From an uncultured Gemmatimonadales bacterium (GTDB taxonomy: Bacteria > Gemmatimonadota > Gemmatimonadetes > Longimicrobiales > RSA9), in NCBI GenBank assembly GCA_963798085.1, contig CAWCRS010000007.1, forward strand, positions 1,184,001 to 1,248,000: 64,000 bases of DNA, read 5' to 3'. The notes below the pieces were generated by a model. That model was given only the letters and a program-made list of their open reading frames with translations. It was not told the DNA's origin and ran no database searches. The position numbers and the translations under genes are program-made. Shown one piece after another: positions 1 to 64,000 of this stretch (the stretch's first letter is position 1; every line of letters starts with the position of its first letter).

Positions 1-998
1 AAATAGTAGGAATTGCCGCGCTGGAACCAGTCGCTGGCGTAGAAACGACGCTCGGCCAGTGCCTCACCCGCAGCGTGTGCCACACCGACATACCCGAGCA
101 CCACCGCGAGGCCTGCCGCAACCGGGAACAACGGCAGCCATACGAGCAGCGCCGGAATGCCAATGATCGAGATGCACAGCGCAATGATTCCCAGAATGAA
201 CGCCGGGATCACGAGGAACGAGGCAGCCAGGCCCACCAGCATCGAGCGCGTCGTCGCGTTGCGTGCCGTGTCGGCTACGCCTTCAATGTAGCGACGCCCG
301 CCGAAGAAGATCGTGGCGAAGGACAGCGCGAAGAAAATCCCGTACATCAGCGCTACTTTCATGATGCCCGACAGGCCCGCAAAGAAATGGCGCAGCGGTG
401 ACCGGAACCAGCCGCCACGGTCGCGGTCGACCTGCACGCGTATCGGGATGTCCAGTTTTTCCGCTTTCAGCTCCTCGACCTGCGCGCGCAGCTCGCTGAT
501 ACGGTCGACCAGCCGGTCGACGCTGTCACCGATCTGCGCGCCGCCCTCGACGCTGCCCGCTGTCGCGTCTGCCGGGATGACTTCGCCCGGTTGCGCCAGC
601 AGTGCTTCGTCGAGCCGGGCGTCCAGGGCCGAACCTTCCGGAGCTTTCCACTGCACCAGCATGCGCGCCAGGCGCTCACTCGGTGCTTCCATGGCGGCGT
701 TCAGCAGCTCGCGCCAGGAACGGTCCAGCTCGCCGCCGCGCGGCGCAGCGCCCACCTCATCGTCGTCCACGTAGGCATGGCCGTCATGCACCGCGAACTC
801 GCTGTGCTTTCCGCCAGCCAGTTCCAGATCCAGCTTCGCTTCGTCACGCGAGAGCGAAATCTCGCTCGAGACAATGCGCCGGAATTCCTGGCCGGCCGGG
901 CGTGTCTGCCGGCGCTGCGCCAGGGCGGGCAGCGCGGCCACTGCCAGCAGTGCTGTCGTTACCAGCAGGAGGCGGCCCTCAGAACGTGTAGGAAACAT
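1..998 (-). CDS. Membrane protein with signal peptide, periplasmic region, coiled coil and multi-TM C-terminal domain; truncated by window edge
   Basis: Manual translation from ATG at 998 (MFPTRSEGRLLLVTTALLAVAALPALAQ...DRLVDRISELRAQVEELK...ILGIIALCISIIGIPALLVWLP), open to position 1; start overlaps anti-sigma 3' end; absent from ORF track because there is no stop in the window. Confidence 0.8.
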   Translation of the reverse strand, partial: MFPTRSEGRLLLVTTALLAVAALPALAQRRQTRPAGQEFRRIVSSEISLSRDEAKLDLELAGGKHSEFAVHDGHAYVDDDEVGAAPRGGELDRSWRELLNAAMEAPSERLARMLVQWKAPEGSALDARLDEALLAQPGEVIPADATAGSVEGGAQIGDSVDRLVDRISELRAQVEELKAEKLDIPIRVQVDRDRGGWFRSPLRHFFAGLSGIMKVALMYGIFFALSFATIFFGGRRYIEGVADTARNATTRSMLVGLAASFLVIPAFILGIIALCISIIGIPALLVWLPLFPVAAGLAVVLGYVGVAHAAGEALAERRFYASDWFQRGNSYY

Positions 999-1653
999 AG
1001 GTCGATCCCCGGTTGGGAGTGCGGAAGAGATTTCTGTACAGCACCCAGGCCGAAACAAGAAGTACCGCCGCCACACTGGCGGCGAGAACGCCCGCGCCCC
1101 GCATGCCCGCCGATCCCAGGAAGGATGTGACGGAGCGGATCAACCAGACGGCGACATCCGTGTGCACCAGCCGGTTGGCAGTGCCCGAAGCCACCTGATT
1201 GGCGCCGGTCGCGAACAAATCGGTCGAGAAGACCCACAGCCGGTATGCCGTGAGGTAGGATCGTGAAAGCAGCCAGAACGCCAGCGTTCCAATGGCGAGC
1301 ACCGGCATCGACAGCAGCGCCACCGCCAGCGCCCATCCCGGCGTGGTGTGGGGCAGCAGCCGGCCGAACCAGCCGAAAGACTGCTCGGCCCGGCGGAACC
1401 AGTCGCGAGCACCGCCCGTCGCCGGTTCCGGGACATGCACGTGAGCCATCACGCGATCCGCGAAGCCTGGCGCCGGAGAGAACGACGGCAGCGCGGACAG
1501 CGAGGCGAAAAGCGCCTTCCAGTCGGCGATTTCGGCACGGCACCGGCCACAGGCATGAACGTGGGACTCAATGTCAGCGCGCTCGCTCCGGGGAAGCGAA
1601 CCGTCGCTGAAGGCCTCGAGTCTCTCGTCCGTAGGGTGTGTCGTTTCCTGCAT
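979..1653 (-). CDS. Zinc-binding anti-sigma factor (zf-HC2/ZAS) with transmembrane segments
   Basis: MQETTHPTDERLEAFSDGSL...HVHACGRC (HxxxCxxC), hydrophobic C-terminal helices, directly downstream of ECF sigma. Confidence 0.9.
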   Translation of the reverse strand: MQETTHPTDERLEAFSDGSLPRSERADIESHVHACGRCRAEIADWKALFASLSALPSFSPAPGFADRVMAHVHVPEPATGGARDWFRRAEQSFGWFGRLLPHTTPGWALAVALLSMPVLAIGTLAFWLLSRSYLTAYRLWVFSTDLFATGANQVASGTANRLVHTDVAVWLIRSVTSFLGSAGMRGAGVLAASVAAVLLVSAWVLYRNLFRTPNRGSTYVSYTF

Positions 1654-1709
1654 GTTCCGTCGGTCTCCCGTTTGGCTGGATCCCTTACGCGGGCGCGTGG
1701 GCCCGGGTT

Positions 1710-2301
1710 TCAACAGCGCAAGTGGGCGAGGTGCTTGCGCAACTCGTTCCTCGCCCGATGGATGTACGTCTTCACCGTACCGAGTGGCACGTCCATGATC
1801 TGCGCCACTTCCTCGTACGGCCGGCCTTCCACGTGACACAGCAGAATCGCAGTCCGATACTCCGTCCGAAGCTTGCCGATCGCCCGCTCAATGTGGCCCC
1901 CGATCTCTCTGCTCGAATGCGAAGTCTTCAGGCGTCTCATCGCCGGAGACAGGCGTCAGAACGGTCGCCTCCACCTCGTCCGCGGTGGATGCATGCGGCG
2001 AGCCGTGTATGGACAGCGTCTCGACCTGCTTGCGGCGCAGATCATCGAGCGCTGTGTTGTGCGCGATCTTGAAGATCCAGGAACTGAATTTGTAGCTGGG
2101 GTCGTAGCGGTCCAGCGCATTGAGGACCTTGATGAAGGTTTCCTGCGAGAGGTCTTCGGCTCGCTCCCGATCACGGACCAGTCTGTAAATGAGGGAGAAC
2201 ACCGGACGCTCGTAGCGCCGGATAAGTTCCCGGAAAGCGCTCTCCCGACCCTGGCGAGCCCGCTCGACGACTTCCTGGTCTGACAGCTTGCTGTGGTCCA
2301 C
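1710..2301 (-). CDS. ECF RNA polymerase sigma factor (SigW-like), +1 frameshift near 1916 (likely sequence error)
   Basis: Region 2 (AEDLSQETFIKV, FSSWIFKIAHNTALD) in ORF 1888..2301 and region 4 (YEEVAQIMDVPLGTVKTYIHRAR) in ORF 1710..1940; removing one base joins them. Confidence 0.9.
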
Positions 2302-2349
2302 TTCTCCGCGGTCGAAGTGGGATGTCGGCTCGTGCCGGCACAGGGGTCA

Positions 2350-2376
2350 TACGACCCCTCCCGTCCCGCGGTTTCA
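2350..2376 (-). promoter_or_regulatory. Putative ECF (SigW-type) autoregulatory promoter TGAAAC-N17-CGTA
   Basis: Minus strand TGAAAC (2376-2371) and CGTA (2353-2350), about 50 nt upstream of the sigma gene; resembles B. subtilis SigW consensus. Confidence 0.65.
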
Positions 2377-2466
2377 GGACGGCTTGCCGGCGATTCCACG
2401 AGTGGAATACGTTGCCGCCGCCGGAGCCTTCACGGCAATCTGCTTCTGCTTCAGGAACTTGCAAGG

Positions 2467-3267
2467 ATGCGCACAGACCTACCGGAAGACCGGCTCGAGG
2501 CTGTGGACGACGTCGGGCGGCTCGCCGGCAGAGCGGCACGCGAAGCCGTTCGTGCGCCCACACCAGCCCAGAAGGCTGCCGCCATCCAGCGCATGTTCTC
2601 GCTCGTGGCGCCCCGCTACGATCTGCTGAACCACTTGCTCAGCCTGAACATCGACAAACGCTGGCGCCGCATGGCCGTGGACCGGTTGCTGGAAAACTGC
2701 GCGCCATCCGCGACAGTTCTCGATTCCTGCGCCGGCACACTCGACCTCGCCGTCGAGCTGGCGCAGCGGCCCGTGTTCCGGGGCCGCGTCGTCGCCTGCG
2801 ATTTTGCGCTCCCCATGCTGCAGCGCGGCCAGTCCAAGATCGCCGGCCTGCGCGTGGATGTGGCCTGCAGCAATGCGCTCCGCTTGCCGCTGCGCGCGGG
2901 CTCGGCGGGCGGCGCGCTTATCGGCTTCGGCCTGCGCAATCTGGCGACCGTTGCGGACGGGCTCAGCGAATTCCGACGTGTGCTGGCGCCCGGCGCCCCT
3001 CTCGTGATCCTCGAGTTCCGCACGCCGTCGAGGCAGCCGCTGCGCGCCGCCTACCTCTTCTACTTCAGGCGCCTCCTGCCGCTCCTGGGAAGGGCGATAT
3101 CCGGGCACGGCAGCGCCTACCGCTACCTGCCGGAATCCGTGCTCGATTTTCCGGAGCCCCACGATCTGGCCGATCGCATGGCGGCGGCCGGGTTCAGGGA
3201 TGTGCGCTGGCAGGATCTGTCCGGCGGCATTGCCGCTGTGCACTGGGGAATCGCCGCTGACACCTGA
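2467..3267 (+). CDS. menG: Demethylmenaquinone methyltransferase (UbiE/MenG family)
   Basis: MFSLVAPRYDLLNHLLSLNIDKRWRR, VLDSCAGTLD, FGLRN, AYRYLPESV motifs; start codon uncertain. Confidence 0.9.
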   Translation: MRTDLPEDRLEAVDDVGRLAGRAAREAVRAPTPAQKAAAIQRMFSLVAPRYDLLNHLLSLNIDKRWRRMAVDRLLENCAPSATVLDSCAGTLDLAVELAQRPVFRGRVVACDFALPMLQRGQSKIAGLRVDVACSNALRLPLRAGSAGGALIGFGLRNLATVADGLSEFRRVLAPGAPLVILEFRTPSRQPLRAAYLFYFRRLLPLLGRAISGHGSAYRYLPESVLDFPEPHDLADRMAAAGFRDVRWQDLSGGIAAVHWGIAADT

Positions 3268-3297
3268 GCGATAGCGTGTGAGACCAGCGCGTTCGCG

Positions 3298-5223
<1,926 letters not shown>

Positions 5224-5317
5224 GGCCCCGGCGCTGGGTGACGGTGCTGAACATGGGTGCGGTGCAAGATGGAGATGCGGCCTTCCCTGCGACAGCGCAC
5301 GCGCTGCGCAAAGAACT

Positions 5318-5347
5318 GGCGCCCGGGTGAGTTTGCACCCGGGCGCC
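5318..5347 (-). terminator. Hairpin downstream of ompA-family gene, probable intrinsic terminator
   Basis: 12-bp perfect stem GGCGCCCGGGTG/CACCCGGGCGCC followed on minus strand by AGTTCTTT. Confidence 0.55.
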
Positions 5348-5416
5348 TGTGGCACCCCGCGGCCGTCGGAAGGAGCACATAAGCCGGGGATGCCCCGTAC
5401 ACTCAATCGTCAGGTT

Positions 5417-6094
5417 TCAGCCGCCGTTCTTGCGTAGCAGCGCCTTGCGATAATCGTCGCTCGCGTAGATGGCCACCTCGACGCGACGATTCTGCTGGCG
5501 GCCCTCGTCCGTGGCGTTGTCTGCAACCGGTTCGGTCTCGCCACGGCCCGCCGTCTGGATGCGCGCGCGGTTCACCCCCTCGCCGCCCAGGAATGCTGCG
5601 GCCGATTCCGCCCGCCGCTGCGACAGATCGCGGTTGTATGAGGCCGCGCCAATGGAATCCGTGTGGCCGACGATCATCACGTCCGTGTTGGGATGCTGAC
5701 TCAGACTCTTCGCGAGATTGTCCAGATTGGTGCGGGCGTTGCCCTCTATGACGTCAGAGTCGAACGCGAACATGAGTCCTGAATCGAAGGTCACCAGGAT
5801 GCCTTCGCCCACGCGTTCGACCTTCGCATTCGGAATTTCGGCCGCCAGCTCGGCGGCCTGCTTGTCCATCTGCGCGCCGATCAGCGCGCCGGCCGTGCCG
5901 CCGATGACTGCACCGATGATGGCGCCCTTGGCCGTGGATCCCGCGGCCTTGCCGATGGCGCCACCGACGACCGCGCCACCGCCCGCGCCGATCACGGCGC
6001 CCTTCTGTGTCTTCGACATCGAGGCGCAGGCGGCGAACCCGACGGGCGCAGCCAGAAGCAGCGCCCAGGCTGCTGCACGATCGACTCGTCTCAT
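5417..6094 (-). CDS. OmpA-family lipoprotein with glycine zipper (YiaD-like)
   Basis: Lipobox FAAC, GAVIGAGGGAVVGGAIG zipper, GHTDSIG...NRDLSQRRA...NRRVEV. Confidence 0.93.
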   Translation of the reverse strand: MRRVDRAAAWALLLAAPVGFAACASMSKTQKGAVIGAGGGAVVGGAIGKAAGSTAKGAIIGAVIGGTAGALIGAQMDKQAAELAAEIPNAKVERVGEGILVTFDSGLMFAFDSDVIEGNARTNLDNLAKSLSQHPNTDVMIVGHTDSIGAASYNRDLSQRRAESAAAFLGGEGVNRARIQTAGRGETEPVADNATDEGRQQNRRVEVAIYASDDYRKALLRKNGG

Positions 6095-6158
6095 ATGACT
6101 CTCTCTCCCCTCGAATGGACTGCGTCTTTTCGGTCCGTCCTGCACCGTTCTGCGGGAG

Positions 6159-6173
6159 GCAAGGGCAATGCCA
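6159..6173 (-). promoter_or_regulatory. Putative sigma-54 (-24/-12) promoter for the ompA-family gene
   Basis: Minus strand TGGCATTGCCCTTGC, exact GG-N10-GC spacing, about 65 nt upstream of ATG. Confidence 0.5.
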
Positions 6174-6351
6174 TGGCTAGGGGCATCGTCGCGGAAGATA
6201 TTGTATGGCAGGAGGATGTGGAATCCGTCGCGAGCCGGTCCAGGGGCACGGAAGACTGACCTGTCCACCGGCGTGAACGGCCGTCCCGTCCGGGCGTGGG
6301 GACAGAGCGAAGCGTAGATTGCGCCGGTCGAACCACCCACCAAAGCAGGCA

Positions 6352-7713
6352 ATGAACATGAGAATCGCCGCACTCGTGGTACTGCTGGCCGCAACGACGG
6401 CAGCGCCCCTGACGGCCCAGGAGCGGCCGCTGGGCACGGAGCGTGAGCAGGCCGCGATCCGCCAGGGCTGGGTGCGTGACCGACTCGACCGAGTGCTGCC
6501 TCGCCTGATGCGTGAGCAGGGCGTGGACATGTGGATCCTGCCGGTCCGCGAGTACAACGAGGATCCCGTGTTCTGGTCGATCGTCTCACCGACAACGATG
6601 GCTGCACGACGACGCACCATCTACGTCTTCTTCGATCGCGGGCCGCAGCATGGTGTCGAGCGACTTGCCATTGGCGGCACCTCGCAAGGCGATCTGTTCC
6701 GTGTGATACGCGAAGCAAGCGCAGCCATCGGCACGGCGGGCACCAGCCGGCGCCCGGCCGAGCCGTACGGCCCCGAGCAGTGGCAGCTGCTGGCGGACAT
6801 CGTGAACGAACGGAATCCCAGGACCATCGCACTGGATGCTTCCGCGACGCACGCATTCTCCGACGGTCTCACCGTGGGTGAATACGAAGCGCTGCAGGCG
6901 GCGCTCGGGCCGGCCTGGTCGAGCCGGTTCGTGCGCCGCGAGCTGCTGGCTCTCGAATACATCGAAGAGCGCATCCCGGAGATGCTGCCCCAGTACCGCC
7001 GCATGATGCAGCGGGTGCACGAGATCATTGCCACCGCGTTTTCCGCGCAGGTCATTACGCCCGGCCGTACCACAACGGATGACGTGGTGTGGTGGTTGCG
7101 GCAGCGGGTGACCGATCTGGGCCTGGGCACATGGTTCCATCCCTCTGTCAATGTGCAGCGGCGGGGCGTGGAGATGGGCGACTCCGCGAGTCCTGTCATC
7201 CAGCGTGGCGATGTGCTGCACTGCGACTTCGGCATCACGGCGCTGGGGCTCAACACGGATACGCAGCACATGGGCTACGTGCTGCGCGCGGGCGAGACGG
7301 ATGCGCCGGCCGGTTTACGGGCGGCGCTGCAGCGCGGCAACCGCCTGCAGGATCTGCTGCTCGCGGAGATGCAGCCCGGGCGCACCGGTAATGAGGTGTT
7401 AAGCCGCACACTGCAGCGCATGCGCAGCGAGAAGATCGATGGCAGCATCTACACGCACCCGATCGGCGACAACGGCCATGGCGCCGGGCCGCTCATCGGG
7501 CTCTGGGATCGCCAGAATGGGGTGCCCGGCCGGGGCGAGGTGAAGTTGCGTGCCAACACGTGGTTCTCCATCGAGCTGCAGGCGACGGCACCGGTTGCCG
7601 AATGGGATGGTCAGGCTGTGCGCATGGCGCTGGAGGAAGATGCCGCGCTGAATGAACGCGGTGAGAGGCAGTGGGTACTTCGTCGCCAGGAGCAGTTTCA
7701 CCTGGTCCATTGA
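6352..7713 (+). CDS. Secreted M24-family (Xaa-Pro aminopeptidase-like) metallopeptidase
   Basis: Signal peptide; HCDFG, NTDTQH, THPIG..GHG, FSIE, LEED metal-ligand pattern. Confidence 0.85.
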   Translation: MNMRIAALVVLLAATTAAPLTAQERPLGTEREQAAIRQGWVRDRLDRVLPRLMREQGVDMWILPVREYNEDPVFWSIVSPTTMAARRRTIYVFFDRGPQHGVERLAIGGTSQGDLFRVIREASAAIGTAGTSRRPAEPYGPEQWQLLADIVNERNPRTIALDASATHAFSDGLTVGEYEALQAALGPAWSSRFVRRELLALEYIEERIPEMLPQYRRMMQRVHEIIATAFSAQVITPGRTTTDDVVWWLRQRVTDLGLGTWFHPSVNVQRRGVEMGDSASPVIQRGDVLHCDFGITALGLNTDTQHMGYVLRAGETDAPAGLRAALQRGNRLQDLLLAEMQPGRTGNEVLSRTLQRMRSEKIDGSIYTHPIGDNGHGAGPLIGLWDRQNGVPGRGEVKLRANTWFSIELQATAPVAEWDGQAVRMALEEDAALNERGERQWVLRRQEQFHLVH

Positions 7714-7718
7714 GGCGG

Positions 7719-8240
7719 ATGGCTTTTACCACGACAGCAGAGCGGCCAGGGCAGGGGTCCACGAGGGCGGGCCGCAGCGTGCTGGTGGTCGGACTGCTCC
7801 TTGTCAGTGCCGGGTGCCGTGATGCGCCTGCGCGAACCGCCGCCTCCAGTCCGCCGCCGCCACCCGCCGCGGCTGCCACCCGAGTGACAGCCAGCACCAC
7901 CCCGCGGGCGCCGGCCTCGCCGGTCACGCAACCCGTGCTGGCGGTGCAGGCACTCTCCGACGCGAAGCAGGTCACGGTGAGACTGTCCGAGTTCCATGTA
8001 GCGCTTTCCCGCGACACACTGCGCGATGGCAATACAGCATTCGTGGTGCAGAATGCGGGTCAGCGAGAGCACAGCGTGCTGATACGCGGCGACAATGGCA
8101 TGCGCTGGCGCTCGGCCAGGATGGCGCCAGGAGCGAGCGTCACCATGAGAATGCCGCTGCCGCCGGGTCGCTACACCATCTCGAGCACGGATTCGGTCTA
8201 CACGGGCCGCGGCATGCACGCTTCTCTGATCGTTCGCTGA
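7719..8240 (+). CDS. Lipoprotein with Pro/Ala linker and cupredoxin-like C-terminal domain
   Basis: Lipobox VSAGC; VTVRLSEF...FVVQNAGQREH...PGRY...GMHASLIV. Confidence 0.7.
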   Translation: MAFTTTAERPGQGSTRAGRSVLVVGLLLVSAGCRDAPARTAASSPPPPPAAAATRVTASTTPRAPASPVTQPVLAVQALSDAKQVTVRLSEFHVALSRDTLRDGNTAFVVQNAGQREHSVLIRGDNGMRWRSARMAPGASVTMRMPLPPGRYTISSTDSVYTGRGMHASLIVR

Positions 8241-8244
8241 GCGT

Positions 8245-9120
8245 ATGAGCTACGCAACACATGATGCTGGCGAACGACTCGCGCTGGCTGCGCGGGCCGC
8301 GCGTGCAGCCGGCGAGGGCATCATGCAGCGCTACGGTGAGACGGAGCACGAGACGAAGGCGGGGGGCTCGCCGGTCACGGAAGCGGATCTGGAGGCCAAT
8401 GCGCTGCTGGTGAAGGCTTTGCGCGAGGCCTGGCCGGAAGAGCCGGTGCTCGCGGAGGAATCCGCGGATAACCCGGCCCGTCTGATGGCGGACCGGCTGT
8501 GGGTGGTGGACCCGCTGGACGGAACGAAGGAGTTCCTGGCGCGCAACGGGGAGTTCTCCGTCATGGTGGGGTGGGTGCTCCACGGCGAGCCAATGGTGGG
8601 TGTGGTCTACCTTCCGGCCCGGCGGTTGCTGTACGGAGCGGCCCGCGGTGGTGGTGCCTGGGTGGAGGAGGACGGCGGCACACGCCGGCCCCTGCATGCC
8701 GTACCGGCCCACATGCGGTCGCTGCGCATGGTGGGTTCGCGGTCCCATCCGGATGCGCTGCTGGCGCGCATGAAGCAGGCGCTGGGTGTGGAGGACGTGA
8801 AGCCGTCCGGCTCGGTGGGCATCAAGTGTGCGCGCATCGCCGAGGGCGAGCGCGATCTCTACATCCACCCGGTGCCGTACCTGAAGGAGTGGGACACGTG
8901 CGCGCCGGAAGTGTTGCTGCGCGAAGCGGGTGGGTCCGTGTCGGATTGTCTGGGTGAACCCCTGCGCTACAACAAGAGGGTACCGTCGCAGCCGCACGGC
9001 ATTGTGGCGTGCGGACCGGGCCTGCTGGAAGGCGTAATGGAACGCATTCGTCCGCTGTATCGTGCCGCGCTGCTCGAGCGTGGTGCAGCAGCGGGACCAG
9101 AGAGCGGAACGAGGGCATGA
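8245..9120 (+). CDS. cysQ: 3'(2'),5'-bisphosphate nucleotidase
   Basis: SPVTEAD, LAEES, WVVDPLDGTKEF, SRSH, EWDTCA; adjacent to cysC and sat. Confidence 0.93.
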   Translation: MSYATHDAGERLALAARAARAAGEGIMQRYGETEHETKAGGSPVTEADLEANALLVKALREAWPEEPVLAEESADNPARLMADRLWVVDPLDGTKEFLARNGEFSVMVGWVLHGEPMVGVVYLPARRLLYGAARGGGAWVEEDGGTRRPLHAVPAHMRSLRMVGSRSHPDALLARMKQALGVEDVKPSGSVGIKCARIAEGERDLYIHPVPYLKEWDTCAPEVLLREAGGSVSDCLGEPLRYNKRVPSQPHGIVACGPGLLEGVMERIRPLYRAALLERGAAAGPESGTRA

Positions 9121-9749
9121 AACCGAAGAGCGAGAATATTTTCTGGGAACATGGTCAGATCACGCGCGGCGATCGCGAGCGGCGCAATGAACACAAGGGT
9201 GCCACGCTGTGGTTCACGGGACTTTCCGGATCGGGCAAGAGCACGCTGGCGCAGCTGCTGGAGCAGGCGCTGTTCGCGCGCGGCTGCCAGGTCTACGTGC
9301 TGGATGGCGACAATATCCGGCACGGCCTGAATCGCGACCTGGGCTTCAGCCCGAAGGACCGAACGGAGAACATCCGCCGCATAGGTGATGTGGCGAAGCT
9401 GTTCACCGAGGCGGGTGTCATTGCCATCACCGCCTTCATCTCGCCGTACCGTGCCGACCGGGACATGGTGCGCGCCCAGATGCGCGGCGGCGATTTCATC
9501 GAAGTCTTCGTCGACTGCTCGCTGGACGTGTGCGAGTCGCGCGATCCGAAGGGGCTCTACCAGAAGGCGAGAGCCGGGCAGATCCCCGAGTTCACCGGTA
9601 TCTCAGCGCCCTACGAGGCGCCGGAAAAGCCGGAGCTGGTGCTGCACACGGACCATGCGACGCCACAGGAGTGTGTCGAGCAGCTGCTCGCGTACCTCGA
9701 GGCCAACGGCTATTTCGCCGCGGCCCCGGACCTGACGTCGCGGGTCTGA
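9117..9749 (+). CDS. cysC: Adenylyl-sulfate kinase
   Basis: [42 protein letters not shown] overlap with cysQ. Confidence 0.97.
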
Positions 9750-9795
9750 AGCCGGCCTTCATTCGCAGACTGATTCCCCGAACGAGAAGACAGAA

Positions 9796-10960
9796 ATGCC
9801 CATCGCAGCCTTACGGCGGAACCCTGATCGATCGCACGACGAATGCGGCGACGGCGACGGCGCTGCGCACGCGCGCGGCCACGCTGCCCCGCATTCCCGT
9901 GAGCAGTCACACGCTGTCGGACCTCTACCTCATCGCCGTGGGCGGTTACAGTCCGCTGCAGGGCTTCATGGGGCAGGCCGACTACCGCAGTGTGCTCGAT
10001 AACATGACGTTAACCAGCGGGCTGCCCTGGAGCGTGCCCATCACCCTGGCGGTGAATGACGCGGAGGCCGCGTCGCTGACGGTGGGCGGCGAGGCCGCGT
10101 TGATCGCACCCAATGGCGAGGTGGCCGCGCTGGTCGAGGTGGAGGAGATCTACGGCTGGGACCGGGACCGCGAAGCGGCGCTGGTCTACGGCACGAGCGA
10201 CCGCGCGCACCCGGGCGTGGCCAAGCTGGACACCATGGGTGACCATCTGGTGGCCGGCCCCATCACCTGGATCTACCCGCACGACATCAGCGGCTTCCCC
10301 GCGCACAATCTGACGCCGGCGCAGACGCGAGCGGAATTCACGCGTCGCGGCTGGCAGACCGTCGTCGCATTCCAGACACGCAATCCGGTGCACCGGGCGC
10401 ACGAGTACCTGCAGAAGTGCGCCATGGAAATCGTGGACGGACTGCTGCTGCACCCGCTGGTGGGCGACACGAAGTCGGACGACATTCCCGCCGACGTGCG
10501 TATGCGCTGCTACGACGTGATCCTGGAGCACTACTATCCGCAGGGCCGCGTGGTGCTCTCGGTGCTGCCCGCCGCCATGCGTTATGCCGGGCCACGGGAA
10601 GCAATTTTCCACGCCATCATGCGGCGCAACTACGGTTGCACGCACTTCATCGTGGGGCGCGATCATGCCGGGGTGGGCAACTACTACGGCACCTACGCGG
10701 CACAGGAGATCTTCGACACGGTGGATCTGGCGCAGCTGGGCATTGTGCCGCTCAAGTTCGAGCACGCCTTCTTCTGCACGAAGTGCGGCCAAATGGTGTC
10801 AAGCAAGACGTGCCCGCACGGCAAGGAGAATCACGTACACCTGTCAGGCACGAAGGTACGCGAGCTGCTGTCGCGGGGCGAGCGTCCGCCCGCGGAGTTC
10901 TCGCGTCCGGAGGTAGCTGACGTGCTGATGGAAGCGTACGCGGAGCCGCAGAGCGCCTGA
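9796..10960 (+). CDS. sat: Sulfate adenylyltransferase; +1 frameshift within first codons (likely sequence error)
   Basis: [44 protein letters not shown] at 9796 is one base out of frame with the gene body. Confidence 0.93.
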
Positions 10961-10975
10961 CAAGCTGTTAGGGGC

Positions 10976-11003
10976 CCCGGAGCAGGGCGCGGCCTGCTCC
11001 GGG
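10976..11003. terminator. Hairpin between convergent sat and EamA genes
   Basis: 11-bp perfect stem CCCGGAGCAGG/CCTGCTCCGGG; no U-tract. Confidence 0.45.
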
Positions 11004-11011
11004 CGCGCGGC

Positions 11012-11995
11012 TCAGCGGCGTTCCAGGCGGCGCAGCTGCGCTTCGCGGAACGACTCGAGCGCGTACCCCCCGGCCACACCACCCACCACCAGCAGCAATC
11101 CCAGCCAGCCGGCCAGCGTGAGACGTTGCCCGAACAGCAGCAGCGCCAGCAATGCGCCCACCACGGGCTCGATGCTGGCGGCAACGGCGGTGGGTGCGGC
11201 ATCAATGCGCCGCACGGCGGCAAAGAAGAAGAAGTTCGCGCCCAGCACTGCGCCAGCGCCCAGTGCGATAATGTAGACCCAGCCGGCAGCCGTACCGGGC
11301 TGCTGGGGCACGTGTCCGGTGATTGGCAGCAGCAGCCCGAGCACCAGGGTGCCGCCCACCAGTTCGAGGAACAGCACACGCCTCGAGCCGTAACGCGGCA
11401 CCGCGTACCTCGCCATCAGCGTCGAACCTGCATAGCTCACTGCCGCGAGCAGCCCGGCAACAATGCCGACGACGCGGCCGCGACCGCCGGCCGCGACCTG
11501 GACGGCGTCGTCAATGACCGATCCGTTCACGGTCAGCCATACGCCCACCATGACGATCAGCGCCATGAACAGACGCGCAGGCGTGAGTGCTTCCCTGAGC
11601 ACCGGCCTCGCCAGTATCGCGACCATGACGGGTGCGGTGTACAGGAGCGCCACCGCCGAGGCGACGCCGACACCCGCAAGGGCGAACTGGAAGGCCACCT
11701 CGAAAATGGCGACGAGCACGCCGCCCAGCAGCAGAACCAGCAGCAGTGCCGTGCGGTCGGCGCGGAACAGCGGCCGCCAGGCAATGATTCCGTAGAGCGC
11801 GAAGACAATGGTAGCGATCAGCACGCGCCAGAAACCGACGTCGGTGAGCTGAGCGCCTTCGGCGTAGAGTGCCGTGCTCAGCGGTCCGGTCGTGCCCCAG
11901 AGAGCGCCCGCGCACAGCGCGAAGACAAATCCGCCCAGGACCGGAGAATGCGCGGCAGCGGGGCCACTGCGCGGCGTCACCTTTTCTGTTGCCAT
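11012..11995 (-). CDS. DMT/EamA family transporter
   Basis: About 10 TM helices, LWGT, LLYTAPV, IEPVVG, FGQRLT. Confidence 0.9.
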   Translation of the reverse strand: MATEKVTPRSGPAAAHSPVLGGFVFALCAGALWGTTGPLSTALYAEGAQLTDVGFWRVLIATIVFALYGIIAWRPLFRADRTALLLVLLLGGVLVAIFEVAFQFALAGVGVASAVALLYTAPVMVAILARPVLREALTPARLFMALIVMVGVWLTVNGSVIDDAVQVAAGGRGRVVGIVAGLLAAVSYAGSTLMARYAVPRYGSRRVLFLELVGGTLVLGLLLPITGHVPQQPGTAAGWVYIIALGAGAVLGANFFFFAAVRRIDAAPTAVAASIEPVVGALLALLLFGQRLTLAGWLGLLLVVGGVAGGYALESFREAQLRRLERR

Positions 11996-12175
11996 GCTGC
12001 CGTGGTCTTCCACCGAATGCACTCGCTCCTGTGTGTCAGGGTGCGGGAAGGCGCGAAGCTACCGGCGCCTGCCGTGGCGAGCAACGAAGGTGGAATGGCG
12101 GGGCAGGAGTTGCGTGCGCCCGAGGGCCGGGGCATCTTCGGCCGCAGCATAGACCTCGGTGGAAGTGCATAGCAG

Positions 12176-13264
12176 ATGAATGGCATGGAAGAGCTGATCC
12201 GCACCTGGGACGGGGAATACGTCGTGACGCGTTACGACGCAGCCTCAGGTGCCTGGATTTTCATTGCGATCCACGATCGTACGCTGGGCATGGCACTGGG
12301 CGGGTGTCGGTTGAGCGTGTATGCGTCACCCGCGGATGGCCTGCGCGATGCCATGCGTCTGTCGCAGGGGATGACCTTCAAATGGGCCGCGATCAACTTT
12401 CCCTTTGGCGGGGGGAAGACGGTGCTGGCGGTGCCGCGCGTGCTCGCACCGAGGGCGCGCGAAACGCTGCTGCTCCGTGTGGGCGACATGATCCAGTCGC
12501 TGGGCGGCACCTACGGCACTGGTGTGGATCTGGGGACGACGCCGCAGGACATGGCGGTGGTGGGGCAGCGCACGCGCTGGGTGTTCGGGCGGCCGCCCGA
12601 TCAGGGCGGCCGCGGCGACCCCGGTCCGTGGACGGCACTCGGCGTGTTCGCCGGCATCCGCGCCGCCTGCCATCATGCCTTCGGCGACGCCAGCCTGGAA
12701 GGTCGCGCGATCCTGGTGCAGGGACTGGGTGGCGTGGGCGGCCCGCTGGCGCGCAGCCTGGCCGCGGCGGGCGCGCGGCTGCTGCTCAGCGACGCACTGC
12801 CCGACCGCGTGGAGGGCCTGGCGCGCGAACTGGGCGCCGAGCTGGTGCCGCCCGAGCGCGCCTACACCACCGCGTGCGATGTGTTCGCGCCCTGTGCCAT
12901 TGGCGGCGTGCTCAACGAGCGCAGCATCGGCCAGCTGCGCTGCCGCGTGGTGGCCGGGTCCGCAAACAATCAGTTAGAAAAAGACGCGGATGCCGCGATC
13001 CTGCAGCAGGAAGGCATCCTGTACGCGCCTGATTTCGTGATCAATGCGGGCGGCGCCATTGCCCACGGCTCGCTGGAAGTGCTGGGCTGGACGGAAGAAC
13101 AGGCGCAGGCGAGGATCGAACAGATCTACGACACGCTGGATGAGATCATGAGCGAAGCGGAGCGGCGCGGCGAGTCGCCTCTGCTGGGAGCCGTGCGCCG
13201 CGCCGATCGCATCCTCGAAGAAGCGCGCGACGCGAGAGAACGCGGCGCGCTCCAGCCCGCCTGA
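12176..13264 (+). CDS. Leu/Phe/Val dehydrogenase
   Basis: IAIHDRTLGMALGGCR, RLSQGMTFK, GGGK, VQGLGGVG, FAPCAIGG, GSANNQL, APDFVINAGG. Confidence 0.92.
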   Translation: MNGMEELIRTWDGEYVVTRYDAASGAWIFIAIHDRTLGMALGGCRLSVYASPADGLRDAMRLSQGMTFKWAAINFPFGGGKTVLAVPRVLAPRARETLLLRVGDMIQSLGGTYGTGVDLGTTPQDMAVVGQRTRWVFGRPPDQGGRGDPGPWTALGVFAGIRAACHHAFGDASLEGRAILVQGLGGVGGPLARSLAAAGARLLLSDALPDRVEGLARELGAELVPPERAYTTACDVFAPCAIGGVLNERSIGQLRCRVVAGSANNQLEKDADAAILQQEGILYAPDFVINAGGAIAHGSLEVLGWTEEQAQARIEQIYDTLDEIMSEAERRGESPLLGAVRRADRILEEARDARERGALQPA

Positions 13265-13265
13265 G

Positions 13266-14741
13266 ATGGCCATCGACAATCTGCGCGAATTTCTCGACCT
13301 GCTGGAACGGGAAGGCGAGCTGGTCCGCATTCGCGAGCCGCTGCGCGTGCACCTGGAAATCGCCGAAGTCGCCGACCGTGTGATGAAGCAGCCGGGTGGC
13401 GGCAAGGCGCTCCTCTTCGAGAGACCCGTGCTGGCTGACGGCAGCGTCAGCGAACTGCCCGTCGCCATCAACACGTTCGGCTCCTGGCGGCGCATGGCCC
13501 TGGCGCTGGGCGTGGATGATGTCGCAGAGCACGCGGACCGCCTGGCCGAGCTGCTCCATCCCGATGTGCCAAAGGGCTTCTGGGCGAAAGTGCAGCTGCT
13601 GCCGCGCTTCGCGGAGCTGGCGCGCGTTCCGCCGCGCGAGCAGCGCGGGCGCGCACCCTGCCAGGAGATCGTGCTGGACGGCGCCGCCGCAGATCTCTCA
13701 CGACTGCCCATCATGACGTCGTGGCCCGGCGACGCCGGTCCCTTCATCACACTGCCCATGGTGGTCACGCGCGACCCGGAGACGGGCGTGCAGAACCTGG
13801 GCACGTACCGCATGCAGGTGACGGGACCGCAAAGCGCGTTCATGCACTGGCAGCGTCACAAGGGCGGCGCCGCGCATTACCGGCGCTGGCGCGATATGCA
13901 GGAACCGCGCATGCCGGTGGCAATCGCGCTGGGCGCTGACCCGACGACGATGTACACACCGACCGCGCCCCTGCCGCCGGGTATCGACGAGTACCTCTTC
14001 AGCGGGTTCCTGCGGCGCGCGCCACTGCACGTCACGAATGCGACTAACAGTGAGCTGCGGGTGCCCGCCGAGTCCGACATCGTGCTCGAGGGCTACGTCG
14101 ACACCACCGAGCCGCTGGGCCTCGAGGGACCGTTCGGCGATCACACCGGCTTCTACACGCCGCCCGACTGGTTTCCGGTGTTCCACCTGGAACGCATCAC
14201 CATGCGGCGAGGCGCGATCTACCCGTCGACCATCGTGGGCCGGCCGCCCATGGAAGATTTCTACCTGGGCGGCGCGACCGAGCGGATCTTTCTGCCGCTG
14301 CTGCGCATGACGATGCCGGAAATCGTCGATTACCACATGCCCGCCGAAGGCATCTTCCACAACCTCGTGCTCGTCAGCATTCGCAAGGAGTATCCCGGCC
14401 AGGCGAGCAAGGTGATGAACGGGCTGTGGGGCCAGGGCCTCATGAGCCTGGCAAAAGTGATCGTCGTGGTGGACCACTTCATCGATGTGAAGAAGCCGCA
14501 GGACGTGTGGTGGTACGCGCTGAACAACATCGATCCGCAGCGCGATGTGCACTTCACGTTCGGTCCCGCGGACGATCTGGATCATTCCGCGCGCGGCCCC
14601 GCATTCGGTTCCAAAATGGGCATCGACGGCACGCGCAAATTCGCGGAAGAAGGCTTCACCAGGCCGTGGCCCGATATGATCGAGATGGATGAGGCGGTGA
14701 AGGCGCGCATAAACGAGCTCTGGGCGGGACTGGGTCTGTGA
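13266..14741 (+). CDS. UbiD-family decarboxylase (menaquinone/futalosine pathway, MqnL-like)
   Basis: NLGTYRMQV, MHWQRHK, EGPFGDHTGFY, GRPPMED, SKMGIDGT. Confidence 0.93.
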   Translation: MAIDNLREFLDLLEREGELVRIREPLRVHLEIAEVADRVMKQPGGGKALLFERPVLADGSVSELPVAINTFGSWRRMALALGVDDVAEHADRLAELLHPDVPKGFWAKVQLLPRFAELARVPPREQRGRAPCQEIVLDGAAADLSRLPIMTSWPGDAGPFITLPMVVTRDPETGVQNLGTYRMQVTGPQSAFMHWQRHKGGAAHYRRWRDMQEPRMPVAIALGADPTTMYTPTAPLPPGIDEYLFSGFLRRAPLHVTNATNSELRVPAESDIVLEGYVDTTEPLGLEGPFGDHTGFYTPPDWFPVFHLERITMRRGAIYPSTIVGRPPMEDFYLGGATERIFLPLLRMTMPEIVDYHMPAEGIFHNLVLVSIRKEYPGQASKVMNGLWGQGLMSLAKVIVVVDHFIDVKKPQDVWWYALNNIDPQRDVHFTFGPADDLDHSARGPAFGSKMGIDGTRKFAEEGFTRPWPDMIEMDEAVKARINELWAGLGL

Positions 14742-15701
14742 ACGGATCCGCGGCATCGTCCGGGCGACGCGAGGGTCAGGTCGTTGCGGGTGGTTCACTG
14801 CTGGCGCGCTACGCCAGTATGGTGAAATTGCCGCACACACTGTTCGCGCTGCCCTTCGCCGGCCTGGGCGCCGTGCTGGCCAGCTATCGCTTCGAGGCGG
14901 GCGTGACCGCTGGTGCCGTGTTATGGATCGCGCTGGCGTTCACGGCCGCGCGCTTTGCGGCGATGGGCTTCAACCGCATCGTCGATCGCGAACTGGATGC
15001 GCGCAACCCGCGCACGCAGCAGCGCGAACTGCCCGCCGGCCGGTTGAGCGTGGCGCAGGCCGTGCTGGGCGTGCTCGCGGCGGCCGTCGTTTTCGTGGTC
15101 GCTGCATTCCGCCTGAATCCGCTCTGCGGGGAACTGGCACCGATCGCGCTGGTGTGGGTCTTCTTCTACTCGTACACGAAGCGCTTCACCCGCTGGTCGC
15201 ATCCCGTACTGGGCATGGCTCTCGGGATTGCGCCCGTCGGCGGATACCTCGCCATTGCCGGCCGCTGGAGTGATCCATGGTACGCGCTCATCGTGCTGGC
15301 CGCCGCGGTCACATTCTGGGTGGCGGGGTTCGATGTCATCTACTCCATGCAGGACATTCGAATTCGATCGTGCGGCCGGCCTGCACTCGTTTGCGGCGCG
15401 ACACGGCGCGCGCGCAGCCATTCTGCTGGCGCGCGTGTTCCACGCCATTGCGGTTGCGCTGTTCCTGTTCCTCTGGGTGGCACAGCTGTTCCCGGTAGGC
15501 AGGCTCTATCTTGCCGGCGTGCTGGTGGCGGCGGCGCTGCTGGTCTACGAGAACTGGGCGGTGCGGCACGCCGCCGCGCACGGGCTCGAACTGCGTGTTA
15601 TCGATGTGGCGTTCTTCCGCGCCAACATCGGGGTCTCGCTCAGTCTGTTCGCTCTCTGTCTGCTCGACCGGCTGACGGCGCTCGCCGCCGGGGCGTCATG
15701 A
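14738..15701 (+). CDS. UbiA-family prenyltransferase (MqnP-like); +1 frameshift near 15357 (likely sequence error)
   Basis: KLPHTLFALPFA, NRIVDRELDARNPRT, YSYTKRFT, AGFDVIYSMQD then, in shifted frame, EFDRAAGLHS...AFFRAN. Confidence 0.9.
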
Positions 15702-16294
15702 GGAGCGGCGCACCCCTGACGCTCGCCATTACCGGAGCGTCCGGCGCGCCCTACGCCGTGCGCCTGCTGCAGCAGCTGATCGCGCACGGTTCGGCCGTTC
15801 GCCTGATCATCTCCGAAACCGGCTGGCGCTTGCTGGCAGAGGAAGCGGGCATCGAATCAGCCGATGGCCTGCGTGCGGCAACCGGCGACTGGACCCACGT
15901 CACGGCATACGACGATGCGGATCGGGGCGCGACGCCCGCCTCGGGCTCCACCGCTTCGGCAGGAATGGTCGTCTGTCCCTGCTCGATGGGAACTCTGGCC
16001 AGCATTGCACAGGGCACCACGCGGTCGCTCATCGAACGGGCGGCCAATGTTGCGCTCAAGGAGCGCCGCAAGCTGATCCTGGTGCCCCGCGAAACGCCCT
16101 ACAGCGTGATCCATCTCGAGAACATGCTGCGTATCACGCAGGCCGGCGCGATCGTGCTGCCGGCGTCGCCGGGCTTCTACCATCGGCCGGCGCGCATTGA
16201 AGAGCTGGTCGACTTCATCACCGGCCGCATTCTCTCGCAGCTGGGCATCGAGCACGGCATCGGGCCGCGCTGGACTGCGGGCGAGTCGGCCTGA
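15698..16294 (+). CDS. ubiX: Flavin prenyltransferase UbiX family
   Basis: AITGASGAPY, ASGS, PCSMGTL, LKERRKLILVPRETP, PASPGFY. Confidence 0.95.
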   Translation: MRSGAPLTLAITGASGAPYAVRLLQQLIAHGSAVRLIISETGWRLLAEEAGIESADGLRAATGDWTHVTAYDDADRGATPASGSTASAGMVVCPCSMGTLASIAQGTTRSLIERAANVALKERRKLILVPRETPYSVIHLENMLRITQAGAIVLPASPGFYHRPARIEELVDFITGRILSQLGIEHGIGPRWTAGESA

Positions 16295-16298
16295 ACCC

Positions 16299-16775
16299 AT
16301 GCGCATCGGCCTCATCAGCGACACGCACGGCCGGCTGCGGCGCGAGGTCTTCCAGCATTTCGACGGCGTCGACCGCATCCTGCACGCCGGCGACATCGGC
16401 GGCGCCGACATCCTGAGCGAACTGGAGACCATAGCGCCGGTGGATGCGGTCTTCGGCAATACCGACACGTTCGAGATGCGGGCGCGCGTTCCGGAAATCG
16501 TGGAGCGCGAGCTGGAAGGGCGGCGATTTCTGCTGCTGCACGGGCATCAGCTCGGGGCACCGACGCCGGAGCGTCTGGCGGCTGCGTATCCCGCATCGGA
16601 CATCATCGTGTTCGGGCACACGCATCGCCCCACACACCGGCACATCCTGCGACAGCTCTTTCTCAATCCGGGTGGCGCCGGTGCGCCGCGTTTTGGCGTT
16701 CCCGCCTCGATTGCGGTGCTCGAGTTGAAGCCGGGGAGCGGTGAGGATTTCGCGCTGATCGTGCTGGAGCACTGA
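16299..16775 (+). CDS. Metallophosphoesterase (YfcE/MJ0936 family)
   Basis: ISDTH, HAGD, GNTD, HGH, GHTH, NPG. Confidence 0.92.
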   Translation: MRIGLISDTHGRLRREVFQHFDGVDRILHAGDIGGADILSELETIAPVDAVFGNTDTFEMRARVPEIVERELEGRRFLLLHGHQLGAPTPERLAAAYPASDIIVFGHTHRPTHRHILRQLFLNPGGAGAPRFGVPASIAVLELKPGSGEDFALIVLEH

Positions 16776-16786
16776 GGCGCGGCGGG

Positions 16787-17902
16787 TCAGACCGGAAGTC
16801 CGGCCGGCACCGCGGCATCATCGGGATGCCAGGTGCGGCTCAGCTCTTCGGGATGGTTGCGGAACCAGGCAGCGACCATGAGGATCTCGCTCGCCGCCGT
16901 GGCATCGATGCCGTCCCGGCCGCGCGGCGCGGCGCGCAGCAGCATCGCCGCGCGCGCGCGCAGCTGCTGCATCTCCTGGTCGTCGCGGGGCGCCGGCAGT
17001 TCTGCCAGCACGAGGCCGTGGCGCAGAACGTAGATCCGCTCCTGGTCTGCCCCGGCGACTGTGTACACGAAAGTCAGCGCCTCGATCGTGCTGCGCAGCG
17101 CCACGAGTTCCTCACGCAGCTCCTCCAGCCGGTGGATGCGATCACGCAGCGTGGCGGCGTACTCGAAGTGCGTCCGCGACGACGCCGCTTCCATGCGCTC
17201 GCGCAGGCGCTGCAGCGGCGCATCGGCTTCGCCCTGCAGGAAGCGCAGCGTGAGCTCGGCCCGTGCCCGGTATTCGTGCCGGGCACAGCGACCGGCGCAG
17301 GGTGCCATGCAGCGGCCCAGGTCGCCGCGCAGACAGAGCGGCGCCTTCGCTTCCATGGCGAAGAATTCCAGCTGGTCGGTGAACCGTAACGGTGTGTTAG
17401 AAGCGCAGTCGCGCAGCTCCAGCACATCCGCGATCTCACGCACTGCTGCACGCACCCGCTCCGGTCCGGCGAACGGCCCGAAGTAGCGCGCGCCGTCGGC
17501 CACCACGCGCGGCACGGCCTGCAGCCGCGCCGCAGACTCGCGCGTGAGCCGGATGAAGCAGAAGCTGCGGTCCCGCTTGTGCACCACGTTGTACGGCGGG
17601 CGCCAGCGCTTGATGCTCTGCATCTCCAGCAGCAGCGCAGCAAACTCGCCGGGCACGTACTCCCACTCAATGCGGTGTGTGTGCCGCAGCAGCTCCTCAC
17701 CCTTGGCGCCTCGACGCTCGCGGAAATAGCCGAGCAGCCGCGTGCGCACGCGGATGGATTTGCCCACGTAGAGCACCCGCTCGCCCGGCCCGATCATGCG
17801 GTAGACGCCCGGTCGGTTTTCGGCCAATGCACGCACCTGCGCACGCAGCGCCTCGGCGGGCACCGGGTGGCTGATCGCGGGTGTGGTGGCGAGCGCCGGC
17901 AT
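16787..17902 (-). CDS. GIY-YIG nuclease with Cys-rich and UVR domains (UvrC N-terminal half / Cho-like)
   Basis: PGVYRM...LYVGKS, ALLLE...PPYN, LRDC...CLRGDLGRCMAPC, FEYAATLRDRI; no RNase H-like or HhH domains. Confidence 0.85.
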   Translation of the reverse strand: MPALATTPAISHPVPAEALRAQVRALAENRPGVYRMIGPGERVLYVGKSIRVRTRLLGYFRERRGAKGEELLRHTHRIEWEYVPGEFAALLLEMQSIKRWRPPYNVVHKRDRSFCFIRLTRESAARLQAVPRVVADGARYFGPFAGPERVRAAVREIADVLELRDCASNTPLRFTDQLEFFAMEAKAPLCLRGDLGRCMAPCAGRCARHEYRARAELTLRFLQGEADAPLQRLRERMEAASSRTHFEYAATLRDRIHRLEELREELVALRSTIEALTFVYTVAGADQERIYVLRHGLVLAELPAPRDDQEMQQLRARAAMLLRAAPRGRDGIDATAASEILMVAAWFRNHPEELSRTWHPDDAAVPAGLPV

Positions 17903-17933
17903 CTCGCGTCCTGAAAGAGTGGGACAGGGGGAA

Positions 17934-17950
17934 CCGAAGATCTGCCGAAG
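17934..17950. promoter_or_regulatory. Direct repeat CCGAAG-N5-CCGAAG (candidate SOS operator) upstream of Cho-like gene
   Basis: CCGAAGatctgCCGAAG overlaps spacer and -10 of minus-strand TTGACG(17965-17960)-N17-GATCTT; same repeat at recA. Confidence 0.6.
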
Positions 17951-17990
17951 CCTCCCCCGCGTCAAGACGGCTGCGGCCGGGACCCGAGAT

Positions 17991-18815
17991 TCAGCGCTGA
18001 CAGGTGGGGCAGTAGAAGGCAGCGCGGTTGCTGCGCACGACGCGGCGGATGGGCGTGCCGCAGTTGAGGCAGGGTTCGTGCTCGCGGTCGTAGACGCGCA
18101 GGTGGAACTGGAAGCTGCCGGCGCGGCCTTCGCCGTCGCGATAGTCACTCACGGTAGTGCCGCGAGCGGTCACGGCTTCGGCGAGGACGTCCTGGACGGC
18201 GGCGTGCAGGGCGGAAGTCTCAGCGCGCCGCAGGGTGCGGGTACGTCGCGTGGGCCGGATGCCGGCGCGGTGCAGCGCCTCGCTCGCGTAGATGTTGCCC
18301 ACGCCTGCGACGCGGCGCTGGTCCAGCAGCCAGTTGCGGATGGGTGTGATGGAACCACGGGTCAGCGCGTGCAGCCGCTCCGGCGTGAATTCCGGCGACA
18401 GCGGCTCGACGCCGAGCTGGGCGGAGCGTTCCTGCCATTCACTGTGGTCGCGCAGATCCAGTCGGCCGAAGCGCCGGGCATCGTCGTAGAAGATGGCGCG
18501 GCCATCGGCCAGGTCGAGACGAGCCGCTACATGTGTCAGCTCGCGCGACAGTGCGGGCGGGCCCACCTGCACGTGCCCGGTCATGCCCAGGCTGATGACC
18601 AGACGCCAACCGCCCTCGAGCTCGAGGACCACGGCTTTGGCGCGGCGGGTGACCGCCAGGATGCGTTTGCCACGCAGCACGCGTCCGAGCCGGACCGCTG
18701 TGAGGTTGCGCGCCAGGATGTCCGGCCGGATGACCTTCACGCCGCGCACGGTGGCGCCGGCCACGGTGCGCTGCAGGTCGCGGACGATGGTCTCAGCTTC
18801 GGGCAGCTCGGGCAT
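17991..18815 (-). CDS. mutM: Formamidopyrimidine-DNA glycosylase
   Basis: MPELPEAE N-terminus, RRAK, LGMTG, DARRFG, GVGNIYASE, C-terminal CxxC...CxxC zinc finger. Confidence 0.96.
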   Translation of the reverse strand: MPELPEAETIVRDLQRTVAGATVRGVKVIRPDILARNLTAVRLGRVLRGKRILAVTRRAKAVVLELEGGWRLVISLGMTGHVQVGPPALSRELTHVAARLDLADGRAIFYDDARRFGRLDLRDHSEWQERSAQLGVEPLSPEFTPERLHALTRGSITPIRNWLLDQRRVAGVGNIYASEALHRAGIRPTRRTRTLRRAETSALHAAVQDVLAEAVTARGTTVSDYRDGEGRAGSFQFHLRVYDREHEPCLNCGTPIRRVVRSNRAAFYCPTCQR

Positions 18816-20088
18816 GCCGCTCCAGCTCGCGCCAGCCGATGTCGCGCCGGTACTGCTTCCCCTCGAAGGCAATCGCATCGGCCGCCGCGCGGCTGCGGGC
18901 GGCGGCCTGCTCGAGTGAGGGTGCCAGCGCGGTAACGGCGAGCACGCGCCCGCCATCGGTAACAGGCTGTTTGCCATCCAGCCGCGTGCCCGCGTGGAAC
19001 ACCAGCACGTCGTCGGACTCCGACACTTCGGGAGGGATGTGGATGGGCACGCCCCGCGTGGAGCGCTCCGGGTAGCCGGCGGAAGCGAGCACGGTGGTGA
19101 GCGCGGCTGCGTGCCGCCATTCCAGACGCGTGCCCGCCAGCGAGCCGCCGTGCGCGATTGCCAGCAGCGGATCCAGCAGCGGCGAGTCGAGCAGTGGCAG
19201 CAGCGCCTCTGTTTCCGGGTCGCCGAAGCGCGCATTGAACTCGATGACCTGCGGACCGCTGGCGCTGAGCATGAGTCCGGCGTAGAGCAGGCCGCGGAAG
19301 GGCCGGCCCGCTTCGCGCAGGGCGAGCAGCACGGGCTCGAAGATGGCGGAGCGCGCGCTCTCGATAACTGCGCTGTCCGCAAGGGATACCGGCGCATAGG
19401 CGCCCATGCCGCCCGTATTGGGACCCGTGTCGCCTTCACCAATGCGCTTGTGATCCTGCGCGGGCAGCATGAGCAGCGCGTGGGTACCGTCCGTGAGCGC
19501 GAAGATGGACAGTTCTTCGCCTTCCAGGAATTGCTCGATGACGATCTCGCGCCCCGCCTCGCCGAAAGCGGAGCCGGCGAGCATGCTGCGCGCGGCGGTG
19601 GCGGCGGCGGCGGTGTCATCGCATACCACGGCGCCTTTGCCGGCGGCCAGCCCGGAAGCCTTCACGACGAGCGGCGCGCCGCAGCGCTCGATGAACGCTA
19701 ACGCCGGTGTCAGCGTGGTGAAGGACTGGAACGCGGCCGTGGGTACGCCCGCGCTGGCCATGAGCTGTTTAGCGTATGCCTTGGATGCTTCAATGGCGGC
19801 GGCTGCGCGCGTCGGACCGAAGGCCGCGAGGCCGCGCGCGGCGAACGCATCCACGAGGCCGAGCGCCAGAGGCGCTTCCGGGCCGACCACGGTGAGATCG
19901 ATGCGCTCGCCCTCCGCCCATGAAACGAGGCCGTCCACATCATCGGGCGCGATGGCGATGGATTCGGCGAGCTGGGCGGTGCCCGCATTGCCACGGGTGA
20001 TGAAGCAGCGGGCGGCGGGCCGGTCATGGTGGAGCTGGTGCAGCAGCGCGTGTTCGCGGCCGCCATGGCCCACCATGAGGATTTTCAT
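18793..20088 (-). CDS. purD: Phosphoribosylamine--glycine ligase
   Basis: GGREHAL, VVGPEAPL, KASGLAAGKG, QDHKR, GPNTGGMG, EFNARFGDPE. Confidence 0.97.
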   Translation of the reverse strand: MKILMVGHGGREHALLHQLHHDRPAARCFITRGNAGTAQLAESIAIAPDDVDGLVSWAEGERIDLTVVGPEAPLALGLVDAFAARGLAAFGPTRAAAAIEASKAYAKQLMASAGVPTAAFQSFTTLTPALAFIERCGAPLVVKASGLAAGKGAVVCDDTAAAATAARSMLAGSAFGEAGREIVIEQFLEGEELSIFALTDGTHALLMLPAQDHKRIGEGDTGPNTGGMGAYAPVSLADSAVIESARSAIFEPVLLALREAGRPFRGLLYAGLMLSASGPQVIEFNARFGDPETEALLPLLDSPLLDPLLAIAHGGSLAGTRLEWRHAAALTTVLASAGYPERSTRGVPIHIPPEVSESDDVLVFHAGTRLDGKQPVTDGGRVLAVTALAPSLEQAAARSRAAADAIAFEGKQYRRDIGWRELERHARAARS

Positions 20089-20114
20089 GGAACGACTCCC
20101 GCGCCGGAATGCGT

Positions 20115-20144
20115 CGGCCGGGGGACCGCGAGGTCCCCCGGCCG
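20115..20144. terminator. Strong hairpin between M48 gene and purD
   Basis: 13-bp perfect stem CGGCCGGGGGACC/GGTCCCCCGGCCG, 4-nt loop; no U-tract. Confidence 0.45.
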
Positions 20145-20157
20145 GGCGCGGAAGCTA

Positions 20158-21135
20158 TCAGCGGCGCATGTTGTCGGCAAACTTGTCGCGCGCACCGCGA
20201 ATCGCATCACCGAACTGACGCAGCACGGACTGCGCATCTTCCTTGTAGGCGCGCATGGCGTCGGCCAGATCATCGCTGTACGGCGTCTGTTCGTCGGTGC
20301 GGCGGCGATACTCGCCGCGCATGATGCGATCGTACTCGCCGGCCTCGATCCAATCGCGTGCTTCGGCAGCACGCAGCACGTGGAACGGATGCGTAGTGCC
20401 CAGCAGGTTGAGCACCTTGAAGACGATGTCCGCGACATCGCCGCTCTCGCGGTACTCATCGGCCTGGCGCAGGAATTCGTTGAGGTCGGTCTCTTCCGCG
20501 GTCCCGCCGCCCGCGAGCTTCATGAAGGAGCGCAGCGTGGCTTCGGGATTCTGTACGGCGAGCAGACCTGCGCGATCACTGGACAGCTCCGCCTTGCGGC
20601 TCCACTCGAGCAGCGCCATGAGGATCGCACGCGCCGCCAGCCCGACGATGGGGAAGCCGAGTGATGCGAGCTGCAGCAGCAGCACCGTCATCGTGCGATA
20701 CAGCACGTGTCCGCTGAGCACGTGACCGAGCTCGTGACCGAGCAGGTAGGTCATCTCGTCGTCATCGAGCAGCCGCAGCGAGCCCGAATTGAGCACGATG
20801 AACGGGCGGTCCATGCCGTAGGCGCCGGCGTTGACCAGCGGTGTCTGCGACACGAACAGCTCGTAGCGCTCGGGCGAATCCAGCGTCTCGAGCACTTCGA
20901 GATAGCGCTCCCAGATCCTGGGGAACTGCTTCTCGGACACGCGCACGGCATTGGCCTGGAAGGCGAGACGGATGGGCTTCTCACCGAAGAAGCCGAACAC
21001 CTTCTTCAACACTTCGTCGAATGCGGGGATGCGGCGCAGTGCGGCGAGGGCCGCGCGATCGGCCGGGTGTTCCCAAGTGCTGGGGTGGATATCGCGCAGG
21101 ATGCGACGCGTTCTGGGAACGTTGTTCGTGGCCAT
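20158..21135 (-). CDS. M48 family (HtpX-like) zinc metalloprotease
   Basis: WEHPADRAAL, NAGAYG, GHELGH, AELSSDRAG, THP. Confidence 0.92.
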   Translation of the reverse strand: MATNNVPRTRRILRDIHPSTWEHPADRAALAALRRIPAFDEVLKKVFGFFGEKPIRLAFQANAVRVSEKQFPRIWERYLEVLETLDSPERYELFVSQTPLVNAGAYGMDRPFIVLNSGSLRLLDDDEMTYLLGHELGHVLSGHVLYRTMTVLLLQLASLGFPIVGLAARAILMALLEWSRKAELSSDRAGLLAVQNPEATLRSFMKLAGGGTAEETDLNEFLRQADEYRESGDVADIVFKVLNLLGTTHPFHVLRAAEARDWIEAGEYDRIMRGEYRRRTDEQTPYSDDLADAMRAYKEDAQSVLRQFGDAIRGARDKFADNMRR

Positions 21136-21213
21136 GGTCTCGCTCCGTTCAGGTTACAGCCAGCGCGTACGAGCCCTCGTGCGCGGGCACGCCCGGGAAA
21201 GCACTCCCGACCG

Positions 21214-21240
21214 TACGTCAGCGGCTGGTGACCGGTTTCC
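21214..21240 (-). promoter_or_regulatory. Putative ECF promoter GGAAAC-N17-CGTA upstream of M48 protease
   Basis: Same elements and spacing as the motif ahead of the ECF sigma gene. Confidence 0.6.
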
Positions 21241-21320
21241 CGCTGATCGCTCTGCCGCTGCCGGTCGCCCCGACGCACCGACACGCAGTCAGGCAGCGGT
21301 GTTACGCAGGCTCGCCCCGT

Positions 21321-22476
21321 TCAGAGACGGGCCAGCGCCTGGTCCAGATCGGCCAGGAGATCCCCTTCATCTTCGACCCCCACCGAGAGCCGCAGCAGTG
21401 AATCGGATACACCCATGCGCTCGCGCATATCCTTCGGCACTGATGCGTGCGTCATGATGGCCGGGGTGCACGATCAGGCTTTCTACCCCGCCCAGGCTTT
21501 CGGCGAGCGCGAACAGGCGAGTGGACTCGGCCACGACCCGCGCGCGCTCCAGCGTGTCCAGCTCGAAGCTGACCATACCCGAGAAGCCGCGCATCTGACG
21601 CCTGGCCAGCTCGTGCTGGGGATGATCGGGCAACCCCGGATAGAAGACCTGTGACACCCGCGGATGGGCTGCGAGGTACTCGGCCACGCGCTGGCCGTTG
21701 TGATTGTGCCGTTCCATGCGCAAATGCAGCGTCTTGGTGCCGCGCAGGATCAGCCAGGAATCCCACGGGCCGGGCACGCCCCCGGTCGCCTTCTGCATGA
21801 AGCGGAGGTCCTCAGCCACGCGATCATCATTGGTGACGACGATGCCGCCCACCACATCGGAGTGTCCGTTCAGGTACTTGGTGCTGGAGTGCACGACCAT
21901 GTCCGCGCCCAGTGCGAGCGGCCGCTGGTTGTACGGTGAAGCGAACGTGTTGTCGACGGCCATCTGCGCGCCGGCGGAATGCACCAGCTGCGCGATGGCG
22001 CGGATGTCACTCACGCGCATCATGGGGTTGGTGGGTGTCTCGACCAGCACGAGCCGGGTTTCGGGACGCAGGGCCAGGCGCACGCACTCGGGATCGCGGG
22101 AATCGACAGGCGTGAACCTGAGGCCGAGGCGTGCGAACACCTGCGCGAACATGCGATGCGTGCCGCCGTAGACATTCTCTTCGTAGACGACGTGGGCGCC
22201 GGCACTCAAGCGCTTGATCATGGCCTCGATCGCAGCCAGTCCGCTCGAGAAGGCGACGCCGTGACGTCCACCTTCCAGCGCGGCGATATTGTCCTGCATG
22301 GCCTCGCGCGTGGGGTTCTGCACGCGGGCGTACTCGTAGCCGTTCAGCGGCTGGCCGAGGCGAGGCTGCACATAGGTGGACGTCTGATAGATGGGCATCA
22401 TGATGGCGCCGGTGCGCGGGTCCGGTGATTGACCCGCGTGAACGGCGATGGTACCGAATCCGGGTGCCTCGCTCAT
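21321..22476 (-). CDS. Cystathionine gamma-synthase/lyase family PLP enzyme; +1 frameshift in homopolymer 21463-21466
   Basis: [48 protein letters not shown]; shifted frame continues [11 protein letters not shown]...[10 protein letters not shown] to TGA at 21321. Confidence 0.92.
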
Positions 22477-22606
22477 GCCTGTCTCTCTCAAGGAAGTTTT
22501 TGTCAGGACCGAAGATAAGAGGCGAACCGCGTTGCCGCCAAGACGGTTTCACCGGGAACGCGGGGGCTCGCCTCGCGCTTGTTTCGACAGCCAGCACGAG
22601 GAGCAA

Positions 22607-23425
22607 TTGGCGGATCCGCTGCTTCACCACGACATCGTGACGACGCCGGGAACGACGCCGCGCACGTGGCTGTACGCGCTGCACGGCATTTTCGGCGCGG
22701 GCCGCAACTGGGCCACCGTAATGCGCCGGCTGGTTTCCGAGCGACCGGACTGGGGCGTTCTGCTGATCGACCTGCGGCAGCATGGAGCCTCCCAGGGATT
22801 CGCACCGCCGCACACGATTGCCGCCGCCGCACACGATCTGGGACAACTCGAACAGGCGAGCGGGATGCCGGCCAGCGCGCTGCTGGGTCATTCGTTTGGC
22901 GGCAAGGTGGCGCTGCGCCGGACGCAGGACGCGCCGCCTGCGCTGCGCCAGGTCTGGATCGTGGACTCGACGCCGCAGGCGGCCGAGCCGCAGGGAAGCG
23001 CCTGGCAGATGCTGCAGGTGGTGCGCTCATTGCCGGCCCGCTTCGACACACGCGATGCGCTGATCGCGGCGCTCACCGCGGAGGGTGTGGCCGGCGCAAC
23101 GGCGCAGTGGATGGCGACGAACCTCGAGCGACGCGACGATGGCTTCTACTGGCGCTTCGACGTGGACGCGCTCGAGGCGCTGATGCGCGATTTCTTCCGC
23201 AGTGATCTGTGGAACGTGGTGAAAGCGCCACCGCCAGGTGTGGAACTCGAATTCGTGAAGGCGGAATCGTCGAGTGTGCTTTCCGGCGCTGTTCTGGCGC
23301 GTCTGATGAAAGTGACATCGAATGGACAGGTTCACGTCCATAGATTGTCGGGTGGCCACTGGGTGAACGCCGACAACCCGGACGGTCTCGTCGAGCTGCT
23401 GTCCAGCGGGCTTCCGCGATCGTGA
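22607..23425 (+). CDS. Alpha/beta hydrolase (YbfF/ABHD11-like)
   Basis: LHGIFG, DLRQHG, GHSFGGK, GHWVNADNP; TTG start after GAGGAG. Confidence 0.88.
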   Translation: MADPLLHHDIVTTPGTTPRTWLYALHGIFGAGRNWATVMRRLVSERPDWGVLLIDLRQHGASQGFAPPHTIAAAAHDLGQLEQASGMPASALLGHSFGGKVALRRTQDAPPALRQVWIVDSTPQAAEPQGSAWQMLQVVRSLPARFDTRDALIAALTAEGVAGATAQWMATNLERRDDGFYWRFDVDALEALMRDFFRSDLWNVVKAPPPGVELEFVKAESSSVLSGAVLARLMKVTSNGQVHVHRLSGGHWVNADNPDGLVELLSSGLPRS

Positions 23426-23501
23426 CCCAGTCGGTGCAGGCCTGATGCGCGGGCGGCTGCGTGTGTGAAAGAAACGGGTGCGAGCTTGCAAACGGAGGCG
23501 G

Positions 23502-24923
23502 ATGGCATTCGAGATCCCCGATGAACTGATGGTCAGCGTGTCCGGCGTGCGCGGACGCGTTGGCGACGGCCTCACACCGGAAGTCGTCACGCATTTCGCT
23601 GCCGCATTCGGCGCATGGCTGCGACTCACCAGCGCACGCCCGTCCGTCGTTGTGGCGCGCGACTCGCGCGTTTCAGGACCGATGTTCGAGCGCGCCGTGA
23701 TCTCCGGCCTGCAGAGCACCGGCTGCGACGTGATCGCAGCCGGACTGGTTCCCACGCCCACCGCGCTCTTCACGGTGCGTCACCATGAAGCCAATGGCGG
23801 CATCGTGGTCACGGCCAGCCACAATCCGGTCGAGTGGAATGCGCTGAAGTTCGCATCCAGCGAGGGCATGTTCCTCGACGCGGTGCAGGCAGGGGCCATG
23901 CGCGAGCATCTGGACGAGCGGAAGATCCCGCGCGCCGGCTGGGACACCCTGGGCGGTCTGACGCAGGATACCGATGCGGCCGACCGCCACCGTCATGCCG
24001 TCCTGGCATTGCCGCTTCTGGATCGGGCAGGCCTGCGGAAGCGTCGCTTCCGCGTGGTGCTCGACTGTGTGCGTGGCGCGGGCGGCGTGATCCTGCCTCA
24101 GCTGCTTCGCGACCTGGGCTGCGAGGTCATCGGCATGGACCTCGAGACGGATGGTCGCTTCTCGCGCACGCCAGAGCCGGTCGCTGAGAATCTGCACGGT
24201 CTGGAAGCCATGGTCCGGGAAACCGGCGCGGACATCGGCATGGCGACGGACCCTGACGCCGACCGCCTCTCGCTGGTCAGCGACCAGGGTCGGGCGATTG
24301 GCGAGGACCTGACCCTGGCGCTCGCCGCGGAGCTGGTGCTGCGACATTCGCCCGGCACCGTCGTCACCAACCTCTCCACCAGCCGGGTGCTCGAGGATGT
24401 TGCGGTTGCGTCGGGCTCAACCCTGGAACGCGCGCCCGTCGGCGAGATCAATGTTGCACGGGCGATGCAGCAGATGCGGGCCGTTATCGGCGGCGAAGGC
24501 AATGGCGGGGTAATATTTCCGGCCATTCACTTCACACGGGACTCAGCGGTGGCTGTGGCTCTGGTGCTACAGGCATTGCTCGAACTTGGGTGCCCGCTGA
24601 GCGAGCGCGTCGCGCGCTTTCAGCCCTATACGATCGTGAAGGACAAGCTGCCGCGGGACAGCGGATCCATCGAGGCCGCGTTCGGGACGCTGGAGAAGCG
24701 CCTGGTGGCGCCGCGAACGGACCGCCGCGACGGGCTCCGGCTGGATTGGCCCGAAGCCCGCAAGTGGCTGCATCTGCGAGCGTCCGGAACGGAGCCGATC
24801 TTCCGCATCATTGCCGAGGCTCCCACTGCGGAAGAGGCGAAAGATCTGGTTGGCGCAGCCCGTGCGGCGCTGGCGGCTGCGGCTCCGGCGGCGGCCGGAA
24901 ACTTGCAGAAGACCGCCGGATAA
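23502..24923 (+). CDS. glmM: Phosphoglucosamine mutase (phosphohexomutase family)
   Basis: VSGVRG, TASHNP, DPDADR, GGEGNGG, RASGTEP; upstream of glmS. Confidence 0.85.
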   Translation: MAFEIPDELMVSVSGVRGRVGDGLTPEVVTHFAAAFGAWLRLTSARPSVVVARDSRVSGPMFERAVISGLQSTGCDVIAAGLVPTPTALFTVRHHEANGGIVVTASHNPVEWNALKFASSEGMFLDAVQAGAMREHLDERKIPRAGWDTLGGLTQDTDAADRHRHAVLALPLLDRAGLRKRRFRVVLDCVRGAGGVILPQLLRDLGCEVIGMDLETDGRFSRTPEPVAENLHGLEAMVRETGADIGMATDPDADRLSLVSDQGRAIGEDLTLALAAELVLRHSPGTVVTNLSTSRVLEDVAVASGSTLERAPVGEINVARAMQQMRAVIGGEGNGGVIFPAIHFTRDSAVAVALVLQALLELGCPLSERVARFQPYTIVKDKLPRDSGSIEAAFGTLEKRLVAPRTDRRDGLRLDWPEARKWLHLRASGTEPIFRIIAEAPTAEEAKDLVGAARAALAAAAPAAAGNLQKTAG

Positions 24924-24948
24924 CCACATCGGGGTTGGGAATACAAGC

Positions 24949-26784
24949 ATGTGTGGAATCGTCGGATACGTTGGGACTCGGGCTGCGGTCCCGCTGCTGC
25001 TGGACGGACTGCGTCGACTCGAGTATCGCGGCTATGACTCTGCGGGCGTGACCATCCAGTCGAACGGCCATCTGGTTACGCGCAAGACGGCAGGAAAGAT
25101 CGCTGATCTGGAGCGGCTGGTGGGCAACGGGTCGGCGCCGCCGGGAACGGTGGGCATCGGCCATACGCGCTGGGCCACGCACGGCGCTCCCACCGAGCTC
25201 AACGCACACCCCCACTCGGACTGCAGCGGCGACTTCGCGGTCGTGCACAACGGCATTCTCGAGAATGCCACGGTGCTGCGGCAGCAGCTGGCGGCGCGCG
25301 GTCACGTTTTCCTGAGCGAGACCGACACGGAAGTTCTGGCGCACCTCATCGAGGCCGCGTACAAGGGAGTGCTGGAAGACGCCGTGCAGGCCGCACTCAG
25401 CCAGGTCGAGGGCGCGTATGGCCTCGCCATCATGTGCAGTCGCGAGCCCGGCAAGATCGTCGTCGCCCGGCACGGCAGCCCTCTGCTGCTGGGCATTGGC
25501 GAGAACAACGAATACTACGTGGCCAGCGATGCGGCCGCGGTGCTGCAGCACACGCGCCAGGTCGTGTATCTGGACAATGGCGAGATGGCCGTGCTCTCTC
25601 CGTCCGGGTACCGCACGATGTCGGTGCGCGGCGCGGAAGTGACCAAGGACATCGAAGAGATCTCCTGGGACCTCGCCTCGATCGAGCGCGGTGGTTTCCA
25701 GCACTTCATGCTGAAGGAGATCGTCGAGCAGCCGGAAGCGCTGCGCAACACGGTCCGCGGGCGTCTGCTCGATCACGAGGGCACGAGCAAACTGGGTGGT
25801 ATCACGCTCTCCGATGAAGAGCTGCGGGCGATCCGCTCGGTTACCATCAGCGCCTGCGGCACGTCCTGGCATGCCGGCCTCATCGGCGCATACATGCTGG
25901 AGGAGCTGGCGCGCATTCCGGCGGAAACCGAGTATGCCTCGGAATTCCGCTACCGCTCGCCGGTTGTCGATGCGGGCACGCTGATGATAGCGATCAGCCA
26001 GTCCGGCGAGACGGCGGACACACTGGCGGCGATGCGCGAAGCCCGGGCACTGGGTGCCCGCGTGATGGGCGTGGTCAACGTGGTGGGTTCGACGATTGCC
26101 CGCGACTCGGATTTCGGGATCTATCTGCACGCCGGCCCGGAGATCGGCGTGGCCTCGACCAAGGCGTTCACCAGTCAGGTCGTCGCCCTCACGCTGTTCA
26201 CGTTGCTGCTGGGCCGCGTGCGGGGCACCATCTCACTGGAACGCGGGCGCGAGATCGTCAACGCGCTGCGTGCGCTGCCGGACCAGGTCGAGCGGGTGCT
26301 ATTGCTCAACGACGAGATCCGCGAGCTGGCCGCGCGCTACGTGCACTCGACGAACTTCCTGTACCTCGGTCGCGGCTACAACTTCCCGACAGCGCTGGAA
26401 GGTGCGCTCAAGCTGAAGGAAATCAGCTACATCCACGCGGAGGGTCTGCCCGCTGCGGAGATGAAGCACGGCCCCATCGCGCTGATCGACGAGAACATGC
26501 CCGTCGTCGTCATGGCGCCGCACGACTCGGTCTACCAGAAGGTGCTCTCGAACATGCAGGAGGTCAAAGCCCGGCACGGTCGGATCATCGCGGTCGTGTC
26601 GGAAGGCAATGGCGATCTTTCGGAGCTGGCGGATCATCAGATCGCAGTACCGCGCACCATCGACATCCTGACGCCCGTGCTGACGACGATCCCGCTGCAG
26701 CTGCTCGCGTATCACATCGCGGTGATGCGGGGCTGTGATGTGGACATGCCGCGCAATCTGGCGAAGTCGGTAACGGTCGAGTAA
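24949..26784 (+). CDS. glmS: Glutamine--fructose-6-phosphate transaminase
   Basis: MCGIVG, LEYRGYDSAG, GHTRWATHG, SQSGETADT, PRNLAKSVTVE. Confidence 0.98.
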   Translation: MCGIVGYVGTRAAVPLLLDGLRRLEYRGYDSAGVTIQSNGHLVTRKTAGKIADLERLVGNGSAPPGTVGIGHTRWATHGAPTELNAHPHSDCSGDFAVVHNGILENATVLRQQLAARGHVFLSETDTEVLAHLIEAAYKGVLEDAVQAALSQVEGAYGLAIMCSREPGKIVVARHGSPLLLGIGENNEYYVASDAAAVLQHTRQVVYLDNGEMAVLSPSGYRTMSVRGAEVTKDIEEISWDLASIERGGFQHFMLKEIVEQPEALRNTVRGRLLDHEGTSKLGGITLSDEELRAIRSVTISACGTSWHAGLIGAYMLEELARIPAETEYASEFRYRSPVVDAGTLMIAISQSGETADTLAAMREARALGARVMGVVNVVGSTIARDSDFGIYLHAGPEIGVASTKAFTSQVVALTLFTLLLGRVRGTISLERGREIVNALRALPDQVERVLLLNDEIRELAARYVHSTNFLYLGRGYNFPTALEGALKLKEISYIHAEGLPAAEMKHGPIALIDENMPVVVMAPHDSVYQKVLSNMQEVKARHGRIIAVVSEGNGDLSELADHQIAVPRTIDILTPVLTTIPLQLLAYHIAVMRGCDVDMPRNLAKSVTVE

Positions 26785-26794
26785 TCTCAGGCCC

Positions 26795-27235
26795 GTGCGG
26801 GTGGTCCTGCAGCGGGTCTCCAGAGCCGAAGTTCGAATCGAGGGGCGGGTAGCCGGACGCATCGCGCGTGGCTACCTGCTCCTCGTTGGTTTTGGTGGCC
26901 AGGATGACGACGCGGCGCTCCGCTGGATGGCGGAGAAGATTCTCTCGCTGCGGCTCTTTCCCGACACCGAGGGACGGATGAACCGCGGGCTCGACGAAGT
27001 GGGCGGCGGCGTGCTCGTGGTGAGCCAGTTCACGTTGTACGGCGATACCCGCAAGGGCCGCCGTCCCAGCTTCATCGATGCGGCGCCCCCCGAGATCGCG
27101 ATTCCACTGTACAACCGCTTCGTCGAGCTGCTGCGCGCGGCGGCGCCGGGGCCGGTCGAGACCGGCGAGTTCGGCGCGATGATGGACGTCGAGCTGGTGA
27201 ACGACGGGCCGGTCACACTCTGGCTCGAGCGATGA
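26795..27235 (+). CDS. dtd: D-aminoacyl-tRNA deacylase
   Basis: VLQRVS, VSQFTL, KGRRPSF, NDGPVT. Confidence 0.97.
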   Translation: MRVVLQRVSRAEVRIEGRVAGRIARGYLLLVGFGGQDDDAALRWMAEKILSLRLFPDTEGRMNRGLDEVGGGVLVVSQFTLYGDTRKGRRPSFIDAAPPEIAIPLYNRFVELLRAAAPGPVETGEFGAMMDVELVNDGPVTLWLER

Positions 27236-27837
27236 GCGGGCCGGTCACACCTCCCATCATCCTCGCATCGGAATCGCCTCGACGGGCTCAGCTGCTGGCC
27301 ATGCTCGGCCTGCGCTTCGAAGTGTGCCCGGCACGCATCGACGAGACGTATCGCCCGAACGAAGAACCGGGCGCACACGCGGAGCGCCTGGCCTGCGAAA
27401 AGACACTGGCCATCGCCGCGGGGCGGAGCGACGCCATCGTCATTGGCAGCGACACGGTCGTGGTACTGGGCGACCGCGTGCTGGGGAAACCGCTGGACGC
27501 GTCCGATGCCGTGCGCATGCTCTTGCGCCTGCAGGGGAGGGAGCACACCGTAGCGACGGCAGTCGCCGTCGCGTGGGCGGGTGAGTTGCGCTGCGCGGTG
27601 GAACGCGTGCGTGTGTGGTTCCGTCCTTTCGATCGCGCGCAGGCCGAAGCGTACACCGCGACGCTCGAGCCCATGGACAAGGCGGGCGCCTACGGCATCC
27701 AGGGATTCGGCGCCGCACTGGTCGAACGCATCGATGGCGACTTCTTCGCGGTGATGGGGCTCCCGATCTCCCGAATGCTTCGTCTGCTCGAAGCGCTCGG
27801 CTTTCGCTACGATTTCCAGGGACTGAGTCACGCGTGA
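27232..27837 (+). CDS. maf: Maf family nucleotide pyrophosphatase
   Basis: ILASESPRR, GSDTVV, GKP, DKAGAYGIQG, VMGLP. Confidence 0.95.
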   Translation: MSGPVTPPIILASESPRRAQLLAMLGLRFEVCPARIDETYRPNEEPGAHAERLACEKTLAIAAGRSDAIVIGSDTVVVLGDRVLGKPLDASDAVRMLLRLQGREHTVATAVAVAWAGELRCAVERVRVWFRPFDRAQAEAYTATLEPMDKAGAYGIQGFGAALVERIDGDFFAVMGLPISRMLRLLEALGFRYDFQGLSHA

Positions 27838-28925
27838 CAGCCGAGCCATCACCTCCGCAAGCCGTGCGCTGGGCAGAAGACGGGACCGCCGTCGACATCC
27901 TCGATCAGACATTGCTGCCGGAGCGCGAGCAACGACTGATCCTGCGCTCTGCGGGCGAAGTCGCCGAAGCAATTGGGCGCCTGCGCGTGCGCGGAGCGCC
28001 CGCCATCGGTATTGCGGCGGCCATGGGTCTGGCAGCGGAAATGTCGAGTCATGCGGACGCGCCGATCGCGGAGTTTCGTGCGCGACTGGCGCGCACCGCG
28101 GAACAGCTCATGAACACCAGGCCGACGGCCGTGAACCTGGCGTGGGCCGTACGCCGGACGCAGCGCGCCGCGGAATCGGCGGAGACGACGGCGGAAGCCG
28201 TGGCGCGATTGCGGGAAGAAGCCGGTCGCATACTCGAGGAAGACCGCGCCATGTGCCGGCGCATTGGCGAGCACGGCCTGGTGCTGCTGCCCGAGCGGGC
28301 ACGCGTACTCACGCAATGTAATGCGGGGGCACTGGCCACGGGCGGCATTGGTACCGCGCTGGCGCCCGTGTATCTGGCGTGGCAGAAGGGCGTCGCCGTG
28401 CGCGTCTACGCACCCGAAACGCGGCCACTGCTGCAGGGCAGTCGCATCACTGCATGGGAGCTGGAGCGGGCGGGCATTCCGGTCACGGTCCTGCCCGACT
28501 CCGCGACGGGCGCACTGATGCGTCAGGGACTGGTCGATCTCGTGATCGTGGGCGCCGATCGCATCGCGGCTAACGGCGATGTAGCGAACAAGGTGGGCAC
28601 GTACACGCTCGCGGTGCTGGCTGCGGCGCATGGCATTCCGTTCTTCGTGGCCGCGCCCAGCAGCACCATCGACGTGGACACGGCCACGGGCGCGGCGATC
28701 CCCATCGAGACGCGCGATCCGGATGAGGTGCGACGCGGCTTCGGCCGCCTCACTGCGCCGGTCGGAACACCAGTGTTCGCACCCGCCTTCGATGTGACGC
28801 CCGCGCAGCTGATCAAGGGAATCATCACGGAGCAAGGTATTCTGCGGGCACCGTACGAGGCCGCCATCGCGCACGTGGCGGGTACTGCGCAGGCAGCCGC
28901 GCGCAACGGCGAGGGCGCGTGCTGA
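27834..28925 (+). CDS. mtnA: S-methyl-5-thioribose-1-phosphate isomerase
   Basis: LDQTLLP, VRGAPAIG, RPTAVNL, CNAGALAT, ETRPLLQGSR, GADRIAANGDVANKVG, AFDVTP. Confidence 0.95.
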   Translation: MTAEPSPPQAVRWAEDGTAVDILDQTLLPEREQRLILRSAGEVAEAIGRLRVRGAPAIGIAAAMGLAAEMSSHADAPIAEFRARLARTAEQLMNTRPTAVNLAWAVRRTQRAAESAETTAEAVARLREEAGRILEEDRAMCRRIGEHGLVLLPERARVLTQCNAGALATGGIGTALAPVYLAWQKGVAVRVYAPETRPLLQGSRITAWELERAGIPVTVLPDSATGALMRQGLVDLVIVGADRIAANGDVANKVGTYTLAVLAAAHGIPFFVAAPSSTIDVDTATGAAIPIETRDPDEVRRGFGRLTAPVGTPVFAPAFDVTPAQLIKGIITEQGILRAPYEAAIAHVAGTAQAAARNGEGAC

Positions 28926-28962
28926 CAGGCGTGTCAGCAGGGCGCGCGGGAGCGGGCGGGGC

Positions 28963-30471
28963 ATGACGCAGACGCGAGCGGTGCTGGCCGTCGATCAGGG
29001 CACGACCGGTACGACCTGTCTGGTGCTGGACCCTTCCTGCCGCGTGCTGGGTCGCGCCTACGCGGAATTTGCGCAGCTCTATCCGCAGCCCGGCTGGGTG
29101 GAGCACGACGCGGAAGAGATATGGCACAGCACGGTGCGCGTGGCACAGCAGGCTGTTGCCGCAGCGCGCGCAACCACCAGCGTGGAGCTGGTGGCGCTGG
29201 GCATCACCAACCAGCGCGAGACGGTGGTGGTGTGGGACCGAGCGAGCGGCAGGCCCGTCCACAATGCCATCGTCTGGCAGGATCGGCGCACGGCGGGACG
29301 CTGCCGCGAGCTGCGCCAGGCGGGCCACGAGGAGTTCGTGCGCCAGCACACGGGACTCGTGCTGGACCCGTACTTTTCCGCCACCAAGCTGGAGTGGCTG
29401 CTGAACAACGTGCCGGGACTGCGTGACCGCGCGGCAAGCGGCAGCCTGGCGGCTGGTACCATCGACAGCTGGCTGATCTGGAAGTTCACCAGCGGACAGG
29501 TGCACGCGACGGATGCGACGAATGCGTCGCGCACACTGCTCTACGACATTGCGCGCCGGCAATGGAGCGACGAGCTGCTCGCGCTCTTCAGTGTGCCGCG
29601 CGAGCTGCTGCCGGAGGTGCGTGCGTCCAGCGACTCCTACGGTCACACGGCCGCAGCATTATTCGGCACCGAGGTGCCCGTCGCCGGCGTGGCGGGCGAC
29701 CAGCAGGCAGCGCTCTTCGGGCAGGGCTGTGTGCGAGCCGGACAGGCGAAGAACACGTACGGCACAGGCTCGTTCCTGTTGCTGCACACGGGTACGGAGA
29801 GCGTACATTCCCGCAGCGGCCTGCTCACTACCGTGGCCTGCGGGCCGCGCGGTGAGGCAACGTACGCGCTCGAGGGCTCGGTCTTCATTGCAGGCGCAGC
29901 CGTCCAGTGGCTGCGCGATGGTCTTGGCATCATCACCAGTGCGGCAGAAACGGAAGCGCTGGCGCGCAGCCTGGCGAGTAACGACGGGGTTTATTTCGTG
30001 CCCGCCTTCGTGGGCCTGGGCGCGCCGCACTGGAATGCCGAGGCGAGGGGCACGATCGTGGGGCTGACGCGCGGCAGTGGTCGCGCGCACCTGGCGAGGG
30101 CGGCGCTGGAGGCGATGGCCTACGGCACGTACGACGTGGTGCAGGCCATGGCGAGGGATTCGGGCGTTACGGCGAGCAGGCTGGGCGTGGATGGCGGCGC
30201 GGCGCAGAACGACTGGCTGATGCAGTTCCAGGCCGATCTGCTGAACGTGCCGGTGTTGCGCCCGCAGCTGGTCGAGACAACCGCGCTGGGCGCGGCGGGC
30301 CTGGCCGGCATTGGCGTGGGTCTGTGGCGGGATGCGGAGGCATTCATGGCTTCGCGGGCCGAGCCGGACGTGTTCCGGCCGGGCATGGCGGAGCCCGCAC
30401 GCAAGGAACTGCTGGGCGGATGGCAGCGCGCGCTGCGCGCGGCACTCGCCTGGGCAGAGGGGAGTGGCTGA
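28963..30471 (+). CDS. glpK: Glycerol kinase
   Basis: DQGTT, GITNQRET, IVWQDRRT, YFSATK, GDQQAALFGQ, KNTYGTG. Confidence 0.96.
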   Translation: MTQTRAVLAVDQGTTGTTCLVLDPSCRVLGRAYAEFAQLYPQPGWVEHDAEEIWHSTVRVAQQAVAAARATTSVELVALGITNQRETVVVWDRASGRPVHNAIVWQDRRTAGRCRELRQAGHEEFVRQHTGLVLDPYFSATKLEWLLNNVPGLRDRAASGSLAAGTIDSWLIWKFTSGQVHATDATNASRTLLYDIARRQWSDELLALFSVPRELLPEVRASSDSYGHTAAALFGTEVPVAGVAGDQQAALFGQGCVRAGQAKNTYGTGSFLLLHTGTESVHSRSGLLTTVACGPRGEATYALEGSVFIAGAAVQWLRDGLGIITSAAETEALARSLASNDGVYFVPAFVGLGAPHWNAEARGTIVGLTRGSGRAHLARAALEAMAYGTYDVVQAMARDSGVTASRLGVDGGAAQNDWLMQFQADLLNVPVLRPQLVETTALGAAGLAGIGVGLWRDAEAFMASRAEPDVFRPGMAEPARKELLGGWQRALRAALAWAEGSG

Positions 30472-31010
30472 TGCGGCGGATCCGATCGACTAACATGCGG
30501 TCAGGGCGAGTCCAGTACGTGGCCAACCCGGCGGGGCGCGCGCTGCGCATTGCGGTGTGCGGTGCGGGCGCGGCTGATGCCGAGACACTCGCACTCGCGC
30601 TCGAGCTGGGCGGCGAACTGGCGCGGGCCGGCGCCGTGCTGGTGTGCGGGGGTCGCGCCGGTGTCATGGAGGCCGCGGCGCGCGGTGCGTGCGAAGCCGG
30701 AGGTCAGACGGTGGGCGTGCTGCCCGGCGCCGGCGCGCAGGAAGCCAATCCCTGGATCACACTGCCGCTGCCCACCGGCATGGGCGAGGCGAGGAACGCG
30801 CTGGTCGTGCGCTTCGCCGAAGCCGTGATCGCATTGGGCGGTGAATGGGGGACGCTGTCCGAGATCGCGCTGGCCGCGAAGATCGGCGTGCCCGTCATTC
30901 TGCTGCGGCCCACGCTGGCGTCGGCATTGCCGCTGGAGGTGGCCACCGACCCGGCGGACGCGGTGCGGCGCGCCATCCGGCACGCACGACAGGGCCGCGG
31001 CGAAACATGA
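30471..31010 (+). CDS. TIGR00725 / LOG-like Rossmann-fold nucleotide-binding protein
   Basis: CGGRAGVMEA, VGVLP, TGMGEARN, GGEWGTLSEI; start uncertain. Confidence 0.85.
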   Translation: MRRIRSTNMRSGRVQYVANPAGRALRIAVCGAGAADAETLALALELGGELARAGAVLVCGGRAGVMEAAARGACEAGGQTVGVLPGAGAQEANPWITLPLPTGMGEARNALVVRFAEAVIALGGEWGTLSEIALAAKIGVPVILLRPTLASALPLEVATDPADAVRRAIRHARQGRGET

Positions 31011-31396
31011 CGCCGTTGCTGCTTGCCCTGCTGGTCACGCCGGCCACGCGCGCGAACGCGGACAGAGCTGCGTCGCCTGAAACATGGCCGACTGAAGGCG
31101 CCGGCATACACGCAGTCACGGTGCAGTCCGAGCGACCCGATCGCTGGTTCGGCGAGGACAAGCTGAAGCACGTACTTCTGTCCTGCGGCGTCACAAACTT
31201 CGCGTTTGCGGGCGCGCGTGCCTTAGGGCTGGGCGGCCAGGATGCGGTGCGCGGCGCAGTCGTGGCCGCACTGGTCGCGGGTGTGGGCAAGGAAGTTTCC
31301 GATCGGCAGCGCGGCCGCGGCTTCAGCGTGAAGGACCTGGTGTGGGACATCGCCGGCATCGGCGCGGGCGTCGCGCTGGCGGAGCACGTCCGATGA
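31007..31396 (+). CDS. YfiM/DUF2279-like small membrane protein
   Basis: DRWFGEDKLKH, GVGKEVSD, FSVKDLVWDIAG. Confidence 0.8.
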   Translation: MTPLLLALLVTPATRANADRAASPETWPTEGAGIHAVTVQSERPDRWFGEDKLKHVLLSCGVTNFAFAGARALGLGGQDAVRGAVVAALVAGVGKEVSDRQRGRGFSVKDLVWDIAGIGAGVALAEHVR

Positions 31397-31469
31397 ATCG
31401 AAGCATCATGCGACCCATCGCGTGCGCCACTCTGGCGCAGCATGCATCCTTCCCTACATTGCCGCCCTC

Positions 31470-31775
31470 ATGGAAATCGCGGTCCTGATCCTGGGCGGTC
31501 TCGCCGTGGGCGGGCTCGTGCTGCTGCCCATGCTGCGCGCGCAGACTCCGGTCAACTACGACTGGGACGGCAGCGCAGCGGGCGCACGTCGGGAGGAACG
31601 ACGCGTGGAAGTAGAGAGCGAAGTGCAGCGTTATCGCGTGGCGCTGCGTGCCGGCACCATCTGCACGCGCTGCGGTCAGGCGAATCCGCCCGGCAGCCGC
31701 TTCTGCGGCGAATGCGGCCGCCCGCTGCGCAACGCACCGCGCGCGCAGGGCATAGCCGAGCCGGTAGCGCGATGA
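31470..31775 (+). CDS. Membrane-anchored zinc-ribbon protein
   Basis: N-terminal TM helix, CTRCG...FCGECG; ATGA overlap with next gene. Confidence 0.8.
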   Translation: MEIAVLILGGLAVGGLVLLPMLRAQTPVNYDWDGSAAGARREERRVEVESEVQRYRVALRAGTICTRCGQANPPGSRFCGECGRPLRNAPRAQGIAEPVAR

Positions 31776-32803
31776 AGCAGGTCATCGATCTGCGCAGCGA
31801 CACGGTCACGCGACCCACAGCCGCCATGCGTGAAGCCATCGCGCGCGCGGAAGTCGGCGACGACACACTGGGTGACGATCCCACGACGGCCGAGCTGGAA
31901 CGCCGCATTGCCAGCATTCTGGGCAAGGAAGCGGCCGTGTTCTTTCCCAGCGGCATCATGGCCAACGAAGCCGCGCTCTGGGTGCTCGCGCCGCGCGGCA
32001 GCGAGATCATCGTCGAAGCAAACTCGCACTTCATGGACTGGGAAGTGGGCGCGCCCGCGGCGTTCAGCGGCGTGCAGCTGCGGCCCGTCGCCGGAAACGG
32101 CGGACTGCTGGATGGCGACCGGGTCGAGGCGGCGATCCGCATGCCGCACCCGCTGCGCATCCGCACATCCGTGATCTGCCTGGAGAACACGCACAACGCC
32201 GCGGGTGGACGCATTCTGCCGCTGGAAGCAATGCGCGGGATCCGTGCGGTGGCCGATCGGCATGGGCTGCCCATTCACCTCGATGGCGCCCGCCTGTGGA
32301 ACGCGGCGGCGGCCACGGGCACGAGCGAAGCCGAATTCGCCGCACTCGCGGATACCGTCATGGTCACGCTGTCGAAGGGGCTGGGCTGTCCGGTCGGATC
32401 CGTGCTCACGGGGACCAGCCCGCTCATGGTGGAAGCGCGACGGGCGCGCCGCCGCTTCGGGGGCGGACTCCGGCAGGCAGGCCTGCTGGCGGCGGCTGGA
32501 CTCTACGCGCTCGAGCATCATCGCGGCCGGCTGGCGCAGGATCACGCGCGTGCCCGCCGGCTGGCGCAGCTGACGGGCGAGGTGCCCGGACTCGCGACCA
32601 TTCCGCCCGAAACGAACATCGTGATGATGGAGATCCAGCGGCCGGATCTGGATTCCCCTGCGCTGATCGCCCGTCTGGCCGAAGCGGGCCTGCTGGTCAG
32701 CGAGTTCACACGCAAACGCTTCCGCGCGGTCACTCACCTCGATGTGGACGACGACGCGATCGAACGCGCCGGCGCAATCCTCCGTTCCGTTCTGGGCAAC
32801 TGA
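31772..32803 (+). CDS. ltaE: Low-specificity L-threonine aldolase
   Basis: IDLRSDTVT, VGDD, ENTHN, HLDGARLWNA, LSKGLG. Confidence 0.92.
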   Translation: MKQVIDLRSDTVTRPTAAMREAIARAEVGDDTLGDDPTTAELERRIASILGKEAAVFFPSGIMANEAALWVLAPRGSEIIVEANSHFMDWEVGAPAAFSGVQLRPVAGNGGLLDGDRVEAAIRMPHPLRIRTSVICLENTHNAAGGRILPLEAMRGIRAVADRHGLPIHLDGARLWNAAAATGTSEAEFAALADTVMVTLSKGLGCPVGSVLTGTSPLMVEARRARRRFGGGLRQAGLLAAAGLYALEHHRGRLAQDHARARRLAQLTGEVPGLATIPPETNIVMMEIQRPDLDSPALIARLAEAGLLVSEFTRKRFRAVTHLDVDDDAIERAGAILRSVLGN

Positions 32804-32883
32804 AGCCTCGCCCGCCCGACCCGCCTGCCCATGGCGGTGCCCCGGTGTGCTGCGCAGTTTTCGACGCAGCGGGCAGAAGGGCG

Positions 32884-32912
32884 TTGCCCGAAGAATAACC
32901 GAAGGGTATATT
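32884..32912 (+). promoter_or_regulatory. recA sigma-70-type promoter containing direct repeat CCGAAG-N5-CCGAAG (32888-32904)
   Basis: TTGCCC(32884)-N17-TATATT(32907); CCGAAGaataaCCGAAG overlaps -35 and spacer. Confidence 0.7.
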
Positions 32913-32958
32913 TCCGCCGGAAATCCCGCGGGACGAACCCCTCTCCCCAGGTGAAGAC

Positions 32959-34017
<1,059 letters not shown>

Positions 34018-34052
34018 CGCGCCTCGGAAGGGCCCTCAGGGTCGGGTATCAT

Positions 34053-34085
34053 GAAGAGCCGGCAGGCATGACCTGCCGGCTCTTC
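34053..34085. terminator. Hairpin downstream of recA
   Basis: 14-bp perfect stem GAAGAGCCGGCAGG/CCTGCCGGCTCTTC; no clear U-tract. Confidence 0.55.
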
Positions 34086-34209
34086 GGCATCAGCGGTCCC
34101 GGCTCGGTCGAGCAGTCGACCAGCGCGTACCCATTGCCGTCGACGCGCGGGACGCCGCAAATCCGCGCGGGCAAAGCGGATTCCGTGGTGAGCGATGCGC
34201 GCCCGGCAC

Positions 34210-34238
34210 TTCGCGGATATGGGTGCGGGGCGTATATT
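34210..34238 (+). promoter_or_regulatory. Putative sigma-70 promoter of alaS
   Basis: TTCGCG-N17-TATATT about 30 nt before alaS ATG. Confidence 0.45.
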
Positions 34239-34267
34239 CTCAGGTCCGAACCCACGCAAGGCGACTC

Positions 34268-36937
34268 ATGACGGCTTCCGAGATCCGACAGAAGTTCATC
34301 GACTATTTCGCGCGCCAGGGGCACACGCCGGTGGCCAGTTCCAGCCTGGTGCCGCGCGGCGATGCCACGCTGCTCTTCACCAATGCGGGGATGGTGCAGT
34401 TCAAGCGCGTGTTCCTCGGTGAGGAAAAGCGGCCGTACTCGCGGGCCGTGACGGCACAGAAGTGCCTGCGTGTCAGCGGCAAGCACAATGATCTCGAGGA
34501 AGTCGGTGTCACATCGCGGCACCACACGTTCTTCGAGATGCTGGGCAATTTCTCATTCGGTGACTACTTCAAGCGCGACGCGATCCGTTTCGCGTGGGAG
34601 CTGTTCACCCAGGCGTATGGCCTGCCGCGCGACCGCCTGTGGGCGACCGTGCACTACTCGGATGAGGAAGCGGCCGGGTTGTGGCAGGAGATCGCGGGGC
34701 TGCCGCCCGGGCGGATCTTCAAGCTGGGCGACAAGGACAATTTCTGGCAGATGGGTGAGACCGGTCCGTGCGGCCCGTGCTCCGAGATCCACTACGATCT
34801 GCGTGCGGCGCCGGATGCGGGCACCGATGTGAGCATGGAGCAGTTCCTCGAGCTGGGGGAAACCGGGCGTTTCCTCGAGCTGTGGAATCTGGTGTTCATG
34901 CAGTACAACCGTTCGGCTGACGGCACGCTGACACCGCTGCCCGCGCCATCGATCGACACGGGTGCGGGGCTCGAGCGGGTCACGTCCGTGCTGCAGGGCG
35001 TCGACTCCAACTACAAGACCGACCTGTTCGTTGCGCTCATCGAGCGTGCGGTGGAAGTCGTGGGTGTGCCCTACGATCCGGGCGCGGGTGGTGTCTCGTA
35101 CCGCGTGCTCGCGGACCACGCGCGCGCGGTGTCGTTCCTGCTGGCGGATGGCGTGCACGCGTCCAACGACGGTCCGGGCTACGTGCTGCGTCGTGTGTTG
35201 CGCCGAGCGGTGCGACACGCGTGGCTGCTGGGCCGGCGCGAGCCCACACTGGTGCACGTCGCGGAGCGCGTCATCGAGTTGATGGGCGATGCGTATCCGG
35301 AGCTGCGCCAGCAGCGCGCGCACATCCTCGGCGCGACGCGTGATGAGGAGCAGCGCTTCCTGGATACGATCGATTCGGGAATGGCGAAGATCGCCGAGGT
35401 GGCGCCGCCGCTGAGCGTCGAACGGCGCGCGTCGATCGAGCGGGGCGAGTCGTCGCCTCCCACGATACCCGGGCGGGATGCTTTCAAGCTGCACGACACG
35501 TTCGGCTTCCCGCTGGATCTCACGGAGTTGATTGCGCGCGAGCGCGGCTACCGCGTGGACGTGCACGGTTTCGAGACGGCGCTCGAGGCCCAGCGCACGC
35601 GTTCCCGCGCGGACCGCAAGGCCGCAGGCGCCGGCATGGCGGCGGCGGGCGGGCCGCGGCTGCGCACACTGTCCCGCGCGCGGCAGAAGTTCGTCGGGTA
35701 CGACCGGCTGGAGGCGGACACGACCGTGATCGCCATGGCGAACGATGATGCGCGCGCCACGCTGGTGCTGCGCGAGAATCCGTTCTACGTGGAGAGTGGC
35801 GGACAGATCAGCGATACCGGCGAGGTGCTGGGCGACGGCTGGCGCCTGGATGTCGAGCAGGTGTTCAAGACCGATCGCGGCACTGCGGTGTCCGGTCCGG
35901 TCGAAGGGGATCTGCCGGACACGCGCAAGCCGTTCGGTGTGCGGGCGCTCGTGCCCGGTCGCGTGCGGCACGATACCGTACGCAATCACACGGCGACGCA
36001 CCTGCTGCACGCCGCACTACGCGCGGAGCTGGGCACACACGTGCAGCAGCGCGGCTCGCTGGTGGCGCCGGACCGGTTGCGCTTCGACTTCGCACACCCG
36101 CGACCCATGGCGCCGGACGAGATTCTGCGTGTCGAAGAAGCCGTGAACCAGGGCATCCTCGACGATCATCCGGTGGTGATCGAGCAGATGGCGCAGGCGG
36201 AAGCGATCGGCCGGGGCGCCATGGCGCTGTTCGGCGAGAAGTACGGCGACATTGTGCGCGTGGTAATGATCCCCGGTGTGAGCATGGAGCTGTGCGGCGG
36301 CACGCACGCGCGCCACACCGGCGAAATCGGGCTGTTCCGCATCGTCAGCGAGACGGGTGTGGCCGCGGGTGTGCGCCGTATCGAGGCGGTGACCGGCACG
36401 GAAGCGTACCGTCGTGTGCTGGAACACGATGCCTGGCTCGAGCGCGCAGCCGGCGCCTTGCGCACGACGCCGGACGCGCTCGTGCGCAAGGCGGAGCAGG
36501 TGGCGGAGGAGAATCGCGAGCTGCGGCGCCAGCTCGAGCGCGCGCGTCAGGCGGGCGCGTCAGACCAGGTCAGCGAGTTGTTAGGGCGGGCCACAGCCGT
36601 CAACGGCATGCGCGTAGTCGCTGCTGCCATCGAGGCCGGCAACACGGACGAGCTGCGCGCGCTGGGCGATCGCCTGCGCGAGCGGCTGGGCAGCGGCGCG
36701 GCCGTGCTGGCCGCCACGCGCGACGAGCGCGTTTCACTGCTGGCGGTGGTGACGGACGACCTGCCCGGCCGGGGCGTGCGCGCGGATCAGCTGCTGCGCG
36801 AAGTTGCCGCCATCACGGGAGGCTCCGGAGGCGGCAAGGCGCACATGGCGCAGGGCGGCGCCGGCGATCCGGCGAAAGTGGAGCAGGCGCTGGGCCGCGC
36901 ACCCGAGATCGTGCGCGCACTGGCGAGCGCGCATTGA
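34268..36937 (+). CDS. alaS: Alanine--tRNA ligase
   Basis: LLFTNAGMVQFK, HHTFFEMLGNFSFGDYFK, NHTATHLLH, ELCGGTH, GVRRIEA, GGGK. Confidence 0.98.
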   Translation: MTASEIRQKFIDYFARQGHTPVASSSLVPRGDATLLFTNAGMVQFKRVFLGEEKRPYSRAVTAQKCLRVSGKHNDLEEVGVTSRHHTFFEMLGNFSFGDYFKRDAIRFAWELFTQAYGLPRDRLWATVHYSDEEAAGLWQEIAGLPPGRIFKLGDKDNFWQMGETGPCGPCSEIHYDLRAAPDAGTDVSMEQFLELGETGRFLELWNLVFMQYNRSADGTLTPLPAPSIDTGAGLERVTSVLQGVDSNYKTDLFVALIERAVEVVGVPYDPGAGGVSYRVLADHARAVSFLLADGVHASNDGPGYVLRRVLRRAVRHAWLLGRREPTLVHVAERVIELMGDAYPELRQQRAHILGATRDEEQRFLDTIDSGMAKIAEVAPPLSVERRASIERGESSPPTIPGRDAFKLHDTFGFPLDLTELIARERGYRVDVHGFETALEAQRTRSRADRKAAGAGMAAAGGPRLRTLSRARQKFVGYDRLEADTTVIAMANDDARATLVLRENPFYVESGGQISDTGEVLGDGWRLDVEQVFKTDRGTAVSGPVEGDLPDTRKPFGVRALVPGRVRHDTVRNHTATHLLHAALRAELGTHVQQRGSLVAPDRLRFDFAHPRPMAPDEILRVEEAVNQGILDDHPVVIEQMAQAEAIGRGAMALFGEKYGDIVRVVMIPGVSMELCGGTHARHTGEIGLFRIVSETGVAAGVRRIEAVTGTEAYRRVLEHDAWLERAAGALRTTPDALVRKAEQVAEENRELRRQLERARQAGASDQVSELLGRATAVNGMRVVAAAIEAGNTDELRALGDRLRERLGSGAAVLAATRDERVSLLAVVTDDLPGRGVRADQLLREVAAITGGSGGGKAHMAQGGAGDPAKVEQALGRAPEIVRALASAH

Positions 36938-37257
36938 TGCCGGTGTCAGCCGCGCTGACGTTCCTGGATGCACGCGACGCGGACGTGCCTGCTGCGCTGC
37001 GCGAGGCAACGCGCGCGGCGGCCAGCGAGGCAGCCGATGCGGATGTCGTGCAGGCGCTGCTTGCAGCGGCGCGCAACAGCCTGGCGGCCACGCTCAGCAA
37101 AGGCGAGGGGCGCGCGGCGGCACTCGATCTGCTGGCCGCGGACGCGCTGCTGACGTGGGCCTGCGAAGCAGCGGCGGAAAGCGGCGTGTCGGTCGAGATC
37201 CTGAGCGAGCGGGCGGCGCGCGAGCTTGCCAGCCTGCTGCACGACACCGATGCCTGA
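36937..37257 (+). CDS. Small Ala-rich hypothetical protein
   Basis: TGATG coupling to alaS, fills gap to gmhA; ALDLLAADALLTWACEAAAE. Confidence 0.7.
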   Translation: MPVSAALTFLDARDADVPAALREATRAAASEAADADVVQALLAAARNSLAATLSKGEGRAAALDLLAADALLTWACEAAAESGVSVEILSERAARELASLLHDTDA

Positions 37258-37834
37258 TGCCGGCGCGGTCGCGGCGCATTTCGAGGAACTGGCGGCGATC
37301 GCACGCGACACGGCGAAGGACCTGGCGCCGGCCATCGCCGACGTGACGGCGCTGGCGATCCGCACATTCGAGCAGGGCGGCAAGCTGCTGTTCTGCGGGA
37401 ACGGCGGCTCCGCGGCGGACGCGCAGCATCTGGCCACCGAATACGTGGTGCGGTTCCGCAGCGAGCGGCGGGCGTTGCCCGCCGTGGCGCTGACCACGGA
37501 CACATCGCTGCTGACGGCGGCGGCCAATGATCTGGGGTTCGAGCAGGTGTTCGCGCGCCAGGTGCGCGCACTGGCTGCGAAAGGCGACCTGCTCTTCCTG
37601 CACTCCACGTCGGGCGATTCACGCAACCTCATTGAAGCGGCGAAAGCGGCCCGCGACGCGGGTGTGACGACGGTGGCCGTGCTGGCGCGCGGCGGCGGCG
37701 CGCTGCGCCACTACGTGGATCACGCGCTGATCGTGCGCACGGACAACGGCGCGCACGCGCAGGAGCTGCACCTGGCCATCGGACATGTCATCTGCGATCA
37801 GGTCGAGCGTTGGGCAAAGGCGGAGAACTCATGA
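37250..37834 (+). CDS. gmhA: Phosphoheptose isomerase (SIS domain)
   Basis: CGNGGSAADAQH, AAND.GF..VFARQ, STSG, QELH. Confidence 0.93.
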   Translation: MPDAGAVAAHFEELAAIARDTAKDLAPAIADVTALAIRTFEQGGKLLFCGNGGSAADAQHLATEYVVRFRSERRALPAVALTTDTSLLTAAANDLGFEQVFARQVRALAAKGDLLFLHSTSGDSRNLIEAAKAARDAGVTTVAVLARGGGALRHYVDHALIVRTDNGAHAQELHLAIGHVICDQVERWAKAENS

Positions 37835-38247
37835 CGGAACGTGCGTCCACAGCGCTCATCGGGGCGCTCAACGAGGCGCGCCTCGCGGAGAAGGACCAAA
37901 CACTCCATTATCGGGCCCTGGCGGGGCAGGCGCAGCAGGCGGGCGATGGGGAGACGGCGGAGCGGCTGAACGGGCTGCTGGCGGACGAGCAGCATCACTT
38001 CTCGCGGCTGACCGCCCGCCTTGTGGAACTGGGCGCGGCCGTTCCCGACGCACCACTGACCGAGGCAAAGCCGGTGCTGGCGGGCTGGGAAGCGGAGGCG
38101 CGCACGCGGGAACTGGGCGAAATCGAGCGTTATCGCGCGCTGCTGTCACTGGCGGCGGACCCGCGCACGCGGGCCCTGCTCAGCGAGATCCTGGATGTGG
38201 AGCGGCGCCACGAGCGCACGCTCAGCGGCAAATGGATGAGTGCGTAA
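37831..38247 (+). CDS. Ferritin-like (rubrerythrin-type) di-iron four-helix protein
   Basis: E....HY...DEQHH and E....Y...ERRH paired motifs. Confidence 0.8.
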   Translation: MTERASTALIGALNEARLAEKDQTLHYRALAGQAQQAGDGETAERLNGLLADEQHHFSRLTARLVELGAAVPDAPLTEAKPVLAGWEAEARTRELGEIERYRALLSLAADPRTRALLSEILDVERRHERTLSGKWMSA

Positions 38248-38320
38248 TGTCGTGTCAGGTGACAGCCGCGGCGGCGCCGGAGCGGACACGGGTGCAGGCG
38301 GAGGCGGCGCGAAAGGACCG

Positions 38321-39082
38321 ATGATCGCAATCGATCTGACGGGCAGACGGGCACTGGTAACCGGCGGTTCGCGCGGGGTGGGCCGCTCCGCGGCGCTGCT
38401 GCTCGCGGGCGCCGGCGCGGATGTGGGCATCGCGTACCAGAGCCGGCATGACGAAGCGAAGGCGGTGGTGGCGGAACTGCACGGGCACGGCGTGCGTGCC
38501 TTTGCCGAGCCCGGCGACGTGGCTGATCCGGTGGTGGCGCGCCGCCTGGTCGACCGCGCGGAGCAGGAGTTCGGCGGACTCGACATCTTCGTGGGCAACG
38601 CGGGCATTCGGCCGCCCGATGATGTGCCGGTCGCGTACATGTCCGACCAGCAGTGGCGCCGAACAGTGGCGATCAACCTCGATTCCATTTTCTACACGAC
38701 GCGCGAAGCCGCGCGTGTCATCGCGGATGGCGGCCGCATCGTGCTGGTCAGCTCGACGGCCGGGCAGCGCGGCGAAGCGTTTCACGCCGATTACGCCGCC
38801 ACCAAGGGCGCCATTATTGCCATGGTGAAGGGCATTGCGGTCGAGCTCGCGCGTCGCGACATCACCGTGAACTGCGTGGCCCCGGGCTGGATCGACACGG
38901 AGATGGCGGCACCGCCGTACGCCGATGGCGGCAAGGCCAGGATCGAAGCGGGTATCCCGCTCGGCCGTGTGGCCAGCGCCAATGACGTGGCCGGTCCCAT
39001 CCTCTTCCTCTGCAGTCCACTGGCGCGCCACATCACGGGTGAAATCCTCAACGTGAATGGTGGCTCGGTGCTGTGCGGCTGA
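38321..39082 (+). CDS. SDR family oxidoreductase (FabG-like)
   Basis: TGGSRGVG, NAG, YAATKG, VNCVAPG, GEILNVNGG. Confidence 0.93.
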   Translation: MIAIDLTGRRALVTGGSRGVGRSAALLLAGAGADVGIAYQSRHDEAKAVVAELHGHGVRAFAEPGDVADPVVARRLVDRAEQEFGGLDIFVGNAGIRPPDDVPVAYMSDQQWRRTVAINLDSIFYTTREAARVIADGGRIVLVSSTAGQRGEAFHADYAATKGAIIAMVKGIAVELARRDITVNCVAPGWIDTEMAAPPYADGGKARIEAGIPLGRVASANDVAGPILFLCSPLARHITGEILNVNGGSVLCG

Positions 39083-39093
39083 GTCGCCATTCC

Positions 39094-40446
39094 ATGGTCC
39101 AGGGAAATCCTCTGCAGCTGCACCCGCCCGCCGCAGTGCTGGACATCGCACGCAGGCTGGAGGCGGCGGGCTTCGAGGCGTGGGCCGTGGGTGGCGCCGT
39201 GCGCGACGCGCTCGCGGGTCACAACGGTGGTGACTGGGATCTGACGACCAGCGCGCGTCCGGAGCAGGTGCGCAGCCTCTTCCGGCGCACGGTACCGATC
39301 GGCATCGAGCATGGCACGGTCGGTGTGCTCGGGCGCGATGGTGTGCTCTACGAAGTCACCACGTTCCGTCGTGATATCGAGACCATGGGCCGGCATGCGG
39401 TGGTCGCTTTTGCCGATTCGCTCGAGGAAGATCTGGCGCGGCGGGATTTCACGTTCAACGCAGTCGCATGGAATCCGCTCCGCGGAGAACTGCGCGATCC
39501 GTGGGGCGGCGTCGGCGATCTGGAGCAGCGAACCCTGCGCACGGTGGGCGATGCGGCGGCGCGCTTCGCGGAGGATTATCTGCGCGTGCTGCGCGCGCTG
39601 CGCTTCGCCGGTCATTTCGGGATGACCATCGAGCCGGCCACGTGGGAGGCTCTCGTCGCGGCGGTACCGCACCTCGGTATCCTCTCGGCGGAACGCGTTC
39701 GCGAGGAACTGCTCAAGGTGCTGAGCAAGACGCGAGCGGCTTCGCTGACCCTGGAGTTGTACCGGCGCAGCGGCGTGCTGGCGCAGCTGCTACCCGAGCT
39801 GGCGCGCACGGTGGGCGTCGAGATCGTACCGGAACTGGACGCGTGGCAGCTCGCGACGCGTAGTGTGGACGCGCTGCCGCCGTCGCGTCTGCTGCTGCGA
39901 ATGACGGCGCTGCTGCACACCACCGGCTACGCGGCGGCGAAGACGCGCGATCTGCGCGGCGGATTCCGCTTCACGGGTCATGAGCGCATGGGTGCGGAGA
40001 AGGCGGAGCAGCTGCTGCGTCGTCTGAAAGCATCCAATGCGGACACGGAACGCGTGGTCACGCTCGTGGCGAGGCAGGCGGACCTGTTCCCGCCGGACGC
40101 GCCACCCGCCGGCATCCGCCGCTGGCTGGCACACATCACGCCCGCTTTTGTCAACGACCTGTTCCGGTTGCGCATCGCCGCGTGGCGGGCGCTGCCCGTG
40201 CCGGGCGGTGATCGCGATCTCGTACAGCGCTGGCGCAGCACACGCAGCGTACAGCGCCAGCGCCCGGCGCTCACGCTGGACGCCCTGCGGATCGACGGCA
40301 ACGATCTGCGAGCGCTCGGCCTTACGCCCGGTCCGCGTTTCGGCGAGATCCTGCGCGAACTGCTGGCGCGCGTCATCGAGGAACCGGCACTGAATCAGCG
40401 CGATGTGCTGATCGACATGGTGCGGCGCACGCAGACGGAATCATGA
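39094..40446 (+). CDS. cca: CCA tRNA nucleotidyltransferase (class II)
   Basis: VGGAVRD, DWD, EVTTFR, EDLARRDFTFNA, EDYLRVLRALRF, SAERVREE. Confidence 0.88.
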   Translation: MVQGNPLQLHPPAAVLDIARRLEAAGFEAWAVGGAVRDALAGHNGGDWDLTTSARPEQVRSLFRRTVPIGIEHGTVGVLGRDGVLYEVTTFRRDIETMGRHAVVAFADSLEEDLARRDFTFNAVAWNPLRGELRDPWGGVGDLEQRTLRTVGDAAARFAEDYLRVLRALRFAGHFGMTIEPATWEALVAAVPHLGILSAERVREELLKVLSKTRAASLTLELYRRSGVLAQLLPELARTVGVEIVPELDAWQLATRSVDALPPSRLLLRMTALLHTTGYAAAKTRDLRGGFRFTGHERMGAEKAEQLLRRLKASNADTERVVTLVARQADLFPPDAPPAGIRRWLAHITPAFVNDLFRLRIAAWRALPVPGGDRDLVQRWRSTRSVQRQRPALTLDALRIDGNDLRALGLTPGPRFGEILRELLARVIEEPALNQRDVLIDMVRRTQTES

Positions 40447-41163
40447 CCGGCCTGCTGTTCGCCGTGATTGCCGCGTTCGCGGATGTAGCGGGTGGCCTGA
40501 TCGTGCTCTCGCGGCGCCACCAGTCGGGCCGCATGCTGGATGCACTCACCGGTTTCGGCGCCGGCTTCATGCTGGCCGTGGCACTGCTCGAGAATGGCGC
40601 CGGAAGCAACGCACGTGCGGGGCGGTTTCGCCGCCATCCTGATCGGCTATCTGCTGGTGCACCTCACGCAACACGCTCTGACACCACATTTCCATTTCGG
40701 CGAAGAGACGCACGCAGAAGAAATGGTGTCGAAGGGCATCGGCAAGTGGGCGCTGGCGGGTCTGGTGCCGCACTCGTTCTTCGATGGCGTCGCCATCGGC
40801 ACGGCTTTCCTGCAGTCGCGCGATCTGGGCCTGCTGGTGTTCACCGCCATTGCGCTGCACAAGGTGCCGACCGGCATTTCGCTGGCGAGCATCATGGTAG
40901 CCAGCGGCAACTCGCGGCGTGACTCGCTGCTCGCAGTCATCGTCGTGGGTGTGGTCACAGTGGCCGGCGCCGCCATCGCGCCGCCCCTCGCCAGCTACGC
41001 AGGGTACGGGCTGGCGCTGGCGGCGGGCGTCACGATCTACGTGGCGGCGTCGAACCTCATCCCCGAATCGCAGCGCCAGCACAGCTGGCTGGTGCAGGGC
41101 GGTGTGTTCGCGGGTGTGGCGACGTTCGTGCTGGCGAAGTTGCTCATGCAGAGCGGCGCATGA
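40443..41163 (+). CDS. ZIP family metal transporter; +1 frameshift near 40593
   Basis: [37 protein letters not shown] across two frames. Confidence 0.87.
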
Positions 41164-42594
41164 AGGAGCCGGGGCTCTTCGATGATGCGGACGCGGCGGG
41201 GCTGACACGCGACAATGCCACGGCAGTGCCTGCCGTCGATCCGGCCGCGCCACTCGCCGCGCGCATGCGGCCGCAGACTCTTGACGAGTTCGTCGGACAG
41301 CAGCAGCTGCTGGCACCGGGCCGGGCGCTGCGCGAACTGATCGAGAAGGACGAACTGGGCAGCCTCATCCTCTGGGGGCCGCCGGGCACGGGCAAGACCA
41401 CGCTGGCGCGCATCATCGCGGAACGCACGCGGTCGACCTTCGTACCCTTCAGTGCGGTGACGGAGGGCGTGGCGCGCGTGCGCGAGATCATTGCCGAGGC
41501 GAAACAGCGGCTGCGCGCGACAGGGCGGCGCACGATTCTGTTCTGCGACGAAATCCATCGTTTCAACAAGGCACAGCAGGATGCCTTCCTGCCGCACGTC
41601 GAGGCCGGCACGGTGGCGCTCATCGGCGCGACCACGGAGAACCCATCCTTCGAGGTGATCGGCGCGCTGCTCAGCCGCTCGCGCGTGTTCGTGCTGCAGC
41701 CGCTCACAGCTGCGGACTGCGCACGGATCATTCAGCGCGCGCTGGCCAATGCGACGCGCGGCCTGGGCGGGCGCGGACTGGACATTACGCCGGACGCGCT
41801 CGATTTCCTGGGCACGGCCGTCGGATGGCGATGCGCGCCGCGCGCTCAATGCCGTGGAATCCGCAGCGGTGCTCGCTGCTGACACGGGTGTTATCGACGT
41901 GCAGCACGTGCGCGAAGCGCTGCAGCTGCGATTCGCGCGCTCCGACAAGGGCGGGGAAGAGCACTACAACATGCTCTCCGCCTATCACAAGTCATTGCGC
42001 GGCAGCGACCCGCAGGGCGCACTGTACTGGATGGCGAGGATGATCGAGGGCGGCGCGGACCCGCGCACGCTCCTGCGCCGGGCGCTGGCCATGGCGGCCG
42101 AAGACATCGGACTCGCGGATCCGCAGGCGCTGCAGATCGCGGTGGCGGCGAGGCAGGCTTTCGACGTACTCGGCCCGCCCGAGGGCTACCTGCCCCTCGC
42201 GGAAATGACGATCTACCTGGCTACCGCGCCCAAGTCGAATTCCTCGAAGCGGGCACTGGGCGCTGCGCTGGATGCCGCGAGAGCCACGCCCGCAGCGCCC
42301 GTACCGATGCACATTCGCAACGCACCCACGTCACTGATGAAGGAGCTCGGTTACGGAGAAGGCTACCGTTACGCACACGACGAGGCGGATGCCTTTGCGC
42401 CGCAGGAGTACCTGCCGGAAGAACTCCGTGGCGCCGCTTTCTACGAGCCCGGCACCATGGGTCAGGAAAAGCGCATTGCGGAGCGCATGCAGTACTGGCA
42501 GCAGCGCATGCGGGAAGCGGGCTCGTCCCGGGCGGACGCGCAGCCAGGCGAGGAACCAGGCGGAAACGGGAACGTCGGCGACGCTGCGCGGTAG
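41160..42594 (+). CDS. rarA: Replication-associated recombination protein A; +1 frameshift near 41818
   Basis: [39 protein letters not shown] then [30 protein letters not shown]. Confidence 0.93.
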
Positions 42595-42672
42595 CTCTAG
42601 CAGGCGGGTGGCACACTACCAAACGAGGGCCAGACGACAGCATTGTATTCGAGCAGGCACGCGGGAATCATA

Positions 42673-43137
42673 GTGCGCCGCCGCGCGGGTGGCGTATTGC
42701 TGGCGCTGGTGGCGGGTTGTGCGCTGGTGCGCTTCGAGCAGCCGGATGTCCGGCTGGACGGCGTCCGGCTGAGCAGCATCAGCCTGCGCGGCGGCACGCT
42801 GAACGCGCAGCTCATGGTGAGCAATCCGAATCGCTTCGCGCTGCGCTCGACGGCCCTCGATCTGGCACTGGATCTGGGCGACTCGACGGTGTCGGCCACC
42901 GGCTGGACACCCGTCGCCAACGCCACACTGGAGCGCGAACTGAATGTTGGGGCACACGACAGCACCGTAGTCAATGTGCCGGTGGATTTCACCTATCAGG
43001 GCGTAGGCAGTGTGATCCATTCGCTGATCGCGAAGGGCACGTTCGACTACCGCATCACCGGTTCACTGCGCGTCACACAGCCGCTGAGCAAGAGTGTCCC
43101 GTTCCGCCACACCGGCCGCATTTCCCTCAACCGATGA
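42673..43137 (+). CDS. LEA_2/WHy domain lipoprotein
   Basis: Lipobox VAGC, VSNPNRFAL, YRITGSL. Confidence 0.8.
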   Translation: MRRRAGGVLLALVAGCALVRFEQPDVRLDGVRLSSISLRGGTLNAQLMVSNPNRFALRSTALDLALDLGDSTVSATGWTPVANATLERELNVGAHDSTVVNVPVDFTYQGVGSVIHSLIAKGTFDYRITGSLRVTQPLSKSVPFRHTGRISLNR

Positions 43138-43186
43138 ACATGATTCGCTCGCCCGCGCATTCTGCAGCGACAAGCATGAGAGGCGC

Positions 43187-44506
43187 TTGAACCGCCCGCG
43201 CTCGAGCGACGGCGATCGCACCGTTCCGACCGGGACGGAGCAGGAGCGTGCCATCCTGGTGGCGGCGCCGCCGCGCACGACAGCAGCGCGCGAGGCGGAA
43301 GATCATCTCGCGGAGCTGGCCAGCCTGACGGACACGGCGGGTGCGGCTGTGAGCGGCACGCTGTACCAGCGCATCGATGCGCCGCATCCCAAGTTCTACA
43401 TTGGCGAGGGCAAGGTCGGCGAACTGAAGACGCTGGTGAGCGAGCGCGCGGCGACGCTCGTGATCTTCGACGAAGAGCTGTCGCCATCGCAGGGCAAGAA
43501 CCTGGAAGACCGGCTGGGCACGCGCATCATGGACCGCGCCGAGCTGATCCTCGACATCTTCGCGGTGCGGGCGCGCACTTCCGAGGCGCAAATGCAGGTC
43601 GAGCTGGCACAGCTGGAGTACATGCTGCCCCGCCTCAAGCGCATGTGGGTGCACCTCTCGCGCATACGCGGCGGTATCGGCTTCCGCGGACCCGGCGAGA
43701 CCCAGCTGGAGACCGACCGCCGGCTGATCGGCCGCCGCATCCGCGACCTGCGCCGCAAACTCAATGTTGTGGCGCAGCAGCGCGCCACCCGGCGCAAGGG
43801 ACGTTCGGGCGAGTTCCGTGCCGCCCTCGTCGGCTACACGAATGCCGGCAAGTCATCCATCCTGCGCACGCTGTCGGGTGCGGATGTGTTCGTCGAGAAC
43901 AGGCTGTTTGCGACGCTGGACCCGGCCACGCGCGCCGTGGAGCTGGCGCCGGGTGCGCGCGCACTGGTCACGGACACGGTCGGCTTCATCCGCCGGCTGC
44001 CCCACCACCTGGTGGCGTCGTTCCGCGCCACGCTCGAGGAGGCCGTCGATGCCGACGTGCTGCTGCACGTGATCGATGGCTCGCACGCGGGGTGGGAGGA
44101 GCAGAAGCAGGTGGTAGAAGGCGTGCTGCACGACCTGGGCCTGGGACAGCGACGCACGGTGCTCGTCTTCAACAAGACGGACCGGCTGACACACGCGGAG
44201 GAGGAAGTGCTGCGGCAGCGCGTGCGGGCTCTGTTTCCCGAGGCCGCCGTCTTCGTTTCCGCCGCTGAATCGGATGGACTCGCCGAGCTGCGGGCATTCC
44301 TGCTCGCGGAACTGCGCGAGCGCCGGCCCGCGGTGCGTCTGGCCATCCCATCGTCCGACGGGCAGACGCTGGCCACCGTGTACCGCGAAGGCGAAGTGCT
44401 GCAGCGCGACGAGCGCGGCGCGCACGTCGAGCTGGTGGCCCGGCTGCCGCTCGCCACCGTGGGCCGGCTGCGGCAACGCGGGATTCCGGTAGCGACGGAA
44501 CCGTGA
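43187..44506 (+). CDS. hflX: GTPase HflX
   Basis: IGEGK, DRAELILDIF, GPGETQLETDRR, GYTNAGKSS, LFATLD, DTVGFI, NKTD. Confidence 0.97.
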   Translation: MNRPRSSDGDRTVPTGTEQERAILVAAPPRTTAAREAEDHLAELASLTDTAGAAVSGTLYQRIDAPHPKFYIGEGKVGELKTLVSERAATLVIFDEELSPSQGKNLEDRLGTRIMDRAELILDIFAVRARTSEAQMQVELAQLEYMLPRLKRMWVHLSRIRGGIGFRGPGETQLETDRRLIGRRIRDLRRKLNVVAQQRATRRKGRSGEFRAALVGYTNAGKSSILRTLSGADVFVENRLFATLDPATRAVELAPGARALVTDTVGFIRRLPHHLVASFRATLEEAVDADVLLHVIDGSHAGWEEQKQVVEGVLHDLGLGQRRTVLVFNKTDRLTHAEEEVLRQRVRALFPEAAVFVSAAESDGLAELRAFLLAELRERRPAVRLAIPSSDGQTLATVYREGEVLQRDERGAHVELVARLPLATVGRLRQRGIPVATEP

Positions 44507-45396
44507 GCGAACGCGTCGTTATCGTCGGCCCGGGTCGCATGGGCCTGGCGCTGGGCGCCGCGCTGCGGCAGAGCGGTGAGACGGAACGGCTGATCTTCTA
44601 CGGCCGGTCTCTCGAGCCGCCGCCTCATCCCATGTTCGAGCCGACCCAGCCGGGCGGTCGCGATGACGACGCGTCCGTGGAGTATCGCGGCGGCCTCGTG
44701 CCGTTGCCGCAGGACACGACCGTGCTGCTGCTTGCCGTGCCGGACCGTGCGCTCAGCGAAGTGTCCCACGATCTGGCCGGCGCGGGTCCGGCGCCGCCCG
44801 GATGTGCCGCGCTGCACCTCTCCGGCGCACTCTCCGCCGACGTGCTCAGCGCACTGCACGCGGTGGGTTACGCGATCGGCTCGCTGCACCCGCTGCAGAC
44901 CGTGGCCGATCCCTGGTTTTCAGCGCACCGGCTCACCGGCATCGCGTTCGCGATTTCCGGTGAGCCCGCGGCAATTCTCGCCGCGCGCAGGCTGGTGGAT
45001 GCACTCGATGGCACCCCACTCGTGATTCCGCCCACACTCCGCCCGGTCTACCACGCGGCCGCAGTCATGGCGTCCAACTACGTGGTAGCCGTGGTCGCGG
45101 CAGCCAGCCGGTTGTTGCAGCAGGCAGGCGTTCACGAGGAGGAAGCACTGCGCGCACTGCTGCCGCTGGTGGAAGGCACCATCGACAACCTCAAGCATCT
45201 GGGAATTCCGGCAGCGCTCACCGGTCCGATTGCACGCGGCGATGCAGATACCATTCGCCTGCACCTCGCCCGGTTGTCGCAGGGGGAGCGGCCACTATAT
45301 TCCGCGCTCGGTCAGGAAGTGCTGCGTCTGGCCCGGCTGGCGGGACTGGATGCGCGCAAGGCGGACGAGATCGAGGAGCTTCTCGCACCCTATTGA
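44503..45396 (+). CDS. Rossmann-like + DUF2520 protein (PanG-like oxidoreductase)
   Basis: GPGRMG, LAVPD, HLSG, HPLQT, YHAAAVMASN, LTGPIARGD. Confidence 0.88.
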   Translation: MSERVVIVGPGRMGLALGAALRQSGETERLIFYGRSLEPPPHPMFEPTQPGGRDDDASVEYRGGLVPLPQDTTVLLLAVPDRALSEVSHDLAGAGPAPPGCAALHLSGALSADVLSALHAVGYAIGSLHPLQTVADPWFSAHRLTGIAFAISGEPAAILAARRLVDALDGTPLVIPPTLRPVYHAAAVMASNYVVAVVAAASRLLQQAGVHEEEALRALLPLVEGTIDNLKHLGIPAALTGPIARGDADTIRLHLARLSQGERPLYSALGQEVLRLARLAGLDARKADEIEELLAPY

Positions 45397-46157
45397 TGCG
45401 GCTCCACATCAACATCGACCACGTCGCCACCGTGCGACAGGCTCGCCGTACGGATGAGCCGGATCCGGTGCGTGCGGCCGTACTCGCGGAACTGGGCGGC
45501 GCCGACGGCATCACCGTGCACCTGCGGGAAGACCGCCGGCACATCCAGGATCGCGATGTGCGACTGCTGCTGGAAACCGTGCGTACCGCAGTCAACCTGG
45601 AGCTGGCGGCGGCGCCTGGCATGATCGAGCTGGGCACCCGGCTGCGACCCATGGCGGTGACGCTTGTGCCGGAGCGGCGCGAGGAAATCACGACCGAAGG
45701 CGGATTGAACCTGAAGGATGCGGACGGCCGCGAGCGGGTCGGCGCAGCAATTGCCACCCTGCGCGACGCAGGCATTCGTACCTCGTTGTTCATCGCGCCG
45801 GACGCTGCCGACGTGGATGCTGCGGCTACGCTGGGAGCTGATGCGATCGAGCTGCACACGGGCGCCTTTGCGCATCAGTACAAGGGGGCGATGCTACGTT
45901 CCGCCGAAGGCCGCGACGCCGAGCTGGGCCGGCTGCGGCGCGCGGCGGCCAGTGCACACAGTCAGGGCCTGGCGGTCCACGCCGGTCACGGGCTCACGTA
46001 CGAGAACGTCATGGCACTCGCGCCGCTGGCGGAGATCGAGGAGCTGAACATCGGTCACTCGGTGGTGAGCCGCGCCGTGCTGGTGGGCATGGAGCGCGCC
46101 GTTCGCGAAATGAAGACGATCCTGCTGCGCGCGCGCTCCACTGTGCACGACGGATGA
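45396..46157 (+). CDS. pdxJ: Pyridoxine 5'-phosphate synthase
   Basis: NIDHVATVRQAR, HLREDRRHI, TLVPE, TTEGG, IELHTG, HAGHGL, ELNIGH. Confidence 0.97.
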   Translation: MRLHINIDHVATVRQARRTDEPDPVRAAVLAELGGADGITVHLREDRRHIQDRDVRLLLETVRTAVNLELAAAPGMIELGTRLRPMAVTLVPERREEITTEGGLNLKDADGRERVGAAIATLRDAGIRTSLFIAPDAADVDAAATLGADAIELHTGAFAHQYKGAMLRSAEGRDAELGRLRRAAASAHSQGLAVHAGHGLTYENVMALAPLAEIEELNIGHSVVSRAVLVGMERAVREMKTILLRARSTVHDG

Positions 46158-47164
46158 TGGTGGAAATGGCACTGCACGATCATTATCGCGCCGAAGCTGC
46201 AGACTGCCTCGGCATCATCGAAGCGGCGCCCGTGCGGGCGAGGCGCGAAGCGGCGCTCAACGAGGTGTGGCGCGCGGCGCGCACGCTGGGTGGCATGGCG
46301 AGGCTGGCGGGTGAGCAGCGCGTGGTGCGGGCGGCGCGGGCGCTGGAGGAGGCGGCGCGGCAGCCGACCGGGCTGGGTCTCGATAGCAGCGAGTTAGAAG
46401 CCGAGCTGCGGGTCTCGGCCGCGGACCTGCGCCTGCTGGTGGATGGGGCTGAGCCGCCGGCCGAGCTGGATGCACGTGCCTTGCGCCTGGTCGAGCGCTG
46501 GCACGCCGCCAGTTCCGGCGAGGGAAACCCGGCGCCCGCCCCGCGCAGCGACAATGGCGAATTCCGCGCCTTCGTCGCGCGCGAGGCCGCGGGCATCGTG
46601 GAAATACTCGAGACCGCGGTAGCCGCGTTCAGCGAGGACCCCTCGAATCGCGAGATGCTGGGAGCGACGCTGCGCCGGCAGCGCGCGCTCCTGGGTGCAG
46701 CCCGCCTCAATGAGATCACCGTGGTGGCCGAAACGCTGCACGCGGTGGATGATCTTTCCGAACTCATCGTCCGCCTGGGAGTGCCCATCAAGAGCGAATG
46801 GCTGGACGTGTTCCGCTCCGCCCGCGAAGTGCTGCGCGCCTCTGCGGCTTCGCTGGAGAAAGGCGAATCGCCGTCGCCCACACCGTCGCTCAGCCGGCTG
46901 CGCACGCTGCGCCAGGAACTGGTGGATCGATACGGCAACCGCGAGGTGCCACCCACCGAGGCGCAGGCCGCGGCCGCACGCGAACTGACCGGCGCGTCCG
47001 ACGGCAGCAGCGCCGCGAGTGCGTCCGCTCCCACCGCGCCGGTGTCACCACGCGAGCGCGCAGCCGCGCTGCACGCCACCGTGGTACGCGCACTGGGCGC
47101 GGACCGTGACGGTCGCAATGCTCTGGACGAATTGTACAACCTCCTGCTGCGGAACATGCTGTGA
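46154..47164 (+). CDS. Helical protein with two degenerate Hpt-like domains
   Basis: Overlaps pdxJ stop and next start; WRAARTLGGMARLAG and LRRQRALLGAARL resemble Hpt RxxHxLKGxAxxxG. Confidence 0.7.
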   Translation: MMVEMALHDHYRAEAADCLGIIEAAPVRARREAALNEVWRAARTLGGMARLAGEQRVVRAARALEEAARQPTGLGLDSSELEAELRVSAADLRLLVDGAEPPAELDARALRLVERWHAASSGEGNPAPAPRSDNGEFRAFVAREAAGIVEILETAVAAFSEDPSNREMLGATLRRQRALLGAARLNEITVVAETLHAVDDLSELIVRLGVPIKSEWLDVFRSAREVLRASAASLEKGESPSPTPSLSRLRTLRQELVDRYGNREVPPTEAQAAAARELTGASDGSSAASASAPTAPVSPRERAAALHATVVRALGADRDGRNALDELYNLLLRNML

Positions 47165-48288
47165 GCAGCCGCGGCACGCCCGGCCCGCAGGCGCCGCCGG
47201 GCGAGAAGCGTGAGGCGCGGTCCGCCGCCCGGCCGCTCCTCAACTGGAAGACCGTCATCGGCATCCTCATCAGCGGCGGCGCTCTCTACTTCTCGTTCCG
47301 CGGGCAGGACCTGGGCGAGATTGCCCGGCAGCTGACGCGCGCCGATCCGCTGCTGCTGCTGCTGGCCACCGTCTTCGCGACCTCGGTCTTCTGGATCCGC
47401 GCCTGGCGCTGGCGCGCCATCCTCGATCCGGTTCTGCCGGACACGAGGTTCCGCTCGCGCTTCGCCGCCGTGAACATCGGCTTCATGGGTAACAACCTGT
47501 TACCGGCGCGCGTGGGCGAGTTCGCGCGCGCCTACGCCATTGCCCGCCTGGAGCCCGTGCCCGTGGTGGCCGCCCTCAGCACGCTGGTCATCGAGCGCAT
47601 GCTGGATGCGGTCTCCCTGGTCACGCTGCTGTTCGTGTCCATGGTGCTGCCCGGATTCCCGGCCTGGCCGGACAATGCCAGCATCAACTTCCCGGCGACG
47701 GCCCGGCGCATCGGCATCGGTGTGGGCCTGGGGGCACTGCTGCTGTTTGCACTGGTGCTGTTTCCGCGGCGCACAGTAGGCGTCTTCGAGGCCATTGCTA
47801 ATCGTGTGTTGCCCAGCTCCATGCGCCGTCCGGTCATCGACGCGCTGGAGGCGTTTCTGTCCGGCGTCGGCATTCTGCGCAACGTCCGCCTGATGGGCGA
47901 AGCGGTGCTCTGGAGCCTGGTACTCTGGCTGGTCAACTCGCTGGGCTTCTGGGTGGCGTTCCGCGCCTTCGGTCTGCCGCTCTCCCTCACCGCCGCCATC
48001 TTCTTCCAGTCCTGCCTCGCCTTCGTCGTGTCGGTGCCCGCTGCGCCCGGATTCTGGGGCACGTACGAGTGGTCCGCGAAGCTGGTCCTGGTGGATCTCT
48101 GGGGACAGGATGCCTCCCGCTCCCTCGCCTGTGCCGTCGGCTTCCACATCACCGGCTTTCTGCCGGTCACGCTCATGGGCCTCTACTACGCGTGGAAACT
48201 CGGCCTCTCACTCAAGGGCGTGGCGCGCACTGAAGTTGCTGTGGAGCAGGCTGTGGAGCAGGCGACGACGCCACCCGCGGCATCCTGA
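47161..48288 (+). CDS. Lysylphosphatidylglycerol synthase TM-domain (flippase-like) protein
   Basis: RAWRW, GFMGNNLLPARVGEFAR, ERMLD, PAAPGFWGTYE. Confidence 0.9.
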   Translation: MSSRGTPGPQAPPGEKREARSAARPLLNWKTVIGILISGGALYFSFRGQDLGEIARQLTRADPLLLLLATVFATSVFWIRAWRWRAILDPVLPDTRFRSRFAAVNIGFMGNNLLPARVGEFARAYAIARLEPVPVVAALSTLVIERMLDAVSLVTLLFVSMVLPGFPAWPDNASINFPATARRIGIGVGLGALLLFALVLFPRRTVGVFEAIANRVLPSSMRRPVIDALEAFLSGVGILRNVRLMGEAVLWSLVLWLVNSLGFWVAFRAFGLPLSLTAAIFFQSCLAFVVSVPAAPGFWGTYEWSAKLVLVDLWGQDASRSLACAVGFHITGFLPVTLMGLYYAWKLGLSLKGVARTEVAVEQAVEQATTPPAAS

Positions 48289-48290
48289 GC

Positions 48291-49190
48291 ATGGCCGGCT
48301 ACTCCGCGTACGCCAAGATCAATCTCTTCCTGCACGTGCTGGCTCGTGAGGCCAGCGGCTTCCATCAGATCGAAACGCTGTTCTGCGCGCTGGAACTGGC
48401 CAATGAAATCGAAGTGGTCGCCCGGACCGGTGGGCTGGTTCTCAATGTCGAGGGCGAGGATCTCGGACCCGCGGAACAGAACCTGGTATGGCGCGCAGCC
48501 GTGACTTTCTATGCGCGGCTGGGCCGATTGCCCGGCGCGCACATCCGGCTGCGCAAACGCATTCCCGTTGGCGCGGGACTGGGTGGCGGTTCCAGTGATG
48601 CGGCGACGACGCTGTTTGCATTGAACGAGCTGCATCGCCGGCCGTTCGCCAGGAATGCACTGCTGGACATGGGGGCCAGGCTGGGAAGCAATGTGCCGTT
48701 CTTCGTGAGCCGGGCCGCGCTCGCCCTCGCATGGGGCCGAGGCGAACGACTGCTGTGTCTGCCCGCACTCGACAGCGCACCGGTGGTGCTTGCGATACCG
48801 CCGCAACGGATACTCACCGCAGAGGCCTACCGCGGGCTGGCACAGCGACGCGCTGGCGCGCGGCGGAACGGCATCGTTGCGCGCCGCTTCTCGGCGGGCG
48901 AGCTGCTGGAGTGGCGCGAGGTGGCCGCACTCGCGGGTAACGACTTCGAAGCGGTTGCCTGTGGCGAAATTCCCGCCGTGCAGGCTGCCCTCGACACACT
49001 CCGCTCCAGCGGCGCGGAGTGCGCGCAGCTCACCGGGAGTGGCTCCGCGGTGTTCGGCGTGTTCGAGGACAGGGAGACTGCAGCGGGCGCGCAGGCTGCG
49101 CTGCAGGCTGCGCTCCCCGCGCTGACGGTTCTGCTCACACGCACGTTGTCGCGGGCTGACGCCGTTGATCCGGTTTCCAGCGGGCGGTAA
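48291..49190 (+). CDS. ispE: 4-diphosphocytidyl-2-C-methyl-D-erythritol kinase
   Basis: AKINLFL, GFHQIET, KRIPVGAGLGGGSSDAA, GRGE, NDFE, TGSGSAVF. Confidence 0.95.
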   Translation: MAGYSAYAKINLFLHVLAREASGFHQIETLFCALELANEIEVVARTGGLVLNVEGEDLGPAEQNLVWRAAVTFYARLGRLPGAHIRLRKRIPVGAGLGGGSSDAATTLFALNELHRRPFARNALLDMGARLGSNVPFFVSRAALALAWGRGERLLCLPALDSAPVVLAIPPQRILTAEAYRGLAQRRAGARRNGIVARRFSAGELLEWREVAALAGNDFEAVACGEIPAVQAALDTLRSSGAECAQLTGSGSAVFGVFEDRETAAGAQAALQAALPALTVLLTRTLSRADAVDPVSSGR

Positions 49191-49202
49191 CTTCGAGACT
49201 CC

Positions 49203-49273
49203 TCCCGGGTCGTCTAATGGCAGGACTGAGGACTTTGGATCCTCCAGTGGTGGTTCGAATCCACCCCCGGGAA
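49203..49273 (+). tRNA. tRNA-Gln(TTG)
   Basis: Acceptor TCCCGGG/CCCGGGA, anticodon arm GAGGA-CTTTGGA-TCCTC, T arm GGTGG-TTCGAAT-CCACC; usual position after ispE; followed by A-TCCA so CCA is not in register. Confidence 0.95.
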
Positions 49274-49576
49274 TCCACCGTCTGACCCGCAACACCGCAG
49301 CGGTCCAATTCTCTCCTCAGCCCGGCCTGCGCGAAACCCCGCAAGCGCCCGTCCGGCGTGAACCAATGGGATGGGTCTCACCGATCGCAACCACGCCCTG
49401 AACGCACCCGGTGATTGGCGCTGCGGGGTGACGTTACGGTTTCGGTTCCCTGCCCGCATCGAAGCGTGACGTGTCCGGGACGTGACAGCGCGCACTTTCC
49501 TGATGGCTGGTCGATTCGTTGTCACACCCCGGAGCCAGATTCCTGCCGTATGAAAACGCCAATGCGAGAGGCAGCG

Positions 49577-49795
49577 ATGATGCCGCCCACGACGGAACTC
49601 CTGCACCGCCGCATCGTACAGCTTTCCGGTGAAGTGGCGTGCAGCCTCGAGGAGTTGACAACCCTGCTGGAGGCGCACGCGCAGACGCGCACCTCGGTGC
49701 ACACGCAGTGTCCCCTGTGCATGCTGCGGGACGATCTGGCTGCAGTGCGGACGAGGGTGGCGCGCGCCGCGAGTCTGGAGGAGCAGTTCGGCTGA
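49577..49795 (+). CDS. Small hypothetical protein with CxxC
   Basis: GAGG RBS; helical sequence with H...HTQCPLC; TGATG coupling to next gene; start uncertain (49550/49577/49580). Confidence 0.6.
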   Translation: MMPPTTELLHRRIVQLSGEVACSLEELTTLLEAHAQTRTSVHTQCPLCMLRDDLAAVRTRVARAASLEEQFG

Positions 49796-51054
49796 TGCGC
49801 CCGATCGCTGTGCCCCCGCCGCTGGGGGCGGCCGGCCGCACGCAGGTGCGGTCGGCGTCGTCCGTGCTGAGCCCGGCGGATGCCGTTACCGGTATCGCGT
49901 TTCTGGTTTTCTATGCCGCGCTGGCCAGCTGGCTGCTGGTACGGCCCGGCACGGTGGTGGCGCTCGGTCATAACGTCGTGTTTGGCACGGATACGGCCGA
50001 CCGCCTGGCGCTGCTCACGCAGCCCGGAGCGCCGCGCCCGCTGCCCATGCTGCTGATGCACCCGGCGCTGTTCCATGTATGGCGCCCGCTGGCCCTCCTG
50101 CTCACGCGACTGTTCGCGCACTTCATGAGTACAGGCGCCGCCCGACTGCGCGCAGTCGAGCTGATCGTGCTGGTGCCCATGACGCTGGGCGCCTGGAGCA
50201 TGCTGCAGCTGGGCCGGCGCTTCGAGGCGCCTCGCCTGCCGCTCGCGATGCTGCTGCTCGTGTACCTGGGCTTCACTGTGAATGCCGTGGCCGTCATGCC
50301 CGAGCACTGGGGCATCTCCATGGGGCTGTTCCCGGTGATCCTCTGGCTGTACACGGGCCCGCGCACCCTGGCGCGCACGGCCTGGCTGGTCTTCAGCTGC
50401 CTGCTGCTGGCGGCCACCACCATCACAAACAGCGTGTTTGGGGGCGCCGTGGTTCTGCTGCTGGTGCTGGAACGGCGACCGCTGCGCTGGCTGGTGCCCC
50501 GGGTACTGCTGGCGGCAGTCATCACACTGCCCATCGCGCGACATCTGGCCGGCACGCTGCGCTACTCGCGCAATGTGCGCTCCTTCTGGAACATGAGGCT
50601 GGTACATCAGCCGCTGGCCGCGCTGAGCGCCATGCTCTTCGGCGTGGTGGCGCCCGCCGTGGGCCCGCTGCCCCGGGTAGCCCCGGAGCGCGATCACCTG
50701 ACGCTCACCTACATGCCGCTCACCTGGCACGGATACTCCTGGCTGCAGGCGGTGGGCGGCGCCGCATGGCTGGTGCTGCTGGGTGTCGCGGCCTGGCGCG
50801 CGCTGTCGGGAGCACAGACGCGGAGCATCGCGCTGCTGCTCGTCGGCTGGGTGTTGGGCAACCTGATTCTGCACAACTTGTGGGGCGACGAGTTCTTCCT
50901 CTACTCGCCGCACTGGGCCTGGGCGCTCATGGCGCTTGCCGTGTTGGGGGCACGTCGGCTCGACGGGCGTTTCGTGGCCGCCGCCGCGATCCTCACGCTG
51001 AGCGCCGAGTGCCTGACGCTCTGGCAGATCGGCAGCCTGCTGCACGGGTTCTGA
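49795..51054 (+). CDS. Multi-pass membrane protein, DUF6080-like (possible GT-C fold)
   Basis: About 10 TM helices; NVVFGTD, HPALF, MPEHW, LHNLWGDEFFLYSPHW; family from recalled motifs. Confidence 0.7.
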   Translation: MRPIAVPPPLGAAGRTQVRSASSVLSPADAVTGIAFLVFYAALASWLLVRPGTVVALGHNVVFGTDTADRLALLTQPGAPRPLPMLLMHPALFHVWRPLALLLTRLFAHFMSTGAARLRAVELIVLVPMTLGAWSMLQLGRRFEAPRLPLAMLLLVYLGFTVNAVAVMPEHWGISMGLFPVILWLYTGPRTLARTAWLVFSCLLLAATTITNSVFGGAVVLLLVLERRPLRWLVPRVLLAAVITLPIARHLAGTLRYSRNVRSFWNMRLVHQPLAALSAMLFGVVAPAVGPLPRVAPERDHLTLTYMPLTWHGYSWLQAVGGAAWLVLLGVAAWRALSGAQTRSIALLLVGWVLGNLILHNLWGDEFFLYSPHWAWALMALAVLGARRLDGRFVAAAAILTLSAECLTLWQIGSLLHGF

Positions 51055-51251
51055 ACCGAGCGTGACGCGCATCGTCGCCTGAGCCCCGAGCACTTTGCGA
51101 CCCGCCAAACGCGCAGCGACGTCCGGCGGGTTGCGGCTTGCCCCCTCCCGCAACTTCACACACATTGCGGCAGCCGGTCATCGCGGCGCGTCCCCTGCAG
51201 CCGGCACGATTGCCGTGGCCGGCACTCTCGCGGTGGAGGAAGCAGGCCGTA

Positions 51252-51914
51252 ATGCCAAGACAGCCCCGCTTCTCGACCCGACGTCTTCCCGATTCCATGC
51301 GCAGTCGTCTGGAAGTGGCGACGGCACTAGCCTGGGAAGCGCTCGTCGAAACGCATGCACAGCAGGCATTGTCGTTCGTGCGGCTGCTGCAGGAGCGGGT
51401 GCCCATCGAAGAGGCGCTGCTGCGCTACCTCATGGAAGTCGACCTCGGCGAATCGATGGCCAGCGCGGTGCGCACGCGCGTACTTGCGGACAGCGAACGC
51501 GAGCCGCTGGACGAGCTCGAGACGGATGACGCGGAGCCGTCGCCGGATCGGCTGGAGCTGCATACCGACGGATTCCTGCCCGGGGATGACGCGAATCCGG
51601 ACGGTGGCTGGCGGCGCTTCCGTCCGGACGTGGTCATGCGCGGCTTTCGTGAGCGACAGAAGCGCGATGAGGAGACTGAAGGCTGGATCCGGCTGGCTCT
51701 CGCGCGTGCCGAGGAAGCGGCCATCAGCACGCACGTGGACAATGCCATCACGTTCGCCGCGTTGCTGGAAGAACTGCTGCCCTTCGACCGCGCAGTGCAG
51801 GAGTACCTGGAGGCCGTGGGCCTCTCCGGTGGGCGCGCCCAGGCCGTGCACCAGCGCACCATGGCGCGGCTCGCCGAAGTGCACCTGCCGATTCCGGCAC
51901 CAGCCCGCCACTGA
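51252..51914 (+). CDS. Hypothetical protein with two 61-aa internal repeats
   Basis: GGAGG upstream; ungapped self-alignment with 23/61 identities counted by hand. Confidence 0.8.
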   Translation: MPRQPRFSTRRLPDSMRSRLEVATALAWEALVETHAQQALSFVRLLQERVPIEEALLRYLMEVDLGESMASAVRTRVLADSEREPLDELETDDAEPSPDRLELHTDGFLPGDDANPDGGWRRFRPDVVMRGFRERQKRDEETEGWIRLALARAEEAAISTHVDNAITFAALLEELLPFDRAVQEYLEAVGLSGGRAQAVHQRTMARLAEVHLPIPAPARH

Positions 51915-52037
51915 GCCTGCAGCCGGGCCTCGCCCGGAGGGCAACGCGACTGCCCGTCAATTCCGGACTGGTACGCGCCGTTTCTTGCATGGGCCGGTTT
52001 CCCCGACCGTGTCGCCCCACCGAACCGGGAGCAAGCC

Positions 52038-52853
52038 GTGTTCGCTCGCCTGCGTCACGCCCACTGGCGCGCCCATCGGCCGCAGGAGATTGGCCGCTGC
52101 CGCCTCGAGAGTCGCGACTGGCTCCGCATAACCTGGGCATACGGCGGCCTGCCCGTCAGCCTGCCCATGAGCATTGCCACGCGCGCCGGTCCGTTCCATT
52201 TCGAGGAACGCTCCGATATCGCCACGTGGTGGCAGATTCACTGCCGCGACGCGTACCCCGTCCGCGGTGACGAACAGATCATCGTCGATGCCGGCGCCAA
52301 CATTGGTGCGTTCACACTGTACGCTGCCGCCCACGCTCCCCAGGCCCGCATCGTCGCCATCGAGCCATCAAAGGAGACCTTTGCACGACTGCGCGGGCAC
52401 GTGGCAGGGGCAGGTATCGAGCACCGGTGCGAGCTGATTCACGGTGCGCTCGGCGCGCACGCGGGCAGCACCACGATCGAATCACGCGGCGGCAGCCAGT
52501 TCCGTAGATCCGGCCACGGGGATGAAGTCGTGCGCATGATCGGCCTCGATGAGATCCTCGAACGCGGTCCAGGAGTGGACCTGCTGAAAATGGACATTGA
52601 GGGGGGCGAGTACGATGTCCTGCCCGCGTGCCGCCTGCTGCAGCGGGTGCAGCGCATTGCCATGGAAACGCACCCGCTGAGGAACGGCCGCGACGCGGAC
52701 TGGCTGCTGGACCTGCTGCACCGTGCCGGGTTTGTCTGCACATTCGAGGACCACGGCGAAGGGTACGGCATTGCCGTGTGCGAGCGCAGTCCGCATACGC
52801 CAGCGAAGAAAGTCGTCTCCGGCGCTGCGCCGAATGTCGCCTCTCTCGCCTGA
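52038..52853 (+). CDS. FkbM family methyltransferase
   Basis: IVDAGANIGAF, AIEP, VDLLKMDIEGGE; start uncertain. Confidence 0.9.
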   Translation: MFARLRHAHWRAHRPQEIGRCRLESRDWLRITWAYGGLPVSLPMSIATRAGPFHFEERSDIATWWQIHCRDAYPVRGDEQIIVDAGANIGAFTLYAAAHAPQARIVAIEPSKETFARLRGHVAGAGIEHRCELIHGALGAHAGSTTIESRGGSQFRRSGHGDEVVRMIGLDEILERGPGVDLLKMDIEGGEYDVLPACRLLQRVQRIAMETHPLRNGRDADWLLDLLHRAGFVCTFEDHGEGYGIAVCERSPHTPAKKVVSGAAPNVASLA

Positions 52854-52872
52854 GGGATGCCGTGTCAGCCGG

Positions 52873-52902
52873 TTGACACGACTCCGCAGATCGGGCTAAT
52901 TT
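52873..52902 (+). promoter_or_regulatory. Putative sigma-70 promoter of prs operon
   Basis: TTGACA-N18-TAATTT about 40 nt upstream of prs ATG. Confidence 0.55.
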
Positions 52903-52940
52903 CCCGGGCTGTCAGAGAGTGGCCCACAACCCGGGATCGC

Positions 52941-53891
52941 ATGGCGGAGAATCCGACACCGGCGCCGATGCTGCTGCTGGCGGGCACGGCCAATCCCCCG
53001 CTGGCGCAGGAGATTGCGGACCAGATCGGCATGCCGCTCGGAGACCTGACGGTCCGGCGGTTTCAGGATGGGGAGATCTTCGTGCGCATCAACCAGAATG
53101 CGCGCGGCCGCGATGTCTTCATACTTCAGCCCACACCGCCGCCGGCTGAGACCATTCTCGAGCTGTTGCTGCTGATCGACGCCGCGAAGCGCGCTTCGGC
53201 GGCAAGGGTCACGGCCATTGTGTCGTACTTCGGGTACGCGCGGCAGGACCGCAAGGACCAGCCGCGCGTTGCCATTGGCGCCAAACTGATGGCGAACCTG
53301 ATGGAGGCGGCAGGCGCGGACAAGGTTCTGGGCATCGACTTCCACACGCACCAGATCCAGGGCTTTTTCGACGTGCCGGTGGATCACCTGTACGCTGCGC
53401 CGGTGCTCACGCGCTACTTCAAGACGCTGAGCCTGGAGGAGCCTGTGGTGGTGGCGCCCGATGTGGGTGCGGCGAAGATGGCGAGGGGATTTGCCCGTCG
53501 CCTAAATGCGAGCTTCGCCATCATCGACAAGCGACGTCCCGCACACAACGTTGCGGAAGTGATGCAGGTTGTGGGAGAAGTCGAAGGCCGGCCGTGCATC
53601 ATCGTCGATGACATGATCGACACGGCGGGCACGCTGGAAAGCGTGGTGTACGCCCTGAAGGACCGGGGCGCCACGGACATCTTCGCGGCGGCCACGCACG
53701 CACTGCTGTCGGGACCGGCGGTCGAGCGGCTGTCCAGAGCGCCGCTGCGGGAAGTGGTGGTTACCAATACACTGCACATGGCGACGGCGAAGCGGTTTCC
53801 GAAGCTGCGCATTCTGTCGGTGGCCGAGCTGCTGGCGCGCGCGATCATCTACACGCACTCGAACGAATCGGTAAGTCAGCTGTTCGACTGA
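52941..53891 (+). CDS. prs: Ribose-phosphate pyrophosphokinase
   Basis: FQDGE, YFGYARQDRK, QIQGFFD, APDVG, IDKRR, VDDMIDTAGT. Confidence 0.97.
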   Translation: MAENPTPAPMLLLAGTANPPLAQEIADQIGMPLGDLTVRRFQDGEIFVRINQNARGRDVFILQPTPPPAETILELLLLIDAAKRASAARVTAIVSYFGYARQDRKDQPRVAIGAKLMANLMEAAGADKVLGIDFHTHQIQGFFDVPVDHLYAAPVLTRYFKTLSLEEPVVVAPDVGAAKMARGFARRLNASFAIIDKRRPAHNVAEVMQVVGEVEGRPCIIVDDMIDTAGTLESVVYALKDRGATDIFAAATHALLSGPAVERLSRAPLREVVVTNTLHMATAKRFPKLRILSVAELLARAIIYTHSNESVSQLFD

Positions 53892-53905
53892 AGGAGACAA
53901 AGCGT

Positions 53906-54571
53906 ATGGCGGCGAACAACGCGAATCTGACTGCGCTCCCGCGTGAGGGGACGGGGAAGGGGAGTGCGCGGAAGCTGCGGGCGGCGGGACGTGTTCCCGC
54001 TGTCATTTACGGACACGGCGATGCGACGCGCAATCTCACTGTCGATGCGCACGAGCTGGAGCTGCTGTTCGCGCGCATCCGGGTCGAGAACACCATCATC
54101 GACGTCGACATCGAAGGCGACGAACCGGTCAAGGTGCTGGTGCGTGAGGTACAGAAGCACGTGTACCGCAATGATGTGCTGCACGTCGACTTCTACCAGA
54201 TCCACGCCGGTCAGCGCATCACGGTGGAGGTACCGGTGCGGCTCGTGGGCGCGGCGCCCGGTGTGAAGGCGGGCGGCATCCTGCAGCACGCGCTCAATTC
54301 CGTCGAGGTGCGCTGTCTGCCGGATCACATTCCGGACACCATCACGGTGGACATCTCGACGCTCGATATCGGCGACTCGGTGCATATCAGCGATGTCACG
54401 CCGCCCGAGGGGGTGGAGTTCCACGTTGATTCCGATCGTACGGTCTGCAGCGTGATCGCGCCGGCGGTTGCGACGGCCGAAGAAGTGGCGGCCGCCGTAC
54501 CGAGCGAGCTGACGGAGCCGGAAGTCATCGCCAAGGGCAAGGTGGACGAAGAGGGCAAGGCGGAGCAGTAG
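53906..54571 (+). CDS. rplY: 50S ribosomal protein L25/Ctc
   Basis: GKGSARKLR, VPAVIYG, HVDF, GVKAGG, LDIGDSVHI. Confidence 0.96.
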   Translation: MAANNANLTALPREGTGKGSARKLRAAGRVPAVIYGHGDATRNLTVDAHELELLFARIRVENTIIDVDIEGDEPVKVLVREVQKHVYRNDVLHVDFYQIHAGQRITVEVPVRLVGAAPGVKAGGILQHALNSVEVRCLPDHIPDTITVDISTLDIGDSVHISDVTPPEGVEFHVDSDRTVCSVIAPAVATAEEVAAAVPSELTEPEVIAKGKVDEEGKAEQ

Positions 54572-54584
54572 TCCGCACACCTGG

Positions 54585-55148
54585 ATGAAGTTGGTGTGCG
54601 GGCTCGGTAATCCGGGCGAAGAGTACGCGGCGACACGTCACAACGCGGGCTGGTGGGTCCTCGAAGAGGCGCGTCGCCGCTGGGAGTTTCCGGCCTTCCG
54701 TCGTGACGGCCGCGCGCGTGTGACGGAGGGTTCGCTGCACGGCAGCACGGTGCGGCTCGTCAAACCGCTCACCTACATGAATCGCAGCGGCAGTGTCCTC
54801 GCCCCGCTGCGCCAGGACCCGGCGTTCGATGTGGTGCGCGACCTGCTCGTCATTGTCGACGACGCCGCTCTGGATGTGGGTCGCATCCGATTCCGCGCGC
54901 AGGGCAGCGCAGGCGGCCACAACGGACTCAAGTCCATCGAAGCCGTGCTCGGCACACGCGAGTATGCCCGCCTGCGCATCGGTGTGGGTGCGCCGCCGCC
55001 CGGTGAGGATCTGTCCGACTGGGTGCTCACGCCGTTCGATCCAGAGGACGAGGCGCAGGTGCGCGCGCGCATTCCCGAGCTGGTAGATGCGGCGGCGCTG
55101 TGGGTGAAGGAAGGCATCGAAGCAGCAGCCAATCGGTTCAACCGCTGA
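54585..55148 (+). CDS. pth: Peptidyl-tRNA hydrolase
   Basis: [37 protein letters not shown]. Confidence 0.97.
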
Positions 55149-55194
55149 GTCCGCGGCGGATCGTCCGGCGCTCAATAAGAAACCCGGAGGCGAT

Positions 55195-57348
55195 GTGACA
55201 GTGCTCGGCCTGACGCAGCTCGCGCCATTGCTCGGACTCATGGGCCTGCTGGTGGCGCTCGTGCTCTACCTCTATGTGCGCCGGCAGAGCCGCGGCACGG
55301 ATCTGATGGTCGAGGTCGCGCGTCGCATCCAGGAAGGCGCCATGGCTTTCCTGCGCCGCGAGTACTCCATTCTGGGCCTGTTCGTCGCAGTGGTGGCGAC
55401 GCTGCTCTTCCTGATCACGCGCACGACCAATGCGGCGCTCGCGCCGCAGATGACGCTGGCGTACCTGTCAGGCGCGCTCAGCTCCGTGCTCGCCGGTTAC
55501 TTCGGCATGACTGCGGCAACACGCGCGAACCTGCGCACCGCCGCAGCGGCGTGGGATGGTGATGCCGGCAAGGCGCTCCGCCTTTCCTTCTTCGGCGGCG
55601 CCGTGATGGGACTCTCCGTGGCTGCACTGGGCCTGATCGGTGTCGGTTTCTGGTACTACTTCGGCGGGGCGATCGCGATCAGCGATGTCGAGTACCGCGG
55701 TTTCGCGGAGGTCGTGAGCGGCTTCGCCATGGGTGCCAGCTCGATTGCGCTGTTCGCACGCGTGGGGGGCGGCATTTACACCAAGGCCGCCGACATCGGC
55801 GCCGACCTCGTGGGCAAGGTCGAAGCCAACATCCCGGAAGACGATCCGCGCAATCCCGCAACCATCGCCGACAACGTGGGTGACAATGTGGGCGATGTCG
55901 CGGGCATGGGCGCGGATATCTTCGAGAGCTACGTGGGCGCGGTCATCGCGTCCATTGCGATTGGCGCGACCAACGCGCTCTACGCGCAGGCAAGGGCGCC
56001 GGCCATCGCGCTGCCGCTGCTCAGCATCATGGCGGGACTGGTGGCATCCATCCTGGGCATCGTCGCCATGAAGCTGCTGGAGCGACGGGGCCCGGCGGGG
56101 GCGCTGCGCAACGCCACGATCTTCACGGTGATCGTGTTCCTCGGCTTCATGTATCTGATCGTGCGCGGCCTGCACTTCGAGATCTTCGATCCGGGCATGC
56201 GCCGCGAAATCTCCGCCATGGGCCCGTTCTGGGCCATTGTCGTGGGCGCGGTGATGGGCGTCCTCATCGGGTTCATAACAGAATATTACACAGCGGCGCG
56301 GCCCGTACGCAGCATTGCCGAAGCCAGTGAGACGGGCGCGGCGACGAATCTCATTCAGGGGCTGGCGGTGGGCATGGAGTCGGCGGTGGCGCCCGTGGTG
56401 ATCATCGCATTCGGCATTGCGGTGGCGTTCCTCTGCGCGGGGCTCTACGGCATCGGCATTGCCGCGGTGGGCATGCTGGCCACCGCGGGGATGACCATGT
56501 CGGTCGATGCCTACGGCCCCATCGCCGACAACGCCGGCGGCATCGCGCAGATGAGCAAGCTCGATCCCGACGTGCGCCGCATCACGGACGAGCTGGATGC
56601 GCAGGGCAATACCACCGCGGCCATGGGCAAGGGTTTCGCGATCGGGTCGGCTGCACTCACCGCACTGGCGCTGTTCAACGCCTATGGCGCCGCGGCCGGG
56701 CTCAAACCAGGCCAGCTGGACATCATCGAGCCGCAGGTGATCATCGGCCTGCTCATCGGCGGCGCGATCCCGATGCTGATCGCATCGCTGACCATGAATG
56801 CCGTGCGCCGCGCCGCATCGGGCATGGTGGCCGAAGTGCGGCGCCAGTTCCGCGAGATCCCGGGGCTCATGAAGGGCGAGACCCCGCCGGACAGTGCGCG
56901 CTGCGTCGACATTTCGACGAAGGCCGCGCTGCGCGAGATGATTGCGCCCGGCCTGGTCGCGCTGCTCATGCCTGTGCTGCTCGGCTACTGGAGCACTGAA
57001 GCGCTGGGGGGCATGCTGGCCGGCGCCACCCTGACGGGCGTGCTGCTCGCACTCTTCATGGCCAATGCGGGCGGCGCCTGGGACAACGCCAAGAAATACA
57101 TCGAGAAGAGCGAAGGCGGCCGCGGCTCCGCCGCACACCACGCGGCCATTGTGGGCGACACGGTGGGCGATCCCTTCAAGGACACCGCGGGCCCGTCCAT
57201 GAACATCCTCATCAAGCTGATGAGCATCGTGTCCCTCGTGCTCGCGCCCTGGTTCGTGCGCGTCCACGCGGCCCGCGCCGACGCCGGCGGCGGTCTGGCC
57301 CACTGGCTGGCCAGCCTCGGTCATCTGGTGCGAACATGGTTGGGATAA
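55195..57348 (+). CDS. hppA: Membrane-bound ion-translocating pyrophosphatase (K+-dependent, probably Na+ type)
   Basis: [62 protein letters not shown]. Confidence 0.96.
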
Positions 57349-57384
57349 GACATCCCGAGCAACGCCGTCAGTAATTGTCCGGCA

Positions 57385-58587
57385 ATGACCAACACGACAT
57401 TCGAAAACGCCATTGCCTTCGCCCAGAGCCTGATCCGCATTCCGGGTCCGCCGGGCGACGAAGGGGATGTGGCGGAGCGGACGCGGAGCGAGCTGGAGCG
57501 GCTGGGCTTCGATGATGTGTGGACCGACGAGACGGGCAATGTGATCGGGCGGGTCCGCGGAACGAGTGGCGCGCCGGCCGTCATGCTGAGCTGCCATCTC
57601 GACGTCGTGGATGTGGGCGACCCGGAAGCATGGGAGTATCCGCCCTTCGGCGGTGTGATCGAGGGCGGGTGGCTGCACGGACGAGGCGCCATGGATATCA
57701 AGGGGCCGCTGGCGCTGCAGACGTACGCGGCCGCGCAGTTTCTGGAGCGCCGGCCACCCGGCGATGTCTACGTCGCGCACACGGTGCTGGAAGAGCGTGG
57801 CGGCTGGGGCATGCAGGAGCTGCTCGAGCGCGGCGAAGTGAAACCGGCCGTCGTGATCATCGGCGAAGCCACGCACGGCGATGTCTGCATCGGGCATCGC
57901 GGTCGCGCCGAGCTGATCGTGGAGATCCAGGGCGTGGCCGGTCACGCGAGTGCGCCGGAACGCGCCAGGAATCCGCTGCGTGTGCTGGCAGCCGTGCTGC
58001 CGCTGGTCAATGTGTTCGGGGCGCAACTGGGCGAGGACGCGATGCTGGGCAAGGCGACGGTTGCGGCTACGGCGGTGCACACGCTGCCGTCAAGCCACAA
58101 CGTGATCCCTGACCGGGCGCGCGTCGTGCTCGATTGGCGCGTGCTGCCCGACACCACTGCCGAGTCCGCAGTGGCGCGGCTGGACACGTTTCTGCGCGAG
58201 CGCATCGCGCTGGAAGAGCCGTATCGCATGAACGTGCGTTTCGGCCGCGAGCAGCAGCACACATGGACGGGAAAGCAACGCGAGCGCCGACTTTTCACGC
58301 CCGGCTTCCTGATGTCGGCCGAGCATCCGGTGGTGCGTGCCGCGGTGGCGGCCGTCGGGGCGGGCAGTGGTCGAGAACCGGCCGTGCGGCCGTGGACGTT
58401 TGCGACCAATGGCGGCCACAGCTGCGGCGTGCACCAGATACCCACCGTGGGCTTCGCGCCGGGTGAGGAGCGCTTCGCGCACACCAACCGAGAGCGACTC
58501 GAGCTGCCTTCAGCGCGGCAGGCGTATGGTGCGTACCCGGGACTCATCGCAGCCGTGCAGCAGGCGGCAATGACGGAGGGCGACTGA
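57385..58587 (+). CDS. M20/ArgE/DapE family metallohydrolase
   Basis: HLDVV, GRGAMDIKG, EE, IGEAT, GHASAP, NVIPD, AHT. Confidence 0.9.
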   Translation: MTNTTFENAIAFAQSLIRIPGPPGDEGDVAERTRSELERLGFDDVWTDETGNVIGRVRGTSGAPAVMLSCHLDVVDVGDPEAWEYPPFGGVIEGGWLHGRGAMDIKGPLALQTYAAAQFLERRPPGDVYVAHTVLEERGGWGMQELLERGEVKPAVVIIGEATHGDVCIGHRGRAELIVEIQGVAGHASAPERARNPLRVLAAVLPLVNVFGAQLGEDAMLGKATVAATAVHTLPSSHNVIPDRARVVLDWRVLPDTTAESAVARLDTFLRERIALEEPYRMNVRFGREQQHTWTGKQRERRLFTPGFLMSAEHPVVRAAVAAVGAGSGREPAVRPWTFATNGGHSCGVHQIPTVGFAPGEERFAHTNRERLELPSARQAYGAYPGLIAAVQQAAMTEGD

Positions 58588-58599
58588 GCCGTCGTCGCC

Positions 58600-58628
58600 T
58601 TCCAGTCCCCGGCGCACGCGGTTATACT
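58600..58628 (+). promoter_or_regulatory. Putative sigma-70 promoter of rpsF operon
   Basis: TTCCAG-N17-TATACT. Confidence 0.55.
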
Positions 58629-58634
58629 TCGAAC

Positions 58635-58693
58635 ACTTTGCTCCTGCCTGACCCCGGCCGGGTCAGGCCGCACAGACCAGAGGAGGGAAGCAC
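58635..58693 (+). ncRNA. S6:S18 ribosomal protein leader (cis-regulatory RNA)
   Basis: CTCCT able to pair with SD AGGAG, inner hairpin GCCTGACCC/GGGTCAGGC with CCG at its 3' base, immediately before rpsF. Confidence 0.75.
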
Positions 58694-59074
58694 GTGAAGG
58701 CCTACGAGGTTGTCTACATCTTCGATTCGCAGGTACCCGACGAGCGGGTGCAGGAGAAGCTCGATCGGTACCACCAGCTGCTGACCGGACCGAACGGCGG
58801 CGAGATTACCGCAACCGATCACTGGGGACGCCGGCCCCTCGCCTTTCCCATCAAGAAGCGCGCGAACGGGAATTACGTCGTCGTCCAGTTCAATGTACCC
58901 AGCGAAGCGCTGCCGGAATTCGAGCGCCTGCTCAAACTGGACGAGGAACTGCTGCGCTACCTGGTGGTGCTGCACGAGGGCGAGCCGACTTCACCCATGT
59001 CCATCGCCACGAGACAGCCGCGACGCAGTGAAGATGGCGAAGACGAAGACTCCGATGAAGAGGAAGGGAACTGA
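58694..59074 (+). CDS. rpsF: 30S ribosomal protein S6
   Basis: YEVVYI, WGRRPLAFPIKK, GNY, LLRYLVV; acidic tail. Confidence 0.96.
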   Translation: MKAYEVVYIFDSQVPDERVQEKLDRYHQLLTGPNGGEITATDHWGRRPLAFPIKKRANGNYVVVQFNVPSEALPEFERLLKLDEELLRYLVVLHEGEPTSPMSIATRQPRRSEDGEDEDSDEEEGN

Positions 59075-59076
59075 CC

Positions 59077-59298
59077 ATGCCGCGTGGAGCCAAAGCCTGT
59101 CCGCTGTGTGAGTCGGGGATCCGCGAGATCAATTACAAGGATGAGAAGACGCTGTCCCGCATGATGACGGAGCAGGGCAAGATTCTGCCCCGCCGCATGA
59201 CAGGAATGTGTGCGCGCCATCAGCGACAGGTGGGTCTGGCCATCAAGCGCGGCCGTTTCCTGGCGCTGCTGCCCTATGTGAGGAGGTCGTTCGTCTGA
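59077..59298 (+). CDS. rpsR: 30S ribosomal protein S18 (Zn-binding form)
   Basis: CPLC, INYKD, GKILPRRMTGMCARHQR, AIKRGRFLALLPY. Confidence 0.96.
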   Translation: MPRGAKACPLCESGIREINYKDEKTLSRMMTEQGKILPRRMTGMCARHQRQVGLAIKRGRFLALLPYVRRSFV

Positions 59299-60206
59299 TC
59301 CAGCGACGGCGAAGCTGGGCCGGCGCAGCCGGGCTTCTTGTGATCACCGGGCTGTTCTGGATGATCCACTCGGTGCTGCTGATCTTCGTGCCGCTGTCGC
59401 TCATGCTCATCGCCCTGCCGCCGAGACGGCCAGCGGCAATGCTGGCCGGCGCGGTTGTGGTGCCGCTGCTTCTGCTGGGTCCGTCCGGCGACCTGCTGGC
59501 GGATTTCGGGCGAGGCTGGGCGTTGACCCTGGGTGCATGGTTCCTGGTCAGCTGCGTAGTGGTGCGGCGCGAAGGGTTTTTCCGGCGGGGCATTGCCGCT
59601 CTGGGCGCCGCGGTCGTGACGACGGCAGTATTCTTCGGGCTGCACCCGCACGTGTTCGCATTGCTCGACACCGCGATTCGTGCGGACCTGAATCAGGGCG
59701 TGCAGGGCGTCCTGACGGCGCTGGGCAGTCGCGCAACACCGGCGGTGCGTGACGCAGTGCAGCAGAGCGTGGCACTGCAGGCGACGCTCTATCCGTCGCT
59801 GCTGGCGATCGCCTCACTGGCAGCCCTCGCGGTCGCGTGGTGGGCGTACCGCCGCATTGCGATGCGCGATCTCGACCCGCTCAGTCCGCTGCGCGACTTC
59901 CGCTTCGCGGATGGGCTGGTCTGGCTGCTGATCGCAGGGCTCGTGCTGACCGTGCTGCCGCTGAATCAGCTGGCGGAGCGCGCCGGCTCGAACCTGCTCG
60001 CATTCATGGCCGCGCTGTACGCGTTGCGCGGCATCGCGGTGCTGCTGGTGCTGGGTGTGGCGCCCGGTCCGATGGGTGTTGCGCTGGCGGTGCTGATGAC
60101 GATCGTGCTGACGCCGCTGGTGGTGGCGGCGACGTTCGTGGTGGGACTGACTGATACGTGGCTGGATATCCGGACGCGCCGAGCGGCCGAGCCGCCCGGC
60201 TCCTGA
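59295..60206 (+). CDS. DUF2232/YybS-like membrane protein
   Basis: Multi-TM, position between rpsR and rplI, C-terminal GLTDTWLDIR; proposed CTG start. Confidence 0.8.
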   Translation: MIQRRRSWAGAAGLLVITGLFWMIHSVLLIFVPLSLMLIALPPRRPAAMLAGAVVVPLLLLGPSGDLLADFGRGWALTLGAWFLVSCVVVRREGFFRRGIAALGAAVVTTAVFFGLHPHVFALLDTAIRADLNQGVQGVLTALGSRATPAVRDAVQQSVALQATLYPSLLAIASLAALAVAWWAYRRIAMRDLDPLSPLRDFRFADGLVWLLIAGLVLTVLPLNQLAERAGSNLLAFMAALYALRGIAVLLVLGVAPGPMGVALAVLMTIVLTPLVVAATFVVGLTDTWLDIRTRRAAEPPGS

Positions 60207-60218
60207 GGGAGAAATCGA

Positions 60219-60683
60219 ATGAAGCACGTGAAAGTGATCCTGCGCCAGAAGCACGAGAATCTGGGCGACCCCGGCCAGGTGGTGTCGGTGCGGCCCGGTT
60301 TCGCGCGTAACTACCTGTTGCCGCGCGGTCTGGCCTACGAAGCGAGTGCCGCCAACATGCGTCAACTCGAGGACGACAAGCGGCGGACGGAACACCGCGC
60401 GAAGCGCGATTTCCTGGAGGCCAGGCGGCGCGCGGCGCAGCTGGATGGCGTGTCGCTCACCTTCCACGCCAAAGCAGGCGAGGAGTCGAAGCTGTTCGGC
60501 TCGATCACATCGGGAGACATTGCGGACCGCCTGAACGAGCAGGGTTCGCTGGACTTCGAGGTGGACCGCCGGCAGATCGATCTGGACGATCCCATCAAGG
60601 CGCTGGGCGTCTACACCGTGTCCATCCGGCTGCACACGGATGTGCGGCCTGAGGTGAAAGTCTGGGTCATCAAGGCCGACTGA
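60219..60683 (+). CDS. rplI: 50S ribosomal protein L9
   Basis: VILRQ, GFARNYLLP, KLFGSIT, PIKALG. Confidence 0.97.
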   Translation: MKHVKVILRQKHENLGDPGQVVSVRPGFARNYLLPRGLAYEASAANMRQLEDDKRRTEHRAKRDFLEARRRAAQLDGVSLTFHAKAGEESKLFGSITSGDIADRLNEQGSLDFEVDRRQIDLDDPIKALGVYTVSIRLHTDVRPEVKVWVIKAD

Positions 60684-60710
60684 CGCGCTCGCCGGTACTG
60701 ACAAGCGACG

Positions 60711-60750
60711 GCGGCCGGCCCCGCGGGGTCGGCCGCTTTCGTTCATTCTT
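60711..60750 (+). terminator. Intrinsic terminator after rplI
   Basis: GC-rich stem GCGGCCGGCCC/GGGTCGGCCGC followed by TTTCGTTCATTCTT. Confidence 0.7.
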
Positions 60751-60908
60751 GCGGCGCCGCACCGGCGCCGCGCACAATGGGAACGCAGGTTGCGGGGGGT
60801 GCACGGTACCGGAACATCCGTTCACCAGCCGAGTTTGACTCTCCGGAAAGGCATGATGAAGCGACCCGCGAGCCCCGCGTCGTGAAGACGGCCCATCGTC
60901 GGGCTGCA

Positions 60909-61253
60909 GTGAGCCGACCGGCCGAGCTGGACGTGGCCATCGACGCGGCAAGGGACCGGAAGGGTGCCGACCTGCTGCTCCTTGACCTGCGCGGCATTTC
61001 GGACGCGACTGACTATTTCCTGCTCGCGACCGGAACTTCGGATACGCACGTCCGGTCGATTGCGGAAAACATACTCCAGGCGCTCGCGGAACGAGGCACG
61101 AAACCCAGCCACGTGGAAGGCATCCTCTCGGGCCGCTGGGTGCTCATCGATTGCATCGATTTCGTGGTTCACGTCTTTCATCCTGCAGCGCGCGCGTTCT
61201 ACCAGTTGGAGCGGCTGTGGGGCGACGCTCCAGCGCAGTCCCTTGAAGCCTGA
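60909..61253 (+). CDS. rsfS: Ribosome silencing factor
   Basis: DRKGAD, DYFLLATG, WVLID, VVHVF, RAFYQLERLWGD; start uncertain. Confidence 0.93.
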   Translation: MSRPAELDVAIDAARDRKGADLLLLDLRGISDATDYFLLATGTSDTHVRSIAENILQALAERGTKPSHVEGILSGRWVLIDCIDFVVHVFHPAARAFYQLERLWGDAPAQSLEA

Positions 61254-61263
61254 GGGGGGTGTC

Positions 61264-64000
61264 ATGCTCCGACGCAGTCTGATTGCCGCTCTCCTCGCGG
61301 TTTCCGCTGTTGCCGTTCCGGCCGCAGCGCGGGCGCAGTATTTCGGGCGCAACAAGGTTCACTACCGCTCGTTCGACTTCCAGGTCATCAAGACCGAGCA
61401 CTTCGATCTCTACTACTATCCGCGCGAGCGGGCCGCGGCGGTGGATGCGGCGCGCATGATCGAGCGCTCGTACGGCCGGCTGTCGCGCGTCCTGCAGCAC
61501 GAATTCCGTGACCGCAAGCCGGTCATCGTCTACGCCTCGCACAGTGATTTCCAGCAGACCAACGCGTTGCCCAGCTTCATCGACGAGGCGACGGGTGGTG
61601 TCACGGAAGCCCTGAAGAGCCGCATCATCCTGCCGTTCACAGGGTCGTACGCGGATTTCGATCACGTTCTCACGCACGAGCTGGTGCACGGGTTCCAGTA
61701 CGACGTGATGTTCCGCCGCGGTGTGATGGCGGATGCGTCACCATTCGGCGCCCGCCTGCCGCTGTGGTTCATGGAGGGCATGGCGGAATACCTGTCGATC
61801 GGCAGCATCGATCCGCACACCCAGAGCTGGCTGCGCGACGCCGCACTCGCCGGGTATCTGCGTACGATCGACGAGATGTCGCTGCGCGACGACTACCTGT
61901 CCTACCGCTTCGGCCAGTCGCTCTGGGCGTATGTGGGTGAGAAGTGGGGCGACGAGGTCATCGGCATTATCCTCCAGAAAGCGCCGCGTGTGGGCGTGGA
62001 TCGCGCGTTCGCTTCCACGCTGGGTCTGTCGCTCGACGAGCTGAGCTCGGAATGGCTCACGGCGGTGCGTCGGCAGTACCTGCCGCAGGTCGCGGAATTC
62101 CAGCAGCCGGCGACGTTCGCGCAGCGACTCACCGTGCACAACAAGCTGGAAGACCCGTGGTTTCTGGCGCCTGCGCTGTCGCCGGATGGCAGCCAGATGG
62201 CGTTCATATCGCAGCGCGATGGCTTCGCCTTCGATCTCTATCTGGCGGATGCGCACACGGGCAAGGTGCGGCGCAAGCTGGTCGATGCGGAGAAGAGCAG
62301 CGGCTTCGAATCGCTGCGCTTCCTCAATTCGACGGCGTCCTTCTCGCCCGATGGTCGCTACATCGCATTTGCGGCGCAGACGGGTGGCCGCGACGCGCTG
62401 TACCTGTACGACCTCAAGCGCAAGGGTGTAAGCAAGAAGCTGTCGTTCGACCTCAACGGCGTATCCAACCCGAGCTGGTCGCCGGACGGACAGCGCATCG
62501 TTTTCACGGGGATGGATGGCGGTCTCAGCGATCTGTACGTCACCGATCTGCACGGCCGTCTGGACACGCTGACGCACGACCGCTACGCAGACCTGCTGCC
62601 TGCATGGTCGCCGGATGGCAGACGCATCGCCTTCACGACGGACCGCGGGCCGGGCACCAACCTGGACGCATTGTCCTACGGCAACTATCGCGTGGCGCTG
62701 TACGACCTGGACAGCCGCTCGATCGATGTACTGCCGCAGCAGAACGAGGGCAAGAACGTGAATCCGGTGTGGTCACCGGACGGCAACGAGCTGATCTGGG
62801 TGAACGACCGCACTGCGACCAACGACCTGTATCTGTACGAGCTGAAGACGGGTGAGCTGTCGCGCATCTCCAATGTACTGTCAGGCGTGATCGGCATCGG
62901 GCCGCTCAGCCCGGTGCTCTCCTGGTCACGCAGCGGCTCGCTGGCCTTCGTCTACTTCGAACAGGCGGGTTACAACATCTACAGCGTGGCGGACCCGCTG
63001 AAGCTGCCGCGCATGGCAGTGCCGCGCGCGGTTCGTCCGGTCATCGCGGATGGCGATGGCCAGGCGGGCGCGTCGGCGCCGGCACTGCGTCTGGCACCGC
63101 GTCACGAGCAGCCGTCGCAGCGCACGTCCAGCTTTGACGGTTCGTTCTATCGCACCGGCTCGAACTTCCGGGCGAGCAATGCGCCGCAGAAGGTTGCGCC
63201 CGAACAGCTGGCGCCGGTGTCCGTGGTGGCATTGCTGGACAGCGCCGCGCTGGCGCTGCCGGACACGGGCGGCTTCCAGTTCCAGCGCTACAAGACGAAA
63301 TTCACACCCGACATGATCGGCCGTCCCACGATCGGCGCGAATGTGGGCGGCTACTACGGCAACGGCATCTACGGTGGCAGCTACATCCAGCTGTCCGACA
63401 TGCTTGGCAATCACAACATTCTGGCCGCAGCCAACATCAATGGCTCGCTGTCGGACGCCAACATGTTCGCGGGCTACAGCTTCCTGAAGACGCGCACGAA
63501 TTTCGGCTTTGCGATCGAGCAGACGCCGCTCTACCGCTACTTCGGCACCTACGAGACCAACCTGGACAGTGATGGCCAGACGCGCGACGTCATCGCCAAT
63601 GTGTTCGTACGCAATGTGATACGCAGCGGCGAAGCGCTGATCAGTTATCCATTCAGCACGTTCCGCCGCTTCGAGCTGGGCGCGAGTGCGGTCAGCTACA
63701 AGAGCGACATCCTGTACCGCGGCTACAATGCGCTGACCTACGATCCGGTACAGGTGGACAGTCGTATCGGCTCGCTGTCGTATGTGCAGCCGATGGCGGC
63801 GCTGGTCTTCGATAACTCGCTGTTTGGCTGGACCGGTCCCGTCCTGGGGCGGCGCTACCGGCTGCAGTTCTCCCGCTCGCTGGGCGACCTGACGTTCAGC
63901 GAGGCGCTGGCCGACATCCGCAACTACTGGAACGTCAAGCAGAAGGTGGTCTTCGCTGCGCGCTTCGTGGGACTCTCGCGTTTCGGCGGGGATGCCGACC
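61264..64000 (+). CDS. Secreted/outer-membrane protein: HExxH metallopeptidase-like domain, PD40 (TolB-like) propeller, probable Omp85-type barrel; truncated by window edge
   Basis: Manual translation: signal peptide, QYFGRNKV, THELVH, PLWFMEGMAEY, repeated SPDG motifs, LSDMLGNH, amphipathic beta strands; no stop seen before 64000. Confidence 0.85.
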   Translation, partial: MLRRSLIAALLAVSAVAVPAAARAQYFGRNKVHYRSFDFQVIKTEHFDLYYYPRERAAAVDAARMIERSYGRLSRVLQHEFRDRKPVIVYASHSDFQQTNALPSFIDEATGGVTEALKSRIILPFTGSYADFDHVLTHELVHGFQYDVMFRRGVMADASPFGARLPLWFMEGMAEYLSIGSIDPHTQSWLRDAALAGYLRTIDEMSLRDDYLSYRFGQSLWAYVGEKWGDEVIGIILQKAPRVGVDRAFASTLGLSLDELSSEWLTAVRRQYLPQVAEFQQPATFAQRLTVHNKLEDPWFLAPALSPDGSQMAFISQRDGFAFDLYLADAHTGKVRRKLVDAEKSSGFESLRFLNSTASFSPDGRYIAFAAQTGGRDALYLYDLKRKGVSKKLSFDLNGVSNPSWSPDGQRIVFTGMDGGLSDLYVTDLHGRLDTLTHDRYADLLPAWSPDGRRIAFTTDRGPGTNLDALSYGNYRVALYDLDSRSIDVLPQQNEGKNVNPVWSPDGNELIWVNDRTATNDLYLYELKTGELSRISNVLSGVIGIGPLSPVLSWSRSGSLAFVYFEQAGYNIYSVADPLKLPRMAVPRAVRPVIADGDGQAGASAPALRLAPRHEQPSQRTSSFDGSFYRTGSNFRASNAPQKVAPEQLAPVSVVALLDSAALALPDTGGFQFQRYKTKFTPDMIGRPTIGANVGGYYGNGIYGGSYIQLSDMLGNHNILAAANINGSLSDANMFAGYSFLKTRTNFGFAIEQTPLYRYFGTYETNLDSDGQTRDVIANVFVRNVIRSGEALISYPFSTFRRFELGASAVSYKSDILYRGYNALTYDPVQVDSRIGSLSYVQPMAALVFDNSLFGWTGPVLGRRYRLQFSRSLGDLTFSEALADIRNYWNVKQKVVFAARFVGLSRFGGDAD

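Follow-up and report, generated by a model that had tools for sequence, protein, structure and literature searches.

What reads the direct repeat that lies across the recA promoter of this Gemmatimonadota genome, and how far does its influence reach? An earlier note on the stretch of DNA analysed here (64,000 nucleotides, hereafter the window; G000:C7:1184001-1248000 of a 6.23-Mb assembly, with G000 denoting the source genome) had reported the repeat before two genes, recA and a nuclease gene, and had taken it for a lineage-specific operator of the SOS repressor LexA. Comparison across related genomes makes it very likely that the core of this repeat, TTCGG-N6-TTCGG, is the operator (SOS box) of LexA in the class Gemmatimonadetes.

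The repeat at recA and at a nuclease gene

Both copies are where the earlier note had placed them, before recA and before the nuclease gene and in opposite orientation relative to the two: the window sequence holds CCGAAGAATAACCGAAG at 32888-32904 and CCGAAGATCTGCCGAAG at 17934-17950. The note had seen no further copy in the window, and the exact 17-mer pattern indeed occurs only twice in the whole 6,231,226-base genome, both times within the window. With one mismatch allowed, the window contains 3 matches, where shuffles average 0.35 (3/100 shuffles reach 3). At other spacings the hexamer pair occurs 0-11 times genome-wide, so that the bare count of the period-11 pair is not unusual; what is unusual is its placement on the promoters of repair genes, not its copy number.

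At recA, the operator (32888..32903, minus strand; CCGAA-GAATAA-CCGAA on the plus strand) scores 24.5 bits and is the third-best site genome-wide. It overlaps the -35 hexamer and fills the spacer of a predicted sigma-70-type promoter, TTGCCC-N17-TATATT (32884..32912, plus strand), which is a consensus match only, at 9/12 positions, and the single promoter-like site that a promoter scanner found in 32780-32980, just as the note had drawn it. The downstream gene (32959..34017, plus strand) encodes a RecA of 352 aa (Pfam RecA 459.7 bits, plus RecA_C). Five of 29 relatives (L088, L089, L090, L092, L102) share the TTGCCCGAA-N6-CCGAA layout seen at recA here.

The second operator (TTCGG-CAGATC-TTCGG, 17934..17949, minus strand, 21.5 bits) lies over a predicted -10 hexamer in the 88-bp gap between mutM/fpg, the upstream neighbour (17991..18815, minus strand), and the gene for a GIY-YIG + UVR nuclease of 371 aa that resembles the N-terminal half of UvrC (16787..17902, minus strand). 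That the repeat overlaps the nuclease-gene promoter, as the note had it, holds in part: it covers the -10 of a possible promoter that was read by eye (TTGACG-N17-GATCTT, 17937..17965, minus strand), but this candidate agrees at 8/12 positions and fell below the threshold of the promoter scanner, which left it unreported.

The name Cho-like, which the note had given this nuclease, is apt for its layout only: it is an N-terminal UvrC half that lacks the C-terminal one, in a genome that has a full uvrC as well (a separate 618-aa frame at G000:C7:1625719). Its GIY-YIG domain aligns to the N-terminal domain in UvrC structures and scores 21.9 bits, just under Pfam's 22.6, but the protein falls far short of the NCBIfam Cho family (86.5 bits, cut-off 367), and its longest match, likewise below cut-off, is with DEDD-exonuclease/GIY-YIG proteins (PRK07883), in their C-terminal part. 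E. coli Cho is, similarly, a stand-alone N-terminal half in a genome that also has full uvrC, and cho of E. coli is under SOS control, as we predict for the nuclease here; unlike Cho, the present protein carries a UVR motif and scores under the Cho cut-off.

The site at lexA and the predicted regulon

Among the tests of its proposal, the earlier note had named three that sequence comparison can decide, namely presence of the motif on lexA and other repair promoters, conservation at orthologous recA promoters and rarity at unrelated sites. There is a single canonical lexA in the genome (202 aa; TIGR00498 212 bits, cut-off 111; G000:C7:1102246-1102854, 80 kb outside the window), and its promoter carries two tandem copies of the site, at G000:C7:1102903-1102918 and 1102929-1102944, which read CCGAA-gaggaa-CCGAA and CCGAA-agtgaa-CCGAA. 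Box 1 stands behind TTGCRY and takes up the -35/-10 spacer, and box 2 lies just after the -10. Two copies on lexA itself are the usual LexA pattern. LexA proteins cleave themselves at an Ala-Gly dipeptide with the help of a catalytic Ser and Lys, and Ala87-Gly88, Ser122 and Lys160 are present in the protein here and align with solved LexAs. We compared the 80 closest lexA loci of the genome collection (77 labelled Gemmatimonadota or one of its orders, 2 'uncultured bacterium' and 1 Limnocylindria, which would place the window in Longimicrobiales): 78 have two exact TTCGG-N6-TTCGG sites no more than 200 bases from the start, and of the remaining two, one has a single copy within 200 bases and the other no upstream DNA. 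The exact box also stands at 27/28 further Longimicrobiales lexA loci (within -250/+40), and in other Gemmatimonadetes families two boxes stand at 10/10 lexA promoters; 89/90 genomes across Gemmatimonadota have a LexA match. Among the other named bacteria compared, 0/18 lexA promoters contain the box.

Judging from the aligned sites, the conserved unit is TTCGG-N6-TTCGG (CCGAA-N6-CCGAA), 16 bases long, a direct repeat with an 11-bp period whose spacer measures 6 in 79/80 lexA loci. The sixth base, the G of the CCGAAG half-site that the note had proposed, varies across 173 non-redundant sites, and the fifth spacer base is T in 137/173. The base before TTC is free. This removes CTTC-N7-CTTC, which the note had offered as the consensus and placed one base per half-site from the alphaproteobacterial box (CTTC..CTTC in 32/173 sites); the alphaproteobacterial GTTC-N7-GTTC is out as well (GTTC..GTTC in 8/173).

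What would such a repressor control? A matrix built from 63 lexA and 21 recA sites, all from other genomes, was run over the whole genome, including 4881 upstream windows (4885 genes, called with a simple codon model). Its top seven matches genome-wide lie at lexA (27.0 and 20.7 bits), dnaE2 (26.9), recA (24.5), the nuclease gene (21.5), an imuA-like gene (21.4) and gyrA (20.0; box at G000:C3:530957-530972), followed by an addB-like gene at 17.8 bits. The motif is thus rare outside repair promoters: 8/4881 genes reach 17.5 bits, seven of them regulon genes and one divergent from lexA. Half-site matrices gave the same picture for strong pairs, which are intergenic in 5/5 cases at period 11 against 5/31 at six other periods. 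In one orientation or the other, boxes overlap the core promoters of lexA, recA, dnaE2, an imuA-like operon, gyrA and the nuclease gene (consensus matches only, and a weak one at the nuclease gene), and at lexA (box 1), dnaE2, the imuA-like gene and recA they fill the -35/-10 spacer. The proposed targets fared unevenly: lexA and the imuA-like gene carry the box, but uvrA (3 loci), uvrB, uvrC, recN, ssb (2), ruvA and dinB were without a site in the matrix scan (best <=0.7 bits). The region upstream of ku reaches 12.9 bits, a level met by ~20/4881 genes, and is not counted as a member. Together, this suggests a small regulon centred on recombination and error-prone synthesis, predicted to comprise lexA, recA, the mutasome, gyrA and, variably, the Cho-like nuclease and addAB, without excision repair.

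The mutasome labels differ in firmness. dnaE2 is identified by PRK05672 above cut-off, and the imuA-like and imuB-like proteins have no Pfam or NCBIfam match; their labels rest on closeness to dnaE2, which lies ~3.7 kb from the imuB-like gene and has its own box, on a weak match to DNA polymerase IV (E 0.31) and on an overlap with RecA matches, likewise weak, in relatives. The imuB-like gene (G000:C7:1891630-1893016, L177) is split into two overlapping frames of 221 and 250 aa, and two uvrA-like genes are split too; these may be sequencing frameshifts of the assembly. A further CCGAA-N6-CCGAA at G000:C3:934173-934189 (L180, 14.7 bits) stands upstream of a 196-aa ORF without a family match, amid fragments of an apparent type I restriction-modification locus.

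Conservation was scored in 30 Longimicrobiales genomes, with the exact box sought within -250/+40 of gene starts; excluded were G000's own loci, a frameshifted lexA locus (L146), gyrA paralogues and four gyrA loci that lack upstream DNA, imuA genes present as split pieces, seven loci of uvrC, and nine of the nuclease that had no scorable mutM. Exact boxes precede the imuA-like gene in 14/15 relatives, gyrA in 10/23 (L206-L232, always in the CCGAA orientation) and recA in 10/29, the last rising to 22/29 when one mismatch is allowed (the first half then often reads TTCGC or TTCGT) and leaving 7/29 recA promoters without a box; the relatives being kin, these counts are not independent of one another. 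Conservation at orthologous recA promoters, in other words, is real and partial. As controls, rplY has 0/27 exact boxes (1 with one mismatch), and no box was found upstream of mutM in the 13 relatives scored. The note's claim of a box common to recA and the nuclease gene is true of this genome, but extends to a minority of nuclease orthologues (3/22 exact, 8/22 allowing one mismatch). Across the orthologues the nuclease gene often starts close behind mutM, and SOS control of the nuclease therefore looks optional. Further afield, 4/4 recA promoters of family f4 have one box, and in other classes of Gemmatimonadota recA was without the site in 5/5 genomes; the recA of G033, the one genome without a LexA match, has no box, and neither has recA in 4 LexA-bearing genomes of those classes.

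Metagenomes extend this picture. A search for the box set within a promoter frame yielded at least 120 loci, at least 70 of which lie upstream of lexA, imuA-like, imuB-like or dnaE2 genes; because the lexA promoter had served as the model for the search pattern, the lexA share is partly built in. Among the matches listed, 56 belong to lexA, 11 to imuA-like, 2 to imuB-like and 1 to dnaE2 genes, with 4 other matches, 38 without a match to genes of the source genome and 8 that were too short. Two unlabelled genes recur downstream of the box (L309, L321, L329, L364; L295, L333, L356), which we take to encode a Rad52/Rad22-type annealing protein and a radical-SAM protein, and which are likely further regulon members, absent or unmatched in the source genome. 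Viral contigs gave 72 matches, 70 of them without a match to source-genome genes and 2 upstream of low-GC lexA genes. Counts of a loose pattern in five genomes did not separate from a reversed control in 3/5.

LexA and other candidate binders of the site

Presence at lexA, conservation at recA and rarity elsewhere support the note's central proposal of a direct-repeat SOS operator with an 11-bp period, and the LexA protein itself provides a further line of argument. In other Gemmatimonadota classes (L406-L415), TTCGC-N6-TTCG[C/T] occupies the same spacer position in 8/10 lexA promoters, and helix 3 of LexA has Lys (TVHKH) there, as opposed to Glu (TVHEH) in Gemmatimonadetes. Over 126 non-redundant loci, the TTCGG pair stands at 114/116 Glu-type and 0/10 Lys-type lexA loci, the latter having the TTCG[C/T] pair at 8/10; the last base of the half-site is G in 445 and C in 1 for the Glu type, and C in 23 and T in 3 for the Lys type. 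By this co-variation, Glu44 would read the outer C of CCGAA, the site becoming GCGAA where Lys takes its place; both contacts, Glu to C and Lys to G, are of an ordinary kind in base readout. Glu44 aligns with E. coli LexA Glu45, and position 45 is named as DNA-contacting in the accessible part of PMC13416735. That the helix-3 residue tracks the last base of the half-site points to LexA as the binder; the co-variation is suggestive and not proof, because it may be a single evolutionary event among related genomes.

In keeping with the known LexA cycle, a LexA dimer would sit over the core promoter, reading half-sites that are one helical turn apart, and would block RNA polymerase. Once DNA is damaged, the RecA filament would induce LexA to cleave itself, which would release the target genes, and the two boxes on lexA would give autoregulation. 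To our knowledge, there is no solved structure of a LexA dimer on a direct repeat. The natural pairing of Glu/Lys with TTCGG/TTCGC offers a one-residue test of how such a repeat is read.

Could another repressor occupy the site in place of canonical LexA? The best candidate is LexA2, encoded between gltX/tRNA and tadA, whose LexA-type DNA-binding domain is well conserved in 21/21 loci examined. We nevertheless regard this as improbable: the box is missing upstream of lexA2 at all 21 loci (best 4.3 bits), a search with the LexA2 sequence as query found no LexA2 in 4/4 f4 genomes that have an exact recA box, and 41/42 f4 genomes have a single LexA match. Moreover, it is the residue of canonical LexA that the last base of the site follows, and LexA2 falls outside the direct-repeat LexA group in trees.

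The lexA2 locus takes two forms. In the source genome, the tRNA adenosine deaminase TadA carries a LexA-type DNA-binding domain as an in-frame fusion (G000:C7:1436756-1437484; L002:1501-2229, outside the window), an arrangement also present in G001 of the same genus (L185) and possibly, given a domain-only match, in G010 as a third case. The two genes are separate in 19 other Longimicrobiales loci, where one for a LexA-like protein of about 190-240 aa, its peptidase part often degenerate, stands before tadA and as a rule behind gltX and a tRNA.

As for how the site acts, the exact fit of the box in the -35/-10 spacer at lexA box 1, dnaE2, the imuA-like gene and recA would also suit a promoter element or the site of an activator, that is, an alternative sigma factor or a WYL/PafBC-type damage activator, and the lack of a box at several classical SOS genes here points the same way. 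Even so, we hold such a role to be more improbable still than binding by LexA2, as promoters with the box keep ordinary TTGCnn and TAnnnT hexamers, and the double copy on lexA follows the established habit of LexA operators. The site occurs in both orientations and its position varies, box 2 of lexA, for instance, lying downstream of the -10; it therefore fits a repressor and not a promoter element. Finally, chance co-occurrence of two repeats in a G+C-rich genome, which would agree with the absence of any genome-wide over-representation at period 11 relative to other periods and with the 3/10 CCGAA-N6-CCGAA matches that lie inside genes, is ruled out for practical purposes by conservation at the orthologous lexA, imuA-like, recA and gyrA loci with free spacer bases, by absence at rplY and mutM, and by a genome ranking that puts lexA, dnaE2, recA, the nuclease, the imuA-like gene and gyrA on top.

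Possible kinships of the box and of LexA

How does LexA come to read a head-to-tail site in this phylum? In a tree of 53 rows (LG+G4), the LexAs of Gemmatimonadota and Patescibacteria and those with GTTC-N7-GTTC boxes formed one side of a branch with 100/98 support. The direct-repeat grouping received 98/97 from 32 rows (LG+C20), 89/78 when the long-branched Rubrobacter was added (40 rows) and 100/98 without Rubrobacter and Methylobacter (38 rows); Desulfosarcina and redundant rows were omitted from the smaller trees, and the trees do not include Acidobacteria, Balneolaeota, Chloroflexota, Cyanobacteria, Thermotogota or Verrucomicrobia. Two alternatives of vertical descent were borderline in AU tests, with p 0.070 for Patescibacteria with Gram-positives and p 0.049 for alpha with gamma. 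The LexAs of Gemmatimonadota and of Patescibacteria are each monophyletic and neither group is nested in the other, and therefore no donor can be named. It is possible, if somewhat doubtful, that one LexA lineage, ancestral to the LexAs with 11-bp direct repeats in Gemmatimonadota, Patescibacteria and Alphaproteobacteria, switched once from a palindromic to a head-to-tail reading and then spread between phyla, with one helix-3 residue (Glu or Lys) setting the outer base (CCGAA/GCGAA). If true, this single origin would stand against the published view, as given in the accessible part of PMC7739468, that direct-repeat LexA motifs have several independent origins. Irrespective of its history, the box can serve directly to probe the DNA-damage regulon in a soil phylum that is abundant and little cultured.

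Is the motif new and lineage-specific, as the note had supposed? Probably not, because the same sequence marks Patescibacteria lexA promoters. TTCGG-N6-TTCGG stands in the -35/-10 spacer of lexA on two low-GC contigs, L311 and L288, both of which were picked out by the box pattern itself. The L311 LexA is identical to NCT54625.1 (Ca. Falkowbacteria), and the relatives of the L288 LexA are Magasanikbacteria and the Patescibacteria group, one being labelled Margulisbacteria. The exact box was also found among metagenome matches upstream of low-GC uvrB-, polA- and Fic-like genes. A Patescibacteria LexA motif (Sanchez-Osuna, Barbe and Erill 2017, Environ Microbiol 19:3465; PMID 28618189) is among the direct-repeat motifs listed in the accessible part of PMC7739468. 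The Gemmatimonadota box is thus probably this 2017 motif in another phylum, as we infer from the promoters, the literature searched holding no quotation of the Patescibacteria consensus. For Gemmatimonadota, no SOS box was found in the literature searched, the scope of which stopped short of subscription journals and theses, nor by a term search of the accessible parts of PMC7739468, PMC8565304 (including a supplementary file) and PMC9578287.

Among known systems similar to this one are the Patescibacteria-type LexAs: they share the helix-3 signature T[VI]HEH (127/133 of the proteins compared), although they belong to a different phylum and have only 40-47% identity to the LexA here. The uvrB of the source genome is without the box.

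The Alphaproteobacteria offer another comparison. GTTC-N7-GTTC, a box also reported for Acidobacterium capsulatum, stands in the lexA promoters of 4/4 alphaproteobacterial records that we fetched. It is given as the alphaproteobacterial LexA box in the accessible parts of PMC8565304 and PMC9578287. It resembles the present site in being a direct repeat with an 11-bp period and a TTC core, and differs in that TTCGG is invariant here and the preceding base free; likewise, the two LexAs are alike in the aromatic-acidic start of helix 2 (SFDEM/SFEEM in Alphaproteobacteria, SFEEI here) and unlike in helix 3 (SGIHRLI as opposed to ATVHEHL). A gammaproteobacterial lexA with GTTC-N7-GTTC in its promoter lies divergent from umuD on a plasmid of Methylobacter sp. 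YRD-M1 (L524, NZ_CP091426.1), and its product forms a long branch near the alphaproteobacterial LexA.

The Balneolaeota motif, TTACACATATTTTWTACATA in the accessible part of PMC7739468, is a direct repeat that was reached by the same comparative route and heads a regulon around lexA, recA and translesion polymerases, but its half-site sequence is unrelated. The Gram-positive (Cheo) box, CGAACN4GTTCG in the accessible part of PMC9578287, is by contrast a palindrome and not a direct repeat, read by a LexA in which the x of TVHxH is Gly, Ala or Ser instead of Glu; what it has in common with the site described here is the CGAA core of the half-site and the TVHxH helix 3.
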